A stretch of DNA of 64,000 bases from Candidatus Saccharimonadota bacterium. Its GTDB lineage: Bacteria > Patescibacteriota > Saccharimonadia > Saccharimonadales > AWTP1-31. A program made the translations under genes and the position numbers. The DNA is taken from NCBI GenBank assembly GCA_003962975.1, contig RXKC01000014.1, positions 898 to 64,897 on the forward strand, written 5' to 3'. This document shows, in pieces, positions 1-64,000 of this stretch; the stretch's first letter is position 1, and each line of letters begins with the position of its first letter. Below the pieces are notes generated by a model that saw only the letters and a program-made list of their open reading frames with translations, was not told where the DNA came from and did not search any database.

Positions 1-1283
1 GCAGTCAAACTGGTGCTATTGCCGGAAAACGTTTTGACTCCGCCCCAGAAGAATCGCAGTTCACCTGGGAGCCAGTTGCTGTAACAACAACTTTCATTAA
101 CGAGCGACTTGGTAGTAGTCTATCGGCTGAGATCATCCAATCATTGCTTGTGAATGTAGAGTTTGATGTTGAGATCCAGGATGAAACGGTTATTGTTACT
201 CCTCCGTTTTGGCGAAGAGATATAGAGATTCCAGAAGACATTGTAGAAGAAGTCGGACGATTACTGGGCTACGATAAACTAGACATTCACTTGCCACGAC
301 GCAGCACGGCTGCAGTTAGTAAGAATGAAAATGTCGAGTTCAAGTCGCGTCTACGAACAATATTGTCGCGAGTTGGAGCTAATGAGGTTGTGACGTATAG
401 TTTCGTATCTGGTAAGCTGCTAGAATCTGCCGGTCAGAATAAGACAGAAGCCTATCAATTGAGTAATGCACTCAGTCCTGAATTACAGTACTATCGCCTG
501 ACACTAACTCCTAGTTTATTAACAAAGATATATCCAAACATTCGCGCCGGCTACGACAGTTTTGCAATTTTTGAGTTAGGCAAAAGTCACATCAAAGGTC
601 AGGGCGTAAATGACGAAGGCTTGCCACTAGAGAACGCGTTGTTGTCATTCGTGTTTTCGGCCAATGATAGCAAGGTAGCAAAAGACGCCGGTGCTGCCTA
701 CTTTAATGCGCGCGCCTACCTGCAATACACTGCAGAGCAGCTTGGCATCACACTTGATTTCGCTCCTATAGAAACGGAACCAACCTATGAAATTACTAAA
801 CCATATGACTGGCAACGATCAGCATTGGTGACGGATCGTGCGACCGGCAATTATATCGGGATCATTGGCGAGTTCAAGGCGGTAGTAAGAAAAGCCCTCA
901 AACTGCCAGTCCACACAGCTGGGTTTGAGGTAATGCTGCAACCACTTCTCGAGTCTTCACAAACCCTTTATACCTATAGTCCTTTGTCGCGTTTTCCTGG
1001 CATAACGCAGGACATAAGCTTCAAGACCGACAAAAGCCAGACGTATGGACAGCTTGCTGAAACGCTTGATAAAGCAGTGACTGATCTATCAGCAGAACAA
1101 GGCTTCCGTACCAATCTGTCGCCAGTAGACATTTATCATAAAGATAAGAGTCCACAAAAACACATGACTTTTCGACTAGCGCTCACTCATCCAGAGCGTA
1201 CATTGACAACGACTGAGGTGAATGCCTTCATTGACACGGTTGTGCAAGCAGTAGAATCAAAAGTAGACGTAAAAAGAATATAG
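1..1283 (+). CDS. pheT: Phenylalanine--tRNA ligase beta subunit, C-terminal part; the 5' end lies outside the window
   Basis: The frame starting at nt 3 is open from the window edge with no stop before 144. The translation has the B5-domain-like segment (PPFWRRDIEIPEDIVEEVGRLLGYDKL), a class II-like core and a C-terminal anticodon-binding-like domain typical of PheT. Confidence 0.9.
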   Translation, partial: SQTGAIAGKRFDSAPEESQFTWEPVAVTTTFINERLGSSLSAEIIQSLLVNVEFDVEIQDETVIVTPPFWRRDIEIPEDIVEEVGRLLGYDKLDIHLPRRSTAAVSKNENVEFKSRLRTILSRVGANEVVTYSFVSGKLLESAGQNKTEAYQLSNALSPELQYYRLTLTPSLLTKIYPNIRAGYDSFAIFELGKSHIKGQGVNDEGLPLENALLSFVFSANDSKVAKDAGAAYFNARAYLQYTAEQLGITLDFAPIETEPTYEITKPYDWQRSALVTDRATGNYIGIIGEFKAVVRKALKLPVHTAGFEVMLQPLLESSQTLYTYSPLSRFPGITQDISFKTDKSQTYGQLAETLDKAVTDLSAEQGFRTNLSPVDIYHKDKSPQKHMTFRLALTHPERTLTTTEVNAFIDTVVQAVESKVDVKRI

Positions 1284-1287
1284 TTCT

Positions 1288-1740
1288 ATGAAGCGCGCTG
1301 CAAGAGCCATTATTATCAAGGACGATAATATTTTGGTCATGCGACGCGACAAGTTCGGCAGGCAATACTTCATCCTGATAGGTGGTCAGGTACATCTAGG
1401 CGAAAGTCTCGAGCATGCCTTGCTGCGTGAGATCCACTTTGAAACAATGGTGCGTACTGCTAATCACAAGCTTGTCTATATTGAACATGCTGAAGCACCA
1501 TACGGAGACCAATATATCTATCTGTGCGAGTATATTTCTGGTGTACCGGTACTGCACCCAGAGGCTGGCGAGCGTCAAATTAATGCTGGTGGCGACAACA
1601 CTTATACACCTCTTTGGTTGCCGCTTTCTCAACTCGACAATGTTGCTTTCAGATCAGAGAAGCTCAAACGTAAACTGTTGCGCCATACGCAGCAAGGTTT
1701 CCCGACAATTGTGCAGGAATTTAGCTCTACCATTGACTAA
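1288..1740 (+). CDS. NUDIX hydrolase
   Basis: 150 aa with a Nudix-box-like segment GGQVHLGESLEHALLREIHFET. It starts 4 nt after the pheT stop. Confidence 0.75.
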   Translation: MKRAARAIIIKDDNILVMRRDKFGRQYFILIGGQVHLGESLEHALLREIHFETMVRTANHKLVYIEHAEAPYGDQYIYLCEYISGVPVLHPEAGERQINAGGDNTYTPLWLPLSQLDNVAFRSEKLKRKLLRHTQQGFPTIVQEFSSTID

Positions 1741-1782
1741 AGCTTGCTATACTAAATTGGTACGACTAAAACGAGGGGATAT

Positions 1783-2337
1783 ATGGCAGCAAACAATATG
1801 GGCCAACGTGTTGGCGCAATTGTCTTGGCGGTAACTTTTTTGCTCACATCAATAGGCTTCAGTGGCCTTGTGATCTGGCAAATACATAAGGACAACCAGC
1901 AGAAGAAGACAAGCGAAAACCAAGCAAACAATCAATCAGAACAGCAAGAACCACAGGGGGATACTTTGGCCGGAACAGATCTTACAGACTTTACTCCAGT
2001 TAGTAAAATTAACGAACTAGAGAAAATCGATACAAAAGTTGGTGACGGCGATGAAGTGAAGCCAGGCGACACTATAACTGCGCACTACACAGGTGCAGTT
2101 GCTGCAACTGGCAAGATTTTTCAAAGCTCACTTGATAGTGGTCAGCCAGTAGCATTTAGCTTAAGCGGTGTCATCAAGGGTTGGACTGATGGCGTTCCAG
2201 GCATGAAGGTAGGCGGTAAACGACGTTTACTCATACCAGCTGCTCAAGCGTATGGTGCAAATCCACCTTCTGGCTCAAACATTCCAGCCAACGCAGACTT
2301 GGTCTTTGATATCGAGCTCGTCAAAATTGGCGAATAA
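1783..2337 (+). CDS. FKBP-type peptidyl-prolyl cis-trans isomerase, N-terminally membrane-anchored
   Basis: C-terminal FKBP domain (ITAHYTGAVAATGKIFQSS...GVIKGWTDGVPGMKVGGKRRLLIPAAQAYG...LVFDIELVKI), an N-terminal hydrophobic helix, and a GAGGGG RBS upstream. Confidence 0.9.
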   Translation: MAANNMGQRVGAIVLAVTFLLTSIGFSGLVIWQIHKDNQQKKTSENQANNQSEQQEPQGDTLAGTDLTDFTPVSKINELEKIDTKVGDGDEVKPGDTITAHYTGAVAATGKIFQSSLDSGQPVAFSLSGVIKGWTDGVPGMKVGGKRRLLIPAAQAYGANPPSGSNIPANADLVFDIELVKIGE

Positions 2338-2383
2338 GCTTAGATTGTCCGAAAAAGCTGTCGAAAACACAATATATAGCGTA

Positions 2384-2413
2384 TTGACGTCAAGCACAAG
2401 CACTAGTTATACT
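2384..2413 (+). promoter_or_regulatory. Sigma70-like promoter for the glutaredoxin-trxB pair
   Basis: TTGACG (2384-2389), an 18-nt spacer, then TATACT (2408-2413). An AAGGGAG RBS precedes the ATG at 2462. Confidence 0.4.
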
Positions 2414-2461
2414 AAGATAACCTCACAAACAAACAACTAAAAAACCTAAGGGAGACAAGTC

Positions 2462-2710
2462 ATGGCAAAAGATATTACGATATTTACAACTAACACGTGC
2501 GCTTACTGCGTAATGGTCAAAAAGTGGCTCGGAGCAAAAGGCCATAACTACCAAGAAGTAAATCTCGACCAGCATCCTGAACGACAAAAAGAAGCTTTTG
2601 AAGTAAGCGGTCAACTGGCCGTGCCGGTCACAGTCATTACTAAAGAAGATGACTCAAAAGAAGTAGTCGTTGGATATAATCTCGCTAAGCTTGCCTCAGC
2701 TGTTTCATAG
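2462..2710 (+). CDS. Glutaredoxin-like protein (NrdH/YruB type)
   Basis: 82 aa with a CAYC redox motif near the N-terminus in a thioredoxin-fold context. It lies directly upstream of trxB. Confidence 0.8.
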   Translation: MAKDITIFTTNTCAYCVMVKKWLGAKGHNYQEVNLDQHPERQKEAFEVSGQLAVPVTVITKEDDSKEVVVGYNLAKLASAVS

Positions 2711-2730
2711 CTTAATCTGGAGATTCTTGT

Positions 2731-3705
2731 ATGGCGGATAACAAAGAAGTCCTGGACGCAACTGCTCACGAAGTGTGGGACGTCGTCATGGTAGGTGCCG
2801 GTCCTGCAGCGTTAAGTGCTGCTGTGTACACAACTCGTGAAGACATAACGACACTTTTGTTTGAAAAAGGCGTTATTGGTGGACTTGCCGCCATAACTGA
2901 CTGGGTAGATAACTATCCTGGTTTTCCCAAAGGTATTGCTGGATTGGATTTGGCTGAGAACCTCCGTCTGCAAGCAGAACGATTCGGAGCAGTCATTGAA
3001 CTCGGCGAAGTCCTCAGTATTGCTGATAAAGGCGACCACAAAGAGCTCGATACTACGAGCGGACTAATCAAGGCTCGAACCGTACTCATTGCTACAGGCA
3101 GCGACTATAAGAAAATTGGTGTGCCTGGAGAAGAAGAATACTATGCCCGGGGTGTTCATTATTGTGCGACCTGCGATGGAGCCTTTTACCGTGACAAACG
3201 GCTCGTTGTTGTGGGTGGTGGAAATTCTGCTGTTCAAGAAGCAATCTTCTTAACGCGCTTCGCATCCCACATTGACCTACTGGTACGCGGTGATTCATTC
3301 CGTGCCAGCGATGTGCTTGTAAAGGAACTTGATAAACATAAGGACAAAATTAGCGTCCACATGCAGCATACGACTGATGAAATAGTTGGTAAGGATAACT
3401 TGGTGACCCATGTTGTAAGCACTAATAAAGCGATCGGCGAAAAAGTTGAGTTTAAAACGGACGGTGTATTTATCTTTGTCGGTCTATCGCCAAACACCGC
3501 TTTTCTTAAGGACGGCAAGGTCGAGCTCGACGAAATTGGGCTTGTCAAAACCAACCACGAACTAGAAACAACAATCAAAGGCATCTATGCAGCTGGCGAT
3601 GTTCGCAGCGGCGCCACTATGCAAATCGCTAGTGCCACCGGCGAAGGTGCGACCGCAGCTCTTAAGATACGCGAGTACATCGACGACCAAAATATGGGCG
3701 CATAG
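2731..3705 (+). CDS. trxB: Thioredoxin-disulfide reductase
   Basis: GAGPAA FAD-binding motif, CATCDG redox-active site, GGGNSA NADPH-binding motif; 324 aa. Confidence 0.92.
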   Translation: MADNKEVLDATAHEVWDVVMVGAGPAALSAAVYTTREDITTLLFEKGVIGGLAAITDWVDNYPGFPKGIAGLDLAENLRLQAERFGAVIELGEVLSIADKGDHKELDTTSGLIKARTVLIATGSDYKKIGVPGEEEYYARGVHYCATCDGAFYRDKRLVVVGGGNSAVQEAIFLTRFASHIDLLVRGDSFRASDVLVKELDKHKDKISVHMQHTTDEIVGKDNLVTHVVSTNKAIGEKVEFKTDGVFIFVGLSPNTAFLKDGKVELDEIGLVKTNHELETTIKGIYAAGDVRSGATMQIASATGEGATAALKIREYIDDQNMGA

Positions 3706-3751
3706 CGCTTATGCTATACTGACGGTAACAATAAGAAAAGGTTACCTATCA

Positions 3752-4370
3752 ATGGCAAAAACACCTCGCTCAGCCCCTGTGCGTGTTCAAAATAAAAATA
3801 CTAAAACGAAGCCACAGTTGAGCAGAAAAGTCCAACTGCTCATAGCTGGTGTATTGTTTGCTGTTGTGGGTGCTACCATTGTTGCTCTTCCAGTGCTTCA
3901 GATCCATCAGCCGTACCGGTAGGTATTATAAAAAGCCAGTATCCATACCCATCTAATGCTATCTTTGTAGCGCCAAACGGTAATACAGGCGCTGTCGGTA
4001 ATCAAGCCACGCCACTTCGAACGCTTAAGGAAGCTATCCAAAAATCTCCGACAGGCGGAACTATCGTTATGCGAGCAGGTGTGTACCGTGAAGAGCTCGG
4101 GACCATCACCAAGCCCGTAACCATTCAACCATATCCCAATGAAGAAGTTTGGCTAGATGGCTCAGATCCTCTCACGGGCTTAGTTCAGGACGGCAAGGCA
4201 TGGCGCAAAGACGGCTGGACAGCTGGTAATGCAATCACGCCGATGCCCGCAATGCGCCCGAAATTCGTGCCCAAGGTTTTGATGTTAGACTTGATTGGCC
4301 AACAATCGAAACCGATGCGCTTCGCGCAAAGATGAACGCCGCACGTGCCGCCGGCATTGGCCCTCGTTAA
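3752..4370 (+). pseudogene. Remnant of a signal-anchored right-handed beta-helix (DUF1565/pectate-lyase-like) protein, frameshifted and internally deleted
   Basis: The ATG at 3752 gives a TM anchor (LLIAGVLFAVVGATIVALPVL) that ends at a TAG at 3920-3922. The adjacent frame continues with ...SDPSAVPVGIIKSQYPYPSNAIFVAPNGNTGAVGNQATPLRTLKEAIQKSPTGGTIVMRAGVYRE..., a typical N-terminus for this family. A third frame then carries a plausible C-terminal tail (...TIETDALRAKMNAARAAGIGPR*). The total is far shorter than intact family members. Confidence 0.5.
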
Positions 4371-4374
4371 GTGC

Positions 4375-5049
4375 CTAAGCAGGGTAGCCAGGGAAGTAAT
4401 CAGTGATTAACTGATCCTGAGTCATTCCGAATTGGGACTTGAACTCATCCACAATTGCTTCTGTCATCGGTTCTGGGCCTGAAATAAACAACTGTTTACC
4501 TTCAATACCTTGTACGACATCAACAATATGCTGTGCGCTCAGTCTGGACTGACCAACAAATAAGTACTTTTCTATAAACGACTGTTGAAAAACTTGACTG
4601 AATATCTGGTCACTTTCTGTTTTTACGCTGTAAAGAAATTGAATGTTACGTTCTTCTTTCTTATCAAGTAACGATTGAACAATTGCGTGGAAAGGCGTAA
4701 TTCCTATTCCACCGGCGACAAAGACCAAGGGCGTCTGAGGATTTATAGGCAACACAAAGTCACCCATAGGCTCGCTGATCTCTAGTGTATCCCCAGTCTT
4801 TAGCGATAGCAGAACTTGCTTGAAGCTGCTAGACTGCTCAGCGCGTCTCGTCGTAATTGACACAAGTTCATGACCAGGAGCTGAAGAAAGTGTAAACCAT
4901 CGCCTAATACCACGTTCATCAGCGTTTGCATGAGGCAGAGTGATCTCGATAAACTGTCCAGCTACGTACCTCATCATTGTTTCTGGTCGAAAATAGAATG
5001 TCTGTATAGACTCATTCTCTTGCTGAACATGATGTAATGTAGCCTGCAC
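4375..5049 (-). CDS. Ferredoxin-NADP reductase-like FAD/NAD(P)-binding oxidoreductase
   Basis: RWFTLSS (RxYS-type FAD motif) and GGIGITPF (NAD-binding motif); 224 aa. It follows the GlpQ gene on the minus strand with a 2-nt gap. Confidence 0.75.
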   Translation of the reverse strand: MQATLHHVQQENESIQTFYFRPETMMRYVAGQFIEITLPHANADERGIRRWFTLSSAPGHELVSITTRRAEQSSSFKQVLLSLKTGDTLEISEPMGDFVLPINPQTPLVFVAGGIGITPFHAIVQSLLDKKEERNIQFLYSVKTESDQIFSQVFQQSFIEKYLFVGQSRLSAQHIVDVVQGIEGKQLFISGPEPMTEAIVDEFKSQFGMTQDQLITDYFPGYPA

Positions 5050-5051
5050 AA

Positions 5052-5735
5052 CTAAACCCGCTTTTGCAGAAACTTCATTTGGTGTGGGTGATCAGTAGTA
5101 ATGCTAATACTTGGATAGAGTTTTCGAAGTAGTCGAGCCTGCCACGGTTTGTTGACAGTATAGACGACGACTTCCAATTTGTGCCGCCTTGCCAACCAAT
5201 AGGCAAGCGGATTAAGTGTCCAGAAGTTTACATCTATTCCATTAAAGTTGTACACGCGTGCGGCGTTAATCGCATCAAAAGCATTTTTATGTTCAAGTAC
5301 ATAGACAGGAATTTCTGGACACAACTGTGAAAAGGCATGTAATGCTTGATGGTCAAACGAAATAACGGTAACCCTTTTCTTGGCCGGAAACTTTTTCAGT
5401 AATACAGCAAGTGGCTCTGCCCACGTTTCGCGCTTTCCTTCAATAATCAGCTGTTTAGTGCCTGCTGCTTCCAACGCTTGAGCGAGTGTTGGTACACGAT
5501 GGCCTTCAGGCGACTGAATCTTCCTAATTTCTGCTGCCCTCATGTCGCGTACTTTACGATTTACCCCATGTGTTCTTTTTAGATTGGCGTCATGCGACAG
5601 TACCAGTTTGCCATCTGATGAAACCCTGACATCAAACTCAATAGCGTCGGCGTTAGATCGTGCGCCTTGCTTTATTGCTTCTATGGTATTTTCCGGTGCT
5701 AGTCCTGCTGCACCACGGTGGCTTATAACCCTCAT
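5052..5735 (-). CDS. Glycerophosphodiester phosphodiesterase
   Basis: The N-terminal ISHRGAAGLAPENT...EFDVRVSSDGKLVLSHD is the GDPD family signature. Confidence 0.85.
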   Translation of the reverse strand: MRVISHRGAAGLAPENTIEAIKQGARSNADAIEFDVRVSSDGKLVLSHDANLKRTHGVNRKVRDMRAAEIRKIQSPEGHRVPTLAQALEAAGTKQLIIEGKRETWAEPLAVLLKKFPAKKRVTVISFDHQALHAFSQLCPEIPVYVLEHKNAFDAINAARVYNFNGIDVNFWTLNPLAYWLARRHKLEVVVYTVNKPWQARLLRKLYPSISITTDHPHQMKFLQKRV

Positions 5736-5792
5736 TCTTGTATATAGTGTACAATATTACTGATTAAATTCAGATATAACGAGGAGATTGCA

Positions 5793-6326
5793 GTGGCAGA
5801 TTTTAACAAAATTCTAGATGCTGGTGATGTTGACGGTGGAGTTATTACCGTCGTAAACGAAATTCCGATGGGCTCTAAACTAAAAATTGAATGGAACCGT
5901 AAGAAAGCAATTTTTGAGCTAGACCGTGTGGAACCTGGTATTTTTGCAAAACCATGTAACTACGGCTTCATTCCACAAACCCTTGACGACGATGGTGATG
6001 AACTCGACATTCTCCTTATCTGTGATGAACCAGTGCCAACTGGCGTTACACTAGAAGCTCGCGTTATTGGCATTATGAACTTCGAAGACGACAGTGAAAT
6101 GGATCACAAAGTCGTCGTTGTGCCTGCAGACGATCGCAGTACCGGTGATGCAATTAAGAGCCTCGAAGATCTGCCAGAACAATGGCTTAAGCAAGTTGAA
6201 CACCACTTCAGCCACTATAAAGACCTTAAGAAGCCCGGCAGCACCAAAGTGCTTGGCTGGGGTAACGTAGATGAAGCCAAAGCGACAATCAAGGAATGCC
6301 AAGAGCGTTGGACAAAAGAGGCCTAG
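5793..6326 (+). CDS. ppa: Inorganic pyrophosphatase, family I
   Basis: NYGFIPQTLDDDGDELDILL and a DHKVVVVP core; 177 aa; GTG start preceded by GAGGAG. Confidence 0.92.
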   Translation: MADFNKILDAGDVDGGVITVVNEIPMGSKLKIEWNRKKAIFELDRVEPGIFAKPCNYGFIPQTLDDDGDELDILLICDEPVPTGVTLEARVIGIMNFEDDSEMDHKVVVVPADDRSTGDAIKSLEDLPEQWLKQVEHHFSHYKDLKKPGSTKVLGWGNVDEAKATIKECQERWTKEA

Positions 6327-7262
6327 ATGCCTCGAATTGTTGTCACCGCTGGTAGAGATTACTTAGATATTGACGCATATGGTGGCATTGTGGCATATGG
6401 AGAACTCCTACAGTGCCTTGGACAAGCTAGCGTTGCTATCAGTACCGCCCCCACGAATGGGAGCGTCACCCAACCCTTAAAGCAGATGGCGGTCAGCCTG
6501 GAAACACGCTACACGGCTGAAGATAATGATTCTTTTGTTGTCATTGATCTATCTGACCCTGACTTCTTTGATAGTTTTGTTACTGCCGACAACGTGATAA
6601 GCGTTATCGATCACCACGCCGGTTTTGAACAATACTGGATAGATAAGATTGGGTCAGAGGCTCGTATTGAATTCGTTGGGGCAGCATGCACTCTTGTATA
6701 TGAAGCATGGCAACAAGCAAAAGTTGCCGAGAAAATGTCAAAACAGTCAGCCACACTCCTCGCTGCTGGGATAATTGATAACACCCTTAATTTTAAAGCT
6801 CAGCTTACAACAGACCGTGACCGGGATGCGTATATCTGGCTTGCAAAACACGCTGAGTTATCTCCGACATGGGCGCATGAGTACCTCGAAGATTGCCAAG
6901 CAGAACTATTGTCAGATTTAAGAACCAATCTTATAAATGACACAAAACACATTACCTACCCCGGAGATGGCGAAAAGACAATGATTGGGCAAATCGCAGT
7001 CCTTGATGCAAAAACATTTCTCGATGAGTACTCTACGGAGATTACTAACGTACTCTCAGATGGAACTAGCAAGTGGTATCTTAATCTCCTTAATCTTACG
7101 AGTGGGCAAAGTTACTTTTATACAAACGACACCGCAACAAAACTCTGGTTACAAAAACTTTTGGGTGTTACATTTAGTGAAGATCTGGCTGTAGCCAAAA
7201 CACTATGGTTACGCAAAGAAATTTACAAGAAAGCGCTTGATGAAGAAAATAGTTCCAAATAA
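6327..7262 (+). CDS. DHH/DHHA2-like phosphoesterase (family II pyrophosphatase-like architecture)
   Basis: DIDAYGG (DxD), VIDHHAG (DHH motif) and a GIIDNTLNFK segment, collinear with PpaC-type proteins. It starts immediately after the ppa stop. Confidence 0.7.
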   Translation: MPRIVVTAGRDYLDIDAYGGIVAYGELLQCLGQASVAISTAPTNGSVTQPLKQMAVSLETRYTAEDNDSFVVIDLSDPDFFDSFVTADNVISVIDHHAGFEQYWIDKIGSEARIEFVGAACTLVYEAWQQAKVAEKMSKQSATLLAAGIIDNTLNFKAQLTTDRDRDAYIWLAKHAELSPTWAHEYLEDCQAELLSDLRTNLINDTKHITYPGDGEKTMIGQIAVLDAKTFLDEYSTEITNVLSDGTSKWYLNLLNLTSGQSYFYTNDTATKLWLQKLLGVTFSEDLAVAKTLWLRKEIYKKALDEENSSK

Positions 7263-7839
7263 CGCCGTTCTTATCCCTAACAACGCTCAACGTGTATTCA
7301 AGGGTGTTATCTATGATGTCTACCAGTGGCCACAAGAAATGTTCGATGGTAGTACCAAGACATTCGAAATGCTAAAACGCGCTGATACGGTAGAGATTAT
7401 TGCGGTTCATGACGATAAGCTTGTGGTTCTGAATGAAGAACAGCCACACCTGCCGCTTCACTACACATTGCCTGCAGGACGTCATGATGTGCCCGGCGAG
7501 ACCGAACTCGAGGCTGCCAAAAGAGAACTGCTTGAAGAGACTGGTATGGTATTTCGAGACTGGAAGCTCTTAAGTGTCGTGCAACCATTTACGAAAACCG
7601 AATGGTTTGTATATCAATTCTTAGCCACTGACAGAGTTGAAATCAAACCACAAGACGCAGAGCAAGATGGCGAAAAAATCACCGTCATGGAAAAAACATT
7701 GGCTGAAGTACAAGCAATGATTAAAGACCCACTAAATCGGTACCTGCCGGCAAAGCCACTCGCCGATATAGATTCATTTGAAGAGCTCACTTCTCGTCCT
7801 GAATTTGCAGGACAAATTGTAGACCGAAGTAATCTATGA
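7237..7839 (+). CDS. NUDIX hydrolase (ADP-ribose pyrophosphatase-like)
   Basis: Nudix box PAGRHDVPGETELEAAKRELLEETGM. The likely ATG is at 7240, and the gene overlaps the end of the DHH gene. Confidence 0.8.
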   Translation: MMKKIVPNNAVLIPNNAQRVFKGVIYDVYQWPQEMFDGSTKTFEMLKRADTVEIIAVHDDKLVVLNEEQPHLPLHYTLPAGRHDVPGETELEAAKRELLEETGMVFRDWKLLSVVQPFTKTEWFVYQFLATDRVEIKPQDAEQDGEKITVMEKTLAEVQAMIKDPLNRYLPAKPLADIDSFEELTSRPEFAGQIVDRSNL

Positions 7840-9042
7840 TTTGCTGACAAACAGATTTAAACGATAGGTACTGTAAAAACTTAACGGTGTAAGCACGGCC
7901 AGCAGCACAATACTGAGGGCTACAAACCCACTGTAGTAACCCATGGCGCCTATCACAGACATTAGGGCCAGCGGAATCCAGACTTCGTTTGCACGACCAA
8001 AAACCGACATAACAGATATTAGAGTCGCCTTGTAAGCACTATCTTTGAAAACTCTAAGCAAGTGATACTGATACATGATGTTACGAAGCCTGAAAATCCC
8101 CATATTAATCCAGAACAGCGCTATGGCTAGCCACAGATTCTTCGTAAGTCCGATAATGGCGAAAAGGCTGGCCGAAGTAAGCAGGTCAAGCAAAATAAAG
8201 AATCTCAAAGACCTGTTGCGCAAATGGTGGATAAAATATCCGCCAATAATACCTAGAATGCTTCCTCCGACATAGGCTATACCCATAAACTGCGGATCAA
8301 GCCCCATGTCTTTCAAAGAAAGATTCAAAAAGTCAGATGTTGCGCTCAATGAAGACAGCAGACCAATACACAAAAAGACCGCTACCGTAAACCGGTTCAC
8401 AAACACCCGAAAACTTTTGTACAAATCGACTGCAAAATTGTGTTTAGTCTGTGACACTATGCGCTCTGGCTCATGCATTCCAAGAACAATAAAGAATAAT
8501 GCCGCATAACAAAGGGCACCAATAATAAATGGGTAGCTAGGATCTACCGTATAAGTAAGCGGAACTAACAGAACAAGTGCCGTATTTCCTATGAGTCCTA
8601 ATGATTGCGCACGTCCGGCAATTTTAGGGTAATCATCGACGCGGTCCAAATTATGTAACGTGTCGTACATGAGGGCTTCGCCAGCGCCGCTTAAGAAAGA
8701 ATAAGCCAAGGACTCTAGAATTACGGCTACGATTGCGCCTTGCATACTCGGAAAGAATGCATATGTTAGCGCACCACAAACCGCTAGACTCGAGGCGAAA
8801 ATAAGAGCAAGTCGTCTGCCAAACTTGTCTGCGATAAAACCGGTAGGCACATCAGATGCGAGCGAAACAACAGCACTGAGACTAGCCAAAAGCCCAATTT
8901 CCTTTAATGTCAATCCGGCCACATCAGCAAGGTATATTGTGGTTAAGGGCAAGAAGACGCGCTTAGTAAATATCTTTAAGAAGCCATACAGCTGGATGTT
9001 ACGCTCAAGTTGTTTTTTCATCTGGATCCTATCGTAACACAA
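7834..9042 (-). CDS. MFS transporter
   Basis: About 12 hydrophobic segments and a DKFGRR motif in loop 2-3. The true start may be the ATG at 9021 (MKKQLERN...). Confidence 0.8.
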   Translation of the reverse strand: MCYDRIQMKKQLERNIQLYGFLKIFTKRVFLPLTTIYLADVAGLTLKEIGLLASLSAVVSLASDVPTGFIADKFGRRLALIFASSLAVCGALTYAFFPSMQGAIVAVILESLAYSFLSGAGEALMYDTLHNLDRVDDYPKIAGRAQSLGLIGNTALVLLVPLTYTVDPSYPFIIGALCYAALFFIVLGMHEPERIVSQTKHNFAVDLYKSFRVFVNRFTVAVFLCIGLLSSLSATSDFLNLSLKDMGLDPQFMGIAYVGGSILGIIGGYFIHHLRNRSLRFFILLDLLTSASLFAIIGLTKNLWLAIALFWINMGIFRLRNIMYQYHLLRVFKDSAYKATLISVMSVFGRANEVWIPLALMSVIGAMGYYSGFVALSIVLLAVLTPLSFYSTYRLNLFVSKS

Positions 9043-9117
9043 GAGGTCGTTGCGGAGTTATGGTGAATCGGTTATGCTTGAGTATAGATAAATACTTTCA
9101 AAAGCGAGGGGTTAGGA

Positions 9118-10158
9118 ATGAAAACACGTGTGGCTATTAATGGGTTTGGAAGAATCGGCCGAAATGCCTTTAAAGTAGCATTTGAGAGATCCGACATAGA
9201 GCTCGTAGCAATTAATGACCTGACTGACACAAAGACACTTGCTCATCTTTTAAAGTATGACAGTAACTACGGCACCTACCAGCACACAGTTAGCTATGAT
9301 GACCAACATATCATTGTAAACAAACAGAAGATCAAGGTTCTTGCTGAAAGAGAACCAGCTGCGTTGCCATGGAAAGAGCTCAAGATCGATGTGGTTATCG
9401 AATCAACAGGTTTCTTTACCGATCCAGCTACCGCAAAAGGTCACATCGATGCCGGAGCACACAAAGTAGTAATCTCTGGCCCAGCCAAAGGTGATGGCGC
9501 CACTACTATAGTTCTGGGCGTCAACGAAGATAAACTCGAAACAGCCGAAGACATCATCAGCAATGCGTCTTGTACCACAAACTGTATCACTCCTGTTGCT
9601 GCTGTGATCGAGAGCAACTTTGGTATCGATAAGGCTATGATGACAACCGTCCATAGCTATACAGCTAGCCAAAAGTTGCAAGATGCACCTGCCAAAGATT
9701 TGCGCGAAGCACGCAATGCAGCTGAAAATATCGTGCCGACAACCACTGGCGCGTCCAAGGCCGCAGCACTGGCATTACCAAGTCTCAAAGGTGTCTTCGG
9801 AGGCATGAGTGTACGTGTACCGACCCCAGTCGTGTCTTTAAGTGATTTCGTTATCATCACCAAACGCCCCGTAACCGTTGAGCTCGTTAACGAAGCGTTT
9901 AAAAAAGCTGCTAAGGAACCTTACTACCAAGGTATTCTAGGTGTTACAGAAGAAGAACTGGTCAGTGGCGATTTTATCGGAAACAGTCACTCGGCAACAG
10001 TTGATCTAAATCTTACTTCTGTCATTGGCGATAATATGCTTAAAGTAGTTGCTTGGTACGACAACGAGTGGGGCTACAGCAACCGACTTGTTGAAGTTGT
10101 TTCTGACACAGGACGTCTGCTACACCAAAAAACCGATCACAAAGAGCATCACAGCTAG
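9118..10158 (+). CDS. gap: Glyceraldehyde-3-phosphate dehydrogenase
   Basis: INGFGRIGR NAD-binding motif and SNASCTTNC active site; GAGGGG RBS. Confidence 0.95.
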   Translation: MKTRVAINGFGRIGRNAFKVAFERSDIELVAINDLTDTKTLAHLLKYDSNYGTYQHTVSYDDQHIIVNKQKIKVLAEREPAALPWKELKIDVVIESTGFFTDPATAKGHIDAGAHKVVISGPAKGDGATTIVLGVNEDKLETAEDIISNASCTTNCITPVAAVIESNFGIDKAMMTTVHSYTASQKLQDAPAKDLREARNAAENIVPTTTGASKAAALALPSLKGVFGGMSVRVPTPVVSLSDFVIITKRPVTVELVNEAFKKAAKEPYYQGILGVTEEELVSGDFIGNSHSATVDLNLTSVIGDNMLKVVAWYDNEWGYSNRLVEVVSDTGRLLHQKTDHKEHHS

Positions 10159-10166
10159 GAAATATC

Positions 10167-10616
10167 ATGAAGATATACATTGGATCAGACCATAACGGCT
10201 ACTACATCAAAAATGGACTTGTCGAGTATCTTTCTAATGCTGGTTACGATGTTGTCGATGTCGGCAATAAAGAGTTAGATAAAGATGATGATTTTACCGA
10301 TTATGCCGGTGACCTAGCCAATCAACTTCTGGCTACAGAGGAAGAGGAAGCAAAAGGAATCTTGTTATGCGGTAGTGGACAGGGAATGTGCATCGCCGCT
10401 AACCGCTTCAACGGGATACGTGCGTGTTTGGGATATGATCAAGATGCAGTCAAAGCTGGACGTAACGATAGTGACTGTAACGTACTATGTCTTGCTGCCA
10501 ATAAAGTCGATCAAGAACAGGCAAACTTACTTGCGGAAACATTTATTAACACAGCCTTCGCCGGGGCTGAGCGGTTTACAAGACGTATCAAAGCAGTCGA
10601 TCAATTAACAGCATAG
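10167..10616 (+). CDS. rpiB: Ribose-5-phosphate isomerase B
   Basis: 149 aa of RpiB/LacA type (MKIYIGSDHNGY...LLCGSGQGMCIAANR). Confidence 0.9.
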   Translation: MKIYIGSDHNGYYIKNGLVEYLSNAGYDVVDVGNKELDKDDDFTDYAGDLANQLLATEEEEAKGILLCGSGQGMCIAANRFNGIRACLGYDQDAVKAGRNDSDCNVLCLAANKVDQEQANLLAETFINTAFAGAERFTRRIKAVDQLTA

Positions 10617-10632
10617 AGCAAGTACAATCAGT

Positions 10633-11586
10633 ATGAACCCAAATGAACCCCAGCTACCAAACCAACCACCCGTGGTACCACCGGTACCACCTACGCCGCC
10701 ACTACCAAGTGATCCCATGGCTTTCCCGCAAACCCCGTCGACATCCCAGCCAGAACAACCACCGATAACCGCAAATCCAGTTCTTAACCCTATGCCGTCA
10801 CCTCAGCCAGACCCATTTGCGCAGCAACCGCAGCCACAAGACCTCGCATCTCAGCCAATCATGGGTGGTCCTATTGGCGGCCCTAGCTTTCCAAATAATC
10901 CCAGCAGTGTTATGTCATCTGCACCAACAAACAATAGCCACAAGAAATCAATTATTGCCATCGCAATTATCGTCGTTATCTTGGCAATCATTGGTGTTGC
11001 TGCGGCCTCGATGAGTGGCAGTAAGGGTGGCTCTCCGAATAGTGGTGGTTCTAGCAACACTCCTGGAGCCTCAGATTCAGACAGTTCAAGTGGCGGCAGC
11101 GAGGTTACTGCAACTTCACTGTCAGACTTCGAAAAAGCCTGCGATGGTAACAAGATTGTTAATGCTGCAGATGCATCAAGCGCCTCACCAAAACCCGTCG
11201 TGCTTTATGAGGAAAGTGACATCAGTGAAGGGCAGTACAATACTTCTGGCGTGTATATCGAAGACAAGACGTGGCGAGCTGACAGCGAGAACTTTGCAAA
11301 AACAGTATACGTAGGTTGTCTTACAAAGAAATCAACAAAAGCAACGGGCAAGAAATGTGACTTCAAGCGAGCCGAAGAAAGTGTCAGCATAGAGCAGTAC
11401 AGTGTTGTGTATAACTTAGCAATTTACGAAGCAAGAACTGGCAAGAAAGTTGCCGATAAAGAAATCAGCGGCCCTGTCGGTGACTGTCCATTTGTGGCAA
11501 GCTACAATCGTGAAGATCCAAAACTTTTCGCTGATCCTGATGAAGGTAGCGTAGCAGCAGCCCTAAAACCATTTGTCGCACCATAG
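10633..11586 (+). CDS. Proline-rich, single-pass membrane-anchored protein of unknown function
   Basis: The N-terminal ~95 aa are P/Q-rich low complexity. One TM helix follows (IIAIAIIVVILAIIGVAAA), then a Ser/Gly linker and a ~170-aa Cys-containing C-terminal domain. I recognise no family. Confidence 0.6.
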   Translation: MNPNEPQLPNQPPVVPPVPPTPPLPSDPMAFPQTPSTSQPEQPPITANPVLNPMPSPQPDPFAQQPQPQDLASQPIMGGPIGGPSFPNNPSSVMSSAPTNNSHKKSIIAIAIIVVILAIIGVAAASMSGSKGGSPNSGGSSNTPGASDSDSSSGGSEVTATSLSDFEKACDGNKIVNAADASSASPKPVVLYEESDISEGQYNTSGVYIEDKTWRADSENFAKTVYVGCLTKKSTKATGKKCDFKRAEESVSIEQYSVVYNLAIYEARTGKKVADKEISGPVGDCPFVASYNREDPKLFADPDEGSVAAALKPFVAP

Positions 11587-11588
11587 TA

Positions 11589-12230
11589 ATGGCTGTCATC
11601 TGCCCCACAGTAACTGCCGCTGAGCCGCACGAGTATCGTGAGCAGATAGAACGTATTGCCCCATTTGCACATCGCATTCATATTGATCTTGCAGATGGAG
11701 TGTTTACACCCAATAAACTAATTGATCTTATGCAGGTCTGGTGGCCAGTAGGTATGGTTGCAGATATACATCTAATGTATGAAGCCGTAATCCCGTTCAT
11801 TGAACAGTTAAAGGATCAGAAGCCGCATATGGTCATTGTGCACGCTGAATGTGCCGGTAACTTTTATGACATTGCTCGCGCCTTAAAAGAAAAGGACATC
11901 CGGGTCGGCGTCGCTCTGTTACCAGAAACAGGTGTCGAGAAAATCGCTCCAGCAATTGACGATATCGATCATGTACTTATTTTTAGTGGTGATCTTGGAT
12001 ACTTTGGAGGCACAGCCAAACTTCAGTTGCTCGATAAAGTGCCAGCCCTGCGTGCTTTAAAACCTGAACTCGAAATAGGTTGGGACGGCGGTATTAATAG
12101 TGATAACGCCGGCAAACTAGTTCTTGGGGGCATTGATGTTTTAAACACCGGCGGTGCCATTCATAAAGCCAAAAATCCCGAAGCCGCTTATGATAAGCTG
12201 AGTACTGTAATAGGAGAAGTTCGTGCCTAG
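11589..12230 (+). CDS. rpe: Ribulose-phosphate 3-epimerase-like (ribulose-phosphate-binding barrel)
   Basis: IHIDLADGVFTPN and a DGGI motif; 213 aa; sits in a pentose-phosphate context. The sequence is divergent, so the call is moderately confident. Confidence 0.7.
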   Translation: MAVICPTVTAAEPHEYREQIERIAPFAHRIHIDLADGVFTPNKLIDLMQVWWPVGMVADIHLMYEAVIPFIEQLKDQKPHMVIVHAECAGNFYDIARALKEKDIRVGVALLPETGVEKIAPAIDDIDHVLIFSGDLGYFGGTAKLQLLDKVPALRALKPELEIGWDGGINSDNAGKLVLGGIDVLNTGGAIHKAKNPEAAYDKLSTVIGEVRA

Positions 12231-13077
12231 CCTAACCTTACAGCAGTTGGAAGAAAAAGCAGTCGAGATCCGCGAAGACATAATTCGCATGCTTGAGCAT
12301 GCTGGCAGTGGTCACAGCGCCGGGCCTCTAGGTTTGGCCGATATATTTACAGCTCTCTATTTTGATGTCTTGAAGCATGATCCAAAAAAACCTGACTGGG
12401 ACGAACGTGATATCCTGCTGCTTAGTAACGGTCATACCGTGCCAGTGCGTTATGCCACAATGGCACATGCCGGATATTTCGAACGATCCGAGCTTATGAC
12501 GCTTCGTCAGTTTGGCTCACGCCTGCAAGGCCACCCCGAGCGAGACAAGCTACCGGGCATTGAGCATACTAGTGGTCCTTTAGGGTGCGGACTTAGCCAA
12601 GCTGCTGGCATGGCATTAGCAATGCGCATGAACAAACAAACTCACCGCTGGGTATATGTAGTTATGGGTGACGGCGAGCTCGATGAGGGCAATATTTGGG
12701 AAGCAGCCATGCTCGCCAGCAAGTACAAGCTCAGCAATATTATTGGCATCATTGACCGCAACAACATTCAAATTGACGGCCCTACAGAAAGCGTCATGCC
12801 ACTTGAAGACCTCAAAGATAAGTGGGAAGCGTTTGGTTGGCATGTTATTGAAGTCGACGGCAATAATATTGAGGCATTTATCGACGCGTGTGCCATGGCT
12901 CGTGCAGTTGTTGCTAAGCCAGTTATGATCATTGCGCACACAGTGCCGGGCAAAGGGGTGGACTTCATGGAGTACGATTTCCATTGGCATGGTGCACCAC
13001 CAAATCATGATCAAGCCAAAGAAGCATTGCATGATTTACGCACACTAAAAGGCAAGATTCGGAGCGAGCATGAGTAA
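12223..13077 (+). CDS. Transketolase, N-terminal (TPP-binding) subunit
   Basis: GSGHSAGPLG, GHPE and GDGELDEGNIWEA motifs. GTG start overlapping the end of rpe. Confidence 0.9.
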   Translation: MPSLTLQQLEEKAVEIREDIIRMLEHAGSGHSAGPLGLADIFTALYFDVLKHDPKKPDWDERDILLLSNGHTVPVRYATMAHAGYFERSELMTLRQFGSRLQGHPERDKLPGIEHTSGPLGCGLSQAAGMALAMRMNKQTHRWVYVVMGDGELDEGNIWEAAMLASKYKLSNIIGIIDRNNIQIDGPTESVMPLEDLKDKWEAFGWHVIEVDGNNIEAFIDACAMARAVVAKPVMIIAHTVPGKGVDFMEYDFHWHGAPPNHDQAKEALHDLRTLKGKIRSEHE

Positions 13078-14050
13078 GTCAGATAGTAACCTTGTTACAA
13101 CTAAATGGGCTTCTTATAAATTTGAGACAGAGCCAATCCGTAAAGGTTTTGGACGTGGCCTCAAGAAAGCTGGCGAAGCCAATGAGCACGTAGTAGCTGG
13201 CTGCGCCGACTTAACCGATTCGACCCAAATGAGCTTGTTTAAAGAAGCTTTTCCAGATCGTTTCATAGAAATTGGTGTTGCTGAGCAAAACTTGGTAACC
13301 GTCGGTTCCGGTCTGGCTGCAATGGGTAAGATTCCTTTTGTCAGCTCGTATGCTGCGTTTAGTCCTGGTCGTAACTGGGAGCAAATTCGAACCACCATCT
13401 GTCTTAATGATCAGCCAGTAAAGATTGTCGGCTCACATGCTGGCGTGTCTGTTGGTCCTGACGGTGCTACGCACCAAATGCTAGAAGACATCGCCCTGAT
13501 GCGCGTATTACCAAACATGGTAGTCGTGGTACCTGGTGACAGCATTGAGGCCGAAAAGGCTACGCTTGCTTTAGCAAAAGATTCTCGACCAGCCTATCTC
13601 CGACTTGCTCGCGAAGCGACGCCAATCATCACAACCGAAAGCTCACCATTTGTAATTGGTAAAGCCTATGTCTACCGTGAAGGCACTGACCTGACAATAA
13701 TCGCAACCGGAACCATGACGTATCAGGCTATGGTCGCAGCCGAGAAGCTAGCTGGCGACAATATCTCAGCCGAAGTAATCCATGTGCCGACTATTAAACC
13801 GCTTGATGCAGTAACACTGCTTGCAAGTGCCCGCAAAACAGGCAAGGTACTCACTGTAGAAGAAGCCCAGATTGCGGGTGGTCTAGGTGGAGCAGTAGCC
13901 GAACTATTGAGCGAACAAGCCCCAACAAAGATGCTCCGAATAGGCATGAAGGATCGCTTTGGTGAGTCAGGTAAACCTGAAGAACTGCTTGAGCATTTTG
14001 GCTTAACTGCTAAGCATATCGCTTTGCAGGCATACGCACTTATTTCGTAG
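13070..14050 (+). CDS. Transketolase, C-terminal (pyrimidine-binding plus C-terminal domain) subunit
   Basis: EIGVAEQN and GPDGATHQ motifs. It overlaps the N-terminal subunit gene by 8 nt. Confidence 0.9.
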   Translation: MSKSDSNLVTTKWASYKFETEPIRKGFGRGLKKAGEANEHVVAGCADLTDSTQMSLFKEAFPDRFIEIGVAEQNLVTVGSGLAAMGKIPFVSSYAAFSPGRNWEQIRTTICLNDQPVKIVGSHAGVSVGPDGATHQMLEDIALMRVLPNMVVVVPGDSIEAEKATLALAKDSRPAYLRLAREATPIITTESSPFVIGKAYVYREGTDLTIIATGTMTYQAMVAAEKLAGDNISAEVIHVPTIKPLDAVTLLASARKTGKVLTVEEAQIAGGLGGAVAELLSEQAPTKMLRIGMKDRFGESGKPEELLEHFGLTAKHIALQAYALIS

Positions 14051-14057
14051 ATTTTAG

Positions 14058-14705
14058 CTATGCACTTGGATCAAAGACACGTTTTCGAAGCACTACCAGT
14101 CGTGTGATTATGACCATAAAATGCAGCATGAGTATCTCGCCTAGGGCAGTAAGGGCTAGTAGTACTACGTCTGCGTTGCCGCTCCAGCCACGCATAATAT
14201 CGGCAAAAGCGTTACTGACGCGCGGCCAACCACTACTGACGACAAAGTTCAAATACACAATACCTATAACGGCAACCGACGTACGAATGACCGTTCGCTT
14301 TATAAAATCATTCAACTGCGCCTTAGGATCAGTATCTTTGGGATGGACATAACGGCTATATACAAGATCGTTGTTAAGCTCAGTAGAGAAAGTCGACCAT
14401 ACCCACCACAGCAAGTTAACAAGCAAGCCCACTAGCCCCCAGAAGATAGCTAGTGAGAGAGAACCGGCGATACGCTCGCCAACCAATCGCTGCAAGCCGT
14501 AATCAACTAGACTAATACCGTACCGTATGGGGTTAAAATCTCCGGTAGCAAACAGTATGCTGTCGATAAAGTCTTGGCTACACAAAAAAATTGTTAATGC
14601 AGTGAGCATAACATACACAGTAACTTCTGCCGGTGTCGGCAATACCCAGTCTAAAAAATGTCGCAGTTTGGTTTTGTGTTCGTCCATTGGTGGAATACCT
14701 GCCAC
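14058..14705 (-). CDS. Multi-pass membrane protein, unknown function
   Basis: 215 aa with about 5 hydrophobic helices and no recognised motif. Confidence 0.55.
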   Translation of the reverse strand: MAGIPPMDEHKTKLRHFLDWVLPTPAEVTVYVMLTALTIFLCSQDFIDSILFATGDFNPIRYGISLVDYGLQRLVGERIAGSLSLAIFWGLVGLLVNLLWWVWSTFSTELNNDLVYSRYVHPKDTDPKAQLNDFIKRTVIRTSVAVIGIVYLNFVVSSGWPRVSNAFADIMRGWSGNADVVLLALTALGEILMLHFMVIITRLVVLRKRVFDPSA

Positions 14706-14739
14706 ACATTATATGGTATTCTAAGCATAAGTAAAACAG

Positions 14740-15663
14740 GTGGGAATTGTGCCAATAACACTCGAACAAGCAAAAGAAAATTGTAAAAAGGCTCGGGCCG
14801 CTGTAGCTCGTGCACGACGCGAAAAATTTGCCCTTGGGGCATTTAACCTAGATAACCAAGAAACACTTATAGCTGTAGTACGCGCAGCTGCCGCCACCCA
14901 AGCACCAGTCCTTGTAGAAGTCAGTCACGGTGAGGTAGAACTGCTTGGTCTCGAAAACGTACGTGATATGGTTGACAATTACAAAGCCGAGTACGGTGTC
15001 GAGATTTACATCAACCTGGATCACTCGCCAACAGTTGAAGCTTCCAAAGCAGCCATTGATATGGGTTTTGAGTTTATTCACATTGACGTATCCCAGGCTG
15101 ATCACAATGCAACCGAAGAAGAGATCATTGCTCGCACCAAAGAAGTTGTTGAGTATGCGAAGCGCACCGGCGCCCTCGTCGAGAGCGAACCACATTACTT
15201 TGGCGGCGGATCAAACAAGTTTACAAAAGCCTTTGACTACGACGAAATAAAGAAGACTTTTAGTACTCCAGAAGGTGCAAAAACCTTCGTAGAAGCGACT
15301 GGCATTGATACATTCGCAGCCGCTATCGGCAATCTCCATGGTTCATATCCTGTTCCAAAGAGGCTTGATCTCGACCTGCTCAAAGAGGTTCGTGCAGCAA
15401 TCGATTGTAATATTAGTCTGCACGGTGGAAGCGGTACACCAACCCACTATTTTGAAGATGCTGTCGAAATTGGCGTCACCAAAATCAACATCAACTCCGA
15501 TATGCGCGTAGCTTACCGCAACACTCTGGAAAAGGTTCTCAAAGATAATAAAAGCGAGTTTGCCGTCATCAAGCTGATGGACGAAGTCATAACTGCAGTA
15601 CAAGAAGTGGTTGAATCAAAGATCAAAGCTTTTAACGCCGTCGGCAAAGCCCAACCACAATAG
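14740..15663 (+). CDS. fba: Fructose-bisphosphate aldolase, class II
   Basis: FNLDNQE, LDHS and a LHGGSG-type motif; 307 aa; GTG start. Confidence 0.9.
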   Translation: MGIVPITLEQAKENCKKARAAVARARREKFALGAFNLDNQETLIAVVRAAAATQAPVLVEVSHGEVELLGLENVRDMVDNYKAEYGVEIYINLDHSPTVEASKAAIDMGFEFIHIDVSQADHNATEEEIIARTKEVVEYAKRTGALVESEPHYFGGGSNKFTKAFDYDEIKKTFSTPEGAKTFVEATGIDTFAAAIGNLHGSYPVPKRLDLDLLKEVRAAIDCNISLHGGSGTPTHYFEDAVEIGVTKININSDMRVAYRNTLEKVLKDNKSEFAVIKLMDEVITAVQEVVESKIKAFNAVGKAQPQ

Positions 15664-15670
15664 ACTGGGT

Positions 15671-15761
15671 GGATTCAACTCTGGTTTGAGGAGCATTATG
15701 CCGAGTGCAGCCTAGCGGCTAAAGCCGCGTGCGAAACGTCTCCGAAAACAGAGTTGAATCC
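15671..15761 (+). repeat. 13-bp perfect inverted repeat closing a ~91-nt imperfect hairpin (candidate structured RNA or 3'-UTR element)
   Basis: GGATTCAACTCTG (15671-15683) is the exact reverse complement of CAGAGTTGAATCC (15749-15761). Inside are TTT/AAA and GGAG/CTCC pairings and an apical GCGGC-UAAA-GCCGC hairpin (15715-15728). The element starts 8 nt after the fba stop. Confidence 0.4.
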
Positions 15762-15839
15762 AAACAAATATGCTGGCAAGGCTGCGGCGGATGATGCTAC
15801 AATACTGTTAACCATAAGCAATAAGTAACTAGGGGTGGC

Positions 15840-16847
15840 ATGAGTAAAATTGACGTACTATCAGTAGGCGGAATCGTAACCGATACATTCATTCGACTTG
15901 TTGAAGATCAGGCAACGACCGCTGAAGATACAGAAGGCAATCAAACTATTACGATGCCCTTTGGCGTCAAAATACCTTTTGAATATGCCGAGGATGTGAT
16001 TGCAGTGGGTAATGCTGCAAATGCAGCAGTTAGCTTTGCGCGACTGGGGCTTGATAGTGCGCTACACGCCAATCTTGGCAATGATCAAGCTGGCCGCGAC
16101 ATGCTTGCGTACCTAGAAAAAAGCAAAGTCGATACCAGACTCATGAAGATCCATCCCAAAAAAGCCAGCAATCATCACTATGTACTGTGGCACAAAGAAG
16201 AGCGCACTATCTTAGTGCATGACGAAGCATATACCTACCACTGGCCACACTTGCGACCTGACGAGATGCCTCAATGGATTTACTTTACATCTATGGGTGA
16301 AGACTCCGAGAAGTTTCATGATGAACTTGCCGAATGGCTAGGCCGGCACGAAGACGTCAAGCTAGCGTTTCAGCCTGGTACCTTCCAAATCAAAATGGGT
16401 GCCAAGCGCTTAGCCGAAATCTATAAGCAAGCTGATGTATTGGCCGTTAACCGCGAAGAAGCTGTTCTTATAACTGGTGGTGTTCATGAAAACCTGAACG
16501 AGCTATTTGATAAGCTTCACGCACTAGGCTCTAAAACAGTTGTGATCAGCGATGGTCACGATGGTGCCTACGCATCTGATGGTACTCGACGCCTAAAGAT
16601 GCCTATTTATCCAGACCCCTCACCGCCATATGAGCGCACTGGAGCAGGTGATGCCTTTACATCAACCTTTGTGGCTGCTCTTATTCATGGCGCAGACATA
16701 GAAGGAGCCTTGCAGTGGGGGCCAATTAACTCTATGAGTGTTGTTCAGCACCTTGGTGCGCAAAAAGGACTACTGACCGAAGCTCAGCTAAGTCGCCTCC
16801 TGCAACACTCTCCAAAATGGTATCGAGCTACACCACTAGAAAAGTAG
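15840..16847 (+). CDS. PfkB-family carbohydrate kinase
   Basis: C-terminal TGAGDAF motif and ribokinase-like layout; 335 aa. Confidence 0.85.
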   Translation: MSKIDVLSVGGIVTDTFIRLVEDQATTAEDTEGNQTITMPFGVKIPFEYAEDVIAVGNAANAAVSFARLGLDSALHANLGNDQAGRDMLAYLEKSKVDTRLMKIHPKKASNHHYVLWHKEERTILVHDEAYTYHWPHLRPDEMPQWIYFTSMGEDSEKFHDELAEWLGRHEDVKLAFQPGTFQIKMGAKRLAEIYKQADVLAVNREEAVLITGGVHENLNELFDKLHALGSKTVVISDGHDGAYASDGTRRLKMPIYPDPSPPYERTGAGDAFTSTFVAALIHGADIEGALQWGPINSMSVVQHLGAQKGLLTEAQLSRLLQHSPKWYRATPLEK

Positions 16848-16908
16848 TGGTTAGAATCGATATCTTTCTTTATATACAACCTGTTAACGTGGTAAGCTTA
16901 AGCTAAAT

Positions 16909-18147
16909 ATGACACGAGTTTTGTCCCAATTATTAGAGGCGAGGGAGCCATTATTCACAATGGCCCTAAACCAGCTAGAGTCAAAAAGCGGGCATCCCTC
17001 TGTTGATGTTCGTCTTTCCGCAGAGATTCAGGCGACAGTGCATGCTAAAGTTCGCGAATTAGGACTTGACCCTACTGACACTACCGGCAAAGAGCTTTAT
17101 CACAGTCTACAAGCGCTCGTAGCGCTGCATGACAAGTATCTGGCGAGTGCTATCGGCAGTAGCACCGACGGTCTACTCGTTGATCAACTGCAAGCAATCA
17201 AGAAAACCGTTGATAATTTACCACTACCGCAAAAAGCCTGGGTAATTAAGCACAGCGTTGCCAAAAAACTCTTAAAAGCCCAGCCCCCTAAGAAGGTCAT
17301 GAAACAACTGGGCTATAAGTCAATTGACTCAATGCTTAAGCGTGAGAACATTCACGAGATTTTTGCCGCCACACGTTTTCTGGAGACTAAAGTTTGGATG
17401 CGTAAATTTGTGAAGTCTTACCACAAACTAGGACCGAGCGATTTCGAGGTGAGGAATATTGATGTGCTAGTGCTTGATCAAAAACGTTATGGAGATTCTA
17501 CAACTAAGTTCATTATGTCCCAACGGCACAACATAACGCACCTTAAAGAACTCGGTGTAGTTCTTATTCTGCCGTTACCGGTACCGCGTATCCGGGGTGC
17601 TATCATCACCATATTGCCATTTGTGCTGCATTACATTAACGAAATCCGTTCCTACAGCGCGTTCTTCAAGATGCAACAAGTTCGTCCCGATTTTGGCGAG
17701 ATCCTAGTGAACACAATCTTGGATGATCCAGGCAAGGCCGCAAGACTAGGCAATCAAGCAATTCACTGGCGCATCATCCAGAGACACTTTGGACTTCAAG
17801 ACCCCAAGACCCATCCGGAACTGTTTGAGCCGCATGTTCAACCTGAAGACTTGCACTGGCGTAAAGCAGAATCTGTCATATATTGGCTTGAGCCTGCTCT
17901 GAAGTTCTGGGAAGACCTAGACTACGTGGCTGCTCTGCATCCAGACTCAATCGTGCCCCTCAGCCTCATGGATAATGCCGTTAGCTACTGTAATGGCCTA
18001 GAGTATGGTCAGCATTCCATTGGCTACTTCCGCCCGAGCCTTTGGAACGAAGTCTACGCACAGTACATTGGACAAGAAATCTTCGAAAGCCAAGTACTAA
18101 GTCATCTTAATAGCGAAATACTTACTCCAGAATTGGTGGATGTCTAA
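16909..18147 (+). CDS. Hypothetical protein (412 aa), no recognised domain
   Basis: A long ORF with normal composition. Its stop overlaps the start of the next gene (TAATG), which suggests coupling. Confidence 0.6.
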   Translation: MTRVLSQLLEAREPLFTMALNQLESKSGHPSVDVRLSAEIQATVHAKVRELGLDPTDTTGKELYHSLQALVALHDKYLASAIGSSTDGLLVDQLQAIKKTVDNLPLPQKAWVIKHSVAKKLLKAQPPKKVMKQLGYKSIDSMLKRENIHEIFAATRFLETKVWMRKFVKSYHKLGPSDFEVRNIDVLVLDQKRYGDSTTKFIMSQRHNITHLKELGVVLILPLPVPRIRGAIITILPFVLHYINEIRSYSAFFKMQQVRPDFGEILVNTILDDPGKAARLGNQAIHWRIIQRHFGLQDPKTHPELFEPHVQPEDLHWRKAESVIYWLEPALKFWEDLDYVAALHPDSIVPLSLMDNAVSYCNGLEYGQHSIGYFRPSLWNEVYAQYIGQEIFESQVLSHLNSEILTPELVDV

Positions 18148-18710
18148 TGTATCAAATCTGTGTATCAGCTGCCGCGAAAGGCAAAAGCGTAGAAGACGGA
18201 CGTCTGCTTGCAGAAGCTGCGGGACTAGCTTTAGCTAAATCAGGCCATTCGCTCATGACTGGTGCAACGGTAGGACTACCCAATATAGCTGCAGAAAGCT
18301 ACAAAAAGAATAATGGCCATATGAGTCTCGGTATCAGCCCAGCTAGCAGCAAAATCGAGCATGTCATGAAGTATCGTCTGCCAACCGAAGCTTATGATGT
18401 CATTCTGTATTCTGGCCTAAATTATGTAGGGCGCGACGCACTGCTCATTGCATCATCAGATGCAGTCCTAAGTATTGGTGGTCGCATAGGTACCCTGCAT
18501 GAGTTCACGATTGCCATGGAAACAGAAACACCTATCGGTTTTATCCAGGGCGCTGGAGGCATTAGCAGTGAAATCATGGACATTATGCACGCAGCCGGCA
18601 AACGCTCTGATGAAGATGTTATTTTTGGGGACAGTGCCGAAGAAGTTTTAGAAAAACTCGTCCAACTGCTCAACAAACGCAACAAAAAATACGCCCACCT
18701 CTACAAATAA
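18147..18710 (+). CDS. LOG/TIGR00725-family Rossmann-fold protein
   Basis: The pattern ...[13 protein letters not shown]...ISPA...[18 protein letters not shown]... matches the TIGR00725 / lysine-decarboxylase-like (LOG) fold layout. Confidence 0.65.
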
Positions 18711-18790
18711 CTACCCGAGCATTCGTTGGCTCAGGTTCTTTGCCGATACAGTTCACTTCATCACATCTCGCTTCGGTGTACAATGTAAGG

Positions 18791-20755
18791 ATGACTAAGT
18801 TTGAACTTGTTAGTAACTACAAGCCGATGGGGGACCAACCTGCAGCAATCAAGCAGCTGACCGAGGGACTGAACAGTGGCGTTAAAGAGCAGACCCTACT
18901 GGGTGTAACCGGTTCCGGCAAGACTTTTGCCATGGCGAATATCGTACAAAACGTGCAACGGCCAACCTTGGTTTTAAGCCACAACAAAACACTGGCTGCT
19001 CAGCTGTATGCAGAGTTCAAGCGATTCTTTCCAAACAATGCGGTCCATTACTTCGTAAGTTACTTCGACTACTATCAGCCAGAAGCGTACATTGCTCGGT
19101 CTGACACCTATATCGAGAAGGACAGTCAAATCAATGAAGAGATCGACCGTCTGCGTCACGCCGCTACGGACGCTTTGTTGTCACGCAAGGACGTTCTCAT
19201 AGTCGCAAGCGTCAGCTGCATCTATGGCATTGGTTCAGTTGATGACTACGATGGTATGGCTGTCAGCATTGCCACTGGCGAACGCCGCGTACGCGATAAG
19301 CTCCTCCGACAATTAACTGATATCCAGTACCAACGCAATGACATCGATTTCCATCGTGGTACTTTTCGGGTCAGGGGAGATGTTGTTGATGTTTTTCCGG
19401 CCGGCGAAGAGCTAGCCTACCGTATAGAATTCTTCGGAGATGAAATCGAGCGAATTACTCAGATTGATCCACTGACTGGGGAAGTTTTAAAAGAGAAAAC
19501 GGGGCTTAAGATCTTTCCAAGCTCACACTATGTAACACCACACGACAAGCTCAAGCTTGCGCTTGGTCACATCAAGAGCGAGCTAGATGACCGCACACAG
19601 TACTTTAAAAAGAATAATTTGCTCCTTGAAGCGCAACGTATACAGCAACGTACCAACTTTGACATAGAAATGCTCGAAGAAACTGGCTTTGTAAAAGGCA
19701 TCGAAAACTACAGCCGTTATCTAACAAATCGAGAACCCGGTGAACAGCCAGCTACTTTACTTGATTATTATCCTGATGATTTCTTATTGTTCGTCGATGA
19801 GTCACATATGACCATGCCACAGATTCGGGGCATGTATAACGGCGACCGTGCTCGTAAAGAAGTTCTCGTCGAACACGGCTTTCGCTTGCCAAGTGCTCTC
19901 GACAACAGACCACTGACATTTACCGAATTTGAGCGTCATGTAAACCAAGCGGTCTACGTCAGTGCTACTCCTGCTGAATATGAGCTTAGCCGTAGCCCAG
20001 CCCCCGCCCAACAAGTTATTCGGCCAACCGGACTACTAGATCCTAAAATTGAAGTGCGCCCCACTAAAGGTCAGGTTGATGACCTGATTGCTGAGATACG
20101 CGACACGGTTGATAAGCGCCAACGCGTGCTCGTGACCACACTGACCAAGCGTATGAGCGAAGATCTTACCGAGTATCTGAAAGAGCTCAACATGAAGGTC
20201 GCTTATCTACATAGTGATGTAGATACCTTAGATCGTACTGATATTTTGCGTGACCTCCGGCTTGGCGTTTATGACGTTCTTGTGGGCATTAACTTGCTTC
20301 GAGAAGGTTTAGACCTCCCAGAAGTAAGCTTGGTTGCTATCTTAGACGCAGACAAAGAGGGCTTCTTGCGTAGCGAGCAAGCCTTGACGCAAACGGTTGG
20401 TCGTGCAGCTCGTCACCAAGAGGGTAGAGTTATTATGTATGCCGACACCATAACTGGCAGCATGAAGCGAACTATCGATGAAACGACTCGCCGCCGGGGT
20501 ATTCAAGAAGCATATAACACCAAACATGGCATAACACCTACCAGCGTATCAAAAGAAATTGAAGCTGGAATTCGACCTGATCTACCAGAGGAAGCCAAGC
20601 GAGCAAAACTTGATCTTAAGAAAATTCCAAAAGACGAATACGGTCATCTCATTAAAGATCTAACCTCGCAAATGGACCTAGCCGCAGCCAACCTTGAGTT
20701 CGAAAAAGCAGCCGAATTGCGTGACATCATCAATGATATAAAATCAAAATCTTAA
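18791..20755 (+). CDS. uvrB: Excinuclease ABC subunit B
   Basis: GVTGSGKT Walker A, DESH box, helicase motifs and a C-terminal UVR domain ([11 protein letters not shown]). I prefer the ATG at 18791 ([17 protein letters not shown]) over the TTG at 18740 in the ORF track. Confidence 0.95.
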
Positions 20756-20802
20756 GGCTTATGCTTGCGTATCTGTTGGTTGTCGCATAGTATAGAGGCG
20801 AA

Positions 20803-22137
20803 ATGGTTGAAACAGGTTCAGTAACTGCAATTCTTGGCGAACAGCGTGGCGATGAAGGCAAAGGCCGATTTTCAGACATGCTCGCGGCAGAGCACGACAT
20901 TGTTGCTCGATTTAACGGCGGTAGTAATGCTGGCCACACTATAGTATTGGAAGACGGTAGAGAGCATAAGCTTCATCTTTTACCCTCAGGTATTACTAAT
21001 CCTCATACTATGAATGTGATCGGCAACGGCGTTGTTGTTGATGCAGTTCATCTTGTCGGCGAAATCGAAACAGCAGCGAAAAAAGGCATCGAGCTCGATG
21101 AAGGTAGACTTATGATCAGTTCTGCGGCCCATCTTTTGCTACCTGAGCATAAGTCGCGTGACGAAATTCGCGAAGCCGGTAAAGATGCTCAAGGCTCTAC
21201 CAAATCTGGCATCTCACCTGCCTACTCGGATAAAGCGTTTCGTTCAGGTGTCCGGGTTGAAATCATCAACAATGATATTGACGGCCTTCACCGCAAAATT
21301 GTGGAAGGTGTCGAAAAAACAAACGAAGACCGCGAGAGAGTTAATAAAGACAAGGAACGACAAGGGAAAGAGCTTGTATTGCTTGATCCTCTTCAAGAAG
21401 CTGATACCTACGTTGCAGCAGCACTACAGCTTGGTCGATTTTCGACTGACACCACTTTGTACCTAAACCGACGACTAAAAGCAGGCGATCGTGTTCTGGC
21501 TGAAGGTGCACAAGCATTCTTACTCGACCTCGACCACGGTATGTACGATGCCGTGACCTCTTCTTCTACAACTGTAGGGGGCATACTGACAGGGTTAGGG
21601 ATTCCAGCTAAATATCTAGAACGCATTGTTGGTGTTGCAAAAGCTGTGCCATCCCATGTTGGTGGCGGCCCATTTGCTACAGAGATACACGATGATGAAC
21701 TTTTAGAGCGGTTGCATGGTGATCCAGATGCGAGCGACGCTGAAAGAGGCACCAAAACTGGCCGCTGGCGACGACTTGGCTTCTTTGATCTTGCAGCTTT
21801 GCGACGCGCACAAATGGTTAATGGCAGTACCGAGCTAGCACTAACCAAGTTAGACTGGGTACTACGATACGGCGACACAATTCCTATCTGTACCGGTTAT
21901 GAGAGAAAAGGTAAGCAACTTGAGGTTAGCCCAGATGCTGCTTATAAGCTAAGGCAATCATCCCCAATCCTGACTGAGTTGCCAAACTGGACTGAAGATG
22001 TATCTGGCGTACGCAAATTTAGGGATCTACCTAAAGAAGCACAAGGCTATATCAACTTCTTGGAAGAGCAAACTGAAGTACCAATTACCATGATCGGTGT
22101 CGGACAACGACGCGACCAAGTTATTGTCCGCAAGTAA
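20803..22137 (+). CDS. purA: Adenylosuccinate synthetase
   Basis: GEQRGDEGKGRF P-loop, FNGGSNAGHT and a TKLD motif; 444 aa. Confidence 0.93.
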   Translation: MVETGSVTAILGEQRGDEGKGRFSDMLAAEHDIVARFNGGSNAGHTIVLEDGREHKLHLLPSGITNPHTMNVIGNGVVVDAVHLVGEIETAAKKGIELDEGRLMISSAAHLLLPEHKSRDEIREAGKDAQGSTKSGISPAYSDKAFRSGVRVEIINNDIDGLHRKIVEGVEKTNEDRERVNKDKERQGKELVLLDPLQEADTYVAAALQLGRFSTDTTLYLNRRLKAGDRVLAEGAQAFLLDLDHGMYDAVTSSSTTVGGILTGLGIPAKYLERIVGVAKAVPSHVGGGPFATEIHDDELLERLHGDPDASDAERGTKTGRWRRLGFFDLAALRRAQMVNGSTELALTKLDWVLRYGDTIPICTGYERKGKQLEVSPDAAYKLRQSSPILTELPNWTEDVSGVRKFRDLPKEAQGYINFLEEQTEVPITMIGVGQRRDQVIVRK

Positions 22138-22139
22138 CT

Positions 22140-23204
22140 CTACGCTGCCTGTGGCAGATGCACTTGTGTAAAGTCTAGTTCATCTACAGGAACTTCATCT
22201 TTGAGCTGAACGACAAGCCCAGATAACCGAGTCGTGAATCGACCGGCATGTTTGCGACTAATGTGCTGCACGTGAGTTCCGCGGTATTCCTTGATAACTA
22301 CGCCATCTCGACCGGCAAGGCGGCGCTTATAATCTTCACGGTGATTGGCGGGCATTCCTCGTTGAAAAGTTACGTGCATCTGTGCATCGTCAGGTACCTG
22401 CTCAGCCATAAGCCCAGCTTCGCCACCAAACAGTGGCATGCCAGTTCGAACAACTTGCGCAAATCCGTTAGGGCTTAGATCTACCGTTTGCAGATAGTGC
22501 CTCAACCTTCTTGGGTCGAGTAAAATCGAACCCAACTGGCGACTTACCGTAAACAGCTCTTCAGGCACATAGCCTAAGTAACCTACGACCTCATCTCTTG
22601 TGAGTTCGAGAATATGATGCGCGACGCAGGGGTCATCTCGTTCCGAATAGATCACTTGTCTTCCAAAAATTGGAGCGTAGGCATTAACACCAAACCCAAT
22701 CATGGCACCACGCGAAAATCCTTTGTGCGCGATTACCTTAGGCCTACTAAAACCTTCCTCATCAGTTGCATCTAGTAATGCATGGGTAAGGAATGCGCTA
22801 TGAGACAAGGGTATTGAGACATTCTTTTCGGGTCCTTTAACGATAGCCCTCATCCCAGCGCGGGCAATCTTGCTAGCTGTGTGTGAGTTTAAGCCTGCAA
22901 CCTGAGTAGTCCACGAGGTGTCAACGGCCCAAGCAATGTCTGTTATAGGCTCATCGGGTTCGAAAAAACCCACGTCAAAACGAATGCCATCGTCAGTAGT
23001 GCGTTCTTCTATATGCCAACGAAAACCGTCTCCCTCGCCTTGATCAATAAGCTTGCGATAGTCTGAGTCAACTGTGCTTTCGTATTCTGGCAAACTAAAA
23101 ACGCCCTCCGGCGTGGAAGGGCGTTGTTTAGCGTGCATTGTTTCTGAGTGCTGTATTGCTTCAGCACCAGGTCTACCATCTGGTCCGTTTGGAGTGACAC
23201 GCAT
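22140..23204 (-). CDS. Hypothetical protein, possible alpha/beta-hydrolase fold
   Basis: 354 aa. The only recognisable feature is a nucleophile-elbow-like GFSRG (HKGFSRGAMIGFG). It is divergently oriented to the ATPase cassette. Confidence 0.45.
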   Translation of the reverse strand: MRVTPNGPDGRPGAEAIQHSETMHAKQRPSTPEGVFSLPEYESTVDSDYRKLIDQGEGDGFRWHIEERTTDDGIRFDVGFFEPDEPITDIAWAVDTSWTTQVAGLNSHTASKIARAGMRAIVKGPEKNVSIPLSHSAFLTHALLDATDEEGFSRPKVIAHKGFSRGAMIGFGVNAYAPIFGRQVIYSERDDPCVAHHILELTRDEVVGYLGYVPEELFTVSRQLGSILLDPRRLRHYLQTVDLSPNGFAQVVRTGMPLFGGEAGLMAEQVPDDAQMHVTFQRGMPANHREDYKRRLAGRDGVVIKEYRGTHVQHISRKHAGRFTTRLSGLVVQLKDEVPVDELDFTQVHLPQAA

Positions 23205-23303
23205 GTTTGTTTCCTAGTTTTAACAGGATTACTCTCATCGTACGCTTTGTGCTTATGCTGTCAAGTAGCTTTTGTTTAGCAGTGGCTAGTATATACTTAA
23301 AGC

Positions 23304-24776
23304 ATGTCAAAAACTCAGACTCTTGGGTATGAGCATTGGTACGAGATGTACCTTCTCAAAGATCAATTAGAAGCCGAATCCTGGAAGGGAATTGTTATTG
23401 GTCTTTCTCAGTACATTGGCTTCCTCAAGACATGGCGTCTTATTGTCGCAATCGAAAAGAACACGATCCGATATTACATAGGGACTAACAAAGATGTAGG
23501 TACGCTCTCTAATAACCTTGAGGGTGTTGTACTCCGACCGGTGGACCACAAAGAGGTCAGACTACCCAAGCAATACTCAAGCCAGCGCTTTATTCAGTAT
23601 GTGACGGGCGGTACGTTTCTAGATCTAAAGGAAAAATACCAGGTTAAACGAAGTATTGAGCTTGAATATATAGATTTAGTTATTCGAACTATAAATGTTG
23701 AGAAAGCGCACGTTAAAGCGGGGCTGTACTTCAAGAATAAGGCTGGCGCTTATAGTGTTGCGCGCAAGACAATCTTGACCATCCCCAATAATCAGCTGGC
23801 TGTTGATTTCATTACGAACACAAAGTATATGCGAAAGAAACAGCCTAAATACCTTGATATCCAAAAAGCATTACATATTATGCAAAGCGACAATGTTAAT
23901 GCAGTATTCGAAGTTGATACGTTTCCGTTTCGTCCCACAAACTACTTTTTACCTTTGACAGCATATGATTTCGAAAAGCACTCATTCATTATTGGAGCTA
24001 GTGGCAGTGGTAAATCTAAGCTGATCAGTCTTATTATTGACCGGTTAAGCAAGTCGGGTGGTCTGCAGCAAAATTATCGAGTTGTGGTCATTGATCCTCA
24101 TGCGTCTCTAGAACATGATCTTGCTGCTATACCTAAAACAAAAATTGTAAGCTTTAAGGGTGAAGATGAAGCTACCGAGTTATTCGGTGGTGCGGGCACG
24201 GACGTATCAGCCGCAACTGAACTGACAGGCACTTTATTTAAATCTTTGCTTGGCGATCAGTTTAATCCCAAACTAGAACGAACATTACGTTACTGTTTAT
24301 ATGTTCTCATGACCGCGCAAGCAATGAGCTTGAGCAACTTAAAACGCTTTGTCGATGATCTCGAGTATCGAAACAAAGTACTGAATCACGTCAAAGAACA
24401 TGTACCAGATAACATTATTGGTTTCTTTGGTGGCGACTTTAATGAAATGCGCACCAAGTACTACAATGAAGCGCTTGTACCAATCATTACACTCGTAGAT
24501 GAAATGCAGATGCAACCCTCTCTCGCAAAAACCGGAGATGAAGGCGCATCGCTTTCGAAACTAGTAAACAATAACTTCTTGACCGTATTCTCTCTCAACA
24601 AAGTCAGTATGGGTGAAAAGGTTGTTAAAACCGTTGCTGGCTTGTTAATACAGCAAATATTTCTCCTTGCACAGGCAAGAGCCTTCAACGAAAAAGTGCT
24701 CCTTATCATTGACGAAGTATCAGTCGTACAAAATCCAGCACTTGCTAGCATTCTTGCTGAAGCAAGGAAGTATAAT
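23304..24776 (+). pseudogene. FtsK/HerA/type-IV-coupling-protein-like P-loop ATPase, N-terminal 491 codons, interrupted by the IS
   Basis: Walker [10 protein letters not shown] and Walker B LLIIDEVS. The reading frame runs into IS sequence after ...ILAEARKYN and ends in IS-derived codons. Confidence 0.75.
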
Positions 24777-25355
24777 CCCGGCGCGACTTTCCCCGACCGT
24801 CAGGTCGGGGCTGTAAAGCCCCGCTAGCTTCTGTTCGTCCGGGCGTTGCCAAGCTTCCGGTATGTACGCCATACTCTCATGCATGAAGTATCGACGAATG
24901 GATCATGCGGTTTTCTACTGTGACTACCATCTTGTGTGGCCGACTAAGTACCGACGTAAAGTCCTGAATGAGGGTGTACGGGTGTTTTTGGTCGGCTGGC
25001 TCAAAGAGTTGGAAGAGCACAGACCCGACATCATCGTCAAGACAATCAACACTGATCTGGATCACATTCACATTCATGTCTCTATTCCTCCAAGTCAGTC
25101 GGTCGGGTCTGTGGTTCGTCTATTGAAGTCCAACTCAGCCAAGGCACTGAACCAAAAATTCCCGTTCTTGCGTACCACCTACTGGGGGACCCGCTCTGTC
25201 TGGTCGGCCGGGTACTTTTGCTCCACAATTGGAGTGAATGAATCTACCATTCGTCGATACATCGAAAACCAAGGTAAGGAAGAAGCTGGCCAAAACAACC
25301 TGGAGTTGTTTTGAAGCAGCTAATTCCCCGAGCGTAAGCTCGTGGGAAGTTTAAT
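24777..25355 (+). mobile_element. IS200/IS605-family insertion sequence (tnpA only), about 579 bp
   Basis: Sub-terminal hairpins with related sequence sit at both ends: CCCCGACC-gtca-GGTCGGGG (24791-24810) and CCCCGAGC-gtaa-GCTCGtGGG (25326-25346). The left flank GGAAGTATAATC (24766-24777) resembles the right end GGAAGTTTAATC (25345-25356). Removing 579 bp (3 x 193) rejoins the host ORF in frame. The exact junctions are ambiguous within the 12-nt similarity. Confidence 0.8.
24862..25314 (+). CDS. tnpA: IS200/IS605-family Y1 (HUH) transposase TnpA
   Basis: YHLVWPTKYRRKVL, an HUH motif (DHIHIHVSIPP) and a C-terminal catalytic Tyr region (GYFCSTIG...IRRYIENQ). The start may be the ATG at 24883. 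Confidence 0.9.
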   Translation: MYAILSCMKYRRMDHAVFYCDYHLVWPTKYRRKVLNEGVRVFLVGWLKELEEHRPDIIVKTINTDLDHIHIHVSIPPSQSVGSVVRLLKSNSAKALNQKFPFLRTTYWGTRSVWSAGYFCSTIGVNESTIRRYIENQGKEEAGQNNLELF

Positions 25356-26189
25356 CTTTTCGTATTCTTAACGCAGCAATATTTTGGGCAAATTGAGAAG
25401 CCACTACAAGACGCCATATTCACGAATATTTACAACTATTACGTATTCAGGGTATCTGAAGAGGATGCACGGTCACTTGAAGGCAATCTAACGCTTGAGA
25501 TTCCAAAAGAAATTCTCGAAGCCGAAAAAGCCAAAGGCCTTAAACAGTCAGATGTTCGTGTACAGATGCTTACAAACCTTAATACTAGAGAGCTTTACCT
25601 TCGCTTAAGCAGCGAAGGGCAGATACTGCCTTGTGTTAAAGCTAAGACGCTGAACATTGGAAGTCCGAAAAAAATTCTTGATGAAGAATTAAAAGCTTAC
25701 AATGTACCATCTCAGAATCTTCCTGAGAGATTTGACGAGCTTGCTGCTACAACATCCGTAAAATCCTTTGATTCACTACCTCAGTCGAGTGCAAATTCAT
25801 TCGCAACTCCTGGTTTTCCTTCAATTAATAAAGCCGATAGCATCTCAAGGATCACCAGCGGGAATGCAATCAATGGCATGCCTGCGCAACAACCAAGCGC
25901 TGAAGATATAGCCATGGCAGCAAAGTTCGAACAAGGTGCGGACACGCTACCACACACACCAAGCACAAAAGACATAAAGAGCGCTGGTAAGTCGGCCATA
26001 CTAGCAACCGTAGACAATAGGCCACTCCCTAACCAAGACAAGGTAAAGACTGAACTTCAGCAAGTTATGGCTAATACGTTTAAAAAATTCAATGATGTTC
26101 CTGCCGATTCTAATGTCGGTAAAAACCTCCAAGACATATTAGCAAGTCAGTCATCAAGCAGGTTCAAGATTAAACGGAAAGGTAAGTAG
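25356..26189 (+). pseudogene. C-terminal 277 codons of the interrupted P-loop ATPase
   Basis: The frame is open from 25338 and continues the ATPase core (LFVFLTQQYFGQI...NYYVFRVSEEDARSL). A low-complexity S/P/A/N/Q tail follows. The ORF track only shows it from an internal Met at 25566. Confidence 0.7.
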
Positions 26190-26881
26190 TGGACTCAAAA
26201 AAAGCCAAGGAAGTTCTAGATAAAATTGTAGGCCAGGTATTTGGGTTTCAGAATCCGCTTAGTCTTGAAGAAGCGCTTCAAAAATTTGCCTTCGACGTTA
26301 AGCTTCCCCAGCAAGTATTCGACCTATCTGGCAAGCCTACTTGGGCACAGTCTACCAACCCAACAAAGTTTATTACCTTCCTCGATGCGCTCAATATGCC
26401 TGAAGGTCATTACACTCGACCAGCACGTCAGTTGAACGATATCGAAGATATTCTTAGTGCCTGGGCCGAGATTAACGAAATGGCCACAGAGCGCGTGCTA
26501 GAGTCCTTGAACGTTGCAGAATCAGACTGCGTATATAACTCTGAAGATGTCTACAGAAGTCAAACGGTTAACCGTGCCAAGAATGTACTTTTCAGCGATA
26601 CAATATCAGACGCTGAATTTATTTTGGCAAGCCAGAGATCGGAAGCGTCTACCTTCTGTATTAGATTAGAAGACAGCGCGAAGTGCTCTAATAGCTTCAA
26701 TGTACAGTGGTGTAACAGCATCATCAACTGTTTCTTTATTTCTGACGCTAACACACTCCAAGACTGCATGTTTACCTCGCATATGAACAACAAACGCTTT
26801 ATGGTCGCCAATATGCAGTACGACGAGGCAGAGTATATGCGTCTACGCGATATTGTGGCTCGCTGGATATTAACAGGGTAA
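26189..26881 (+). CDS. Hypothetical protein (230 aa) with a Cys-rich repetitive C-terminal half
   Basis: A GTG start overlaps the ATPase stop (TAGTG). The C-terminal half shows a periodic S/D/N...C pattern (SDCVYNSEDV...FCIRLEDSAKCSNSFNVQWCNSIINCFFISDANTLQDCMF). I recognise no family. Confidence 0.55.
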   Translation: MDSKKAKEVLDKIVGQVFGFQNPLSLEEALQKFAFDVKLPQQVFDLSGKPTWAQSTNPTKFITFLDALNMPEGHYTRPARQLNDIEDILSAWAEINEMATERVLESLNVAESDCVYNSEDVYRSQTVNRAKNVLFSDTISDAEFILASQRSEASTFCIRLEDSAKCSNSFNVQWCNSIINCFFISDANTLQDCMFTSHMNNKRFMVANMQYDEAEYMRLRDIVARWILTG

Positions 26882-26901
26882 TCCCGTATACTAAGCAGTA
26901 A

Positions 26902-27192
26902 ATGGCGAATCTTAGCAAAGAAGATGTCTTAAAGTTGGCTCGGCTTTCAAAGTTAGAGTTAACTGAAGAAGAAGTTTCCAAGTTTCAAAAAGAACTCGTG
27001 GAAATTCTTGGGTATGTTGAAAAACTTTCAGAGGTAGACGTGACCGACCTTACTCCGACTACCCAGGTAACCGGCCTTACCAACGTGACGCGTAAAGATA
27101 TAGTGCAGAAGTATCAAGCAGATCAGCAAGCCCTATTAAAAAACGTGCCGTCGCGGCAGGGCAACAGCATAAAAGTGAGGCGAGTTCTGTGA
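26902..27192 (+). CDS. gatC: Asp/Glu-tRNA amidotransferase subunit C
   Basis: 96 aa; LSKEDVLKLARLSKLELTEEE...; lies upstream of gatA with a GTGA overlap. Confidence 0.9.
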   Translation: MANLSKEDVLKLARLSKLELTEEEVSKFQKELVEILGYVEKLSEVDVTDLTPTTQVTGLTNVTRKDIVQKYQADQQALLKNVPSRQGNSIKVRRVL

Positions 27193-28664
27193 GCACCGAG
27201 AGTAAATGGCCAAGCGTTGCCATCATCGCAGCTGATGTGCAGTCTGGCAAAATAACTGCAACTGAGTTGGTAAAACAGGCGCTTCAAACTATTGAAGACA
27301 AAAAAGAGTATCAAGCAGTTATCGCAACGACAGCTGATCGCGCTCTTGAACGCGCAAAAGAAATTGACGAACAGATAGCCAGTGGCAGCAACGTCGGTAA
27401 GCTCGCCGGAGTGCCATTCATTGCTAAAGACAACTTTTTAGTTTTCGGATCTGAGACTACTGCTGCCAGCAATATCCTTAAAGGTTTTGATGCGCCATAT
27501 CAGTCTACGGCTATTGAAAAGCTAGAGAGCGAAGGAGCCATTTGTGTAGCCAAGGCTAATTTAGATGCATTTGGTCACGGCGGAAGCACCGAAAATAGCG
27601 ATTTCTTTACGACCAAAAACCCGCATGATACAGAACGTGTTCCAGGCGGTTCTTCTGGTGGTTCTGCAGTGGCAGTTGTTTTAGACATGGTGCCATTCGC
27701 ACTTGGTACCGATACCGGCGGCTCAAGCCGTCAGCCAGCCAGCTTTAGTGGTTGTGTGGGCTACAAGCCTACCTATGGACTCATTAGTCGCAGTGGTGTT
27801 ATTGCCATGGCAAGTAGCACTGACACTATTGGCACTCTCGCTCGCACTGTCGAAGATGTGGCCTATGTGGTGGATGTGATGGCTGGCCGCGATCCTCTCG
27901 ACAGTACGACTATCGACCGCGATGAACAAAGCTACCAAGTATCTAACGCAGCAAGCCTCAAAGGTAAAAAAGTTGGTGTCATCAAAGAATACATGGGCGA
28001 AGGCGTTGACCCGGGCGTCAAGCAAGCCATTGAAGCCTCATTGGAAGTGCTCAAAAAAGCTGGAGCTGAAATTGTGCCAGTTAGTTTACCAAGCCTCGAA
28101 TACTCATTAGGCGTGTACTACATTGTGGTACCAGCCGAAATCAGCAGTAATCTTAGTCGTTATGACGGCCAGCGTTATGGCTATAGCGATGCAGACGCAA
28201 ATAACCTTGATACAAGCTACACCAGCAGCCGAACAACCGGCTTCGGAGCCGAGGCCAAACGCCGCATCATGACCGGCGCGTATGTTCTCAGTAGCGGTTA
28301 CTACGATGCCTACTATAATAAAGCTCAAACCGTACGTACAAAGCTGATTCAAGAGTTCAACGCTGTACTAGAGGATGTAGACTTTCTAGCTGGCCCAACT
28401 GCGCCGACGACCGCATTCAAGATTGGCCAAAATACAAATGATCCTCTGCAGATGTATTTAGCAGATGTCATGACGGTTGGAGCTAGCTTAGTTGGAATAC
28501 CCGCACTTGTAGTACCTGCTGGTAAAGCAGCTGGCTTGCCGGTCGGCTTGCAGCTGATGACAAAGCAAAAAGCTGATAGAATGTTATTAAGCTTTGGCGC
28601 AGCAGCCCAATCTGCAATCTCGAAGGAAATCTCGAGCAAACAATCGAAGGAAATAGAAACATGA
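27189..28664 (+). CDS. gatA: Asp/Glu-tRNA amidotransferase subunit A
   Basis: Amidase signature GGSSGGSAVAV...GTDTGGSSRQPA; 491 aa. Confidence 0.95.
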   Translation: MSTESKWPSVAIIAADVQSGKITATELVKQALQTIEDKKEYQAVIATTADRALERAKEIDEQIASGSNVGKLAGVPFIAKDNFLVFGSETTAASNILKGFDAPYQSTAIEKLESEGAICVAKANLDAFGHGGSTENSDFFTTKNPHDTERVPGGSSGGSAVAVVLDMVPFALGTDTGGSSRQPASFSGCVGYKPTYGLISRSGVIAMASSTDTIGTLARTVEDVAYVVDVMAGRDPLDSTTIDRDEQSYQVSNAASLKGKKVGVIKEYMGEGVDPGVKQAIEASLEVLKKAGAEIVPVSLPSLEYSLGVYYIVVPAEISSNLSRYDGQRYGYSDADANNLDTSYTSSRTTGFGAEAKRRIMTGAYVLSSGYYDAYYNKAQTVRTKLIQEFNAVLEDVDFLAGPTAPTTAFKIGQNTNDPLQMYLADVMTVGASLVGIPALVVPAGKAAGLPVGLQLMTKQKADRMLLSFGAAAQSAISKEISSKQSKEIET

Positions 28665-29011
28665 AACTAAGACTGGTTCCACGACGCAAACTCAAGCCGG
28701 CAAAATTCAAAGAACAGTGGATTGAGCTGCAGCAATTTTGTAAAAGCAAAGACACCTGGGCACTTGCCGTTATTAATGCCGATAAACTCCTTGATGAAGC
28801 ACTAAAGAAGAAGCGCTTAAAAGGTAAAAGCATGGGTGAGCGACTCGTACAGGCCCAAAAAACATTTACCGACAATGATAGCGTTTGGTTTGCGCACAAC
28901 ATGGCAAAGAAGCTACTTGACGACTCTTACGGAAAACTAAAGGAATCTGAAGTTAAAAAATCGCTAGTGGGGATTCGACAGGCTTTGCGCGACCTGGGTG
29001 CTCTGGAGTAA
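28661..29011 (+). CDS. Small basic helical hypothetical protein inserted between gatA and gatB
   Basis: 116 aa. ATGA overlap with the gatA stop, and it ends 3 nt before the gatB GTG. No recognised domain. Confidence 0.55.
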   Translation: MKLRLVPRRKLKPAKFKEQWIELQQFCKSKDTWALAVINADKLLDEALKKKRLKGKSMGERLVQAQKTFTDNDSVWFAHNMAKKLLDDSYGKLKESEVKKSLVGIRQALRDLGALE

Positions 29012-29014
29012 ATT

Positions 29015-30487
29015 GTGGTTAGTGCCGAGACTCGCAAGCAATATACAGTAACCATAGGTATTGAGTGCCATGTGCAACTAAAGACTGCGACCAAACTCTT
29101 TGCGGCAGTCAGCAATGACGCACGGGACGCTGAACCTAATACGTTAATTAGTCATATTTGCCTGGGAATGCCTGGAGCTTTACCGGTACTTAATGAGCAT
29201 GCGGTTGAGCTTGCTTCTCGAGCAGCCTTTGCACTTGGTTCAAAGCCATCTCCTTTCAGTACCTTCGATCGCAAACACTACTTTTATCCAGATCTCCCAC
29301 TTGGCTACCAGATCACACAGTTTTACCAACCAATTGTTCTCGGTGGCACAGTCACCATCGTCATCGATGGCCAAGAAAAACAAATCGGTATTACCCGCGC
29401 TCATCTTGAAGCAGATGCAGGCAAAAACACCCACCCCACCGGCGCTGACTATAGTCTGGTTGACCTTAACCGCGCAGGCACACCTCTGCTAGAAATCGTA
29501 TCCGAACCAGACATTCACAGCGCCGCTGAAGCTCGCGCATATGCTCACGAACTGTATTTGCTCATGAAGTATGCCGACGTCTCAGATGCTGATCTATACC
29601 ACGGCAACATGCGTTTTGATGTGAATGTCAGTGTCAGCAAAACTAACGAGCTAGGCACGCGAACCGAAACCAAAAACCTTAACTCGTTCCGTAGTGTCGA
29701 AAAAGCTGCCGAATACGAAATTAATCGTCAGATAGAATTACTCGAAAAAGGCCAGAAGATTGATCAAGAAACTCGCGGTTGGGACGAAGCAAAACAAAAA
29801 ACCCTCAGCCAGCGTGGCAAAGAGCAAGCTCATGACTACCGATATATGCCCGAGCCAGACATTCCACCCGTCGAGCTTGATGAAGCTTTTATAGAACGAA
29901 TCTTTAAATCTCTTCCAGCCATGCCGAGCGATTGGCGCCAGAAACTAACTTCACTCGGCCTCGATGCAAGTCAAACAGCAATCCTGATTGATGCTGAGGT
30001 AGACAGCCCAGTAGTAAACTATCTACCACTGCTCGAAAAAGTCATCTCTGACAAAAGCTACGCTAAACAACTTGCTAACTGGTTCGTTAATATTGAAATT
30101 CCGTTTCGAAGTGATGAAGCCAATATCGTCGAGCTGCCCAATGAAGCTCGTGCCCCTATGTACCACGCTGTGTATGAGCTTGTTACAGGCAATAAGTTAA
30201 GCTCCAGCAACGCTAAGCTGCTCATAACCGAGCTTCTTGGTCATAACAGCCTGCCAGAATCCGTTGAAAAATATGCAGATGAGCAAGGCTTGGTTCAAGT
30301 TTCAGATACCGGCGAGATAGAAAAAATTGTCGTCGATGTCATTACAGCAAATCCTGCCGCCGCCGAAGATGTACGTAATGGCGAAATGAAAGCTATCGGA
30401 TTCTTGGTAGGCCAAGTCATGAAGGCAAGCCAAGGCAAAGCTAACCCCGGTCTTGCACAAGAACTTTTGCGCAAGCACTTGATGTAA
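29015..30487 (+). CDS. gatB: Asp/Glu-tRNA amidotransferase subunit B
   Basis: IGIECHVQL, HLEADAGK and a C-terminal GatB/YqeY domain; 490 aa. Confidence 0.95.
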   Translation: MVSAETRKQYTVTIGIECHVQLKTATKLFAAVSNDARDAEPNTLISHICLGMPGALPVLNEHAVELASRAAFALGSKPSPFSTFDRKHYFYPDLPLGYQITQFYQPIVLGGTVTIVIDGQEKQIGITRAHLEADAGKNTHPTGADYSLVDLNRAGTPLLEIVSEPDIHSAAEARAYAHELYLLMKYADVSDADLYHGNMRFDVNVSVSKTNELGTRTETKNLNSFRSVEKAAEYEINRQIELLEKGQKIDQETRGWDEAKQKTLSQRGKEQAHDYRYMPEPDIPPVELDEAFIERIFKSLPAMPSDWRQKLTSLGLDASQTAILIDAEVDSPVVNYLPLLEKVISDKSYAKQLANWFVNIEIPFRSDEANIVELPNEARAPMYHAVYELVTGNKLSSSNAKLLITELLGHNSLPESVEKYADEQGLVQVSDTGEIEKIVVDVITANPAAAEDVRNGEMKAIGFLVGQVMKASQGKANPGLAQELLRKHLM

Positions 30488-30521
30488 GCAATAGCGGTAT
30501 CCAGCATGCTACACTTGATGC

Positions 30522-31412
30522 ATGCAGAATAAGCCTGTCAGAAAAGCAATCATTGCCGCTGCCGGTTTTGGTACTCGGTTCTTACCGCAAACTAAGGCGC
30601 TACCAAAAGAGATGCTTCCTCTCGTCGACAAACCAATTATTCAATATATCGTCGAAGAGTTGGTATCTGCAGGTATCGAAGACATCGTCATTGTTACCGG
30701 CTACCACAAACGATCTATTGAGGATCATTTTGATTACATCAGTGCCGACTTACGTTCAAACCTTAAGCAAGGCAACAAAGAACAGTTACTAGAAGAAACC
30801 AAGAAAATCTCTGATCTTGCTAACTTTGTCTATGTTCGTCAAAAAGGTCCCTATGGCAATGCCACACCGATTCTTAACTGCGAACATCTGATAGGTGATG
30901 AGCCTTTTATTTACACCTATGCAGATGACTTTATCGATGCCGAACCGTCTCGCTTTGCACAGATGATTGCCCTGTATCAAGAAACAGGCGCAAGTGTTTT
31001 ACCATGTATAGAACTTACAAACGATGAAGATTACGATCGATATGGCGTTGTTGCTGGTGAAGAGCAAGCTGAAGGTATTATTCGGATGAGTACAATTGTA
31101 GAAAAGCCTGGCAAACAAGATGCGCCCAGTAGCCTGGCTAATGTTGGCGGCTATCTACTGACACCTGACATCTTCTCGTATCTGCACGATTCACTTCCCA
31201 GCCTAGAAGAAGGCAAAGAATTTCAAATTCAACCAGCAATGAGAGAATCGATAAAAGACGGTAACCAAATTTTGGCTTTTAAGCTTCGTAATGCTCGTTA
31301 CTACGATACCGGTAATAAACTCGAGTACTTAAAGACGGTTGTAGACATGGCACTAAAACGTCCTGACCTTAGCAAAGACTTTATGGCCTATCTGAGACAG
31401 CTTGTCGAGTAG
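30522..31412 (+). CDS. galU: UTP--glucose-1-phosphate uridylyltransferase
   Basis: AAGFGTRFLPQTKALPKEMLPLVDKPIIQY N-terminal signature. Confidence 0.9.
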   Translation: MQNKPVRKAIIAAAGFGTRFLPQTKALPKEMLPLVDKPIIQYIVEELVSAGIEDIVIVTGYHKRSIEDHFDYISADLRSNLKQGNKEQLLEETKKISDLANFVYVRQKGPYGNATPILNCEHLIGDEPFIYTYADDFIDAEPSRFAQMIALYQETGASVLPCIELTNDEDYDRYGVVAGEEQAEGIIRMSTIVEKPGKQDAPSSLANVGGYLLTPDIFSYLHDSLPSLEEGKEFQIQPAMRESIKDGNQILAFKLRNARYYDTGNKLEYLKTVVDMALKRPDLSKDFMAYLRQLVE

Positions 31413-31436
31413 GCGACAAAGAGTATAATAAAGTTT

Positions 31437-31694
31437 ATGGATCTTGGAACTGCTCAACAAATTCTTGTCGTAATCCTCTCGTCGTTTCTTGCTATCTTCC
31501 TACTGCTTGGCATTGTGGCCACAGTTTTAGTAATCAAAGTACTTAAGCACGTTAAGCATATTACAGAAAAGGCCGAACAAATTGCCGATAAGGCAGAGGC
31601 CGTATCCTCATTCTTTCAACAGTCAGCTGGACCGGCGGCAATCGCCAAACTTATATCAAACATCGTCCACGCTGCGCGCCAAACTAAGAAGTAA
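31437..31694 (+). CDS. Small membrane protein, DUF948-like
   Basis: 85 aa with one N-terminal TM and a helical tail. It pairs with a YtxH-like gene, as seen in Firmicutes. Confidence 0.55.
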   Translation: MDLGTAQQILVVILSSFLAIFLLLGIVATVLVIKVLKHVKHITEKAEQIADKAEAVSSFFQQSAGPAAIAKLISNIVHAARQTKK

Positions 31695-31705
31695 GTGGGG
31701 AGACC

Positions 31706-32113
31706 ATGAATAAAGATACCAAACGTTTTGCTATTGGCACGCTTATAGCTGCAGCTGCAGGATATGTAACAGGCATTCTTACTGCGCCGAAAAGCGGTAA
31801 AGAAACACGTCAAGACGTCAAAGACACAGCCACAAAAGCAAAGAGAGAAGCCGAGAAAGAGCTAAAGAAACTACACAGTGAAGTCAGTAAGCAAATTGAT
31901 AACGCAAAAGCAGCCGGTCTTAAATTTAAGACTCAACATAAGCCTGAACTTGATAAAGCTGTAGCCACTGCCGTGACTGCCAAAGAAAAGGCTCGAGAAA
32001 TGCTGACCGCACTACACGAAGGCAGTGCTGACGATAAAGACCTCAAAAAGGCGATTGCTGACGTTAACGACGCAGTTAGTCACCTCAAAAACTTCCTCGA
32101 CAAAAAATCCTAA
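31706..32113 (+). CDS. YtxH-domain protein (general-stress-like)
   Basis: N-terminal GILTAPKSGKETRQD motif and a Lys/Glu-rich helical remainder. Confidence 0.7.
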   Translation: MNKDTKRFAIGTLIAAAAGYVTGILTAPKSGKETRQDVKDTATKAKREAEKELKKLHSEVSKQIDNAKAAGLKFKTQHKPELDKAVATAVTAKEKAREMLTALHEGSADDKDLKKAIADVNDAVSHLKNFLDKKS

Positions 32114-32122
32114 TGCCATAGC

Positions 32123-32422
32123 ATGGCAGACAAAAAATCACTAGACAATACAAGGACATTGGCACTAACACTGCCTGTCGCTCACTATTGTGTATTTGTT
32201 TTCTTGAAAGAATACACACGTCTTCCGTTTGAAGAATCGGGCATAGCATTCTTAGCTGCTTTTATAGGCATATTTATTTACGCAACTCCTCTGATTTTAG
32301 TTGTTGCCTTTATTTCAGGACGCTTGTTGCGATCCCATCCAAATCGCGACTACATACAAGCACGCTGTATGCTAGCTACTTCGATTATGTATTGTATTGC
32401 GATAACTACACAGCTTTTCTGA
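32123..32422 (+). CDS. Small membrane protein, unknown
   Basis: 99 aa with about 3 hydrophobic helices and no motif. Confidence 0.45.
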   Translation: MADKKSLDNTRTLALTLPVAHYCVFVFLKEYTRLPFEESGIAFLAAFIGIFIYATPLILVVAFISGRLLRSHPNRDYIQARCMLATSIMYCIAITTQLF

Positions 32423-32509
32423 TGTTGTAATTATAGTATCTGGCTGCTGAGGCAGAAGCTTTTTCTATATAATAGAGACATAAGAATCTTGAGGGGTGAA
32501 GGGTAGTTC

Positions 32510-35500
32510 GTGGCCGCCAAAAAAAGTTTACAGACCAGTGATTTTGTACATCTGCATAACCACACGCAGTACAGTCTTTTAGATGGACTTACAAAAGTCC
32601 CAGATCTTATGCAGTATGTGAAAGATAGTGGGATGCAAGCTGTAGCTATGACAGACCACGGCACTATGTCGGGTACTGTTGAGTTTTACAAGACCGCGCA
32701 TGCAAACGGCGTTAAGCCCATCATTGGTATGGAAACATATGTCGCACCGCGAAAACACACAGATCGTGATCCAAGCAAAGACAAAACACCCTTTCACTTA
32801 ATTTTGCTGGCCATGAACAACACAGGCTACGAAAATCTGATGCGGCTTAGTAGCACGGCGAATCTCGAGGGCTTTTACTATAAGCCCCGTGTGGATCATG
32901 AATTACTAGAGAAATATAACGAAGGCATTATTGTTCTCAGTGGTTGTATTGGTGGTGAGGTTGGCGATGCGCTACGCAATCAACAATATGAACAAGCAAA
33001 GGCTACCGCACAGTGGTATAAGTCAGTGTTTGGCGATCGTTACTATCTTGAGGTACAAGATCATGGGCATGCATCTCACCCGAGCAGCTGGGATGAGCAA
33101 GTTGCTGTCACAGAGTTGACTCGAAAACTCTCAGAAGAGCTTGATATACCTTGTGCGCTGACCTGTGATGCACACTATTTGCGTCATGAAGATCAAGAAG
33201 CTCATGAAATATTGCTGTGCGTGCAAACAGGATCATTCCTCAGTGACGAAAAACGCATGAGTCTGAAAGACTTTGAGTTGCACGTCACGGATCCCTCGGA
33301 AATTATTAAGCGCTGGCAAGAAGACTTTCCCGAGGCCGTATCAAACACCAAGGCTATAGCTGATCGATGTGACGTCAAACTTTCACTGGGTGGCATTCTG
33401 ATTCCGAAGTTCCCGGTACCTAAAGGTGAAACGGAGACCTCTCATTTGCACAAACTAGTCTATCAAGGGCTAGCCTGGCGCTATGGCGGTGTCAGTGCAG
33501 AAGATTCAAAGAAGCTCACTATTGCCCTTGCCAAAAAGACGCTCAGTAAGAACATCCTCGAACGCGCCGAGTATGAGCTGACTGTTATCAATGATATGGG
33601 TTTTAATGGCTATTTCTTGATTGTGGCAGACTTTATAAACTGGGGCAAAGGTGAGGGGATTGTCTTTGGGCCAGGACGAGGTTCGGCGGCTGGCTCGATC
33701 ATAGCCTATGCCATGCGTATCACCGAACTTGATCCAATTGAATACGACCTACTGTTTGAACGTTTCCTTAACCCAGATCGCATTAGTATGCCTGATGTGG
33801 ACATTGATATCCAGGATAGCCGCAGAGATGAAGTTATTCAGTACTGCGTAGAAAAGTATGGTAAAGAGCGTGTAGCCAACATCGTTACGTTTGGTCGTAT
33901 GGCTGCTCGTAACGCCGTACGCGATGTTTCGCGTGTACTGCAAGTCCCTTATGCTGAAGCTGATCGTTTATCCAAGATGATTCCTCCACCAGTACAGGGC
34001 AGACACATACCACTGGCTACGTCCCTCATTAAAGACAAAGATCTCAAAGAAGAGTACAACAGTAACCCACAAAGTAAACGCGTCTTTGACCTTGCCGTAC
34101 AAATGGAAGGCACTATCCGCAGTCATGGTATTCATGCAGCGGGCGTAGTGATTGCACCAGACGAGATCGTGAAGTTTGCACCCCTAGAAATGGCCCAAAA
34201 GGGCGTGGTATCCACGCAGTATTCTATGGGTCCTGTCGAGGAGCTCGGGCTACTTAAAATGGACTTCCTAGGTCTATCCAACCTGACGATTATTAAAAAT
34301 GCTCTCCGTATTATTAAGCGTGTAAACGGAACCGATATTGATATATCCACCATACCGCTCGACGATAAGAAAACGTTTGAACTACTGCAACGTGGCGATA
34401 CTACCGGAGTTTTCCAACTCGAGTCCGCTGGCATGAAACGCTACCTGCGTGAATTACGTCCGTCACAGTTCGACGACATTGTGGCCATGGTAGCTTTGTA
34501 TCGACCTGGGCCAATGCAGTTTATTGATGACTTTATTGCGCGTAAACATGGCCTAAAAGAGGTTACATACGAACATCAAGGACTTGAAGCGGCTCTTAGC
34601 AATACCTATGGTATCTTGGTTTACCAAGAACAGTTCATGCAAATCAGTAAAGACATGTGTGGCTTTACTGGTGGACAAGCCGACACTTTGCGCAAGGCAA
34701 TCGGCAAAAAACAGCGTGAAACAATGGCCAAGATGAAGGTGGCTTTCATAGAGGGTATGGTCAAAAACAGTCAGGTGCCCGAAAGTTTCGCACAGAAGTT
34801 CTGGGCGCAACTTGAAGCGTTTGCCGACTACTGTTTCAACAAGAGTCACTCCGCTTGCTATGGCCTAATCGCATACCAAACTGCATATCTGAAAGCCCAC
34901 TATCCGGAAAGTTTTATGGCTGCCTTGATGACCAGTGATTTTGATAATATCGACCGTCTTGCCATTGAGATCGCCGAATGCAATAACATGGGCATTAAAG
35001 TTCTGTCACCTGATGTAAACGAATCATTCTTGGAGTTCGCCGTGGTGCCTAACGCCCCGCAGGTACGTTTTGGCATGGCAGCAATTAAAAATGTCGGTAC
35101 AGCCGCCGTAGAAGAGATTCTACGAGCTCGCAGCGAAAGTCTGTTCGTCAGCCTAGAAGATTATCTCGAGAGGGTGAGCGTGCGAATTGTTAACCGAAAA
35201 GCACTGGAAAGCCTTATCAAGGCAGGTGCATTAGATCGCTTTGGCAGTCGTCAAACGCTACTCGAGAACATTGATATCATCCTGGCATATGCCAGTCGTT
35301 TACAAAAAGAGAAGGCAAGTGGTCAAACCGATCTTTTCGGTAATCTTACAGAAGCCGACGACACCATAAAGCCAAAACTAAAACTTGCCAGTAATGGCGA
35401 GAAAGTTGATAAACGAGAACAGCTGCAATGGGAGCGCGAACTGCTGGGGCTATACCTGTCCCAGCATCCACTTGAAGACTACAAGACATGGCTACGAGAA

Positions 35501-36139
35501 CAAACCATCCCTCTTAATGCGCTAACTCCTGAGTATCACAACAAACCGGTCGTGATTGGTGGCGTTATAGTTGATTCACGCGAAATCACTACAAAGAACG
35601 GTCAAAAAATGGCTTTTGTTCGAGTAGCAGATGAATTTGGCGAAGTTGAGCTTATCTTGTTCCCGCGTATCTACGGCGAAAGTACAGGGCTATGGCAGCG
35701 AGACACGGTGATTACAGTAAACGGTAAACTCTCCAGCATGGATAAGGATGGAGTCATGACCAGTGAGGTTAAGATACTTGTAGACTCTGGACGCGAGATT
35801 ACACACTCTGAGGCTACTAACTATAGCCCGAGCAAGAAGAAGATTAAGATGCCCAAGAAAACTACCGAGGAAAAGAAAAAGCCTGCCGCTCAGTCAGAAG
35901 CCAAACCGGACAAATCATCCAGGCTGTTCATTAAACTGGCCAGTAGCAGTGACCAGCAAGCCCTTGTTTCGTTAAAAAACATCATCGACCAGCATGCAGG
36001 CAGCACAGAAGTAGTACTAGTAGTCGGCGGCGACAAAGAGCGACAAATCATAAAGCTACCTATGCAAGTTTCTCACAGTGAAACCCTGCACCAGGAACTC
36101 GCAAAAGTTGTAGGCAACGAAAACATTAAACTTGGATAG
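32510..36139 (+). CDS. dnaE: DNA polymerase III alpha subunit
   Basis: N-terminal PHP domain (FVHLHNHTQYSLLDG), a polymerase core (GPGRGSAAGS, PDVDIDI) and an OB-fold; 1209 aa; GTG start. Confidence 0.95.
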   Translation: MAAKKSLQTSDFVHLHNHTQYSLLDGLTKVPDLMQYVKDSGMQAVAMTDHGTMSGTVEFYKTAHANGVKPIIGMETYVAPRKHTDRDPSKDKTPFHLILLAMNNTGYENLMRLSSTANLEGFYYKPRVDHELLEKYNEGIIVLSGCIGGEVGDALRNQQYEQAKATAQWYKSVFGDRYYLEVQDHGHASHPSSWDEQVAVTELTRKLSEELDIPCALTCDAHYLRHEDQEAHEILLCVQTGSFLSDEKRMSLKDFELHVTDPSEIIKRWQEDFPEAVSNTKAIADRCDVKLSLGGILIPKFPVPKGETETSHLHKLVYQGLAWRYGGVSAEDSKKLTIALAKKTLSKNILERAEYELTVINDMGFNGYFLIVADFINWGKGEGIVFGPGRGSAAGSIIAYAMRITELDPIEYDLLFERFLNPDRISMPDVDIDIQDSRRDEVIQYCVEKYGKERVANIVTFGRMAARNAVRDVSRVLQVPYAEADRLSKMIPPPVQGRHIPLATSLIKDKDLKEEYNSNPQSKRVFDLAVQMEGTIRSHGIHAAGVVIAPDEIVKFAPLEMAQKGVVSTQYSMGPVEELGLLKMDFLGLSNLTIIKNALRIIKRVNGTDIDISTIPLDDKKTFELLQRGDTTGVFQLESAGMKRYLRELRPSQFDDIVAMVALYRPGPMQFIDDFIARKHGLKEVTYEHQGLEAALSNTYGILVYQEQFMQISKDMCGFTGGQADTLRKAIGKKQRETMAKMKVAFIEGMVKNSQVPESFAQKFWAQLEAFADYCFNKSHSACYGLIAYQTAYLKAHYPESFMAALMTSDFDNIDRLAIEIAECNNMGIKVLSPDVNESFLEFAVVPNAPQVRFGMAAIKNVGTAAVEEILRARSESLFVSLEDYLERVSVRIVNRKALESLIKAGALDRFGSRQTLLENIDIILAYASRLQKEKASGQTDLFGNLTEADDTIKPKLKLASNGEKVDKREQLQWERELLGLYLSQHPLEDYKTWLREQTIPLNALTPEYHNKPVVIGGVIVDSREITTKNGQKMAFVRVADEFGEVELILFPRIYGESTGLWQRDTVITVNGKLSSMDKDGVMTSEVKILVDSGREITHSEATNYSPSKKKIKMPKKTTEEKKKPAAQSEAKPDKSSRLFIKLASSSDQQALVSLKNIIDQHAGSTEVVLVVGGDKERQIIKLPMQVSHSETLHQELAKVVGNENIKLG

Positions 36140-36160
36140 TTTTCACTCTCGACTGATGCT

Positions 36161-37477
36161 CTAAAGGATTGCGCCGACATTGCGCGTCACAAAAAACAGC
36201 AAGATTGCAAGCGCAATAACTACGACATCGACCACTTTATGTTTTAAGATGTATTGCTCACCTTTAATAAAGAAACGATGGGCTGCAATACTGTGCTTAA
36301 CAAGTAAATAGCCAGCGCCGGCTAGCGTAAGGAGTGTCAGTACAAACATTGTCCAGCCGACGTTCTTGCCAGTAAACAAGGCTAGTCGACTAACCGTTTT
36401 AGACTCAACCATAACTTGTTGGGGCTCAGCCTCAAGGTCAATTTTGTTGCTGGCAAGAATTGGCTTGAGAAGGGTTAGCTTATACTCTTTAGGAGCATTG
36501 GTGAGGTCAATATCTGTTTCTGTCTTGGCGCCTTCAATTTCAACAATAGCTTTATGTTTACCCGTTTCAACGTCATTAAATATGACGACTCCATTACCGT
36601 CTGTCATTGCAGTTCGTGGCTCTGAATGGAGCGTAACTTTAATGCCTGGAGCAGGTTTACCTTTAGTGTCAGTCACCGTCAAGGTAACTGTATGCTTGTC
36701 TACTGGTTGTGCCGGAGGGGTAGGTGAAGCTGCAGGTGCAGATACGCTTGGCTGAGTCGCAGCTGGTCGTGTTTGTGGCGCTGGTGTCGTAGGCTGTGCG
36801 CTAGGCGTCGTATAAGGCGAAGCATACATGGCAACTATGATTGTTTGCTGGTCAGCGGGGAAATTACCGCAATTATAATTTGGCGCATTTGTAATGCCGA
36901 ACCCAACATGCTGATAGCCAGTATGTAAAAGATTATCTTTGTGTGAAGGGCTGTTATACCAACCAGTCACGACTTCTGTACTTTCGTTAAAACCACATGC
37001 TAAGTTCTCACCAGCCCGACTATAGCTATAACCAGCGTTGGTTATAAACGCCCAGGGCGGTGTGCCATCGGGAGTATTATGAGCCCAATAATTACGGCTC
37101 GCCATGTCATTGGCTTTGGCCTGAGCAGCTTGGGTGAGTTGAGCATTAATAGAAAGATTGTTTGCTCCGGCAGTCGCTCGCCTTTGATTAGATGCCGCTA
37201 GCAAACCATCGCTACTAATCGCCGTGGCATACGCCAAGACATCCGATGAACTGCCTTGTTGGGTGGAGTCGCCCGAATCAGTGGCCTGGCTGGTCTGTTG
37301 AGTCTGGGCAGTTTGCTCACCAGCGTGGTTACGGACCAAACCAACTACACCCAGAACAACGAAGGCAAGCGCGAGCAGCGGCAAGTAGGGGTGATATACC
37401 TTTAAGAAATGGCCACTTCGTTTTTGGTGATTACCGTGACGCTTTGGCTGAGCGTGTTTACTGGATCTGTTAGCCAT
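36161..37477 (-). CDS. CAP/SCP (PR-1-like) domain protein with a Pro/Thr linker, an Ig-like domain and TM helices at both ends
   Basis: CAP domain (NYWAHNTPDG...GENLACG...WYNSPSHKDNLL...VGFG), a PTPAPQ linker, a carboxypeptidase-regulatory-like beta domain (VTLTVTDTKGKPAPGIKVTL...GNGVVIFNDVETGKH), an N-terminal TM and two C-terminal TMs. Confidence 0.75.
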   Translation of the reverse strand: MANRSSKHAQPKRHGNHQKRSGHFLKVYHPYLPLLALAFVVLGVVGLVRNHAGEQTAQTQQTSQATDSGDSTQQGSSSDVLAYATAISSDGLLAASNQRRATAGANNLSINAQLTQAAQAKANDMASRNYWAHNTPDGTPPWAFITNAGYSYSRAGENLACGFNESTEVVTGWYNSPSHKDNLLHTGYQHVGFGITNAPNYNCGNFPADQQTIIVAMYASPYTTPSAQPTTPAPQTRPAATQPSVSAPAASPTPPAQPVDKHTVTLTVTDTKGKPAPGIKVTLHSEPRTAMTDGNGVVIFNDVETGKHKAIVEIEGAKTETDIDLTNAPKEYKLTLLKPILASNKIDLEAEPQQVMVESKTVSRLALFTGKNVGWTMFVLTLLTLAGAGYLLVKHSIAAHRFFIKGEQYILKHKVVDVVVIALAILLFFVTRNVGAIL

Positions 37478-37513
37478 GAATATAGATATTGTAAACCATG
37501 AGCGGCATCCGAC

Positions 37514-38008
37514 CTAGTGAAAGCGAAGCTGATACAGAGCCATAGCAGCCGCTTGAACCACGTTATAAGATTCTTTTTGGCCTAGCATTGGTATTTCTAC
37601 ACATACATCACACAAATCAATCACTTCTTGCTCTAGACCCTCTACTTCTCGACCAAGCAGCAAGGCTACTTTATCTGGTGCCTGCATAGTTTGTAATGGC
37701 ATAGAGGTTGGCGTTTGCTCAAGCCCGATTATCTGATAACCTTCACCGCGCAGGTGAGTAATGACCGTATGTATATCAGCTTCCTGATGCCAGTCAACAT
37801 ACTGCTCCGCGCCTAACGCTGTTTTTGAAATTTGTTTGTCGAGCTTTGCCGTTAAATGAGGCAGCCTTTCATCGTGCGCTACAACTGGGTATGGGGTGTA
37901 GCCCGTCAAATAGACCTGTTCCACAGCCAAGCCTTCCGCAGTGCGCAGCAAAGAGCCTACGTTATGGGTGCTCCTCATATTGTGAGCCACAACAATAATT
38001 TGTCTCAT
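37514..38008 (-). CDS. SpoU/TrmH-family RNA 2'-O-methyltransferase
   Basis: 164 aa with the SpoU motifs NVGSLLRTA, LLGRE..G and IPM.G...S.NV. Confidence 0.8.
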   Translation of the reverse strand: MRQIIVVAHNMRSTHNVGSLLRTAEGLAVEQVYLTGYTPYPVVAHDERLPHLTAKLDKQISKTALGAEQYVDWHQEADIHTVITHLRGEGYQIIGLEQTPTSMPLQTMQAPDKVALLLGREVEGLEQEVIDLCDVCVEIPMLGQKESYNVVQAAAMALYQLRFH

Positions 38009-38116
38009 TGGAGCTTACTATAGCCTTCCACATCTGTTAGCTCAAGTAATTTATGTATGGACGGAATCAAGATATCGATATGGCTTGTATGCGCTTATGT
38101 CTATATACTAGTAGTA

Positions 38117-39727
38117 ATGGCTCAAGATGCGCGACTTATTGAAGAACAGTCGACCGAGCGGCGTGCCCGCTTGCTCGGACTTAGTTATACCAACACTTCA
38201 GAACCTACTCCAAAAGAACTTTTCAAAGATCTTCTACCAAAAGAGGAATTGTATTCACTACGCGTTATCCCTCTTAAAGCAGTAAAGGGAGCAATTTTGT
38301 TTGGCGTGACAACTACTACGTCTCAGCAAACAATGAACTCATTGACGCAACGTTTTTTGGATTATCGCATAACCTACACATTAATATCCGACACTGGCTT
38401 TCGTGACTTCATGAAGTTATATGATCCACCCAAGCAGATCGTATATCAGGACATTAGTATCGGAAGCGATAGTGGCGGTCAACAGACCATTATTGCCCAG
38501 GTATCTGCAACATTAGAACAAGTACGTGCAGATGATATGCTGGCATACCTCACCGACCAAGCCCACAAGCTAGGCTCTTCTGATATCCATGTCGAGAATC
38601 AGACAGAATCTGTCCGAGTTCGTTATCGTATTGACGGCGTACTACACCCCATAGCCCAGCTCAGTCATCAAAGAGCTCGCATGCTTATCTCTGCTATTGC
38701 CAGCGCTGGCAATATTTCAACGGCAGCTGGTGATGCTCAACAAGGACATATCACGCAGCGCGTGACCATGGCTGATAAATCGCAAGTAGACGTGAACCTC
38801 CGTGTCGAAACCGTGCCCGCTATTCACGGCATGGATGTTGTGATGCGCTTATTCAATATGCAGGCCAGTATGTACACCCTAGATCGACTTGGCCTGAACA
38901 GCGCTGAACGGGCAGTGGTTGACGAGATTATACGCAAACCGAGTGGTTTGGTTTTGGCGGTTGGTCCGACCGGCTCCGGTAAAACGACGACGCTCTATTC
39001 AATGCTTAACACCCTCAATAGTGACACCCGTAAAATCATCACAATTGAAGATCCAGTAGAATACCAGTTCAATGGCATCACTCAGGTAAGTGTCACGAGC
39101 AAGAATGCCGAGGATACTTCGTTTGCCAATAAGCTCCGCGCGGTACTGCGTCTCGACCCAGACATTGTCATGGTTGGTGAGGTCCGCGACAATGATACCG
39201 CCCGTACAGCTCTACAGGCTTCGCTGACCGGACACTTAGTGCTTTCCACCTTCCACGCCTCATCAGCCGCCGCCGCTATGACCCGATTGGTCGACATTGT
39301 TGGCCAAAACCCGTTGTTTGCCTCTGCTATTCGCCTAATTATGGCCCAGCGACTTGTGCGTAAGCTCGACGACAAAACTAAGGTTGCGTACACACCAGAC
39401 GCAAATGTTATTGCCAAACTTCAAGCCATTGCCGACACCTTACCGCCAAACATTCAACGACCTAACCTACAAGGTATCCAGCTGTATAAAGCAGGTAGCT
39501 CAGCTGAAAATCCATTTGGATACAAAGGACAAATTGCTCTCCGCGAACAGCTAGTTATGTCAGATGCCCTCCGCAATCTCATGCAAGGACCAGTGGCTGA
39601 TATTTCGACGCAAGCACTCGAGGCAACTGCCGTAAAAGCAGGTATGAAGACGATGCTACACAATGCACTTGATAGACTTTTAGCTGGTGAGACTACTGTC
39701 GAAGAAGTTTTCAGAGTACTCGGCTAA
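38117..39727 (+). CDS. pilB: Type II/IV secretion ATPase (PilB/GspE type)
   Basis: Walker A GPTGSGKTT, Asp box, Walker B (IVMVGEVRD) and His box (GHLVLSTFH). I prefer the ATG at 38117 because the upstream 20 codons look non-coding. Confidence 0.85.
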   Translation: MAQDARLIEEQSTERRARLLGLSYTNTSEPTPKELFKDLLPKEELYSLRVIPLKAVKGAILFGVTTTTSQQTMNSLTQRFLDYRITYTLISDTGFRDFMKLYDPPKQIVYQDISIGSDSGGQQTIIAQVSATLEQVRADDMLAYLTDQAHKLGSSDIHVENQTESVRVRYRIDGVLHPIAQLSHQRARMLISAIASAGNISTAAGDAQQGHITQRVTMADKSQVDVNLRVETVPAIHGMDVVMRLFNMQASMYTLDRLGLNSAERAVVDEIIRKPSGLVLAVGPTGSGKTTTLYSMLNTLNSDTRKIITIEDPVEYQFNGITQVSVTSKNAEDTSFANKLRAVLRLDPDIVMVGEVRDNDTARTALQASLTGHLVLSTFHASSAAAAMTRLVDIVGQNPLFASAIRLIMAQRLVRKLDDKTKVAYTPDANVIAKLQAIADTLPPNIQRPNLQGIQLYKAGSSAENPFGYKGQIALREQLVMSDALRNLMQGPVADISTQALEATAVKAGMKTMLHNALDRLLAGETTVEEVFRVLG

Positions 39728-39736
39728 CATTCTCAG

Positions 39737-39765
39737 TTGACCCCTGGGGTGTTTTCGTGTAAAAT
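39737..39765 (+). promoter_or_regulatory. Sigma70-like promoter of rplS; the geometry implies a leaderless or near-leaderless mRNA
   Basis: TTGACC (39737-39742), a 17-nt spacer, then TG-n-TAAAAT (39758-39765). The ATG at 39775 is only 9 nt after the -10, and there is no SD. Confidence 0.55.
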
Positions 39766-39774
39766 CGACTGGAT

Positions 39775-40308
39775 ATGGAATCAGTAATCAAACAAATCGA
39801 ATCTCGATATAAAAAGCATGCGGTTGTAGATGTACGACCAGGTGATACCGTTCGTGTTCACCAAAAAATTCGTGAAGGTAGCAAAGAACGTGTACAGATC
39901 TTTGAAGGTCTTGTCATTCGTGTTGGACGCAAGGGTAGCCTTACCTCAACAATTGCAGTGCGTCGTATTGCCAGTGGTATCGGAGTAGAAAAGACCTATC
40001 TTCTTCACTCACCACTTGTTGTGAAGGTAGACGTTACTAAGCGAAGCAAAGTACGACGCAACTACCTATCCTACATGCGAGCCCGTACTGGTAAAGCAGC
40101 TCGTTTGGCAAGTGTTGATTTCGACAAGAACGTGAACGAAGTACCAGAAGACCCAGCCGTTCTTGAAGCAGAACGACTTGCAAAAGAAGAGGCAGCTAAA
40201 GAGCACGCCGCAGCCGAGGCAGAAAAAGCCGCTGAAGACGCTGAAGCAGAAGCTAAGGTAGATGCTGCTAAAGCTGCACACGCAGAAGCAGAAGCACCAA
40301 AAGAATAA
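39775..40308 (+). CDS. rplS: 50S ribosomal protein L19 with an Ala/Glu/Lys-rich C-terminal extension
   Basis: L19 core (VDVRPGDTVRVHQKIREGSKERVQIFEGLVI...) over the first ~115 aa, followed by a ~60-aa AEAEKAAEDAEAEAK low-complexity tail. Confidence 0.92.
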   Translation: MESVIKQIESRYKKHAVVDVRPGDTVRVHQKIREGSKERVQIFEGLVIRVGRKGSLTSTIAVRRIASGIGVEKTYLLHSPLVVKVDVTKRSKVRRNYLSYMRARTGKAARLASVDFDKNVNEVPEDPAVLEAERLAKEEAAKEHAAAEAEKAAEDAEAEAKVDAAKAAHAEAEAPKE

Positions 40309-40324
40309 ACCCTCGTCGAAAAAT

Positions 40325-40358
40325 ACAATGAACCACCTCAACCGAGGTGGTTCATTGT
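40325..40358 (+). terminator. Perfect 15-bp stem / 4-nt loop hairpin after rplS
   Basis: ACAATGAACCACCTC-aacc-GAGGTGGTTCATTGT. No U-tract follows, so it is an atypical intrinsic terminator or a processing/stability element. Confidence 0.55.
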
Positions 40359-40399
40359 AGCTTTATACATTTGCAAGAGATCTTAGTACTATATGGGGT

Positions 40400-40966
40400 A
40401 TGGGGATTGTAATTGGTATGGATGAGGTTGGCAGGGGCTGTTGGGCTGGGCCACTCGTTGCCGGAGCTGTAGCGTTGCCAGCTACGATCGCAGGTTTAAA
40501 TGACTCAAAATTACTCAGCAAGCTACAACGGGAATCACTTGCTGAACAAATTCACGCATTAGCTCATGTAGGACTAGGTTGGGTTAGCAGCAGCGAAGTT
40601 GATGACCTAGGTCTTACCAAAGCAGTTGCGCTTGCCATGCGGCGCGCTCTCGATGAGTTACAAAAACTTGGTAACGAGGTTATTGAGAGCATCCTGATTG
40701 ATGGAAATTTTAATTTTTTGCCTGAGCTTACCAATACTCGTGCCATTATTGGTGGCGACAAGCTGGAACCAGCTATAAGCGCGGCCAGTATTGTTGCTAA
40801 AGTTGCTCGGGATGCGTACATGGCCGAGCTGGCGCTACAACATCCTGGCTACGGTTTCGAGTCTCATGTCGGCTATGGTACCGCTCAGCACAAGCTGGCC
40901 CTGGAAAAATTTGGAGTATTATCTCATCATCGAAAAAGCTACAAACCAATTCAGGCATTTTTATGA
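40400..40966 (+). CDS. rnhB: Ribonuclease HII
   Basis: GMDEVGRGCWAGPLV active-site motif and DSK; 188 aa. Confidence 0.92.
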   Translation: MGIVIGMDEVGRGCWAGPLVAGAVALPATIAGLNDSKLLSKLQRESLAEQIHALAHVGLGWVSSSEVDDLGLTKAVALAMRRALDELQKLGNEVIESILIDGNFNFLPELTNTRAIIGGDKLEPAISAASIVAKVARDAYMAELALQHPGYGFESHVGYGTAQHKLALEKFGVLSHHRKSYKPIQAFL

Positions 40967-41304
40967 GTAGCTATGCACGTGGGCAAGCAGCAGAAGATAC
41001 TGCCGCTCAATACTTAGCAAATAAGCAGTATAGAATTATTGATCGCAACTGGCGTACCAAATGGTGCGAGATTGATATTGTGGCTCGAAAGGATGACTGT
41101 GTTTATTTTGTTGAAGTGAAGTATCGTAAGACTGCATTCAGCGGCAACGGCCTGGACTACATCACCCAGACTAAATTAATTCAGATGTCCCGCGCAGCAG
41201 AAAGTTGGGTACAGGCCAATGACTGGAGACGGCAGTACGACCTGGCAGTTATTGCACTAACTGGCAATCCTCCGGTTGTTACCCGGGCATTGTTCACGTT
41301 ATAA
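40963..41304 (+). CDS. YraN-family (UPF0102) endonuclease-like protein
   Basis: 113 aa. GEIDIVA-type motif (CEIDIVARKDDCVYFVEVKYR). Conserved rnhB-yraN pairing with an ATGA overlap. Confidence 0.85.
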   Translation: MSSYARGQAAEDTAAQYLANKQYRIIDRNWRTKWCEIDIVARKDDCVYFVEVKYRKTAFSGNGLDYITQTKLIQMSRAAESWVQANDWRRQYDLAVIALTGNPPVVTRALFTL

Positions 41305-41316
41305 TCACGCGTAACA

Positions 41317-41625
41317 ATGGATGCAATTATAGATTATGACATCCGCGTTGCAGCGGACACTATTAATGTATATACGACCGCGACATGCAAAGAGCTCTGT
41401 GCGGGGCTGTGAGCAGGCACCTACGCACTGATTACCAGTGGCGTAACCATAACTCCATTTATAGATAAAGAGGCAGCGACTGACCCAAGCGTTAACTTCA
41501 AGACTCATCCGGTTTGTGCAGACCCCAGCTGTCAGACAATTCAAGATGAAGAACTGCTCGAATTAGCCCTCTCTCAGGGCTCACTACTATCGCAAGTAAG
41601 TCTTGCCGAAGAACTCAGTGACTAA
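41317..41625 (+). pseudogene. Orphan ~102-codon ORF interrupted by one in-frame TGA (41410-41412); alternatively a 31-aa peptide gene
   Basis: Own promoter: TTGTTA (41276-41281), 18 nt, TATAAT (41300-41305). The ATG at 41317 gives MDAIIDYDIRVAADTINVYTTATCKELCAGL-TGA-AGTYALITSGVTITPFIDKEAATDPSVNFKTHPVCADPSCQTIQDEELLELALSQGSLLSQVSLAEELSD-TAA, all in one frame. Confidence 0.3.
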
Positions 41626-44231
41626 GCGTCTTTAAAGAAAGCTTTGACCAGTTTAAGGTCGCGCTTTTTCCATTCAGATTGCCACTCAATCATCTCAACA
41701 CCTTGATTAAAAGAACGCTCGATAGCTGTACTCATGTGGGCCATAAAGAACTTCTTATACTCTGGCAAAAATGCCGAATTACTAAAGCCGCGCGCCACAT
41801 AGACGGGCATACGATAAAAGGCAAGATCGTTCCCAAGGTTATCCTCTAACCAACCCCAGTTTTTCTGTAGCCACTTCCACGTCTTGTCGCGCGCAAACCG
41901 GTTCGTAAAGCTGTAAGCCAACCAATAGGCAACGTCTTGTAGACGCACATGTTCACTGCGAATCAAATCTAAGGCACGATCAACCAGCTCAGGCTGCTTA
42001 AAGCCTGTCAGCGCAGCACACAAGTTTAACTTTTCTTCGTTCGAATGAGTATTATTGTGCATTGCCAAAAGCTTATTAAACTCGGCCTCGCCACCTGTTC
42101 GTGCAACCGTGCTATACACAACGCCTCTCAAGTCCGGGTCAAGATTGTTCGCTCGTAAGCTTTGGCGGTCGCCAGCACCTTTTAGGGTTGAACTTAAGTC
42201 ACTTGGGTCATGCATTTCTGCGAACTGTTCTTGGGCATAGGCGACAATGTCAGGCGCGTCGCTGGCCGCAGCCATACCCAGTATTGTTGGTCGCAAAAGG
42301 CGATCAAAATGTGACTCATGCGGTTGCGCTTCCCATCCCAGGCGCTTTACTTGTTTTGTGATCAACTTACGTACATAGGGTTTCATGGCCTCTCGCACAT
42401 CGTCATCATCCATGACACTGCGTATACTTCCGAGTGTCGTTGCCATAACATCCCAGACTGCATTATCTTCTTCATCGTGATACGCAGCCATTACATTGAG
42501 TACTTCTGCGGCATCTAGACGGCCAGCTTTAGCAGCCTCGGCAACATCGGCCAATACACCGAGTCGATCAAGTTCGCTTAGGTGTCCAGTCTTGATTTGT
42601 TTAGCGAGCGCTTGCAAGTGACTGGCGTTATAAACCGTTCGATAAAAACCGCTGCCGCCTTGATTTAGTTTAAAACTACCTGGCTCATCATTGGGCAACT
42701 GTATTCTGGGCTCATTAAAGCTTACAGGTAATTTTTCGTCAGTGGCGAGCAAAGGGATTGGCCAGGTGACATTATCTTTGTTAGCTTCTGATTTAGGGTT
42801 CAACACAAAACGACGTTGTTGTAGTGTTAATCCTGCATCGGTGGCATCAACTTCAACAATTGGGTAGCCGCTTTGGCTTGTCCACGCAGCCATGAACTCA
42901 CTGACTGGCTTTTTAGAGATTTCTTCTAGAGCAGACCATAGGTCAGCAGTATCGGTATTCTTGTACGCATGAGTCTTTAAGTAGTAACGCAGGCCACCCT
43001 GAAAATCATCAGCACCTAAATAGTGGTACAACATGTGAATAACGCTTGCGCCTTTGCCGTAACTAATATTGTCAAAGATGGTTCTGATCTCGTCAGGATG
43101 ACCTATTGATACTTCGACCGGGTGGGTGTGCTCTAGCGAATCAAGCCGCAGGGCCGGCTGCTGCTCGTCAACGATAAACTGGGTCCACATCTTCCAGTTC
43201 GGGAAGAGCTTGTCGACAGCCAAGTACTCGAACCATGAGGCAAAGCCTTCATTAAGCCATAAGTCTGTCCACCAGCGCATGGTCACAAGGTTGCCAAACC
43301 ACTGGTGTGTCAATTCGTGAGCAACCACCATGGCCACATATTGCTTCATGCCCAGACTGGTGTTTTTTGGATCTACCAAGAGTGTCTGTTCGCGGTAGGT
43401 AATACAGCCCCAGTTCTCCATCGCACCACTGGCAAAGTCTGGTAGAGCTATCATGTCGCATTTTTCGAGCGGATAGTCGATATCAAAATACTCACTATAA
43501 AAATCAAGACATTGCACTGCTACACCAAGCGCAAATTCGGTGAATTCAACATTGTCAGGTGTCGCGTAGGTTCGTACCACCACACCTTTTTTCGTCTTAG
43601 CCTCTTTGTAACCAAGCTCACCGTATACAAAGGCCAGTAAATACGTGCTCATATGCGGCGTCGTTTCAAACTCTGATCGCACCATGTTTTCAGTTTCTGT
43701 CTGCGTCTTTACTGGTGTATTGGCGATTACTGTCTCGCCCTTTGGAGTAGTTAAAATCAGATCAAATGTTGCTTTGGCTTCGGGCTCATCAACACAAGGG
43801 AAGACTTCGCGGGCATGATGACTTTCGAACTGGGTAGCTATAAGTTTCTTTTCAACTTCTTCATGCTTGAAGAAACACGGGTAAATACCATTCATGGCTC
43901 GAGTAATCTTGCCAGAGAACTCAATTGTAATCGTATATTTACCAGGGTAGAGCATGTGTTTTGCATGCAAGCGAACTTCGTCAAAACTATTTTGACGATT
44001 AATTCGGTCGATCACCACTTCTTTGTCGCCAGCTTTTTCATGAAAGACAACACGTACCTTATCTATATTGAGGTCTTTTTGATGAAAGGTAAGGCGCTGA
44101 CTCGGACGGCCAACTTTCTGGCCAGAAATCACCACCGAACCAGAAAAGGCCATCCCCTCGCGATCGGGAACAAGATCGATAATGTAGTGGGTTGGTTTGA
44201 ACTGTTCGTAGAGGCGGGTGACTTTTTTCAT
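41622..44231 (-). CDS. pepN: Aminopeptidase N (M1 family)
   Basis: GAMENWG exopeptidase motif and HELTHQWFGNLVTMRWWTDLWLNEGFA (HExxH-18-E); 869 aa. Confidence 0.92.
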   Translation of the reverse strand: MKKVTRLYEQFKPTHYIIDLVPDREGMAFSGSVVISGQKVGRPSQRLTFHQKDLNIDKVRVVFHEKAGDKEVVIDRINRQNSFDEVRLHAKHMLYPGKYTITIEFSGKITRAMNGIYPCFFKHEEVEKKLIATQFESHHAREVFPCVDEPEAKATFDLILTTPKGETVIANTPVKTQTETENMVRSEFETTPHMSTYLLAFVYGELGYKEAKTKKGVVVRTYATPDNVEFTEFALGVAVQCLDFYSEYFDIDYPLEKCDMIALPDFASGAMENWGCITYREQTLLVDPKNTSLGMKQYVAMVVAHELTHQWFGNLVTMRWWTDLWLNEGFASWFEYLAVDKLFPNWKMWTQFIVDEQQPALRLDSLEHTHPVEVSIGHPDEIRTIFDNISYGKGASVIHMLYHYLGADDFQGGLRYYLKTHAYKNTDTADLWSALEEISKKPVSEFMAAWTSQSGYPIVEVDATDAGLTLQQRRFVLNPKSEANKDNVTWPIPLLATDEKLPVSFNEPRIQLPNDEPGSFKLNQGGSGFYRTVYNASHLQALAKQIKTGHLSELDRLGVLADVAEAAKAGRLDAAEVLNVMAAYHDEEDNAVWDVMATTLGSIRSVMDDDDVREAMKPYVRKLITKQVKRLGWEAQPHESHFDRLLRPTILGMAAASDAPDIVAYAQEQFAEMHDPSDLSSTLKGAGDRQSLRANNLDPDLRGVVYSTVARTGGEAEFNKLLAMHNNTHSNEEKLNLCAALTGFKQPELVDRALDLIRSEHVRLQDVAYWLAYSFTNRFARDKTWKWLQKNWGWLEDNLGNDLAFYRMPVYVARGFSNSAFLPEYKKFFMAHMSTAIERSFNQGVEMIEWQSEWKKRDLKLVKAFFKDA

Positions 44232-44298
44232 ATAGTTTTCAGTTTAGCACCGTCAAGCCTTCACCTAAAAATGTATTTGTGCAGCTTGTCATGTTCTA

Positions 44299-44327
44299 TT
44301 GCCAGAATACTCGGACTAGGGTATATT
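44299..44327 (+). promoter_or_regulatory. Sigma70-like promoter upstream of nusA
   Basis: TTGCCA (44299-44304), a 17-nt spacer, then TATATT (44322-44327). Confidence 0.45.
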
Positions 44328-44339
44328 AATTTGTAGTTC

Positions 44340-44363
44340 ATCCGGCCGGCAGGTCGGATTTTT
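44340..44363 (+). terminator. Terminator-like hairpin plus T-run inside the nusA leader
   Basis: ATCCGGC-cggcag-GTCGGAT (7 bp including one G-U) followed by TTTT. It lies between the predicted promoter and the AAGGAG RBS of nusA. Confidence 0.35.
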
Positions 44364-44397
44364 CAATTTAAAACACTTGAATAGTAAGGAGAAACAC

Positions 44398-45549
44398 ATG
44401 GAACTAGATATGAAAGGCCTAGCATTAGCCGTTAAGACTATTGCAGAGGAAAAGAACTTACCAGAAGAAACCGTACAAGAGATTGTCGAACAAGCACTTG
44501 CTGCTGCCTATCGCCGTGATTATGGTGACCGTGAGCAAGAAGTCCGCGTAACCATGAATCTTAATAATGGTGACGTTGATGCGTATGTCAGCAAAGAAGT
44601 TGTTGAAGTACCTGGCGATGAACGATTCGAGATTAGCCTTGGCAATGCTCAGGTTATTCGCAAGAATGCGGCAATTGGTGAAAGCGTAGAGATTCATGAA
44701 AAGGTTGAAGACTTTGGACGCGTAGCTGCTCAGACTGCTAAACAGGTTATCCTGCAACGTTTGCGCGAAGCTGAGCGAGAAATTGTTATGGCCGAATATG
44801 ACGACAAGATCGGCACCATCATTAATGGTCTCGTCACACGTGTTGAGGGTATGATTGTCCGCATCGATCTTGGCAAAGCACAAGGTATCATGCCTAAAAG
44901 CGAGCAGATCCAAGGTGAACGCTACTACCCAGGTCAGCGGCTAAAGGTATACCTCAAGGATGTTGAGCGCGGTTTCCGAGGCCCACAGCTGGTCGTAAGT
45001 CGCGGCAGCAGTGAATTCATCCGAGACCTCTTCCGCAATGAAGTACCCGAAATGGAAAATAACATGGTAGAGATAAAAGCAATCTCTCGAGAAGCTGGCG
45101 TCCGCAGCAAGATCGCTGTCTCAAGCAGCGTGCCTGGTGTTGACCCAGTTGGCACCTTTGTTGGTGGTCACGGTACCCGTGTAAACGCGGTGATGAGCGA
45201 AATTGGTGAACAAGAAAAGATTGATATCGTTGTTCATGACGATGACACCAAGACTTACATCATCAATGCCCTCAGCCCAACCAAAGTTGATAAAGTCGAC
45301 ATCGATGAAGCTACTAAAAAAGCTACCGTTACTGTGCCCGAAGACCAGCTGAGCATCGCTATCGGTAAGAGCGGCCAAAATGTCCGTCTAGCTAGCAAGC
45401 TTACTGGATACGACCTTGATATTACTGCCGAAGAAGCAAAGAAACCTGAACCAGTACAAGCTATTGAGCCAAAGCCTATGCCACGTCTAAAGCGCAAGGA
45501 ACAACTCGAGAGCAGCCTGCTCGAAGCCATCGAAGAACACGGCGAATAG
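44398..45549 (+). CDS. nusA: Transcription termination/antitermination factor NusA
   Basis: N-terminal domain, S1 and two KH domains (SIAIGKSGQNVRLASKLTG). The ATG at 44398 is preceded by AAGGAG with 6-nt spacing. Confidence 0.93.
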   Translation: MELDMKGLALAVKTIAEEKNLPEETVQEIVEQALAAAYRRDYGDREQEVRVTMNLNNGDVDAYVSKEVVEVPGDERFEISLGNAQVIRKNAAIGESVEIHEKVEDFGRVAAQTAKQVILQRLREAEREIVMAEYDDKIGTIINGLVTRVEGMIVRIDLGKAQGIMPKSEQIQGERYYPGQRLKVYLKDVERGFRGPQLVVSRGSSEFIRDLFRNEVPEMENNMVEIKAISREAGVRSKIAVSSSVPGVDPVGTFVGGHGTRVNAVMSEIGEQEKIDIVVHDDDTKTYIINALSPTKVDKVDIDEATKKATVTVPEDQLSIAIGKSGQNVRLASKLTGYDLDITAEEAKKPEPVQAIEPKPMPRLKRKEQLESSLLEAIEEHGE

Positions 45550-45558
45550 TACTATACT

Positions 45559-46029
45559 ATGTCGGCTCAACCCCTCACACTTGAGCACGGGGTTATTGAC
45601 CCTGTGCTCGCAGCGCAAACAGGCTTTGACCTTCTTGCGTCTCTTGATGCATGTTGGAAGAAAAGAGGAGAGCCTGCAAGCTTTGCCTATTACACTGTTC
45701 CCAATGCAATCGTTCCAGAAGTTCCAAGTATCGAAATAGTCTTAGGCCAAATTGCATTACCGGATGGTGCGCCGAATTATGTAGGCTGTGGTATTTTCTT
45801 TGGTGAGGCAAGCCTACCAGAACATATTGATAACGAAGAATTCGAACAGGTCAAAGCCATAAACTGCATCGGGAATGGTCTGGTTCATGGCGAAGGGATT
45901 GAGCCAACATATCTTCATGCTGGAGATGGCTTTCATGTAGACAACCGTCAGCGCCGCGTATCTCACGGCGTCGATAGCTTAAGTATTCCTCGCGTTTGTC
46001 TCATTCTAGGATGGACAAACGGATGTTAA
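45559..46029 (+). CDS. Hypothetical protein (156 aa)
   Basis: ORF with normal composition directly after nusA; no recognised domain. Confidence 0.5.
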   Translation: MSAQPLTLEHGVIDPVLAAQTGFDLLASLDACWKKRGEPASFAYYTVPNAIVPEVPSIEIVLGQIALPDGAPNYVGCGIFFGEASLPEHIDNEEFEQVKAINCIGNGLVHGEGIEPTYLHAGDGFHVDNRQRRVSHGVDSLSIPRVCLILGWTNGC

Positions 46030-46039
46030 GACTATCGAT

Positions 46040-46066
46040 TTAGCACTCTTGCATGGTGAGTGCTAG
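46040..46066. promoter_or_regulatory. CIRCE element (HrcA operator)
   Basis: TTAGCACTC-N9-GAGTGCTAG matches the consensus TTAGCACTC-N9-GAGTGCTAA at 17 of 18 defined positions. It abuts a candidate promoter, TTGCTA (46068-46073), 17 nt, ATAAAT (46091-46096). Confidence 0.8.
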
Positions 46067-46105
46067 TTTGCTATTCTAGATTTAGTGAACATAAATCACT
46101 AGAAC

Positions 46106-48586
46106 GTGGGTAGTATGCAAAACACACCAGATTTTCAAGAATTTCTCAATCATCTAACTGATAACGCGCTCCAGAGCCTAAAGCACGCCGATGCTATTGC
46201 GAGGGGCTTTGGCAGCGCTTATATTGGCACCGAACATCTTCTTCTAGGTGTACTTGCCCAAGATTCTAGTGTTGGCGCGAAGCTGTTAGAAGGTGCTGGA
46301 GTAACCTTAGACCGTGCCCGTTTAGCGCTTAACCTCACGCCAAAAACGGTTGTTATGAATACCAATGCTAAGGGCCTCAGTGAAACGGCAAAACTAACAC
46401 TGAAAATGGCTTACGACGTCGCTCAAGATTTCACACAGGAATTCTGTGGGACTGAACACATTCTCTACAGTATCCTCAGCCAAAAGAACGCCCGCGCTAC
46501 TATTTTACTGCGAGACATGAATATTAATGTAGATGGCCTTACTAATGAACTAGAGCAGTTTTTGAATCGCCAACAAAATGAGGGCGAAGGCAACACTTCC
46601 ACGCGACGACGTGGTAAAAAAGGACGCAAAACTGCACTCGATTTCTTTGGCACTGATATGACAGCTCAGGCTCGAGACGGCAAGCTCGACCCAGTGATTG
46701 GCCGCGAGCGACAACTACGACGTGTCATTACTATTTTGAACAGACGCACTAAAAATAATCCTGTCTTAATTGGTGAGCCTGGTGTTGGTAAAACCGCTAT
46801 CGTTGAAGGTTTAGCTCAACGCATTGTCAGTGAAGACGTGCCTGATAGCTTGCTCGATAAACGCATTATCATGCTCGATCTTGCTGGAATGATTGCTGGT
46901 ACTAAATACCGGGGTGAATTTGAAGACCGACTGAAGAAGGTCATGGCCGAGCTAGAAGACGATGATAAAACCATTGTCTTTATCGACGAGTTACACTTGA
47001 TTGTTGGCGCGGGCTCTGCAGAAGGCGCCATGGACGCTGGTAACATCCTGAAGCCAGCATTGGCTCGTGGCAAAATGCAGATGATAGGAGCCACTACCAC
47101 CGACGAATATACAAAACATATCGAAAAAGATGCCGCCCTTGAGCGCCGTTTCCAACCCGTTCAGGTACCAGAGGCGACCTTGCCAGAATCACTAGCTATC
47201 CTCAAAGGACTGCGCAAGCATTACGAAGATTTTCATAATGTTCAGGTCAGCGATGAAGTTATTGGCGACATTGTTAACTTTGCCGATCGCTATATTAATG
47301 ACCGCTTCATGCCAGACAAAGCCATTGATCTTCTCGACGAAACGGCTGCACACCTGCGGGTTGACCGCGGCAAGACTCCTCCTGAAGTACGTAAACTTCA
47401 GAAAGAACTGCAGATTGTAAATGCCCGTATTGATGAGGCAGTTGAGGCTGAAGACTATGAAAAAGCCGCCCGGTCTAAGACTCGTGCTAGTCAAATCAAC
47501 GAAGAACTAGAAAAGCTACACGCCAAAAATAAGACAGAAAGCCGGCAAAAGATGACCAGCGATGACGTAGCAGAGGTTGTGGCACGCATCACTGGCGTAC
47601 CAGTTCAGCGCGTTATACGTACTGAAGCCAAGCACCTACTCAACCTAGAAAAGACTCTTGGCAAGCACATCATTGGCCAGGATGAGGCTGTAGAAGCAGT
47701 TTCGCGAGCAATTCGTCGTAGCCGTTCCGGTGTCGGCAATGCTCGTCGCCCGATTGGTTCATTTATTTTCTTAGGTCCAACAGGTGTTGGTAAGACAGAG
47801 CTAGCCCGTGTACTGGCCGACCAATTCTTTGGTAGTCGTGATGCGCTCGTTAAAATTGATATGAGTGAGTTCGGCGAACGCCACACCGTGTCTCGACTTG
47901 TTGGTGCTCCAGCAGGTTATGTTGGCTATGATGAAGGCGGTCAACTAACAGACAAAATTCGTCGCCAACCTTACAGCCTCGTATTGTTTGATGAGATCGA
48001 AAAGGCCCACCCAGAAGTGTTCAACATGCTGCTGCAAATTCTTGAAGACGGCGTGCTGACCGATGCAAAAGGTCGCAAGATTGATTTCACCAACACTATC
48101 GTAATAATGACTAGTAACGTCGGTGCTGATAAGTTACAGAAAGAAGCTAGTCTTGGATTCCAAGCCACCTCACGGACAGATCAAGCCGATCTGGATAGCC
48201 TGCACGAATCTAACAAGGATAAAGTACGTGATGAGCTCAAGAAACTAATGCGTCCTGAGCTTCTTAACCGTATCGACAAAGTCGTGGTATTCCGTGCCCT
48301 TAACCAGGCCAATGCTCTAAAGATTCTTGATTTACAGCTCAACGAATTAACAGACCGGCTCGTAAAGCACGGTATTGGTGTCGACGTAAGTCTAAAAGCT
48401 AGGAAGCAAATGCTGACAGATGGATATGACGCCCTTAACGGTGTACGACCAATGCGACGCCTCATTCAAGATACGATAGAAGACCACATAGCTGAGCAGC
48501 TGTTGGATGAGAAACTGACAAAAGGCGATATAGTACGCGTCGACGTCAAGAGTGGCAAGCTCTCCTACAGCCAAGCTTCTGAGTAA
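46106..48586 (+). CDS. clpC: ATP-dependent Clp protease ATP-binding subunit ClpC
   Basis: Two Clp_N repeats, two AAA+ modules ([16 protein letters not shown]), a short UVR-like middle domain ([14 protein letters not shown]) and an LGF ClpP-docking tripeptide. The start is the GTG at 46106 or the ATG at 46115. Confidence 0.9.
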
Positions 48587-48610
48587 TCCCTCTGGTGTAT
48601 ACTTGTAGCT

Positions 48611-49606
48611 ATGCAACCACAAGCAGTAATTCCTCCCAAGAGATCCAGTCAAAAACGAAGATTATTTGGGTGGCTACTGACTATTGCTTTGTTGAGTGTT
48701 GTGTTTTGGCAACGCCTGAATATCATTGATTGGTGGTTACTGCGTGGCTATGAGCCTCCTGTCGAAGTGGTTGCTCTCGCAACCGACACAACCATGACAA
48801 ACCAAGCTCGAAAACTTTTCTACATAAATCGTCCTGAGGTTCAAGAAAAAGCGGCTTTTTACCAAAGTTGTGAAGATGGTGAAACATCAGTAGTTTTGGG
48901 CTGCTATAAACCACCGCGTGGAATATTCTTACTACAAGTCAGTGACCAACGTCTGGCAGGCATCGAAGAAGTAACCGCTGCACATGAAATGCTGCACGCT
49001 GCCTATGATCGGCTTAGTGACAAAGAAAGACAGCGTATTGGAACACTAGTACGTCTGGCCTACAAGGGTCTGGAAGGAACACCTGTTGGTGAAAAAATCG
49101 CCTTGTATGAAGAGGCCGGAGCAGACACCACAAACGAATTGCATTCAATCTTAGGTACAGAAGTCGCTAATCTACCTGCCGAACTTGAAGCTCATTATGC
49201 AAAATACTTCACGAAGCGTGCAGCAGTCGTGGCATTTTCGGATCAGTATCAAGCAGTTTTCACTGCTCGAAAACAGCGGGTAGCCGATCTAGACAAGCAA
49301 CTCGAAGATATTGAGAAACAAGTCGCCGATAACAATGCTAGTTTATTGTCTCAGGAAGCCACAATAAAGGCAGAGAGCGCTCGCCTAGATGTGCTACTGC
49401 GCAATGATCAAATAGGTGAATATAACCAGGGTGTAGCTGCCTATAATCAAAGTTTAGTTCCGTACCGAAGCTTGCTAAACCAAACTCGCAGCCTGATAGC
49501 TCAGTACAAAACAATCCTCGACGAACGCAATGCCGTCGCACTAGAAGTCCAGGCACTTGGCCGGGCACTAGACAGTAGTATCCAAACATCTGTCGAAGAA
49601 CGCTAA
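48611..49606 (+). CDS. Membrane-anchored hypothetical protein with an HExxH motif and a C-terminal coiled coil
   Basis: N-terminal TM (LFGWLLTIALLSVVFW), TAAHEMLHAAYD, and a heptad-like C-terminal ~120 aa. Confidence 0.5.
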   Translation: MQPQAVIPPKRSSQKRRLFGWLLTIALLSVVFWQRLNIIDWWLLRGYEPPVEVVALATDTTMTNQARKLFYINRPEVQEKAAFYQSCEDGETSVVLGCYKPPRGIFLLQVSDQRLAGIEEVTAAHEMLHAAYDRLSDKERQRIGTLVRLAYKGLEGTPVGEKIALYEEAGADTTNELHSILGTEVANLPAELEAHYAKYFTKRAAVVAFSDQYQAVFTARKQRVADLDKQLEDIEKQVADNNASLLSQEATIKAESARLDVLLRNDQIGEYNQGVAAYNQSLVPYRSLLNQTRSLIAQYKTILDERNAVALEVQALGRALDSSIQTSVEER

Positions 49607-49755
49607 GCCTGTTCAGGAGTTGCTCCTATAATTTTCTCGGCACGGTCCTCACTCGGGCTGTGGTTGATGTACCACAACCCGGCTGCGGAGGTGCCTCGAA
49701 AATATAGCACGCACCTCCTGCCACGCTCTGTTACACTAAAAGATAAGGAGAGAGT

Positions 49756-51102
49756 ATGGCGAAGAAGAATCTACGATACGAATGCAGTAACTGCGGTGCA
49801 ATCGCCAGCAGTTGGACTGGCCGCTGCCAGTCGTGTGGTGAATGGAACACACTGCAAGAACAGCTGCTAGTAGATTCTGTTAGCGAAGCTACGCGTGGGG
49901 GAACCACACTAAACCCCCAGAGCCTCAAGGCTGCCACCAAAAGCGGCAAAGAGCCACGCCTAATATCCGGTATGCAAGAAGTCGACAACGTACTTGGTGG
50001 TGGGTTTGTGGCCGGCAGTATCAATCTTATTGCCGGACAGCCAGGAATAGGTAAAAGTACATTGTTGCTTCAGCTAGCGAGCTTGGTTGCTAAAGAACAT
50101 AGTGTTTTGTATGTCAGTGGCGAAGAGTCAGTCCATCAGGTAGCCTTACGGGCAGAGCGACTGCAGGCTACAAGTTCAAAACTGCAAATTGTTTCTAGCT
50201 CTAGCACTGATGATATTGCAGCGACTATCTCATCTGGCAACTTTAAGCTAGTCGTAGTTGACTCTATTCAGACCGTCAGCTTGGCAGCTATTAGCTCGGC
50301 AGCAGGCAGCGTCAGCCAGATAACCAACAGCACCCATTTACTGAGCATGGTTGCCAAGCAGACTAACACCGCACTTGTACTGGTTGGTCATGTTACCAAA
50401 GAAGGTTCCATCGCAGGACCAAAAGTTTTAGAGCATGTTGTTGATGTAGTACTACAACTAGAAGGTGATCGCTATGGCGGCTTTAAGCTGCTACGTAGTA
50501 TTAAGAACCGTTTTGGTTCTACAAATGAGGCCGGCATTTTTGAGATGCAAGACAATGGCTTACAGCCTGTCGATAACCCATCGGCCGCGTTACTCGCCGA
50601 AAGGCAGGTTAGCGATGGTTCGGTCGTTTTAGCCACCATGGAAGGTACTCGGCCCTTACTCGTAGAAGTACAAGCTTTGGTTAATCGCACCAGCTATGGC
50701 TACCCTAAACGAGCAGCCAGTGGCATAGACCTCAACCGTGTTAACTTACTTATTGCTATGTTAGAGCGGCGCACCAAGCTCAACCTGGCCGATCAAGATA
50801 TTTACATTAATGTAGTTGGTGGCATCAAGATCAGCGAACCAGCGGCCGACCTAGCTGTTTGTATGGCAATCGCCAGTGCTAGTAAAGGCATGCAACTCAA
50901 ACAGAATGCAGTGGTGTTTGGTGAACTAGGACTCAGTGGCGAAGTACGCCACGTACCATTTATCGACAAGCGCGTAGCAGAAGCTAAGAAACTTGGTTTT
51001 GACGGTGCGATTGGCCCTGCCATACGTGGCGCCAAGAAACCCAACGGATTAACAACAGTTGCAACCGTGCGCGACGCCCTAAACAGCTTCCTCGAAAACT
51101 AA
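49756..51102 (+). CDS. radA: DNA repair protein RadA/Sms
   Basis: N-terminal Zn ribbon (YECSNCGAIASSWTGRCQSCGEWNT), Walker A GQPGIGKST, KNRFG, and a Lon-like C-terminal domain; AAGGAGAG RBS. Confidence 0.95.
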   Translation: MAKKNLRYECSNCGAIASSWTGRCQSCGEWNTLQEQLLVDSVSEATRGGTTLNPQSLKAATKSGKEPRLISGMQEVDNVLGGGFVAGSINLIAGQPGIGKSTLLLQLASLVAKEHSVLYVSGEESVHQVALRAERLQATSSKLQIVSSSSTDDIAATISSGNFKLVVVDSIQTVSLAAISSAAGSVSQITNSTHLLSMVAKQTNTALVLVGHVTKEGSIAGPKVLEHVVDVVLQLEGDRYGGFKLLRSIKNRFGSTNEAGIFEMQDNGLQPVDNPSAALLAERQVSDGSVVLATMEGTRPLLVEVQALVNRTSYGYPKRAASGIDLNRVNLLIAMLERRTKLNLADQDIYINVVGGIKISEPAADLAVCMAIASASKGMQLKQNAVVFGELGLSGEVRHVPFIDKRVAEAKKLGFDGAIGPAIRGAKKPNGLTTVATVRDALNSFLEN

Positions 51103-54092
51103 AGACTAATTATTGGTGATACAACTGAGCCAGTATTGTTCTTTACGTAAGCTTTTTTATTCATTCCACCAAATGAGGGGACAATAGCTGAGGTACCTGT
51201 AACATTTGAACAGTTGGTTGGATTAACATCACCATAACAAACTACGTAGTATGGTGCACCAATATTATTCCACGAAAGATTGTAGGGCCCATTGCCATCT
51301 GAATCTAACGTAAGCGACTGATTACCGCCACCAGTAACGGTGCCCGTTTCACTACTGGCCTCGTAAAGAACACTATCAATTATTTCAGCTCGAATCTGCT
51401 TATTACCAGTGAAGTCAGGAGTGTAGGTAAAGCTGGCCAGGCCAGATCCAGCATTATCCACCTGGAAGCTGCGCACTGTTTGGCCGTCTACGATATAGTT
51501 GACCGTGCCCTTAAACTTATCGCTCGACAAGGCATGAGTACCTTGTGTTACATCAACCGAAAGAATGTAGCTAGCACCGTTAGGATTAACGTTCAGAGCA
51601 ATTGATGGCTTAGAGTCTTCACACTTGTGTACATCGTCTTGTTCGGAGGTATTAGCGTTACCAGCCCCAGTTACAAAGCGGTCAGCAGAGAACTGGTTGG
51701 CAGACGCTCCAGTTACCTTTTCTTTGGCACGCTCAGGCGTACAGTTAGTGGCCAGCTTGTTAGAAACTTTATCAATAGTCTGACCTTCGGCTGTCTTGTT
51801 GTTACCTTTGTACCATGAAGGGAACAAGTCATTAGCAGCACTCGGTACTACGGCACCGAGACCTGGGTTGCTGCGCACCACAAAGGCGGGTAGGTTTTGC
51901 AAACCAGCGGGTTTTTCACGTTCGATAGGTTCGATTGTGTCGTGCGCTTTCTGCATAAAGCTGCGCCACATTGGCAGCGTCATGGTTTCCATAGTGCCTG
52001 ACATAACTCGCTGACGCGTGTGGTAGCCTACCCATACACCTGCTGCGTACTTGGTTGACATACCCATCATCCAACCGTCCTTAGAGTCGTTGGTGGTACC
52101 AGTCTTCATACCGAACTTCCAGTTCTTGTAGCGGTGGGGTTTCATGCCTCCAGGGAAGTAGCTTGCGTTTGGATCGGACAGAATATCGTTGATGATGTAA
52201 GCAGTCTCTGGTCGTACAGCCTGGGTACCCTTAGAAGGCTTCCATTCGTTAATGACTTTGTTAGATGCGTTGGTAATTTTTAGAATATATGTCTGAGGAA
52301 TATTAAGACCGTTACGCGACAAGCTAGCGTAGCCATGCACGTGCTCATCAAGTCGCAGGTAGGCACCGTCACCGATAGCAGATGAGGCATAACATGGCGC
52401 TTCGTTTGTGAGCGTTTCATCACCAGGCTCGTAACACTTGTAGCCACTCTTTAGACCCAGCTTTTCGGCTGTCTGAATGGTCTTGTCGATACCAGCGATG
52501 AGCATTGCTTTGACGGCAGGGACGTTACGTGAACCACCAAGCGCATAGCGAATAGTCATTGGGCCAGGGTAGCGAAAGTCATAGTTCTGCAAACAGTTAC
52601 CACCTTGTTGTGGTCGAGCTTTATTTGTACATGGGTAACCATCGACTGGCCCTTGCGTGTCATACAGGACACTTCCACCACCAGTGTTCGTTGTGTGCTC
52701 GATCATAGCTGTGTAGTCATAGGGTTTGAAGCTTGAGCCAGGGGGCAGCGGAGAAGTTGCGTAGTTAAACTGTCCGAATTCCTCGTTCGTGAAATCAACA
52801 CCACCAACGAGCGCAACCATTTGACCTGTCGTTACATCTTCAGCCGCAAAAGCTGCAGTGTCACCACCCTGTCGACGAACTTGTGCCATACCGTTTGCTA
52901 CAGCTTCTTCAGCCATAGTCTGTTTTTCGAGATCAAGTGTGGTTACTACTGTCCAACCACCAACTTTTACAGAGTCAACACCACGCTGTTCTTCTAGCTG
53001 TTTCTTAGCAGCCAGCACAAACCATGGCGCCTTAATACCAGCATACTTAGCCTGAGGTTCCTTAACCTTAGCGAGTACATCAACTTTCTTTGCTTCATCA
53101 CGTTGTTTCTTAGTGATCATACCTTGCTGCTCCATAAGCTCAAGGATGTAGTGTTGACGACCCACTAAAGCTTCTCGTGACTCTTGCTGGTTAGCCTTAT
53201 GGTAGGCACCGTATGGTGAATAGAACGAAGGTGACTGAGGAATTGCTGCCAAGAATGCAGCCTCTTCTAACGTAAGGTCTTTGGCGGCCTTCTGGAAGTA
53301 ATCTCGTGTTGCGGCCTCAACACCGTACTGTACGTTGCCGTATGGCGCTGTATTAAGATAGCCTGCGAGGATTTCTTGCTTCGAATAACTTCGCTCTAAT
53401 TCGACGGAGAGAATGAGCTCTTTAGCCTTTCGGGCATAGCTACGATCACGCGTCCAGTTTTGGGTGAGCTTTACGAGCTGTTGCGTAATAGTCGAGCCAC
53501 CCTGTTGTGTGCTACCGCCTGTGACGTTAGCCACACCGGCACGCATAATAGCTCTGACATCAAAACCACCGTGCTGAAAGAAGTCTTTGTCTTCAATAGC
53601 CACTGTAGCGTCTTTCATGAACTGGTTAATGTTCTTATCTTCGACCGGAATACGCTTCACGGCATCGTAGTCTTCCCAGAGCAATGTTTGGCCAGTGCGA
53701 TCGTAGTAGCGCACACTGCCTCCAAAGGTATTACCAGAGATATCACGTAGGTTTGGCAAATCTTTTCGGAAATAAGCGAACAGTCCAACTAGTAGCAAGA
53801 AGCCGGCAACTAATCCAACTCCCGTAATCTTGAGGGCCATGATGCCACCATCACGACTAAACCAATACTTATACATGCGCTTTGGCTGGAAGTGATACAG
53901 GAAGCGCTTGAGACGACCTTTAGGCAAATCGGCGAGACGCTCGGCCTTTCGATTTAGTTTCGCACTTTTACGAGCATTCAGTTTTTCACCAATGCTACGA
54001 TTAATCTTGATCGTTTTACCGCTCTTCGTGACGTGTTGGTTTTTTGCTGTCCGGGGACGACGCCGTGCGCCGCCAGTATTAGAGGTGCTCAT
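51099..54092 (-). CDS. Bifunctional class A penicillin-binding protein (PBP1A type) with a long C-terminal extension
   Basis: GT51 motifs (EDKDFFQHGGFD, GGSTITQQL) and transpeptidase motifs SSFKP (SxxK) and KTGT. About 250 extra C-terminal residues look beta-rich. Confidence 0.92.
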   Translation of the reverse strand: MSTSNTGGARRRPRTAKNQHVTKSGKTIKINRSIGEKLNARKSAKLNRKAERLADLPKGRLKRFLYHFQPKRMYKYWFSRDGGIMALKITGVGLVAGFLLLVGLFAYFRKDLPNLRDISGNTFGGSVRYYDRTGQTLLWEDYDAVKRIPVEDKNINQFMKDATVAIEDKDFFQHGGFDVRAIMRAGVANVTGGSTQQGGSTITQQLVKLTQNWTRDRSYARKAKELILSVELERSYSKQEILAGYLNTAPYGNVQYGVEAATRDYFQKAAKDLTLEEAAFLAAIPQSPSFYSPYGAYHKANQQESREALVGRQHYILELMEQQGMITKKQRDEAKKVDVLAKVKEPQAKYAGIKAPWFVLAAKKQLEEQRGVDSVKVGGWTVVTTLDLEKQTMAEEAVANGMAQVRRQGGDTAAFAAEDVTTGQMVALVGGVDFTNEEFGQFNYATSPLPPGSSFKPYDYTAMIEHTTNTGGGSVLYDTQGPVDGYPCTNKARPQQGGNCLQNYDFRYPGPMTIRYALGGSRNVPAVKAMLIAGIDKTIQTAEKLGLKSGYKCYEPGDETLTNEAPCYASSAIGDGAYLRLDEHVHGYASLSRNGLNIPQTYILKITNASNKVINEWKPSKGTQAVRPETAYIINDILSDPNASYFPGGMKPHRYKNWKFGMKTGTTNDSKDGWMMGMSTKYAAGVWVGYHTRQRVMSGTMETMTLPMWRSFMQKAHDTIEPIEREKPAGLQNLPAFVVRSNPGLGAVVPSAANDLFPSWYKGNNKTAEGQTIDKVSNKLATNCTPERAKEKVTGASANQFSADRFVTGAGNANTSEQDDVHKCEDSKPSIALNVNPNGASYILSVDVTQGTHALSSDKFKGTVNYIVDGQTVRSFQVDNAGSGLASFTYTPDFTGNKQIRAEIIDSVLYEASSETGTVTGGGNQSLTLDSDGNGPYNLSWNNIGAPYYVVCYGDVNPTNCSNVTGTSAIVPSFGGMNKKAYVKNNTGSVVSPIISL

Positions 54093-54207
54093 GTATTACC
54101 TTGCTACTCCTTTGATATGCATTTAGTATAGCAAATTCTGCGCTTAAACAAGCCACTTTATCGTAAGCACTATCTCCTCAGCGACAGTTTACGATATACT
54201 TATCTTT

Positions 54208-55464
54208 ATGAGTAAAATGACCCTTAGCCAAGAACTGACGTGGCGCGGTTTCGTAAACCAGACCACCTACAAAGACCCCAAGCAACTTGACGTTCAGCCA
54301 ATAACCTTCTATTTCGGCGTTGACCCGAGTGCTGTTTCTATGACAATTGGCAATCTTGCAGCAGCCATGATGGTTCGGGCATTCATTCGCGGCGGCCATA
54401 AAGCCGTGCTCCTCATCGGTGGTGCAACTGGGCTTATCGGTGACCCCGACGGCAAGTCTAGTGAGCGAAACTTAAAATCTCTTGAAGAAATCGCAGACTA
54501 CAAAGCTGGTATTGTTGCCCAATATAAAACAATCTTTGGCGACCTTGATTTTGAGGTTGTGGACAATTACGACTGGTTTAAAGACTTGGGCTACCTAGAG
54601 TTTTTGCGTGATGTCGGCAAACACGTGCCTATGCGCCAGATGCTTGGACGAGATTTTGTACAAAAACGCCTCGGTGAAGATGGGGCCGGCATTAGCTATG
54701 CTGAGTTCAGTTACGTACTTATCCAAGCGTACGACTTTCTACACCTGTCCAAAACAAAAGGTGCCAGCTTGCAATTGTGTGGCTCTGACCAGTGGGGCAA
54801 CAGTATTGCGGGCGTTGACCTTATCCGGCGCTTAACAGGTAAGGAAGCACACGTCTGGACAATCCCTCTCGTAGTAAACAAGGCAACCGGCCAGAAGTTT
54901 GGAAAGTCAGAGGATGGGGCAGTATGGCTCGACCCAACACTAACGTCTCCTTACAAGTTCTACCAATTCTGGCTCAATATGGACGACGATGGCGTTGAGG
55001 ATTACCTAAAGATTTACACTGAGCTTGATAAAGAAACTATTGAAGATGTCATGCAAAAGTTTAACGAGGATCGCAGTATTCGTTTAGCTCAAAAAACACT
55101 GGCTTTCGAGGTCACCTCGCTCGTGCACGGCAAAGACGTTGCCGAAAGCGTAACTCGAGTTAGCAAAGTACTTTTCGGCGGAACGCCATACGACAAACTT
55201 ACTGCAGCTGACTTTACACTTCTTAAACAGGACCTTGCTACTGTCGCCACGAGCGAAGCTGATGATCTAGCAGGGCTGTTGGTCGCGAGCAAGCTGGCCA
55301 GTTCGAAAACCGAAGCTCGACGTTTTATAGAAACTGGAGCCATTTATATCAATGGTCAGCAGGCCTCTGCAGATACCAGCCAAATCACCAAAGAACAGGC
55401 GATTCATGGCCATGTCATTTTGCGGCGCGGCAAAAACAACCAGGTTATAGTGACTGGTGTATAA
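54208..55464 (+). CDS. tyrS: Tyrosine--tRNA ligase
   Basis: Class I signature region (GVDPSAVSMTIGNL), a KFGKS (KMSKS-type) loop and a C-terminal S4-like domain. Confidence 0.93.
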   Translation: MSKMTLSQELTWRGFVNQTTYKDPKQLDVQPITFYFGVDPSAVSMTIGNLAAAMMVRAFIRGGHKAVLLIGGATGLIGDPDGKSSERNLKSLEEIADYKAGIVAQYKTIFGDLDFEVVDNYDWFKDLGYLEFLRDVGKHVPMRQMLGRDFVQKRLGEDGAGISYAEFSYVLIQAYDFLHLSKTKGASLQLCGSDQWGNSIAGVDLIRRLTGKEAHVWTIPLVVNKATGQKFGKSEDGAVWLDPTLTSPYKFYQFWLNMDDDGVEDYLKIYTELDKETIEDVMQKFNEDRSIRLAQKTLAFEVTSLVHGKDVAESVTRVSKVLFGGTPYDKLTAADFTLLKQDLATVATSEADDLAGLLVASKLASSKTEARRFIETGAIYINGQQASADTSQITKEQAIHGHVILRRGKNNQVIVTGV

Positions 55465-55510
55465 TCGCTTGTGAATTGTTTATTGATTAAAACCAAAGGA
55501 AACAAACCGT

Positions 55511-56272
55511 ATGCCAAAGGCTAAAAAAGCTAACCAATATGACGACCCAAGTTTTAACTATCTGAACTACTGGGACGGCCGTGACTACGAAAATGCAGCT
55601 GAGCAAATTGCTCTTAAGCGCCTACTCAAAGGTATGCGCTTTAAGCACGCTGCAGATATTGGCGGTGGATACGGGCGCCTATGCGTCTTCCTGAAAGATT
55701 ACGCCAGCAAAGTAACACTGGCTGAACCAAGTCAGCAGCAGCTCGATATTGGTAAGGAGTTTTTGCAGGGACATAAGAACATTGACATGGTCTTAACTCA
55801 ATCTGACGATCTAAAGCTCAAGGATAAATCAGTCGACCTCATCACCGTCATTCGGGTCATGCACCACTTGCCAGATCCTAGTAAGTCTTTTGCAGAGTTT
55901 AAGCGTGTTCTAAGTGACGACGGAATTTTGATTCTAGAAATCGCCAACAACGCTCATGCACTTAACCGCGTACGATACGCTCTAAAAGGCAAGGGAATTC
56001 CAAAAGATCCTGTCGATATCCGCTCAAGCAAGAATCGCAATGACAAAGAAATCGCTTTCGTAAACCACAACCCAAAGACTGTCATTAAGCAGCTGGCACA
56101 TGAAGGCCTTAAAGTTGAAAAGGTACTGTCGGTGTCTAACTTGCGTAGCCCAGCCCTTAAGAAGGTAGTACCTCAAGCTGTCATGCTCAATCTTGAAAAG
56201 GCTATGCAAAAGCCACTTGCTAAAAGCTTCTTTGGCCCCAGCACCTTCCTCCTCATCAAAAAAGCTAGCTAA
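55511..56272 (+). CDS. Class I SAM-dependent methyltransferase
   Basis: Motif I DIGGGYGRL and the Rossmann-fold methyltransferase layout. Confidence 0.8.
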   Translation: MPKAKKANQYDDPSFNYLNYWDGRDYENAAEQIALKRLLKGMRFKHAADIGGGYGRLCVFLKDYASKVTLAEPSQQQLDIGKEFLQGHKNIDMVLTQSDDLKLKDKSVDLITVIRVMHHLPDPSKSFAEFKRVLSDDGILILEIANNAHALNRVRYALKGKGIPKDPVDIRSSKNRNDKEIAFVNHNPKTVIKQLAHEGLKVEKVLSVSNLRSPALKKVVPQAVMLNLEKAMQKPLAKSFFGPSTFLLIKKAS

Positions 56273-56331
56273 GTTTACGTTTATTACCCAGAACTTCGCC
56301 AAGCACGCCCAAGATCGATATACTGAACACC

Positions 56332-58371
56332 ATGACTACACGTAGTCCGCTTGAGGAGGTTAAAGGAGTCGGTCCAGCTGCAGCAAAACTTTTTGGGCAG
56401 TTGGGTATTGAGACAATTGGTGATCTTATTCATTACTACCCGCGACGTTACGACGACTATTCGCACCTGCAACAAATCAAATCCATCAAGCCAGGTCACA
56501 TTACCATAAAGGCCGAGATCAAGCAGATTACAGGCCGATACGTGCGCCGCGGTATGCACATTACTGAAGCTATCGCTTCTGACGAAACTGGCAGTGTTCG
56601 TTTGGTGTGGTTTAACCAGCCGTACCGAGCAAATGGTATGAAGAGTGGACAGAGTTATTTTATTTCTGGAACGTTTGAGCTCACTCATCAGAAAATGGCT
56701 ATCATGAACCCAAGCACTGAGCGCGAAAGTGATTTTCCAGTAAACACTGCTCGCATTGTGCCTATTTACCGAGAGACCAAGGGCTTAAAGTCAGCGCAAA
56801 TCCGCAAAGCAGTAAAGTCAGTCGTGTCACTCGTATCTACATTGCCTGAGACATTGCCATCATGGGTGACTAAAGATAATAAACTCATGTCACGTAGCGA
56901 TGCTGTACTAGCCATGCACTTCCCAGACAACAGTCAGGTACTTGATCAGGCTCGTGAACGACTTGGCTTTGAAGAGTTATTTGAACTAGTACTTACGGCT
57001 CAGCTTATAAAACGCGATGCTCTCGATGAAAAGGCTCTGGCAATTCCATTCAAGCAAAAGCTAGCCGCCAGCTTTGTGAGCCACCTGCCGTTTAAACTGA
57101 CAGACGATCAAAAGCGTACAGTGTGGCAGATATACCAAGATATGCAACGCGAATCTCCAATGAATCGCCTGGTCGAAGGCGACGTCGGATCCGGTAAGAC
57201 TGTCGTAGCCACCATGGCTGCATTGATGGCAATGGAGCAGGGCTACCAAGTGGCGTTTATGGCGCCGACGGAGCTGCTAGCAAGGCAGCATGCCGAGACA
57301 ATTTATAACCTACTTGAACCTCTCGGGTATGCTGCCCAAGTCAGTTTGTTGGTAGGTAGCATGAAACCTAGGCAGAAAGAACAAGCGCGTGACCATATCA
57401 AAAGCGGTCGTGTCCGTTTCATAGTGGGTACGCATGCACTGATTCAAGAAAAAGTTGATATGCATAAACTTGGATTAGTAATTATCGATGAGCAACACCG
57501 TTTTGGCGTAGAGCAGCGCACAAAGCTCCAAACCAAAGCCGGCCACATGCCGCACGTTCTGTCTATGACGGCAACGCCTATTCCTCGTAGTCTTGCGCTA
57601 ACCGTCTACGGTGAACTAGACATTTCGATCATAGCCAGCAAGCCCAAGGATCGCCTGCCGATAAAAACCACCCTTATCTCGCCGAATTCACGAGCAGAAC
57701 TATACGAGCGAGTTGACGAACAAATCTCAGCCGGTCGACAAGTTTTTGTAGTCTGTCCGCTGGTTAAAGAATCACTAGCACTGGCGAAAACAAAGTCTGC
57801 CCAAGAAGTTCATAAAACGATCTCGCAAGGACCCTTCAAGCACCGCAAGGTTGGATTATTGCACGGTCAAATGAAAGGCGAAGACAAGGCAAAGGTAATG
57901 CAGGCTTTTCTGGACCGAGAGTACGACATTTTAGTAGCGACAACAGTTATTGAAGTAGGTGTCGATGTGCCAAACGCTACCGTCATGATGATAGAAAATG
58001 CGGACAGATTTGGCTTGGCACAACTTCACCAGCTCCGTGGCAGGGTAGGCCGGAGTCAGCACCAAGGCTATTGCTACGCCATCCTTAGTGATTCTCAAGC
58101 ACCCAGCAAACGCTTACGTGCCTTTGCGCAAACTACTGACGGTTTTCGTCTCAGCGAACTAGATCTAGAGCTACGGGGACCTGGGGCAATTTACGGCACC
58201 TTCCAGCACGGTCAGCTTGATCTGCGAATTGCTCGATTTACGGATACCAAGCAAATCAGTCTTGCCCGAAATGCTGCAAGGCGTTTTATCGAAAGCCATG
58301 AAAGCCTGTTACAATACAAGTATCTGGCAGCACGGGTTCATAAGCTCCGCGCCATAACCACCCTAAACTAA
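56332..58371 (+). CDS. recG: ATP-dependent DNA helicase RecG
   Basis: Wedge/OB domain, GDVGSGKT, DEQHRFG, and a TATPIPR-type motif; 679 aa. Confidence 0.93.
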   Translation: MTTRSPLEEVKGVGPAAAKLFGQLGIETIGDLIHYYPRRYDDYSHLQQIKSIKPGHITIKAEIKQITGRYVRRGMHITEAIASDETGSVRLVWFNQPYRANGMKSGQSYFISGTFELTHQKMAIMNPSTERESDFPVNTARIVPIYRETKGLKSAQIRKAVKSVVSLVSTLPETLPSWVTKDNKLMSRSDAVLAMHFPDNSQVLDQARERLGFEELFELVLTAQLIKRDALDEKALAIPFKQKLAASFVSHLPFKLTDDQKRTVWQIYQDMQRESPMNRLVEGDVGSGKTVVATMAALMAMEQGYQVAFMAPTELLARQHAETIYNLLEPLGYAAQVSLLVGSMKPRQKEQARDHIKSGRVRFIVGTHALIQEKVDMHKLGLVIIDEQHRFGVEQRTKLQTKAGHMPHVLSMTATPIPRSLALTVYGELDISIIASKPKDRLPIKTTLISPNSRAELYERVDEQISAGRQVFVVCPLVKESLALAKTKSAQEVHKTISQGPFKHRKVGLLHGQMKGEDKAKVMQAFLDREYDILVATTVIEVGVDVPNATVMMIENADRFGLAQLHQLRGRVGRSQHQGYCYAILSDSQAPSKRLRAFAQTTDGFRLSELDLELRGPGAIYGTFQHGQLDLRIARFTDTKQISLARNAARRFIESHESLLQYKYLAARVHKLRAITTLN

Positions 58372-58376
58372 TAAAC

Positions 58377-59192
58377 ATGTATTCTGGTACCACCCTCACA
58401 ACTGCCTCCGGGCGGGTCATGGGCGCTCATCAAAAGATTGATCGCATTGCTCGCAAGCACTTGCGACGACTTGGTGTAACTCGTCCTGCATTCCCAAGCT
58501 CACGCGATATTTTAAAGTTCGAAGGCAAGAACGGACCTGATGGTATTAAGCGAAAAAGTCCTGCTGTTAACGAACCTTGGCATTACTTCAACCCTTTTGA
58601 CGATGATGATAACACCCTCATTGACCTTATCGAACAACACTATAAACTCTTGGTTATTGCACTCCGGGACAGCGAAAAAGAGCGTGCCTCTTTCGAGGCA
58701 GCCTGGCTCGCCCACGCCCTAGTGGATGGCCTTACTCCAGCCCATCACTATCCTTATGAAGAAAAGCTCACCGAGCTCCGAGGCGGTGAAAGCATTGAAA
58801 CCAGAACAAGTATCAAAGAAAAACTCGTTATGCCAGGCGACACCAAACGTGAGCAAGTGAAGAACAACTGGAAGATGTGGGGACCAAAAGGCCTCATGAC
58901 AACTCATGGCCTATTTGAACTGGGTATTGCTGCTATTATTGCGCCACTTTCATTTGGCGAAAGCGTGCCAAGCGACCAAGACATCACTCGCATGAAAGAA
59001 CAGGGAATTGGTGAGTACTTTAAGCTACGTGCCCGAGAAATCGCAGTACTGGATATGTACCAACGATTTTATAAGAAAGGTTGGACAGCTAAGCTTTCGC
59101 TCGACGTACGTCAACGACTTATTCCTGAGATTATAAAAACTGTCTCACTTGCTTGGTACTGCGCACTAGAAGAATCAAAAAAGAAAAAGTAA
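58377..59192 (+). CDS. Hypothetical protein, possibly of the zinc-dependent phospholipase C / P1-nuclease-like helical superfamily
   Basis: His-containing helical motifs (GAHQKIDRIA; WHYFNP; AWLAHALVDGLTPAHH) resemble the metal-ligand arrangement of that superfamily. This is a weak call. Confidence 0.4.
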   Translation: MYSGTTLTTASGRVMGAHQKIDRIARKHLRRLGVTRPAFPSSRDILKFEGKNGPDGIKRKSPAVNEPWHYFNPFDDDDNTLIDLIEQHYKLLVIALRDSEKERASFEAAWLAHALVDGLTPAHHYPYEEKLTELRGGESIETRTSIKEKLVMPGDTKREQVKNNWKMWGPKGLMTTHGLFELGIAAIIAPLSFGESVPSDQDITRMKEQGIGEYFKLRAREIAVLDMYQRFYKKGWTAKLSLDVRQRLIPEIIKTVSLAWYCALEESKKKK

Positions 59193-59728
59193 TGCGAATT
59201 ATTGCAGGAACACTTGGCAGTCGACAGTTTAATTCACCAAAGGGTCGTGCCACGCACCCGATGGGTGATCGCATCCGAACTGCCTTATTCAATACGCTTG
59301 GTGATATTAGCGGACTTTCTGTTCTAGATGCTTTTGGCGGCAGTGGCGCTCTCGCCTTTGAGGCCATAAGTCGCGGGGCAAAAGAAGCCCTCGTTCTCGA
59401 AATCGATCGTGATGCATACGAGATCATAGAAGAAAACATTGAAAAGCTTGATCTTAGTCAGCAGATAAAGCTCATGCACATCAATGCCAGGTCTTGGTCG
59501 TACCGCAATAATACTGAGCGCTTTGACTTGGTGTTTTGTGATCCGCCCTATGACCAGCTTCAAGAAACAATCTTGGAAAAGATAGCAAAACATGCCAAAC
59601 CCGGCGGACTTGTTGTGTACTCTTTACCACCACACGCCGACATTAGATTGCCTAAAGAAATGTATGAGTTGGTAACCACAAAAGCTTACGGCGATGCAAT
59701 GCTAGCTTTTTACCGCAAAATATCATAG
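59192..59728 (+). CDS. rsmD: 16S rRNA (guanine966-N2)-methyltransferase RsmD
   Basis: MRIIAG...RPT..R.REALFN-type N-terminus and a DPPY motif. The ATG overlaps the upstream stop (TAATG). Confidence 0.88.
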   Translation: MRIIAGTLGSRQFNSPKGRATHPMGDRIRTALFNTLGDISGLSVLDAFGGSGALAFEAISRGAKEALVLEIDRDAYEIIEENIEKLDLSQQIKLMHINARSWSYRNNTERFDLVFCDPPYDQLQETILEKIAKHAKPGGLVVYSLPPHADIRLPKEMYELVTTKAYGDAMLAFYRKIS

Positions 59729-59752
59729 AATGTCATCTGTTACATTACTCAT

Positions 59753-59837
59753 GCGCGAGTGGTGGAATTGGTAGACACGCTAGCCTTAGGAGCTAGTGCC
59801 GCAAGGCGTGAAGGTTCAAGTCCTTTCTCGCGCACCA
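59753..59837 (+). tRNA. tRNA-Leu (anticodon UAG), long variable arm, CCA encoded
   Basis: A manual cloverleaf fold gives a 7-bp acceptor (GCGCGAG/CTCGCGC), a D-arm GTG/CAC with an AATTGGTAGA loop, an anticodon stem CTAGC/GCTAG with loop CT-TAG-GA, a variable arm TGCCGCAAGGCGTG, a T-arm with a TTCAAGT loop, discriminator A, and CCA. Confidence 0.9.
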
Positions 59838-59843
59838 AACTAG

Positions 59844-59866
59844 AAACCGGCTCTTGCCGGTTTTTT
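59844..59866 (+). terminator. Rho-independent terminator after tRNA-Leu
   Basis: AAACCGGC-tctt-GCCGGTTT followed by TTTG. Confidence 0.75.
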
Positions 59867-59910
59867 GTTTCGCTCCATAATACAGCCCGGTTACTATACC
59901 TGCTTGTGCT

Positions 59911-59938
59911 TTGACCATAGATAGAGAGCGTTTATTAT
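59911..59938 (+). promoter_or_regulatory. Sigma70-like promoter giving a leaderless transcript of the EPT-fold gene
   Basis: TTGACC (59911-59916), a 16-nt spacer, then TATTAT (59933-59938). The ATG at 59947 is 8 nt downstream, with no SD. Confidence 0.5.
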
Positions 59939-59946
59939 GATTACCT

Positions 59947-60888
59947 ATGTCCACTTCTCCAGAGAACCTCGTACCGGCCGCTTTGATTGCCGAGAATAAA
60001 TCAGATCCTATTAGGCGCATTGCGCTGGCTTTAAACACTCTCAATTCAGAAGAGCGAGCACACAACCTGGGTCAAGTTATTACCGCAATCCGTGAAGACG
60101 ATACAGATCGTTTGGCAGTAAATCGTCCAGATGATATTGTGGCGGCCGCAGCTGTCGGGGAGGGCTGGGAAAGTAGAGTACCCGTGCCCGTCGGTGAGTC
60201 TGGCACATTGTTTCGCATTTTCAGTTACTTTGATGAGGACGAATACCAAACATGGCATTCGTGGCCACACCGAACATTTTTGCGTACCGGCACGCTACGC
60301 ACACGGCCTATAACCCCCGCTGCTGAGATTTACAGACTGCCTCAAGCTGAATTATTAAAAGTAGATAACGGCACTTCTCAGTATGCAACTGCCGCTGTGC
60401 TTTGCGGTGACAGTGAACGACTAGCCAACGCCCCATACCGACTACAGCAAACCTACGATATATATGACTCATGGCTGGGCAATGGACGTCAACTTGATTG
60501 GTCAGCCCCACTTATTGAAGACGAAACCATACGCTTGCAAGCAGAAGCAATGGCTCGGTTAGCTCTGGGCAAGGGTTTAGATTTTGAAGTTCGCCATAGC
60601 GAAGATGTGCCTTTGGGTATTGCCTTTGGTTTGATCAGCTTAGACGAAGCCGCCCAACGTTTTCCTAGTGTGATTGGTCATGAGAGCAATCGCATAGTAG
60701 AGATGAGACGTGGCCTCGAACTGTACAAGAATGGCGTAGCGATTGACTCGCCTGACCACAGAGTTGTGCAAGCACTCACTCTGCTTGCTCTTGCTCAAGA
60801 AAAACCAATCACTGTTACAAATCTCGGTTGCGTGGCAAAATCATGGCCACTTTTTTACGATTTTGTTAGCTTTTTGAAAGCTCAGTAG
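59947..60888 (+). CDS. Shortened, divergent enolpyruvyl-transferase-fold protein (EPSP synthase/MurA-like)
   Basis: It is collinear with AroA landmarks: SDPIRRIALALNTL vs SKSVSNRALLLAAL; GESGTLFRI vs GNAGTAMRP; TSQYATAAVL vs SSQFLTALLM; HESNRIVEM vs KETDRLFAM; DHRVVQALTLLAL...VAKSWPLFYDFV vs DHRMAMCFSLVAL...TAKTFPDYFEQL. It has only 313 aa (AroA has about 427), and the Lys of the SKS motif is absent. Confidence 0.6.
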   Translation: MSTSPENLVPAALIAENKSDPIRRIALALNTLNSEERAHNLGQVITAIREDDTDRLAVNRPDDIVAAAAVGEGWESRVPVPVGESGTLFRIFSYFDEDEYQTWHSWPHRTFLRTGTLRTRPITPAAEIYRLPQAELLKVDNGTSQYATAAVLCGDSERLANAPYRLQQTYDIYDSWLGNGRQLDWSAPLIEDETIRLQAEAMARLALGKGLDFEVRHSEDVPLGIAFGLISLDEAAQRFPSVIGHESNRIVEMRRGLELYKNGVAIDSPDHRVVQALTLLALAQEKPITVTNLGCVAKSWPLFYDFVSFLKAQ

Positions 60889-60935
60889 CAGACACAGGTC
60901 ACTTACGTTAGACTCGCTATCTGTATATTGGTACT

Positions 60936-61397
60936 ATGTCGCATATGAGTAAAGATACCCCGAACAACATACAAATCGAGCTACACGTACCAGATTTTGC
61001 TACCGTGCATTCTTTTTACGGTGACACACTTGGGTTCATGCCAGTCTGGGAGAGGACAGAAGGGAATAGCGGCGACTATCTAGTAATGGAGCGCGAAGGT
61101 ACAATTATCAGTTTTTGGCCTGGTAATGAAACCGTTACTCAGCAATCTTACTTTAATCGTTTTCCGGCCAACACTAAACGTGGTTTTGGCGTTGAAATTG
61201 TCATACCAGTTAAAAATGTTCGTGAGTTTCATGACAACATTAAAGACACAGTGAACATTGTTAACCCACTCGTAAAACGTCCGTGGGGTTTATGGGACTT
61301 TCGTATTGAAGATCCGTTTGGCTTTTACCTAAGGATTACCGAACACCACGATATAAAAGATACAAAGTACTCTGTATCAACTGACTTTTCTGATTAG
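60936..61397 (+). CDS. VOC-family protein (glyoxalase / bleomycin-resistance type)
   Basis: The paired beta-alpha-beta-beta-beta modules LHVPDFATVHSFYGDTLGF and RPWGLWDFRIEDPFGFYLRI resemble bleomycin-binding / glyoxalase-fold proteins. Confidence 0.8.
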   Translation: MSHMSKDTPNNIQIELHVPDFATVHSFYGDTLGFMPVWERTEGNSGDYLVMEREGTIISFWPGNETVTQQSYFNRFPANTKRGFGVEIVIPVKNVREFHDNIKDTVNIVNPLVKRPWGLWDFRIEDPFGFYLRITEHHDIKDTKYSVSTDFSD

Positions 61398-61398
61398 T

Positions 61399-61424
61399 TG
61401 TCTATGGTTTAGATACCATAGACA
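61399..61424. terminator. Perfect 10-bp hairpin between convergent genes
   Basis: TGTCTATGGT-ttagat-ACCATAGACA lies in the 46-nt gap between the VOC gene (+) and the membrane-protein gene (-). There is no clear U-tract. Confidence 0.5.
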
Positions 61425-61443
61425 GGCGGGTGCAAATAAGGGC

Positions 61444-62130
61444 CTATTTTCCTTTGAGTTCGAGGTAGCGGATAGCAGGAGCTACTGAGTAACCAATCCC
61501 AAGCAATGATGCAACGACTGCGCCGACCACTGGTGAGATAAAGCCCAAAATTTGACCGATAATACCGAGTAAGATCGTCACACCAATAACTCCCCAGATG
61601 GCTCCGGCATTACCTTTAGATAGTTCCGAGCTGCGCTTCATTGACTCAACTACACCAAGATTTTCTGACACCATGACATATGGAGCCAAGAAAAGGCGAG
61701 TAATTGCGATGAAACCAGGAACAATTAGGAGCACAAAACCTAGGACAATAACCAGGCCAGACAGAATACTGAGGCCGAGGTACTTGAGCGTAAATTTACG
61801 AGCTGTTTCTGTGAGTTCATTGAGATTGGCAGTTTTATCTTGAGCTGCCTTCAGGACTAGTCCTAGTGCCATAGTCTGTAGCACCAATGAGATGATGCCC
61901 AAGATTAAAGCCACAGCTGGTGCCATACCAAGAGCAGATTGAAACAGTAGCCCTGGGCTGAGGCTGCTGCCTACTTCAACTTCTTTACTATTAACAGCGC
62001 TTAGGACAGTCATTAACAGTGGTGCACTAGAAACAAGTGCAAATAATGGAAGATTCTTGCTCACAAGCTCAAAACTTCTCGGTACAAGGTCAAAAGCACT
62101 TGTTGTTTGTCGTGGTTGCGGTTCGGCCAT
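61444..62130 (-). CDS. Multi-pass membrane protein, unknown function
   Basis: 228 aa with about 5-6 TM helices rich in Gly/Ile/Leu; no motif recognised. Confidence 0.55.
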   Translation of the reverse strand: MAEPQPRQTTSAFDLVPRSFELVSKNLPLFALVSSAPLLMTVLSAVNSKEVEVGSSLSPGLLFQSALGMAPAVALILGIISLVLQTMALGLVLKAAQDKTANLNELTETARKFTLKYLGLSILSGLVIVLGFVLLIVPGFIAITRLFLAPYVMVSENLGVVESMKRSSELSKGNAGAIWGVIGVTILLGIIGQILGFISPVVGAVVASLLGIGYSVAPAIRYLELKGK

Positions 62131-62173
62131 AGGTAACTCCTATATATTATTGTTAATTTTGATTATGCTCCCT

Positions 62174-62191
62174 GTTGCACGCAAGTGCAAC
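62174..62191. promoter_or_regulatory. Perfect 7-4-7 palindrome abutting the -35 box (candidate operator)
   Basis: GTTGCAC-gcaa-GTGCAAC ends 1 nt before the -35 hexamer at 62193. It is also 44 nt upstream of the divergent membrane-protein gene. Confidence 0.4.
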
Positions 62192-62192
62192 A

Positions 62193-62221
62193 TTGGCAGA
62201 AAAATAGTTTGGTGGTATAAT
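62193..62221 (+). promoter_or_regulatory. Strong sigma70-like promoter
   Basis: TTGGCA (62193-62198), a 17-nt spacer, then TG-g-TATAAT (62213-62221). This is the closest match to consensus that I found in the window. Confidence 0.6.
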
Positions 62222-62228
62222 ACACAAC

Positions 62229-62285
62229 ATGATTTTAACTAATCGTCTACATCACTTGCATATTTTGCCGGAGCAGCACGGTTAG
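62229..62285 (+). CDS. Candidate leaderless leader peptide MILTNRLHHLHILPEQHG (4 His codons in 18)
   Basis: The ATG lies 7 nt after the -10, at the expected TSS. His codons are at 62250, 62253, 62259 and 62277. An intrinsic terminator follows 32 nt after the stop. This is hypothetical. Confidence 0.25.
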   Translation: MILTNRLHHLHILPEQHG

Positions 62286-62316
62286 TTTTCTTTTGCCTAG
62301 AATTCTCTAGAACAAC

Positions 62317-62342
62317 AAACGCCGGCACTGCCCGGCGTTTTT
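62317..62342 (+). terminator. Intrinsic terminator between the promoter and the hisI-like gene (candidate attenuator)
   Basis: AAACGCCGG-cactgc-CCGGCGTTT plus TT. The stem is GC-rich and followed by a 5-T run. No plus-strand gene lies upstream for it to terminate. Confidence 0.65.
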
Positions 62343-62369
62343 AGTTTTGTAAACACTTTCAATGTAGTA

Positions 62370-63044
62370 ATGGAGAACTCTATGAAATTTAATTCACAAG
62401 AATCAGATCCGTCAGCAATGCGGATCGAAGACTGGCGGCGTGCTCTGTCATACGACGATATCGTCGGTCCAGTCTATAATCAACGCGATGATCAATGGTA
62501 TATCGATCCTCGATCACGTACTAATCGCAACGCTAGCATGAGCCTCGTGGTTGGCATTCCATTTGAGCCCAGCATTGGGCTATACCGTATACCCAACGAG
62601 ATAGCCCTACAATTAGGGCTTGTTCGTGCAGAGCCTGTTGCGACGCCCCCTATGACAGGGCTAGCCTTACGAGAAATTTTTTCGTCGAGCGAACTAGACT
62701 TTAGTAAACTAACGACTCCAGACAGCGCTGTCGAACTTGTCACAGCGATTGCAGTCGACGAAGGCAAGTTGATGAACGGTGGTATTGGTGCAGGTATACG
62801 CATGGTAGGCTACGTCACTCGCGAAGCGGTAGATATGACATTTGAAAAGGGCCTAGCAACCTTTTACTCTCGTTCTCGCGATGAACTTTGGACAAAAGGC
62901 GAATCTAGTGGGAATACGCTAACTGTTCAACGAGTTCTGGCTGACTGTGATTTAGACACAGTTCTGTATGATGTCATCGCCAGTGGACCAAGTTGTCACA
63001 CCGGCATGAATTCTTGCTTCGAAATAAATACAGCCGAGCAATAA
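62370..63044 (+). CDS. hisI: Phosphoribosyl-AMP cyclohydrolase (HisI) domain protein with a ~115-aa unknown N-terminal extension
   Basis: The C-terminal ~105 aa match HisI (FYSRSRDELWTKGESSGNTLTVQRVLADCDLDTVLYDVIASGPSCHTGMNSCF) with the metal-binding Cys and Asp pattern intact. The start may be the ATG at 62382, which is preceded by GGAG. Confidence 0.8.
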   Translation: MENSMKFNSQESDPSAMRIEDWRRALSYDDIVGPVYNQRDDQWYIDPRSRTNRNASMSLVVGIPFEPSIGLYRIPNEIALQLGLVRAEPVATPPMTGLALREIFSSSELDFSKLTTPDSAVELVTAIAVDEGKLMNGGIGAGIRMVGYVTREAVDMTFEKGLATFYSRSRDELWTKGESSGNTLTVQRVLADCDLDTVLYDVIASGPSCHTGMNSCFEINTAEQ

Positions 63045-63120
63045 CAAATTCCTGCGAGCTGCTTGCACTATTCTTGTGTGGGCAGCTTTTGCAGTACAAT
63101 AGGAGTAACTATGGCACTAT

Positions 63121-64000
63121 CCACCAAACCGTATAAAGGCGCCCGCGATTTTTATCCCGAAGATAAGCGTCTACAAAAATATATTCTGAACACCTGGCGA
63201 AAAGCGGTAGAGCGTTTTGGCTACCAAGAGTACGACGCACCCCTACTTGAAAGCCTGGAGCTCTATAAAGCTAAGTCTGGTGAAGAGATCGTCAGCGAGC
63301 AAACCTACACTTTCACCGATCGCGGTGGCCGCGAAGTAGTAATTCGTCCTGAAATGACACCTACCGTTAGCCGCATGGTCGCCGCTAAGCGACAAGAGCT
63401 AGCCTATCCCGTTCGTTGGTATAGCATTCCAAACTTGTGGCGCTACGAACGTGCCCAGCGTGGTCGTTTGCGCGAACACTGGCAGCTTAATGTTGATGTG
63501 TTTGGCATTGACGGTATTGAGGCTGAGCACGAAATGATCCTGGTCACTGATGCCATCATGAGAGAATTCGGTGCTACCCGTGGCATGTACACCATCAACA
63601 TCAACAGCCGTCAGCTTATGGACTACATCATGAAAGACTACCTCGGGCTAGATTCTGTCCAGGTGCACACCCTGTCCAAGCTTATTGACCGTATGCACAA
63701 AATGGCACATGCAGAATTTGTGGCTGATGCAGATGCATTGTTTACACCTTCTCAGCGAGACGCTGGTGCCAGTGAGAAACTGCTGACAATCTTGGGCGCA
63801 AAGCAGTTATCTGATTTACCGGATCAAATTCAAAGCAGCGAAGCTGCTCAGGAACTGTCTTCATTGCTGACTATGGCTGAAGCAGCGGGCGTGACCAATA
63901 CAGTCTTCGACATCACGATCATGCGTGGCTTTGACTATTACACCGGGGTTGTGTTTGAAGTAGCTGACACTGACCCAGAAAATAACCGCTCTATGGCCGG
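63121..64000 (+). CDS. hisS: Histidine--tRNA ligase, N-terminal ~293 codons; the 3' end lies outside the window
   Basis: ATG preceded by AGGAG. Class II motifs are present (VIRPEMTPTVSRM; WRYERAQRGRLREHWQLNVDVFG). The gene is absent from the ORF track because it runs off the window. Confidence 0.93.

Follow-up and report, generated by a model that had tools for sequence, protein, structure and literature searches.

The window, by which we mean the whole 64,000-nucleotide stretch of DNA analyzed here, contains a gene for a P-loop ATPase of Candidatus Saccharibacteria that is divided by a 579-bp insertion sequence (IS) of the IS200 group and is followed by a gene for a 230-aa protein (Table 1). 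The N-terminal ORF extends from 23304 to 24827, reading ...ILAEARKYN and then passing through 16 codons of the insert before it meets a stop. Joining 23304-24776 to 25356-26189 yields one ORF of 768 codons in which the sole stop is terminal, and this bears out the claim of an earlier note on this DNA that exact removal of the 579 bp restores a single reading frame. The element is composed of a left end (LE) of 106 bp, tnpA of 432 bp and a right end (RE) of 41 bp, with a non-coding portion of 147 nt, and its GC content is 51%, compared with 41% for the ATPase gene and 46% for the window. Neither tnpB nor iscB is present, as a single 143-aa ORF occupies 432 of the 579 bp, and a distant-mode plasmid search with the IS as the query returned zero matches.

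Table 1. Features of the interrupted ATPase locus (positions in the window)
Feature	Position	Strand	Evidence or remark
ATPase, N-terminal part, 491 codons	23304..24776	+	Walker A (GASGSGKS), Walker B (LLIIDE); Pfam DUF87 E=1.5e-8
Target / left cleavage motif TATAAT	24771..24776	+	Single copy kept in left flank, from the Tyr-Asn codons (TAT AAT) of ARKYN
IS200-group insertion sequence, 579 bp, tnpA only	24777..25355	+	Exactly missing from empty-site contigs L095 and L096; identical copies in L097 and L098
Left-end structure: putative guide CTTT (24787-24790), hairpin and 3' flank CTGT-AAAG	24787..24818	+	
Candidate tnpA promoter, TTGCCA-18 nt-CATACT	24846..24875	+	Predicted; ends 7 nt upstream of the ATG at 24883
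tnpA, 143-aa Y1 HUH transposase	24883..25314	+	HUH = H61-I-H63, catalytic Tyr126, Gln130
Right-end hairpin TTCCCCGAGC-GTAA-GCTCG(T)GGGAA, 10 bp, one bulged T	25324..25348	+	After putative guide (T)AATT
Right cleavage motif TTTAAT, final 6 nt of element	25350..25355	+	Homology between copies ends exactly here, with differing flanks beyond
ATPase, C-terminal part, 277 codons + stop	25356..26189	+	Own start codon absent
230-aa partner gene	26189..26881	+	GTG start overlaps ATPase stop

The transposase and the element ends

Judged from its sequence, TnpA is a full-length IS200-type protein in which the HUH motif, the tyrosine and the glutamine are all intact. It is recognized by Pfam PF01797 (E=2.6e-31) and by NCBIfam NF033573 transpos_IS200 (E=9e-34, 116 bits with a cutoff of 55), its H61/H63, Y126 and Q130 align with H64/H66, Y127 and Q131 of IS608, and it is homologous to the TnpA structures from IS608, ISDra2 and Sulfolobus (2a6m/2vhg, E=3e-19; 2xm3, E=4e-15). 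The NCBI version of the transposase (RTK93722.1) is of 150 aa with a start at 24862; relatives begin at the MKYRR methionine. No Shine-Dalgarno (SD) sequence is recognizable upstream of tnpA, nor is a stem that would sequester one; with the candidate promoter so close to the ATG, the mRNA may be leaderless. The candidate promoter matches the consensus at 9 of 12 positions, which is no better than the shuffle expectation, and its CATACT recurs in the related element. An inverted repeat in tnpA (24885-24901 and 25247-25263, 16 of 17 positions complementary) was considered as a regulatory structure and rejected: it is conserved in the closest relative only, is missing in relatives at 36-56% identity, and is broken without compensation in a degraded copy (L011).

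Terminal inverted repeats are absent and sub-terminal hairpins are instead found at both ends of the element. The left hairpin, CCCCGACC-GTCA-GGTCGGGG (24791-24810), has a perfect 8-bp stem and overlaps an alternative hairpin, GGGGCT-GTAA-AGCCCC, at 24807-24822; the left-end sequence is conserved in the related, 78%-identical element. The two hairpins (24791-24810 and 25326-25345, the latter within the 25324-25348 of Table 1), which had already been described as related, are direct rather than inverted repeats on the same strand (22 nt, 82% identity), their common pattern occurs twice in the 64 kb where shuffling predicts 0 occurrences, and as single-stranded DNA both fold better than shuffled sequences (z = -2.3 for the left and z = -3.6 for the right). 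The left flank and the right end also share a 12-nt repeat (GGAAGTATAATC and GGAAGTTTAATC, respectively) with a spacing of 579. The mimicry of the target flank by the right end that the earlier note had proposed (GGAAGTATAAT compared with GGAAGTTTAAT) is systematic for TATAAT/TTTAAT but coincidental for the GGAAG part, because the other insertion sites are without GGAAG.

It could be proposed that the element is tolerated because it is spliced out of the RNA or the protein, as an IStron, an intron or an intein-like sequence would be, leaving the ATPase functional. Its 579 bp are indeed divisible by three, giving 193 codons, and IStrons, according to one report, join IS200/IS605 genes and group I introns (PMC4227781). 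We give this next to no likelihood, as the N-terminal frame is closed by a stop after 16 codons of the element, intein motifs are absent, and the ORF is that of a canonical transposase. Moreover, an Rfam scan of 24600-25500 (E-value mode) gave zero families, even at E≤1, so that neither a ribozyme nor the IS200 5'-UTR family is present there, and a group I ribozyme would not fit into a non-coding portion of just 147 nt.

Empty sites, other copies and the target

Two contigs, L095 and L096 (from runs SRR35571890 and SRR12901021), carry the empty site, and their alignment with the flanks in the window shows 0 mismatches in 3051 and 3042 bp, respectively. Nothing but the 579 bp of the element separates the filled from the empty allele, and TATAAT occurs once in the empty site; the absence of a target duplication, as previously claimed, is evident from this comparison. 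In addition, a public 768-aa protein (P0242) is identical to the ORF restored in silico at 768 of 768 residues. The uninterrupted allele came from a cluster look-up; an exact contig look-up of the 507-aa N-terminal fragment gave no match. The lack of any flanking divergence strongly supports the view, also that of the earlier note, that the insertion is very recent, and the empty allele may be either ancestral or a revertant formed by precise excision. Since an insert-free version of the strain is present in other public datasets, we consider the insertion to be real, well documented and an ordinary mobile-element event.

Two further full-length copies (L097 and L098), at other sites in other metagenomes, show 0 differences over the 579 bp, the former being inside an ORF for an F5/8-type-C domain protein and the latter adjoining an HsdM-type methylase gene. 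L102 carries a copy that is cut off by the end of the contig, its remaining 121 bases showing 0 differences, and L101 carries a truncated variant that is 91% identical. These identical copies at different loci indicate that the IS is mobile. By ORF restoration alone the boundary is ambiguous within the shared TAATC, but it is placed at 24777-25355 by the empty site and by the other copies, which had been expected to define the ends and the target. The left flank is TATAAT at all five sites of the 579-bp IS (5/5), and its right end is a constant TTTAAT followed by variable sequence. With the 78%-identical relative, TATAAT is on the left at five of six sites and GATAAT at one, and at least six sites have the constant right end ...GGGAAGTTTAAT with variable sequence beyond. 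The assignment to the IS200/IS605 family thus holds for every defining feature that can be read from the sequences: a Y1 HUH TnpA, hairpins, a fixed target, no duplication and tnpA as the only gene.

IS copies often break or mis-join metagenome assemblies, and the insertion could in principle be an assembly or binning artefact, the metagenome-assembled genome having received a collapsed repeat at a position where it does not belong. One Logan contig (L099) stops within the IS, and the left junction of the filled allele is documented in the window alone. However, the right junction was assembled independently at 100% identity in Logan run SRR7877888 (4237/4237 nt), the insert is one complete copy of 579 bp, and the junctions are exactly those typical of the family (TATAAT on the left, the constant TTTAAT on the right). 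A chimera would hardly respect both a 6-nt target and an exact IS terminus, and we rate an artefact as highly unlikely.

The interrupted ATPase gene

The gene that is interrupted encodes an ATPase of the HerA/FtsK/VirB4/TrwB superfamily with a P-loop ASCE core. DUF87, the HerA central domain, scores 34.7 bits (cutoff 23.2) and TrwB_AAD_bind scores 30.7 bits. An AlphaFold model built from 50 sequences has a mean pLDDT of 70 (a model from 14 sequences, pLDDT 50, was too poor and was set aside), and its top Foldseek matches are HerA, DndH, VirB4 and TrwB (E=1e-12 to 1e-8, probability 1.00). Identity to any solved structure is 12-17%, and PDB sequence searches with the single sequence and with a profile gave only marginal matches to the Walker A region of HerA. 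The N-terminal domain of ~165 residues is distinctive and confidently modelled; the C-terminal tail is disordered in the model and has a conserved NLQDLLASQSSSRKK motif at its end. The earlier label of a coupling-protein-type ATPase is appropriate at the level of the superfamily, but we reject a type IV secretion (T4SS) coupling protein (VirD4/TrwB/TraD), as the scores of 24 bits with the TIGR03743 TraD profile (cutoff 366) and 23 with VirB4 (cutoff 643) fall well short, and the neighbours (gatCAB, purA, uvrB and the 230-aa gene) do not form a type IV secretion locus. The gene context likewise contains no NurA or Sir2 locus, and a paper on Saccharibacteria genetics (PMC10633639) makes no mention of the interrupted ATPase.

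The ATPase is highly conserved, with 60-75% identity across Saccharibacteria. We found about 1400 homologues, and the full-length ones among the matches listed are single proteins of 650-800 aa. The restored junction, in which ...ILAEARKYN is followed directly by LFVFLTQQYFGQ..., is invariant among uninterrupted orthologues: the 13 full-length orthologues that were aligned are all unbroken (13/13) and read ARK[Y/F]N-L-[FYT]-[VI]-[FI]-LTQQ, in agreement with the ARK[Y/F]N junction that the earlier note predicted, and the codons at the target position are AAGTATAAC, AAGTACAAT or AAATATAAC. The NCBI annotation lends itself to another reading, in which the ATPase is natively encoded in two parts, be it as separate genes or as a split protein, and the transposase gene merely lies between them. 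It lists three proteins of 507, 150 and 207 aa, the first being RTK93721.1, a 'DUF87 domain-containing protein' that is the N-terminal part with the 16 read-through codons, and the last RTK93723.1, a hypothetical protein that covers merely 25566-26189 of the C-terminal part. The single-protein orthologues, the invariant junction, an uninterrupted allele that is nucleotide-identical to the flanks, and a C-terminal part that begins at the junction without a start codon exclude native separation almost completely, and we assign it a negligible probability. Hence RTK93721.1 and RTK93723.1 both represent fragments of a single gene, which deserves a disrupted-gene flag.

The pair formed by the ATPase gene and its partner of 230-232 aa is conserved in six contigs (L091-L096), and a Pfam search of the 230-aa partner gave no match. 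Polar effects of the insertion on this gene are likely, and its expression, given the overlap, is probably disturbed. Within the ATPase itself, truncation after Walker B means that the conserved RKYN-LFVFLTQQ segment is lost.

Proposed mechanism and comparison with known elements

We are almost certain that, in Candidatus Saccharibacteria, a conserved, single-copy gene for a HerA/FtsK-superfamily ATPase was interrupted very recently by transposition of a 579-bp autonomous IS200-group element. Members of the IS200/IS605 family insert on the 3' side of a specific sequence of four or five nucleotides, which remains in the left flank, their guide sequences sit 5' of the hairpin foot, and the donor is sealed precisely upon excision (PMC5934647, PMC5027513). 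The features of the element fit peel-and-paste single-strand transposition of this type. Specifically, and by analogy with the biochemistry of the family, we propose that the Y1 HUH transposase would bind the top (+) strand at its sub-terminal hairpins and would cut it on the 3' side of two motifs, TATAAT at the left end and TTTAAT at the right end. Both hairpins have TT directly on their 5' side, and this TT probably acts like a guide sequence by pairing with the AA that both cleavage motifs contain. The element would then leave as a single-stranded circle with an RE-LE junction in which ...GGGAAGTTTAAT is followed directly by CCCGGCGCGACTTT..., and this circle would enter 3' of a single-stranded TATAAT without duplicating the target. 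If excision reseals the donor precisely, as it does in the family, the disruption of the ATPase gene would be reversible in principle.

Such reversibility raises the question of whether insertion and excision are a selected means of turning the ATPase and its partner gene on and off (phase variation), as opposed to a neutral or harmful accident. Filled and empty alleles do occur in different samples with zero flanking divergence, excision in the family is seamless (PMC5934647), and the gene is conserved at 60-75% identity. Against this, we observed one filled lineage only, recurrent insertion at the same site was not seen in other lineages, and the same IS is also found in unrelated genes and intergenic sites, as expected from a simple preference for TATAAT; we regard a selected switch as very unlikely. 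Two broader claims, one that the 579-bp IS is the smallest with direct evidence of current mobility, the other that its insertion and excision at TATAAT reversibly switch a core HerA-like ATPase operon, we hold to be improbable. In the same vein, a TATAAT target would regularly bring the element to lie directly behind sigma-70 -10 boxes, on their downstream side, and its expression or effects would then be coupled to host promoters.

Among the closest known elements is IS200 of Salmonella and Enterobacteriaceae, prototype of the IS200 group, which is also tnpA-only with a Y1 HUH transposase of ~145-150 aa, a structured left end before tnpA, no terminal inverted repeats and no target duplication. 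It differs in length (707 bp versus 579 bp), in its left end (~160 bp versus 106 bp), in having an SD-sequestering stem and a 5'-UTR RNA, neither of which we recognized in the window element, and in its host, which in the present case is a Patescibacterium. IS608 of Helicobacter pylori and ISDra2 of Deinococcus radiodurans have homologous TnpA proteins with aligned HUH, Tyr and Gln residues, and they share with the window element the layout of left cleavage 5' of the LE hairpin and right cleavage 3' of the RE hairpin, the bulged T in the RE hairpin, and insertion 3' of a fixed motif kept in the left flank. Unlike them, the window element has no tnpB, it targets TATAAT instead of TTAC or TTGAT, a motif of six nt where characterized IS200/IS605 members have 4-5 nt, and its distances from cleavage site to hairpin are shorter (14 nt at LE, 7-9 nt at RE).

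IS200, at 707 bp, is described as the smallest fully autonomous IS known (PMC4513863), and the element in the window is indeed 18% shorter, but the unusual compactness attributed to it in the earlier note does not set it apart. We measured related multi-copy elements directly on their sequences: the IS200-type elements of Chryseobacterium antibioticum (L041-L046) include five identical copies that share ~588 bp, or ~582 bp without the 6-nt flank, and their TnpA is only 36% identical to that of the window. A Patescibacteria relative (TnpA P0121; L001-L010) is 578 bp long with 78% DNA and 90% protein identity to the window IS; we would class it as a sister IS or a separate isoform. Both resemble the window IS in being compact and tnpA-only, with A/T-rich hexanucleotide left flanks (TTTAAT, TATAAT) and GC-rich hairpins at both ends.

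Our understanding of the IS200/IS605 family is unchanged by this element. It does provide a clean natural case from the little-studied Patescibacteria, with exact ends, a six-base target and both alleles recovered from public data. A very compact, probably active IS with a TATAAT target might find use as a minimal model transposon or in marking strains within Saccharibacteria populations, and a natural knockout with a wild-type allele in the same strain background could aid the study of the conserved ATPase. Finally, the + strand of the window carries 35 of its 45 large ORFs and is probably also the top strand of the IS, an orientation consistent with the preference of the IS200/IS605 family for the lagging-strand template.

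The interrupted ATPase gene and its empty site

A new and very compact member of the IS200 group has recently inserted into a conserved gene, and the interpretation offered by the earlier note, a recent IS insertion splitting an ATPase, is correct, given the restored reading frame, an empty site and further copies of the element. The interrupted ORF runs from 23304 to 24827, with 16 codons of foreign sequence past the break and then a stop, and the GC content is 51% in the insert (24777-25355), 41% in the ATPase gene and 46% in the window. Joining 23304-24776 and 25356-26189 in silico gives one 768-codon ORF whose sole stop is terminal, as had been predicted. With the restored protein as query, 1429 homologues were retrieved, and the full-length ones listed are single proteins of ~650-800 aa with 57-75% identity, from Saccharibacteria and other Patescibacteria MAGs. 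Across the restored protein and 13 aligned full-length homologues, the junction ILAEARK[Y/F]N-LFVFLTQQYFGQ is unbroken and nearly invariant, and the uninterrupted orthologues with an ARK[Y/F]N junction anticipated in the earlier note are thus present.

A 768-aa protein (P0242) in the same 90%-identity cluster as the N-terminal fragment is identical to the restored ORF at 768/768 positions. It is encoded by two Logan contigs from separate runs, L095 (SRR35571890, 3051 bp) and L096 (SRR12901021, 3042 bp), which correspond to window 23249-26878 minus the 579-bp insert with every nucleotide identical; the empty-site junction reads ...GGAAGTATAAT/CTTTTCG... (slash, junction). A natively split gene is refuted by these identical empty-site contigs and by the identity of P0242, together with the continuous junction in the homologues. 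One and the same strain background occurs both carrying the IS and lacking it, and since the flanks of the filled and empty alleles are undiverged the event must be very recent, bearing out the claim that the disruption is young. Comparison of the two alleles reveals no target-site duplication, and because the empty site carries TATAAT, not TTTAAT, it is the copy in the left flank that represents the original target, and TTTAAT is part of the IS. Excision in this family is seamless, so the empty allele could be either ancestor or revertant. That the two alleles coexist is the sole point in favor of a selected phase-variation switch, which we regard as very improbable.

Misassembly is unlikely. 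The left junction is known from the window alone, but the filled right junction was assembled independently in a third run (L099, SRR7877888; 4237/4237 nt), and a chimera would need to match the 6-nt target on one side and the precise end of the IS on the other. An IStron, intron or intein is excluded by the lack of an Rfam match, by an IS too small to hold a ribozyme and by the stop codon 16 codons inside it. According to the NCBI records of the fragments (see table), the window is part of a Saccharibacteria MAG whose annotation treats the pieces of the split gene as independent genes. The insertion truncates the ATPase beyond Walker B and probably also disturbs the following 230-aa gene, which begins with a GTG that overlaps the stop codon of the ATPase. 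Such an insertion is ordinary biology, but the natural controls are unusually complete.

Features of the split gene and of the inserted element
Feature	Position in window	Strand	Sequence or record
N-terminal ATPase fragment			NCBI RTK93721.1, 'DUF87 domain-containing protein [Candidatus Saccharibacteria bacterium]'; exact match
Transposase			NCBI RTK93722.1
Last 207 codons of ATPase			NCBI RTK93723.1, hypothetical protein; separate annotation
Left-end (LE) hairpin	24791-24810	+	CCCCGACC-GTCA-GGTCGGGG; GC-rich
Second hairpin	24807-24822		GGGGCT-GTAA-AGCCCC; perfect
Candidate tnpA promoter, with the stretch up to the ATG	24846-24883		TTGCCA-18-CATACT
Inverted repeat in tnpA, 17 nt	24885-24901 / 25247-25263		complementary 16/17, 14 perfect
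Right-end (RE) hairpin	25324-25348	+	TTCCCCGAGC-GTAA-GCTCG(T)GGGAA; GC-rich, bulged T

Ends, target and relatives of the element

The complete 579-bp element recurs with 0 differences at two other, unrelated sites, one within an ORF with F5/8-type-C domains, here too at Tyr-Asn codons (L097), and one adjoining an HsdM-type methylase gene (L098, the same contig as L100). A copy at a contig end is represented by 121 bases with 0 differences (L102), and a truncated variant is 91% identical (L101). The left flank ends in TATAAT at 5/5 sites of this IS, and homology among the copies breaks off exactly at 25355. A sister element of ~578 bp, with 78% DNA identity and 90% TnpA identity (TnpA P0121), occupies at least six different sites, with TATAAT on the left at five and GATAAT at one, and its constant right end, ...GGGAAGTTTAAT, is followed by variable sequence. 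The ends proposed earlier, 24777 and 25355, are therefore exact, fixed by the other copies and the sister element, and the target is TATAAT.

At the target position orthologues have the codons AAGTATAAC, AAGTACAAT or AAATATAAC; the TATAAT target was created in this lineage through synonymous codon choice. The window holds 21 TATAAT sites and one IS copy. The mimicry of the left flank by the right end, also noted earlier, does not extend to the GGAAG preceding TATAAT; other insertion sites lack it, and its likeness to the IS right end is coincidence. TATAAT is also the sigma-70 -10 consensus, and two sister-element sites resemble entire promoters (cTTGTCA-N16-TATAAT/ in L007/L008 and TTGCTA-N16-TATAAT/ in L002), with the element directly downstream of the -10 box.

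For members of the IS200 group, ISfinder lists lengths of about 600-750 bp. IS200 itself, at 707 bp, ranks in PMC4513863 as the most compact fully autonomous IS known, and the present element is 18% shorter. The shared length is ~588 bp (~582 bp minus the TTTAAT flank) among five identical IS200-type copies in Chryseobacterium antibioticum, ~594 bp between two copies in another Chryseobacterium and ~675 bp among Lachnospiraceae copies. These measurements place ~580 bp at the low end of the group, so that the element is compact, as claimed, but not unique. The C. antibioticum copies (at least five; L041-L046) each have TTTAAT on the left, and copies in Chryseobacterium sp. ERMR1:04 (L035-L036) are ~590 bp; with hosts that can be cultured, these compact elements offer possible experimental models.

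A related IS survives as a remnant (~180-190 bp; L068 1470-1670 and L067 590-790) in an intergenic region of a Saccharibacteria MAG; after an internal deletion there remain a start resembling the LE, the final ~100 nt of tnpA and a degenerate RE. The identical sequence recurs on a contig assigned to a 'Dechloromonas' bin, probably in error. A degraded sister-element copy in Patescibacteria MAG Prado157 (L011 1-584), with in-frame stops (VKYR*MD..., ...NN*QLF), is a decaying IS. In Patescibacteria MAG JTS-RE358 an IS200-type transposase gene, 52-67% identical, is present once in full and as at least six fragments at contig ends (L014, L071-L076), a pattern suggesting copies numerous enough to break up the assembly.

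Anatomy of the element and a proposed mechanism

Of the 579 bp of the IS, 106 form the left end, 432 tnpA and 41 the right end. Its one ORF is an IS200-type Y1 transposase (Pfam PF01797, E=2.6e-31; NCBIfam NF033573, E=9e-34, 116 bits against a cutoff of 55) that aligns full-length to the solved IS608 (E=3e-19), ISDra2 and Sulfolobus transposases, with H61 and H63 (HUH), the catalytic Tyr126 and Gln130 all aligned to theirs, so that the assignment to the IS200/IS605 family holds. The related sub-terminal hairpins described in the earlier note were both located near the IS ends; they lie on the same strand and share a 22-nt direct repeat (82% identity), their common pattern occurs twice in 64 kb where shuffles predict 0, and both fold better as ssDNA than shuffled sequences do (z = -2.3 and -3.6).

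In this family hairpins are recognized on the top strand, a guide 5' of the hairpin foot base-pairs with the cleavage sites, a single-stranded circle is excised with precise resealing of the donor, and insertion occurs 3' of a fixed short motif in ssDNA, preferentially on the lagging-strand template (PMC5934647, PMC5027513). The anatomy of the IS matches this layout. A distance of 14 nt separates the left cleavage motif from the LE hairpin 3' of it, and 7-9 nt separate the RE hairpin from the right motif 3' of it (the value varies with the inclusion of terminal A-T pairs of the predicted stem); TT directly precedes both hairpins. We propose that this TT could pair with the AA common to TATAAT and TTTAAT, and that transposition would proceed via a single-strand intermediate with strand bias. 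The support for pairing, intermediate and bias is that the IS top strand is the + strand, which bears 35 of the 45 large ORFs.

The second hairpin shares bases with the LE hairpin in the latter's 3' arm, making the two mutually exclusive; a small additional hairpin, functionally minor, is also described in the LE of IS608 (PMC5934647). The candidate promoter ends 7 nt upstream of the conserved tnpA ATG, and its consensus match is not above shuffles; no Shine-Dalgarno sequence precedes the ATG in the same interval, and the tnpA mRNA may be leaderless. The inverted repeat connects the start-codon region (KYRRMD) with the catalytic-Tyr region (TIRRYIE); it is kept in the 78%-identical sister element, missing in relatives at 36-56% identity and disrupted in the degraded L011 copy with no compensating change.

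Nature of the ATPase

The ATPase matches Pfam DUF87, the HerA central domain (34.7 bits, cutoff 23.2), and TrwB_AAD_bind (30.7 bits). An AlphaFold model built with 50 homologues (mean pLDDT 70, confident core residues 1-600) resembles HerA, DndH, VirB4 and TrwB structures (Foldseek E=1e-12 to 1e-8, 12-17% identity). The label 'FtsK/HerA/coupling-protein-type' is hence apt for the superfamily but no further, since specific coupling-protein and VirB4 models score far under their cutoffs. The neighbors purA, uvrB and gatCAB form no secretion or conjugation locus. In all relatives' loci examined (L091-L096) the ATPase is paired with the overlapping ORF of 230-232 aa, which has no Pfam match. The ATPase has an N-terminal domain of ~165 aa that is modeled confidently, then a disordered, variable linker, and its C-terminal tail, NLQDLLASQSSSRKK, is conserved.

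Follow-up and report, generated by a model that had tools for sequence, protein, structure and literature searches.

The DNA analyzed here (hereafter the window), a stretch of 64,000 nucleotides from a Saccharibacterium (TM7), ends inside hisS, the gene for histidyl-tRNA synthetase (63111-64000, + strand, cut by the end of the window; TIGR00442, E = 7e-69; PF13393), which is preceded by an AGGAG Shine-Dalgarno (SD) sequence at 63101-63105 and is found in full length, encoding 438 amino acids, in the near-identical contig L001. Upstream of hisS and on the same strand lies a gene for a 220-amino acid protein with a C-terminal HisI domain (62382-63044; GGAG SD at 62372-62375), identified by its match to the Pfam phosphoribosyl-AMP cyclohydrolase family PRA-CH (PF01502; residues 145-218, E = 2e-28) and by further matches to HisI/HisIE proteins of the PDB. 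The most likely start of this gene is ATG 62382, the start used by a 220-amino acid homologue (P0001), and the protein carries an N-terminal extension of ~95 residues, its alignment to the 122-amino acid HisI of L055 beginning at residue 96. Promoter scans yielded nothing convincing between the terminator described below and the downstream genes of the window, and none between the hisI-like gene and hisS; a TACAAT at 63095-63100 was not counted as a hisS promoter because the 10 nt that separate it from the ATG include the SD. The same intergenic gap contains a weak terminator-like site at 63053-63067.

Ahead of these genes stands a sigma-70-type promoter (62193-62221, + strand; TTGGCA-17-TATAAT) consisting of a -35 hexamer TTGGCA at 62193-62198 and a -10 hexamer TATAAT at 62216-62221 extended by a TG at 62213-62214. 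With a sigma-70 match of 11/12 it is the single such site in the window, all others reaching at most 10/12. After a gap of 7 nt behind the -10, the last T of which precedes the A of the start codon by 8 nt, an ATG (62229-62231) opens the leader-peptide ORF MILTNRLHHLHILPEQHG (62229-62285, + strand), which comprises 18 codons and a TAG stop codon (62283-62285) and contains His codons at 62250-62255, 62259-62261 and 62277-62279, the first three of them forming the cluster CAT CAC TTG CAT (H8 H9 L10 H11; 62250-62261, + strand) that we propose as the ribosome stalling site. An intrinsic terminator (regions 3:4; AAACGCCGG-CACTGC-CCGGCGTTT plus T5; 62317-62342, + strand) begins 31 nt past the stop codon, ahead of the first structural gene; its stem pairs 62317-62325 with 62332-62340 (9 bp, 6 of them G-C) around the loop CACTGC, and its T5 run spans 62338-62342. 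This is the only terminator of the window in a 5'-leader position rather than behind a gene end. A search of the window for other attenuators found none; the sole other terminator with a comparable placement, at 59843-59864, follows a tRNA-Leu.

An earlier note on this DNA had described the best promoter of the window, a mini-ORF with four His codons including an HHLH cluster, a leaderless geometry seen also at other genes, and a hisI-like gene 28-40 nt beyond a hairpin and followed by a hisS devoid of an obvious promoter of its own, all of which were recovered here, a similar leaderless geometry being found at about nine other ORFs of the window. The hairpin and five-T run that it had placed at 62317-62342 were likewise recovered, the distance from the stop codon being corrected from 32 to 31 nt. 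As to the perfect palindrome TGTTGCAC-gcaa-GTGCAACA adjoining the -35 (62173-62192), which the note had considered a possible operator, the repeat search returned it as described and the operator role found no backing in conservation: inverted repeats upstream of the -35 had a mean best stem of 4.38 in 76 homologous leaders vs 4.39 in shuffled sequences. The palindrome is lineage-specific and probably lies outside the attenuator.

Use of the HisI-domain protein as an anchor for collecting homologous loci returned only the near-identical contigs L001 and L002, the leaders of which are 100% identical and hence uninformative; the anchor was therefore changed to hisS. A covariance model then placed the element upstream of hisS, and on the hisS strand, in 25 out of 80 Saccharibacteria species genomes, to which a degenerate copy in L075 adds a twenty-sixth. 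Sixty-four further copies, on about 60 contigs, were retrieved from metagenomes using a DNA pattern derived from the leader alone, and of the 25 such copies for which 1.5 kb or more of sequence was available behind the element, 23 were followed by hisS on the same strand. In all, 80 distinct leaders were available, 24 of them genome-derived and found through hisS and 56 from metagenomes. Since GCCGGA, CGGTTAG and the last His codon are invariant in the metagenome pattern, the conservation of these letters is partly circular in the 56 metagenome leaders and is independent only in the 24 found through hisS. The leader is followed either directly by hisS, from which it is separated by 29-47 nt in eight genomes, or by hisG, a hisG-hisE fusion, hisE, hisI or hisD and then hisS. 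The same leader thus heads a truncated his pathway, with short HisG, HisE, HisI and HisD encoded beside hisS. It is also found ahead of peptidases and of a recurrent 220-amino acid protein devoid of Pfam or PDB sequence matches. Roughly two thirds of the related hisS loci lack the element; among these, weak matches to the covariance model were obtained for L048 (E = 0.008) and L029 (E = 0.045), and a search for alternative His mini-ORFs in 45 element-free hisS loci revealed none that was convincing.

A homologous in-frame ORF of 11 to 23 codons (median, 18) is present in the 80 distinct leaders. Histidine accounts for 15% of the encoded residues, and at least two His codons fall inside a four-codon window in 76 of the 80 leaders. 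Relative to the last conserved His codon (position 0; 78/78, this codon being fixed by the metagenome search pattern), histidine occurs at position -2 in 65/78 and at position -3 in 55/78 leaders, with synonymous CAT/CAC variation at the conserved positions. The fourth His codon of the window leader (62277-62279) is not conserved among its homologues. Individual leaders carry only two to four His codons, at most two of which are adjacent, and long runs were never seen. The stop codon lies within a conserved GGTTAG in most leaders, a motif that is pattern-fixed in the 56 metagenome sequences. The geometry of initiation is shared as well: in 48 of the 66 leaders scored, the ATG follows a -10-like hexamer at a distance of 6-8 nt, a TG extension being present in 34, and none of the 66 displays an SD-like motif. 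The copy in L031, which directly follows a tRNA and for this reason lacks its own promoter, presents a GGAG instead. The leader thus harbors a conserved short ORF with a plausible initiation signal, and this geometry suggests that the mRNA on which it is translated is probably leaderless or nearly so. The regulatory codons also match the nature of the downstream genes, namely His codons ahead of hisS, hisG, hisE, hisI or hisD.

The terminator stem is paired at 97.6% in the family and shows compensatory changes in six of its nine pairs. Its predicted competitor is an antiterminator, the 5' half of which, region 2 (GCCGGAGCAGCACGGT; GCCGGAG-N5-CGG; 62267-62282, + strand), can engage the two arms of the terminator together with its loop (62321-62336) through the pairings 62267-62271/62332-62336, 62273-62276/62328-62331 and 62279-62282/62321-62324. 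The constrained antiterminator fold of the window leader has a free energy of -26.8 kcal/mol, and the duplex between region 2 and the terminator one of -24.0 kcal/mol; across the family, this duplex averages -24.7 kcal/mol for cognate vs -22.1 kcal/mol for non-cognate combinations (permutation p < 1e-4). When scored on an alignment that had not been fitted to this helix, 86.6% of the cells of the antiterminator pair and nine pairs are changed on both sides, none of 500 shuffles reaching as high and slid controls pairing at 28-50%. Even taken alone, the helix formed by region 2 and the terminator loop yielded a covariation score of 0.292 vs 0.157 for shuffled alignments (0/500). The leader thus encodes an antiterminator and a terminator that exclude each other.

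A third helix, P1, was seen both in the repeat search and in the minimum free energy (MFE) fold of the window leader. Its 5' arm (region 1; AACTAATCGT; 62237-62246, + strand) lies directly upstream of the His codons and pairs with ACGGTTAGTT (62278-62287, + strand), a 3' arm that shares sequence with the 3' end of region 2 and includes the TAG of the leader ORF (62283-62285). In a plain MAFFT alignment folded with RNAalifold, a 4-bp GCCG:CGGU hairpin and the terminator were the only structures retrieved, P1 being missed because its 5' arm sits at a variable distance from the His codons; the helix was therefore assessed with a second covariance model and by duplex tests on each sequence. By these means, CUAACC:GGUUAG was found to be paired at 80.5% in the family, a value that none of 500 shuffles attained, with a mean duplex z of -2.2 and compensatory variants in L028, L057 and L077. 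As a whole, the 119-nt leader folds more stably than its shuffled counterparts (z = -3.6). P1 is a putative anti-antiterminator. The comparison further settled two reservations expressed in the earlier note, that enrichment in His codons was modest and that a convincing antiterminator pairing could not be found, and gave a positive answer to two of the checks it had proposed: the mini-ORF, its His codons and the terminator are conserved in relatives, and the mutually exclusive stems do covary.

The consequences of ribosome position were next modelled by footprint-constrained MFE folding of 78 leaders with a ribosome placed at set codons. A ribosome on the first His codon left the terminator in only 4/78 folds, the antiterminator dominating; a ribosome at the stop codon allowed the terminator to form in 70/78. 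Stalling on the last His codon gave a terminator in 22/78 leaders with an assumed footprint of +9 nt vs 63/78 with one of +12 nt, such that stalling at this codon leads to the antiterminator only if the footprint is short (+9 nt). In silico, the 5' arm of the 1:2 hairpin is masked by the stalled ribosome and region 2 by a ribosome at the stop codon. In the free RNA the terminator was present in 37/78 folds, the antiterminator being already favored at equilibrium in roughly one leader out of two; for these, termination when histidine is replete would then be a matter of kinetics and of a ribosome positioned at the stop codon.

The anatomy of the leader, its conservation, the covariation of its three helices, its behavior in silico and the histidine-related genes that it precedes together make it likely that a histidine-responsive, ribosome-mediated transcription attenuator of the hisL type controls the HisI-domain gene and hisS. 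The reading of ribosome-mediated attenuation put forward in the earlier note is thereby strengthened, the order of elements being conserved in some 80 related sequences and both the antiterminator and P1 having been found. We infer that transcription would begin at or beside the A of ATG 62229, such that a ribosome would load onto the nascent 5' end without an SD and translate the 18 codons. Upon scarcity of His-tRNA(His), this ribosome would stall on the His codons at 62250-62261, its footprint covering the 5' arm of P1 (62237-62246) and leaving region 2 (62267-62282) free to pair with the emerging arms and loop of the terminator; formation of the antiterminator would then allow RNA polymerase to read through into the hisI-like gene and hisS. 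When histidine is sufficient, the ribosome would reach the stop codon in GGUUAG at the 3' edge of region 2 and bury the latter, whereupon the terminator at 62317-62342 would form and the transcript end after about 115 nt. If no translation takes place, P1 would sequester region 2 and the terminator would again be expected to form.

Three other explanations were weighed. According to the first, the terminated transcript of ~115 nt is primarily an independent sRNA, or a trans-acting RNA or peptide comparable to rnTrpL/peTrpL of Sinorhizobium, with hisI and hisS being expressed independently of read-through. A strong promoter coupled to an efficient terminator would indeed yield an abundant short RNA, the leader is more structured than shuffled sequences as noted above, and two reports document functions in trans for attenuator-derived sRNAs and leader peptides (PMC7298713, PMC7968998). 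The element, however, consistently lies on the hisS strand directly upstream of his genes or hisS, at the short distances from hisS given above, the window offers no convincing promoter between the terminator and the genes that follow, and this explanation leaves the conserved ORF, its His codons and the covarying antiterminator without a role. We thus regard it as very unlikely as the primary function; an sRNA may nevertheless arise as a secondary role of the terminated leader.

A second explanation, in which the mini-ORF encodes a functional His-rich micropeptide, for instance a metal-binding one, and the hairpin is a mere terminator or a partial operon terminator, draws on the well-conserved peptide consensus (T/S)-N-Q-H-H-L-H-I-L-P-E-R-x-G. 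Yet much of this apparent peptide conservation can be accounted for by constraints on the RNA. At the codon preceding the Pro, the amino acid changes (L, S, A or Q) but the G of GCCGG at the third position does not; the helix strands GCCGGAG and GGUUAG coincide with the P-E and G-stop positions; and CUAACC is maintained in two reading frames ('CTA ACC' in L005 and L009, 'xCT AAC C' in most other leaders), which implies a constraint on the RNA rather than on the peptide. Given that a peptide gene would also leave the covarying antiterminator unexplained and that so strict a linkage to his genes and hisS speaks for regulation, we consider this explanation highly improbable. Equally improbable is a translation-independent riboregulator with an incidental ORF, set by a ligand, an RNA-binding protein or, T-box-like, uncharged tRNA(His): helices that exclude one another, as these three do, would also be expected of a riboswitch-type terminator switch, and hisS is under T-box control in Firmicutes (PMC2965389), but neither a T-box nor any other Rfam family was matched (E <= 10 for the window region; E <= 1 for four related loci), the element falls short of the size of a T-box and lacks a specifier loop and T-box sequence, and an incidental ORF would not be expected to retain, in 80 leaders, an ATG at the presumed transcription start, its frame and length, His codons that vary synonymously, and a stop codon within region 2.

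Retaining the histidine attenuator as the preferred reading, it is of a mechanistic kind already known and has not previously been described in Saccharibacteria, our literature search for leader peptides or attenuators in Saccharibacteria or the candidate phyla radiation having returned nothing relevant. Bacteria of the candidate phyla radiation are ultra-small, their tiny genomes encode few transcription factors and, as epibionts, they presumably take up the bulk of their amino acids from outside; to our knowledge, regulation has hardly been described in this group. The present results suggest that Saccharibacteria monitor the charging of tRNA(His) through tight coupling of transcription and translation on leaderless mRNAs. 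More speculatively, and with less than even confidence on our part, the leader could be the cis-sensor of a Saccharibacteria-specific histidine-starvation regulon reaching beyond hisS, the terminated RNA or peptide of which might also act in trans; such a breadth strikes us as rather unlikely. With short HisG and other partial-pathway proteins encoded beside hisS, HisRS might also serve short HisG as its HisZ partner, and leader-headed peptidases could scavenge histidine from host-derived peptides. If such a regulon exists, no earlier regulatory circuit that senses an amino acid would have been defined in the candidate phyla radiation, and it would offer a route to study how epibionts perceive the nutrient supply of their host. 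Genetic tools now exist for Saccharibacteria (PMC10633639), and expression of the regulon (hisS, the partial his pathway, proteins of unknown function and peptidases) should report histidine limitation. A covariance model is ready for this family, which is absent from Rfam 15: no family was retrieved at gathering thresholds, nor at E <= 10 for the window region or E <= 1 for four related loci.

Comparison with known systems places the leader next to enterobacterial hisL (RF00514 His_leader), with which it shares a short ORF with His codons, alternative 1:2, 2:3 and 3:4 hairpins, an intrinsic terminator and, as proposed here, the sensing of charged tRNA(His) through the position of the ribosome and the control of his genes. 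The hisL leaders of E. coli and Salmonella contain seven consecutive His codons and rely on SD-dependent initiation. The Saccharibacteria leaders differ in having two to four His codons, at most two of them adjacent, and a leaderless geometry, in regulating mainly hisS, and in an antiterminator that involves the terminator loop as well as its two arms. The two leaders have no similarity in sequence, and the RF00514 model had no match in the window (E <= 10) or in four related loci (E <= 1). Escherichia coli pheM-pheST is likewise an aminoacyl-tRNA synthetase operon, controlled through a terminator and a leader peptide enriched in the amino acid of its synthetase, although it concerns another amino acid and another phylum, is translated from an SD and bears no homology to the present leader. 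In mycobacteria, polycysteine leader ORFs reportedly attenuate operon expression by a mechanism that is not centered on a canonical intrinsic terminator. These leaderless short ORFs render the downstream operon responsive to cysteine (bioRxiv 10.1101/834739); as the Saccharibacteria leader probably does, they sit at the 5' end of a leaderless mRNA, and they too concentrate codons for one amino acid, but they sense cysteine rather than histidine and belong to Actinobacteria. Outside Proteobacteria, a His leader peptide followed by a premature terminator has been predicted upstream of a Bacillus hisS paralogue (hisS*) and of hisZ (Naville & Gautheret 2010, PMC2965389), a likeness drawn from description rather than from sequence and concerning Firmicutes, with no hint of leaderless initiation in that report. 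The T-box leaders of Firmicutes hisS (RF00230) also couple low charging of tRNA(His) to terminator read-through into hisS, but do so by binding uncharged tRNA directly within a large structured leader, whereas the leader described here, of only about 115 nt and free of RF00230 matches and T-box motifs, would sense charging through the translation of His codons. Mechanistically, the attenuator follows a textbook design, and what makes it valuable is the lineage and the regulon in which it is found rather than a new principle.

A comparison of hisS upstream regions across relatives, as suggested in the earlier note, was carried out on 80 hisS loci from species-representative genomes, all of them Saccharibacteria (TM7) or Patescibacteria MAGs, a result that assigns the window to the Saccharibacteria. 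Searches with nhmmer and then a covariance model placed the leader upstream of hisS, on the hisS strand, in 25 of the 80 loci (26 with a degenerate copy at locus L075), and in these leaders the mini-ORF, its His codons and the terminator are, degenerate copies apart, conserved. Neither the leader nor an alternative His mini-ORF was found at about two-thirds of the related hisS loci. A DNA pattern derived from the leader alone (CATATNNNGCCGGANNNNNNCGGTTAG), and carrying no hisS information, retrieved 66 metagenome contigs, 64 of which match the covariance model, the other two being chance hits; where the contig continues for 1.5 kb or more beyond a pattern-found leader (25 cases), hisS follows on the same strand in 23. 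Removal of duplicates yielded 80 distinct leaders, 24 genome-derived and 56 metagenomic. The leaders of loci L001 and L002 are uninformative because they are identical to that of the window and come from essentially the same strain. These two contigs, nearly identical to the window over this part (JACCDG010487320.1 and JACCDG... / JACCDT011483745.1), belong to assemblies GCA_013558375.1 and GCA_013565695.1, in which contigs are numbered up to hundreds of thousands or millions; the same Saccharibacterium strain thus seems to be a minor component of two very large assemblies.

The His-rich mini-ORF described earlier, opening with an ATG at the expected transcription start, reads MILTNRLHHLHILPEQHG and ends at a TAG stop codon (62283-62285). 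Every genome-derived leader contains an ATG-to-stop ORF (11-23 codons, median 18), and those of the metagenome leaders span 17-20 codons. The peptide consensus is M-x(3-5)-(T/S)-N-Q-H-H-L-H-I-L-P-E-R-x-G-stop, with His accounting for 15% of residues. Relative to the last conserved His, occupancy is 78/78 at position 0, 65/78 at -2 and 55/78 at -3, and 76 of 80 leaders place at least two His inside four codons; because the last His, GCCGGA and CGGTTAG are part of the search pattern, the 56 metagenome leaders necessarily contain them, and independent conservation of these elements is read only in the 24 genome-derived ones. Since both CAT and CAC occur at positions -3 (43/12) and -2 (58/7), we infer that selection at the His positions acts on codon meaning. 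The codon preceding Pro is variable (L, S, A, Q) but always ends in G, the base that opens GCCGG; CUAACC is framed 'xCU AAC C' in most leaders and 'CUA ACC' in L005 and L009. Other parts of the apparent 'peptide' conservation thus reflect RNA constraints. Three loci look like variant or decaying/rearranged copies: at L017:2376-2487 an upstream ORF runs on in frame from its C-terminus into the leader ORF, making one fused frame (...SVHHKHMSPARSD-stop), at L024:975-1082 a 1-nt frameshift falls within the His region, and at L075:3847-3954 one His codon is left and the terminator is weak.

Upstream lies a plus-strand sigma-70 promoter, TTGGCA-17-TATAAT with a TG before the -10 (62193-62221), previously named the best of the window; a sigma-70 scan that included the remaining 60 kb returned no other 11/12 match. 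The A of the leader ATG (62229-62231) is 8 nt past the -10. A -10-like hexamer was recognized in 66 leaders; it ends 6-8 nt ahead of the ATG in 48 of them, a TG extension is present in 34, and an SD-like motif before the ATG in none. Because of this geometry and the absence of an SD, the leader ORF is probably translated leaderless, unlike the hisI-like gene and hisS of the window, both of which have a clear SD. That other genes of the window share the arrangement proved correct: in about nine ORFs of 120 aa or longer, the start codon follows the end of a -10-like hexamer by 6-8 nt, with no SD-like motif (starts, e.g., at 18791, 23304, 38117, 48611, 54208, 56332, 59947 and 60936 on the plus strand and 38008 on the minus strand). 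Since, in addition, an SD-like motif precedes the first start codon in only 20 of the 62 long ORFs, the genome appears to make frequent use of leaderless mRNAs. The L031 and L057 leaders have no promoter of their own and stand directly behind a tRNA, with a GGAG ahead of the leader ATG in L031. At both loci (L031:2981-3030 and L057:3110-3170) the leader abuts the tRNA 3' end, and that tRNA is similar in its 3' sequence to the tRNA-Leu of the window (59753-59837), which has its own terminator (59843-59864).

The GC-rich hairpin with a 5-T run noted past the mini-ORF stop is present at 62317-62342 and forms an intrinsic terminator on the plus strand, with a 9-bp stem (62317-62325 with 62332-62340) and a T5 run (62338-62342). 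Pairing in the stem reaches 97.6% across the family, and 6/9 of its pairs show compensatory changes; the window leader RNA folds better than shuffles (z = -3.6). Structure in the spacer between leader stop and terminator is not conserved in the family; the spacer hairpin of the window (62298-62311, CTAGA-attc-TCTAG) is strain-specific.

The earlier note had seen no convincing antiterminator pairing; one was found at region 2 (62267-62282), covarying with the terminator. In every leader, region 2 (GCCGGAG-N5-CGG, just 5' of the stop codon) can pair with two stretches of the terminator, GCCGG(AG) with its 3' arm and N5-CGG with its 5' arm and the 3' part of its loop (in the window, 62267-62271 with 62332-62336, 62273-62276 with 62328-62331 and 62279-62282 with 62321-62324). 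N5 is variable and covaries with the loop of the terminator, a segment that takes no part in forming that hairpin (GCGAAUCGG / CCGGUUCGU in L021, CUAAUCGG / CCGAUUAG in L004, AUCUCGG / CCGGGAU in L033). Three tests support region 2 as the putative antiterminator. Region-2/terminator duplexes average -24.7 kcal/mol for cognate versus -22.1 kcal/mol for non-cognate partners (permutation p < 1e-4). In an alignment from a model without this helix, 86.6% of cells are paired, with nine pairs changed on both sides and 54 compensatory cells, values that 0/500 shuffles reach and that compare with 28-50% pairing in slid controls. Finally, taken alone, the 4 bp that join region 2 to the terminator loop are paired in 76.3% of cells versus 66.2% when shuffled and have a covariation score of 0.292 versus 0.157, neither value being reached in 500 shuffles.

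The predicted anti-antiterminator, the 5' hairpin P1, pairs AACTAATCGT (62237-62246) with ACGGTTAGTT (62278-62287) in the window; the family core is CUAACC:GGUUAG, often lengthened to 8-12 bp. The helix is kept with different letters in L028 (UUGGCCG / CGGCCAG, the stop codon being shifted to a UAA just upstream), L057 (CUAUUCC / GGAUAG) and L077 (AAACAAAUC / GAUUUGUUU). Compared with shuffles sequence by sequence, P1 duplex energy gives a mean z of -2.2, with p <= 0.05 individually in 61% of leaders. P1 is 80.5% paired with double changes in all six pairs (0/500 shuffles reach this; slid controls 14-47%), in an alignment that was built with a P1-containing model and leans towards the helix; it also includes three spurious reverse-strand rows and several off-register leaders.

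Seventy-eight leaders were then folded with the ribosome footprint forced unpaired, the readout being the presence of the terminator in the MFE structure. The terminator formed in 4/78 with the ribosome A site on the first His codon, in 70/78 with the ribosome at the stop codon and in 37/78 as free RNA; with the ribosome on the last His codon it formed in 22/78 using a +9 nt footprint and in 63/78 using +12 nt. This behaviour is attributed to codon placement: as the stop codon is part of GGUUAG, where region 2 has its 3' edge, a ribosome terminating there would cover all of region 2, and as the His codons are directly 3' of the P1 5' arm, a stalled ribosome would cover that arm. Fold energies in the window are -26.8 kcal/mol for the antiterminator, -20.8 for the terminator only and -32.2 for P1 plus terminator in free RNA. 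The ribosome-mediated attenuation proposed at the outset is supported by the conserved ORF, the covarying antiterminator, P1 and this in-silico switch, and comparative and thermodynamic evidence makes it quite likely that the leader works as a his-type leader-peptide attenuator. The terminated RNA or the leader peptide might also act in trans. The perfect 8+8 palindrome TGTTGCAC-gcaa-GTGCAACA (62173-62192), which separates the leader promoter from a divergent membrane-protein gene (61444-62130, minus strand), is real, but its suggested role as an extra operator is unsupported: it is not conserved in homologous loci, and shuffled sequence has inverted repeats ahead of the -35 as often as the 76 homologous leaders do, placing it outside the conserved device.

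Beyond the terminator of the predicted attenuator, Pfam and TIGR00442 matches confirm the hisI-like gene and hisS reported there. The former (62382-63044, plus strand; C-terminal PRA-CH domain, Pfam E = 2e-28) probably starts at 62382, with a GGAG upstream and in agreement with a 220-aa homologue, and is followed by hisS (TIGR00442 E = 7e-69). No relatives were detected for the ~95-aa N-terminal extension of the HisI-domain protein; among 5.8 billion proteins the protein's only full-length homologues are near-identical, other matches being to the PRA-CH domain only. An orphan HisI beside hisS is metabolically odd in a Saccharibacterium. The leader ends 29-47 nt before hisS in eight genomes; elsewhere one to three genes intervene, among them his genes recognized by Pfam (short HisG, HisG-HisE fusions, HisE, HisI, HisD) and a HisH-like class-I glutamine amidotransferase. 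Partial his operons behind the leader always end in hisS (L073:1727-3975, L045:2078-3981, L055:2589-3977, L008:3140-3979 and others). As no hisZ was seen beside short HisG in these operons, HisRS might, speculatively, double as the HisZ partner of short HisG. A recurrent ~220-aa protein between leader and hisS (L006:3321-3989, L017:2519-3181 and nine metagenome loci, including L084, L086, L089, L131, L133, L143 and L147), for which Pfam and PDB sequence searches gave no match, is a candidate for a new function related to histidine. Further genes behind the leader encode SLOG/LOG-like proteins, M15 (D-Ala-D-Ala dipeptidase-like) and S66 (LD-carboxypeptidase) peptidases and an AstE/AspA-type hydrolase; together with the HisH-like amidotransferase (as a group, L102:3329-4018, L139:7092-7793, L114:10383-11396 on the minus strand, L017:3178-3885, L005:227-775, L039:2711-3253 and L103:1981-2640 on the minus strand), they may form a histidine-scavenging regulon.

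The leader matches no Rfam family: it gives no covariance match to His_leader and no match to the T-box, and is a member of neither. The literature searched contains no description of such a leader in Saccharibacteria or other CPR bacteria. The leader is a well-defined new family, functionally a probable his-type leader-peptide attenuator; its mechanism is classical, and its value resides in the lineage, of which little is understood, and in a regulon inviting further work. Predicted His leader peptides have been placed upstream of hisS paralogues in Bacillus (PMC2965389), and leaderless short ORFs sense an amino acid in mycobacteria (10.1101/834739). The predicted ribosome-position logic of the Saccharibacteria leader is the same as that of the trp and his attenuators.
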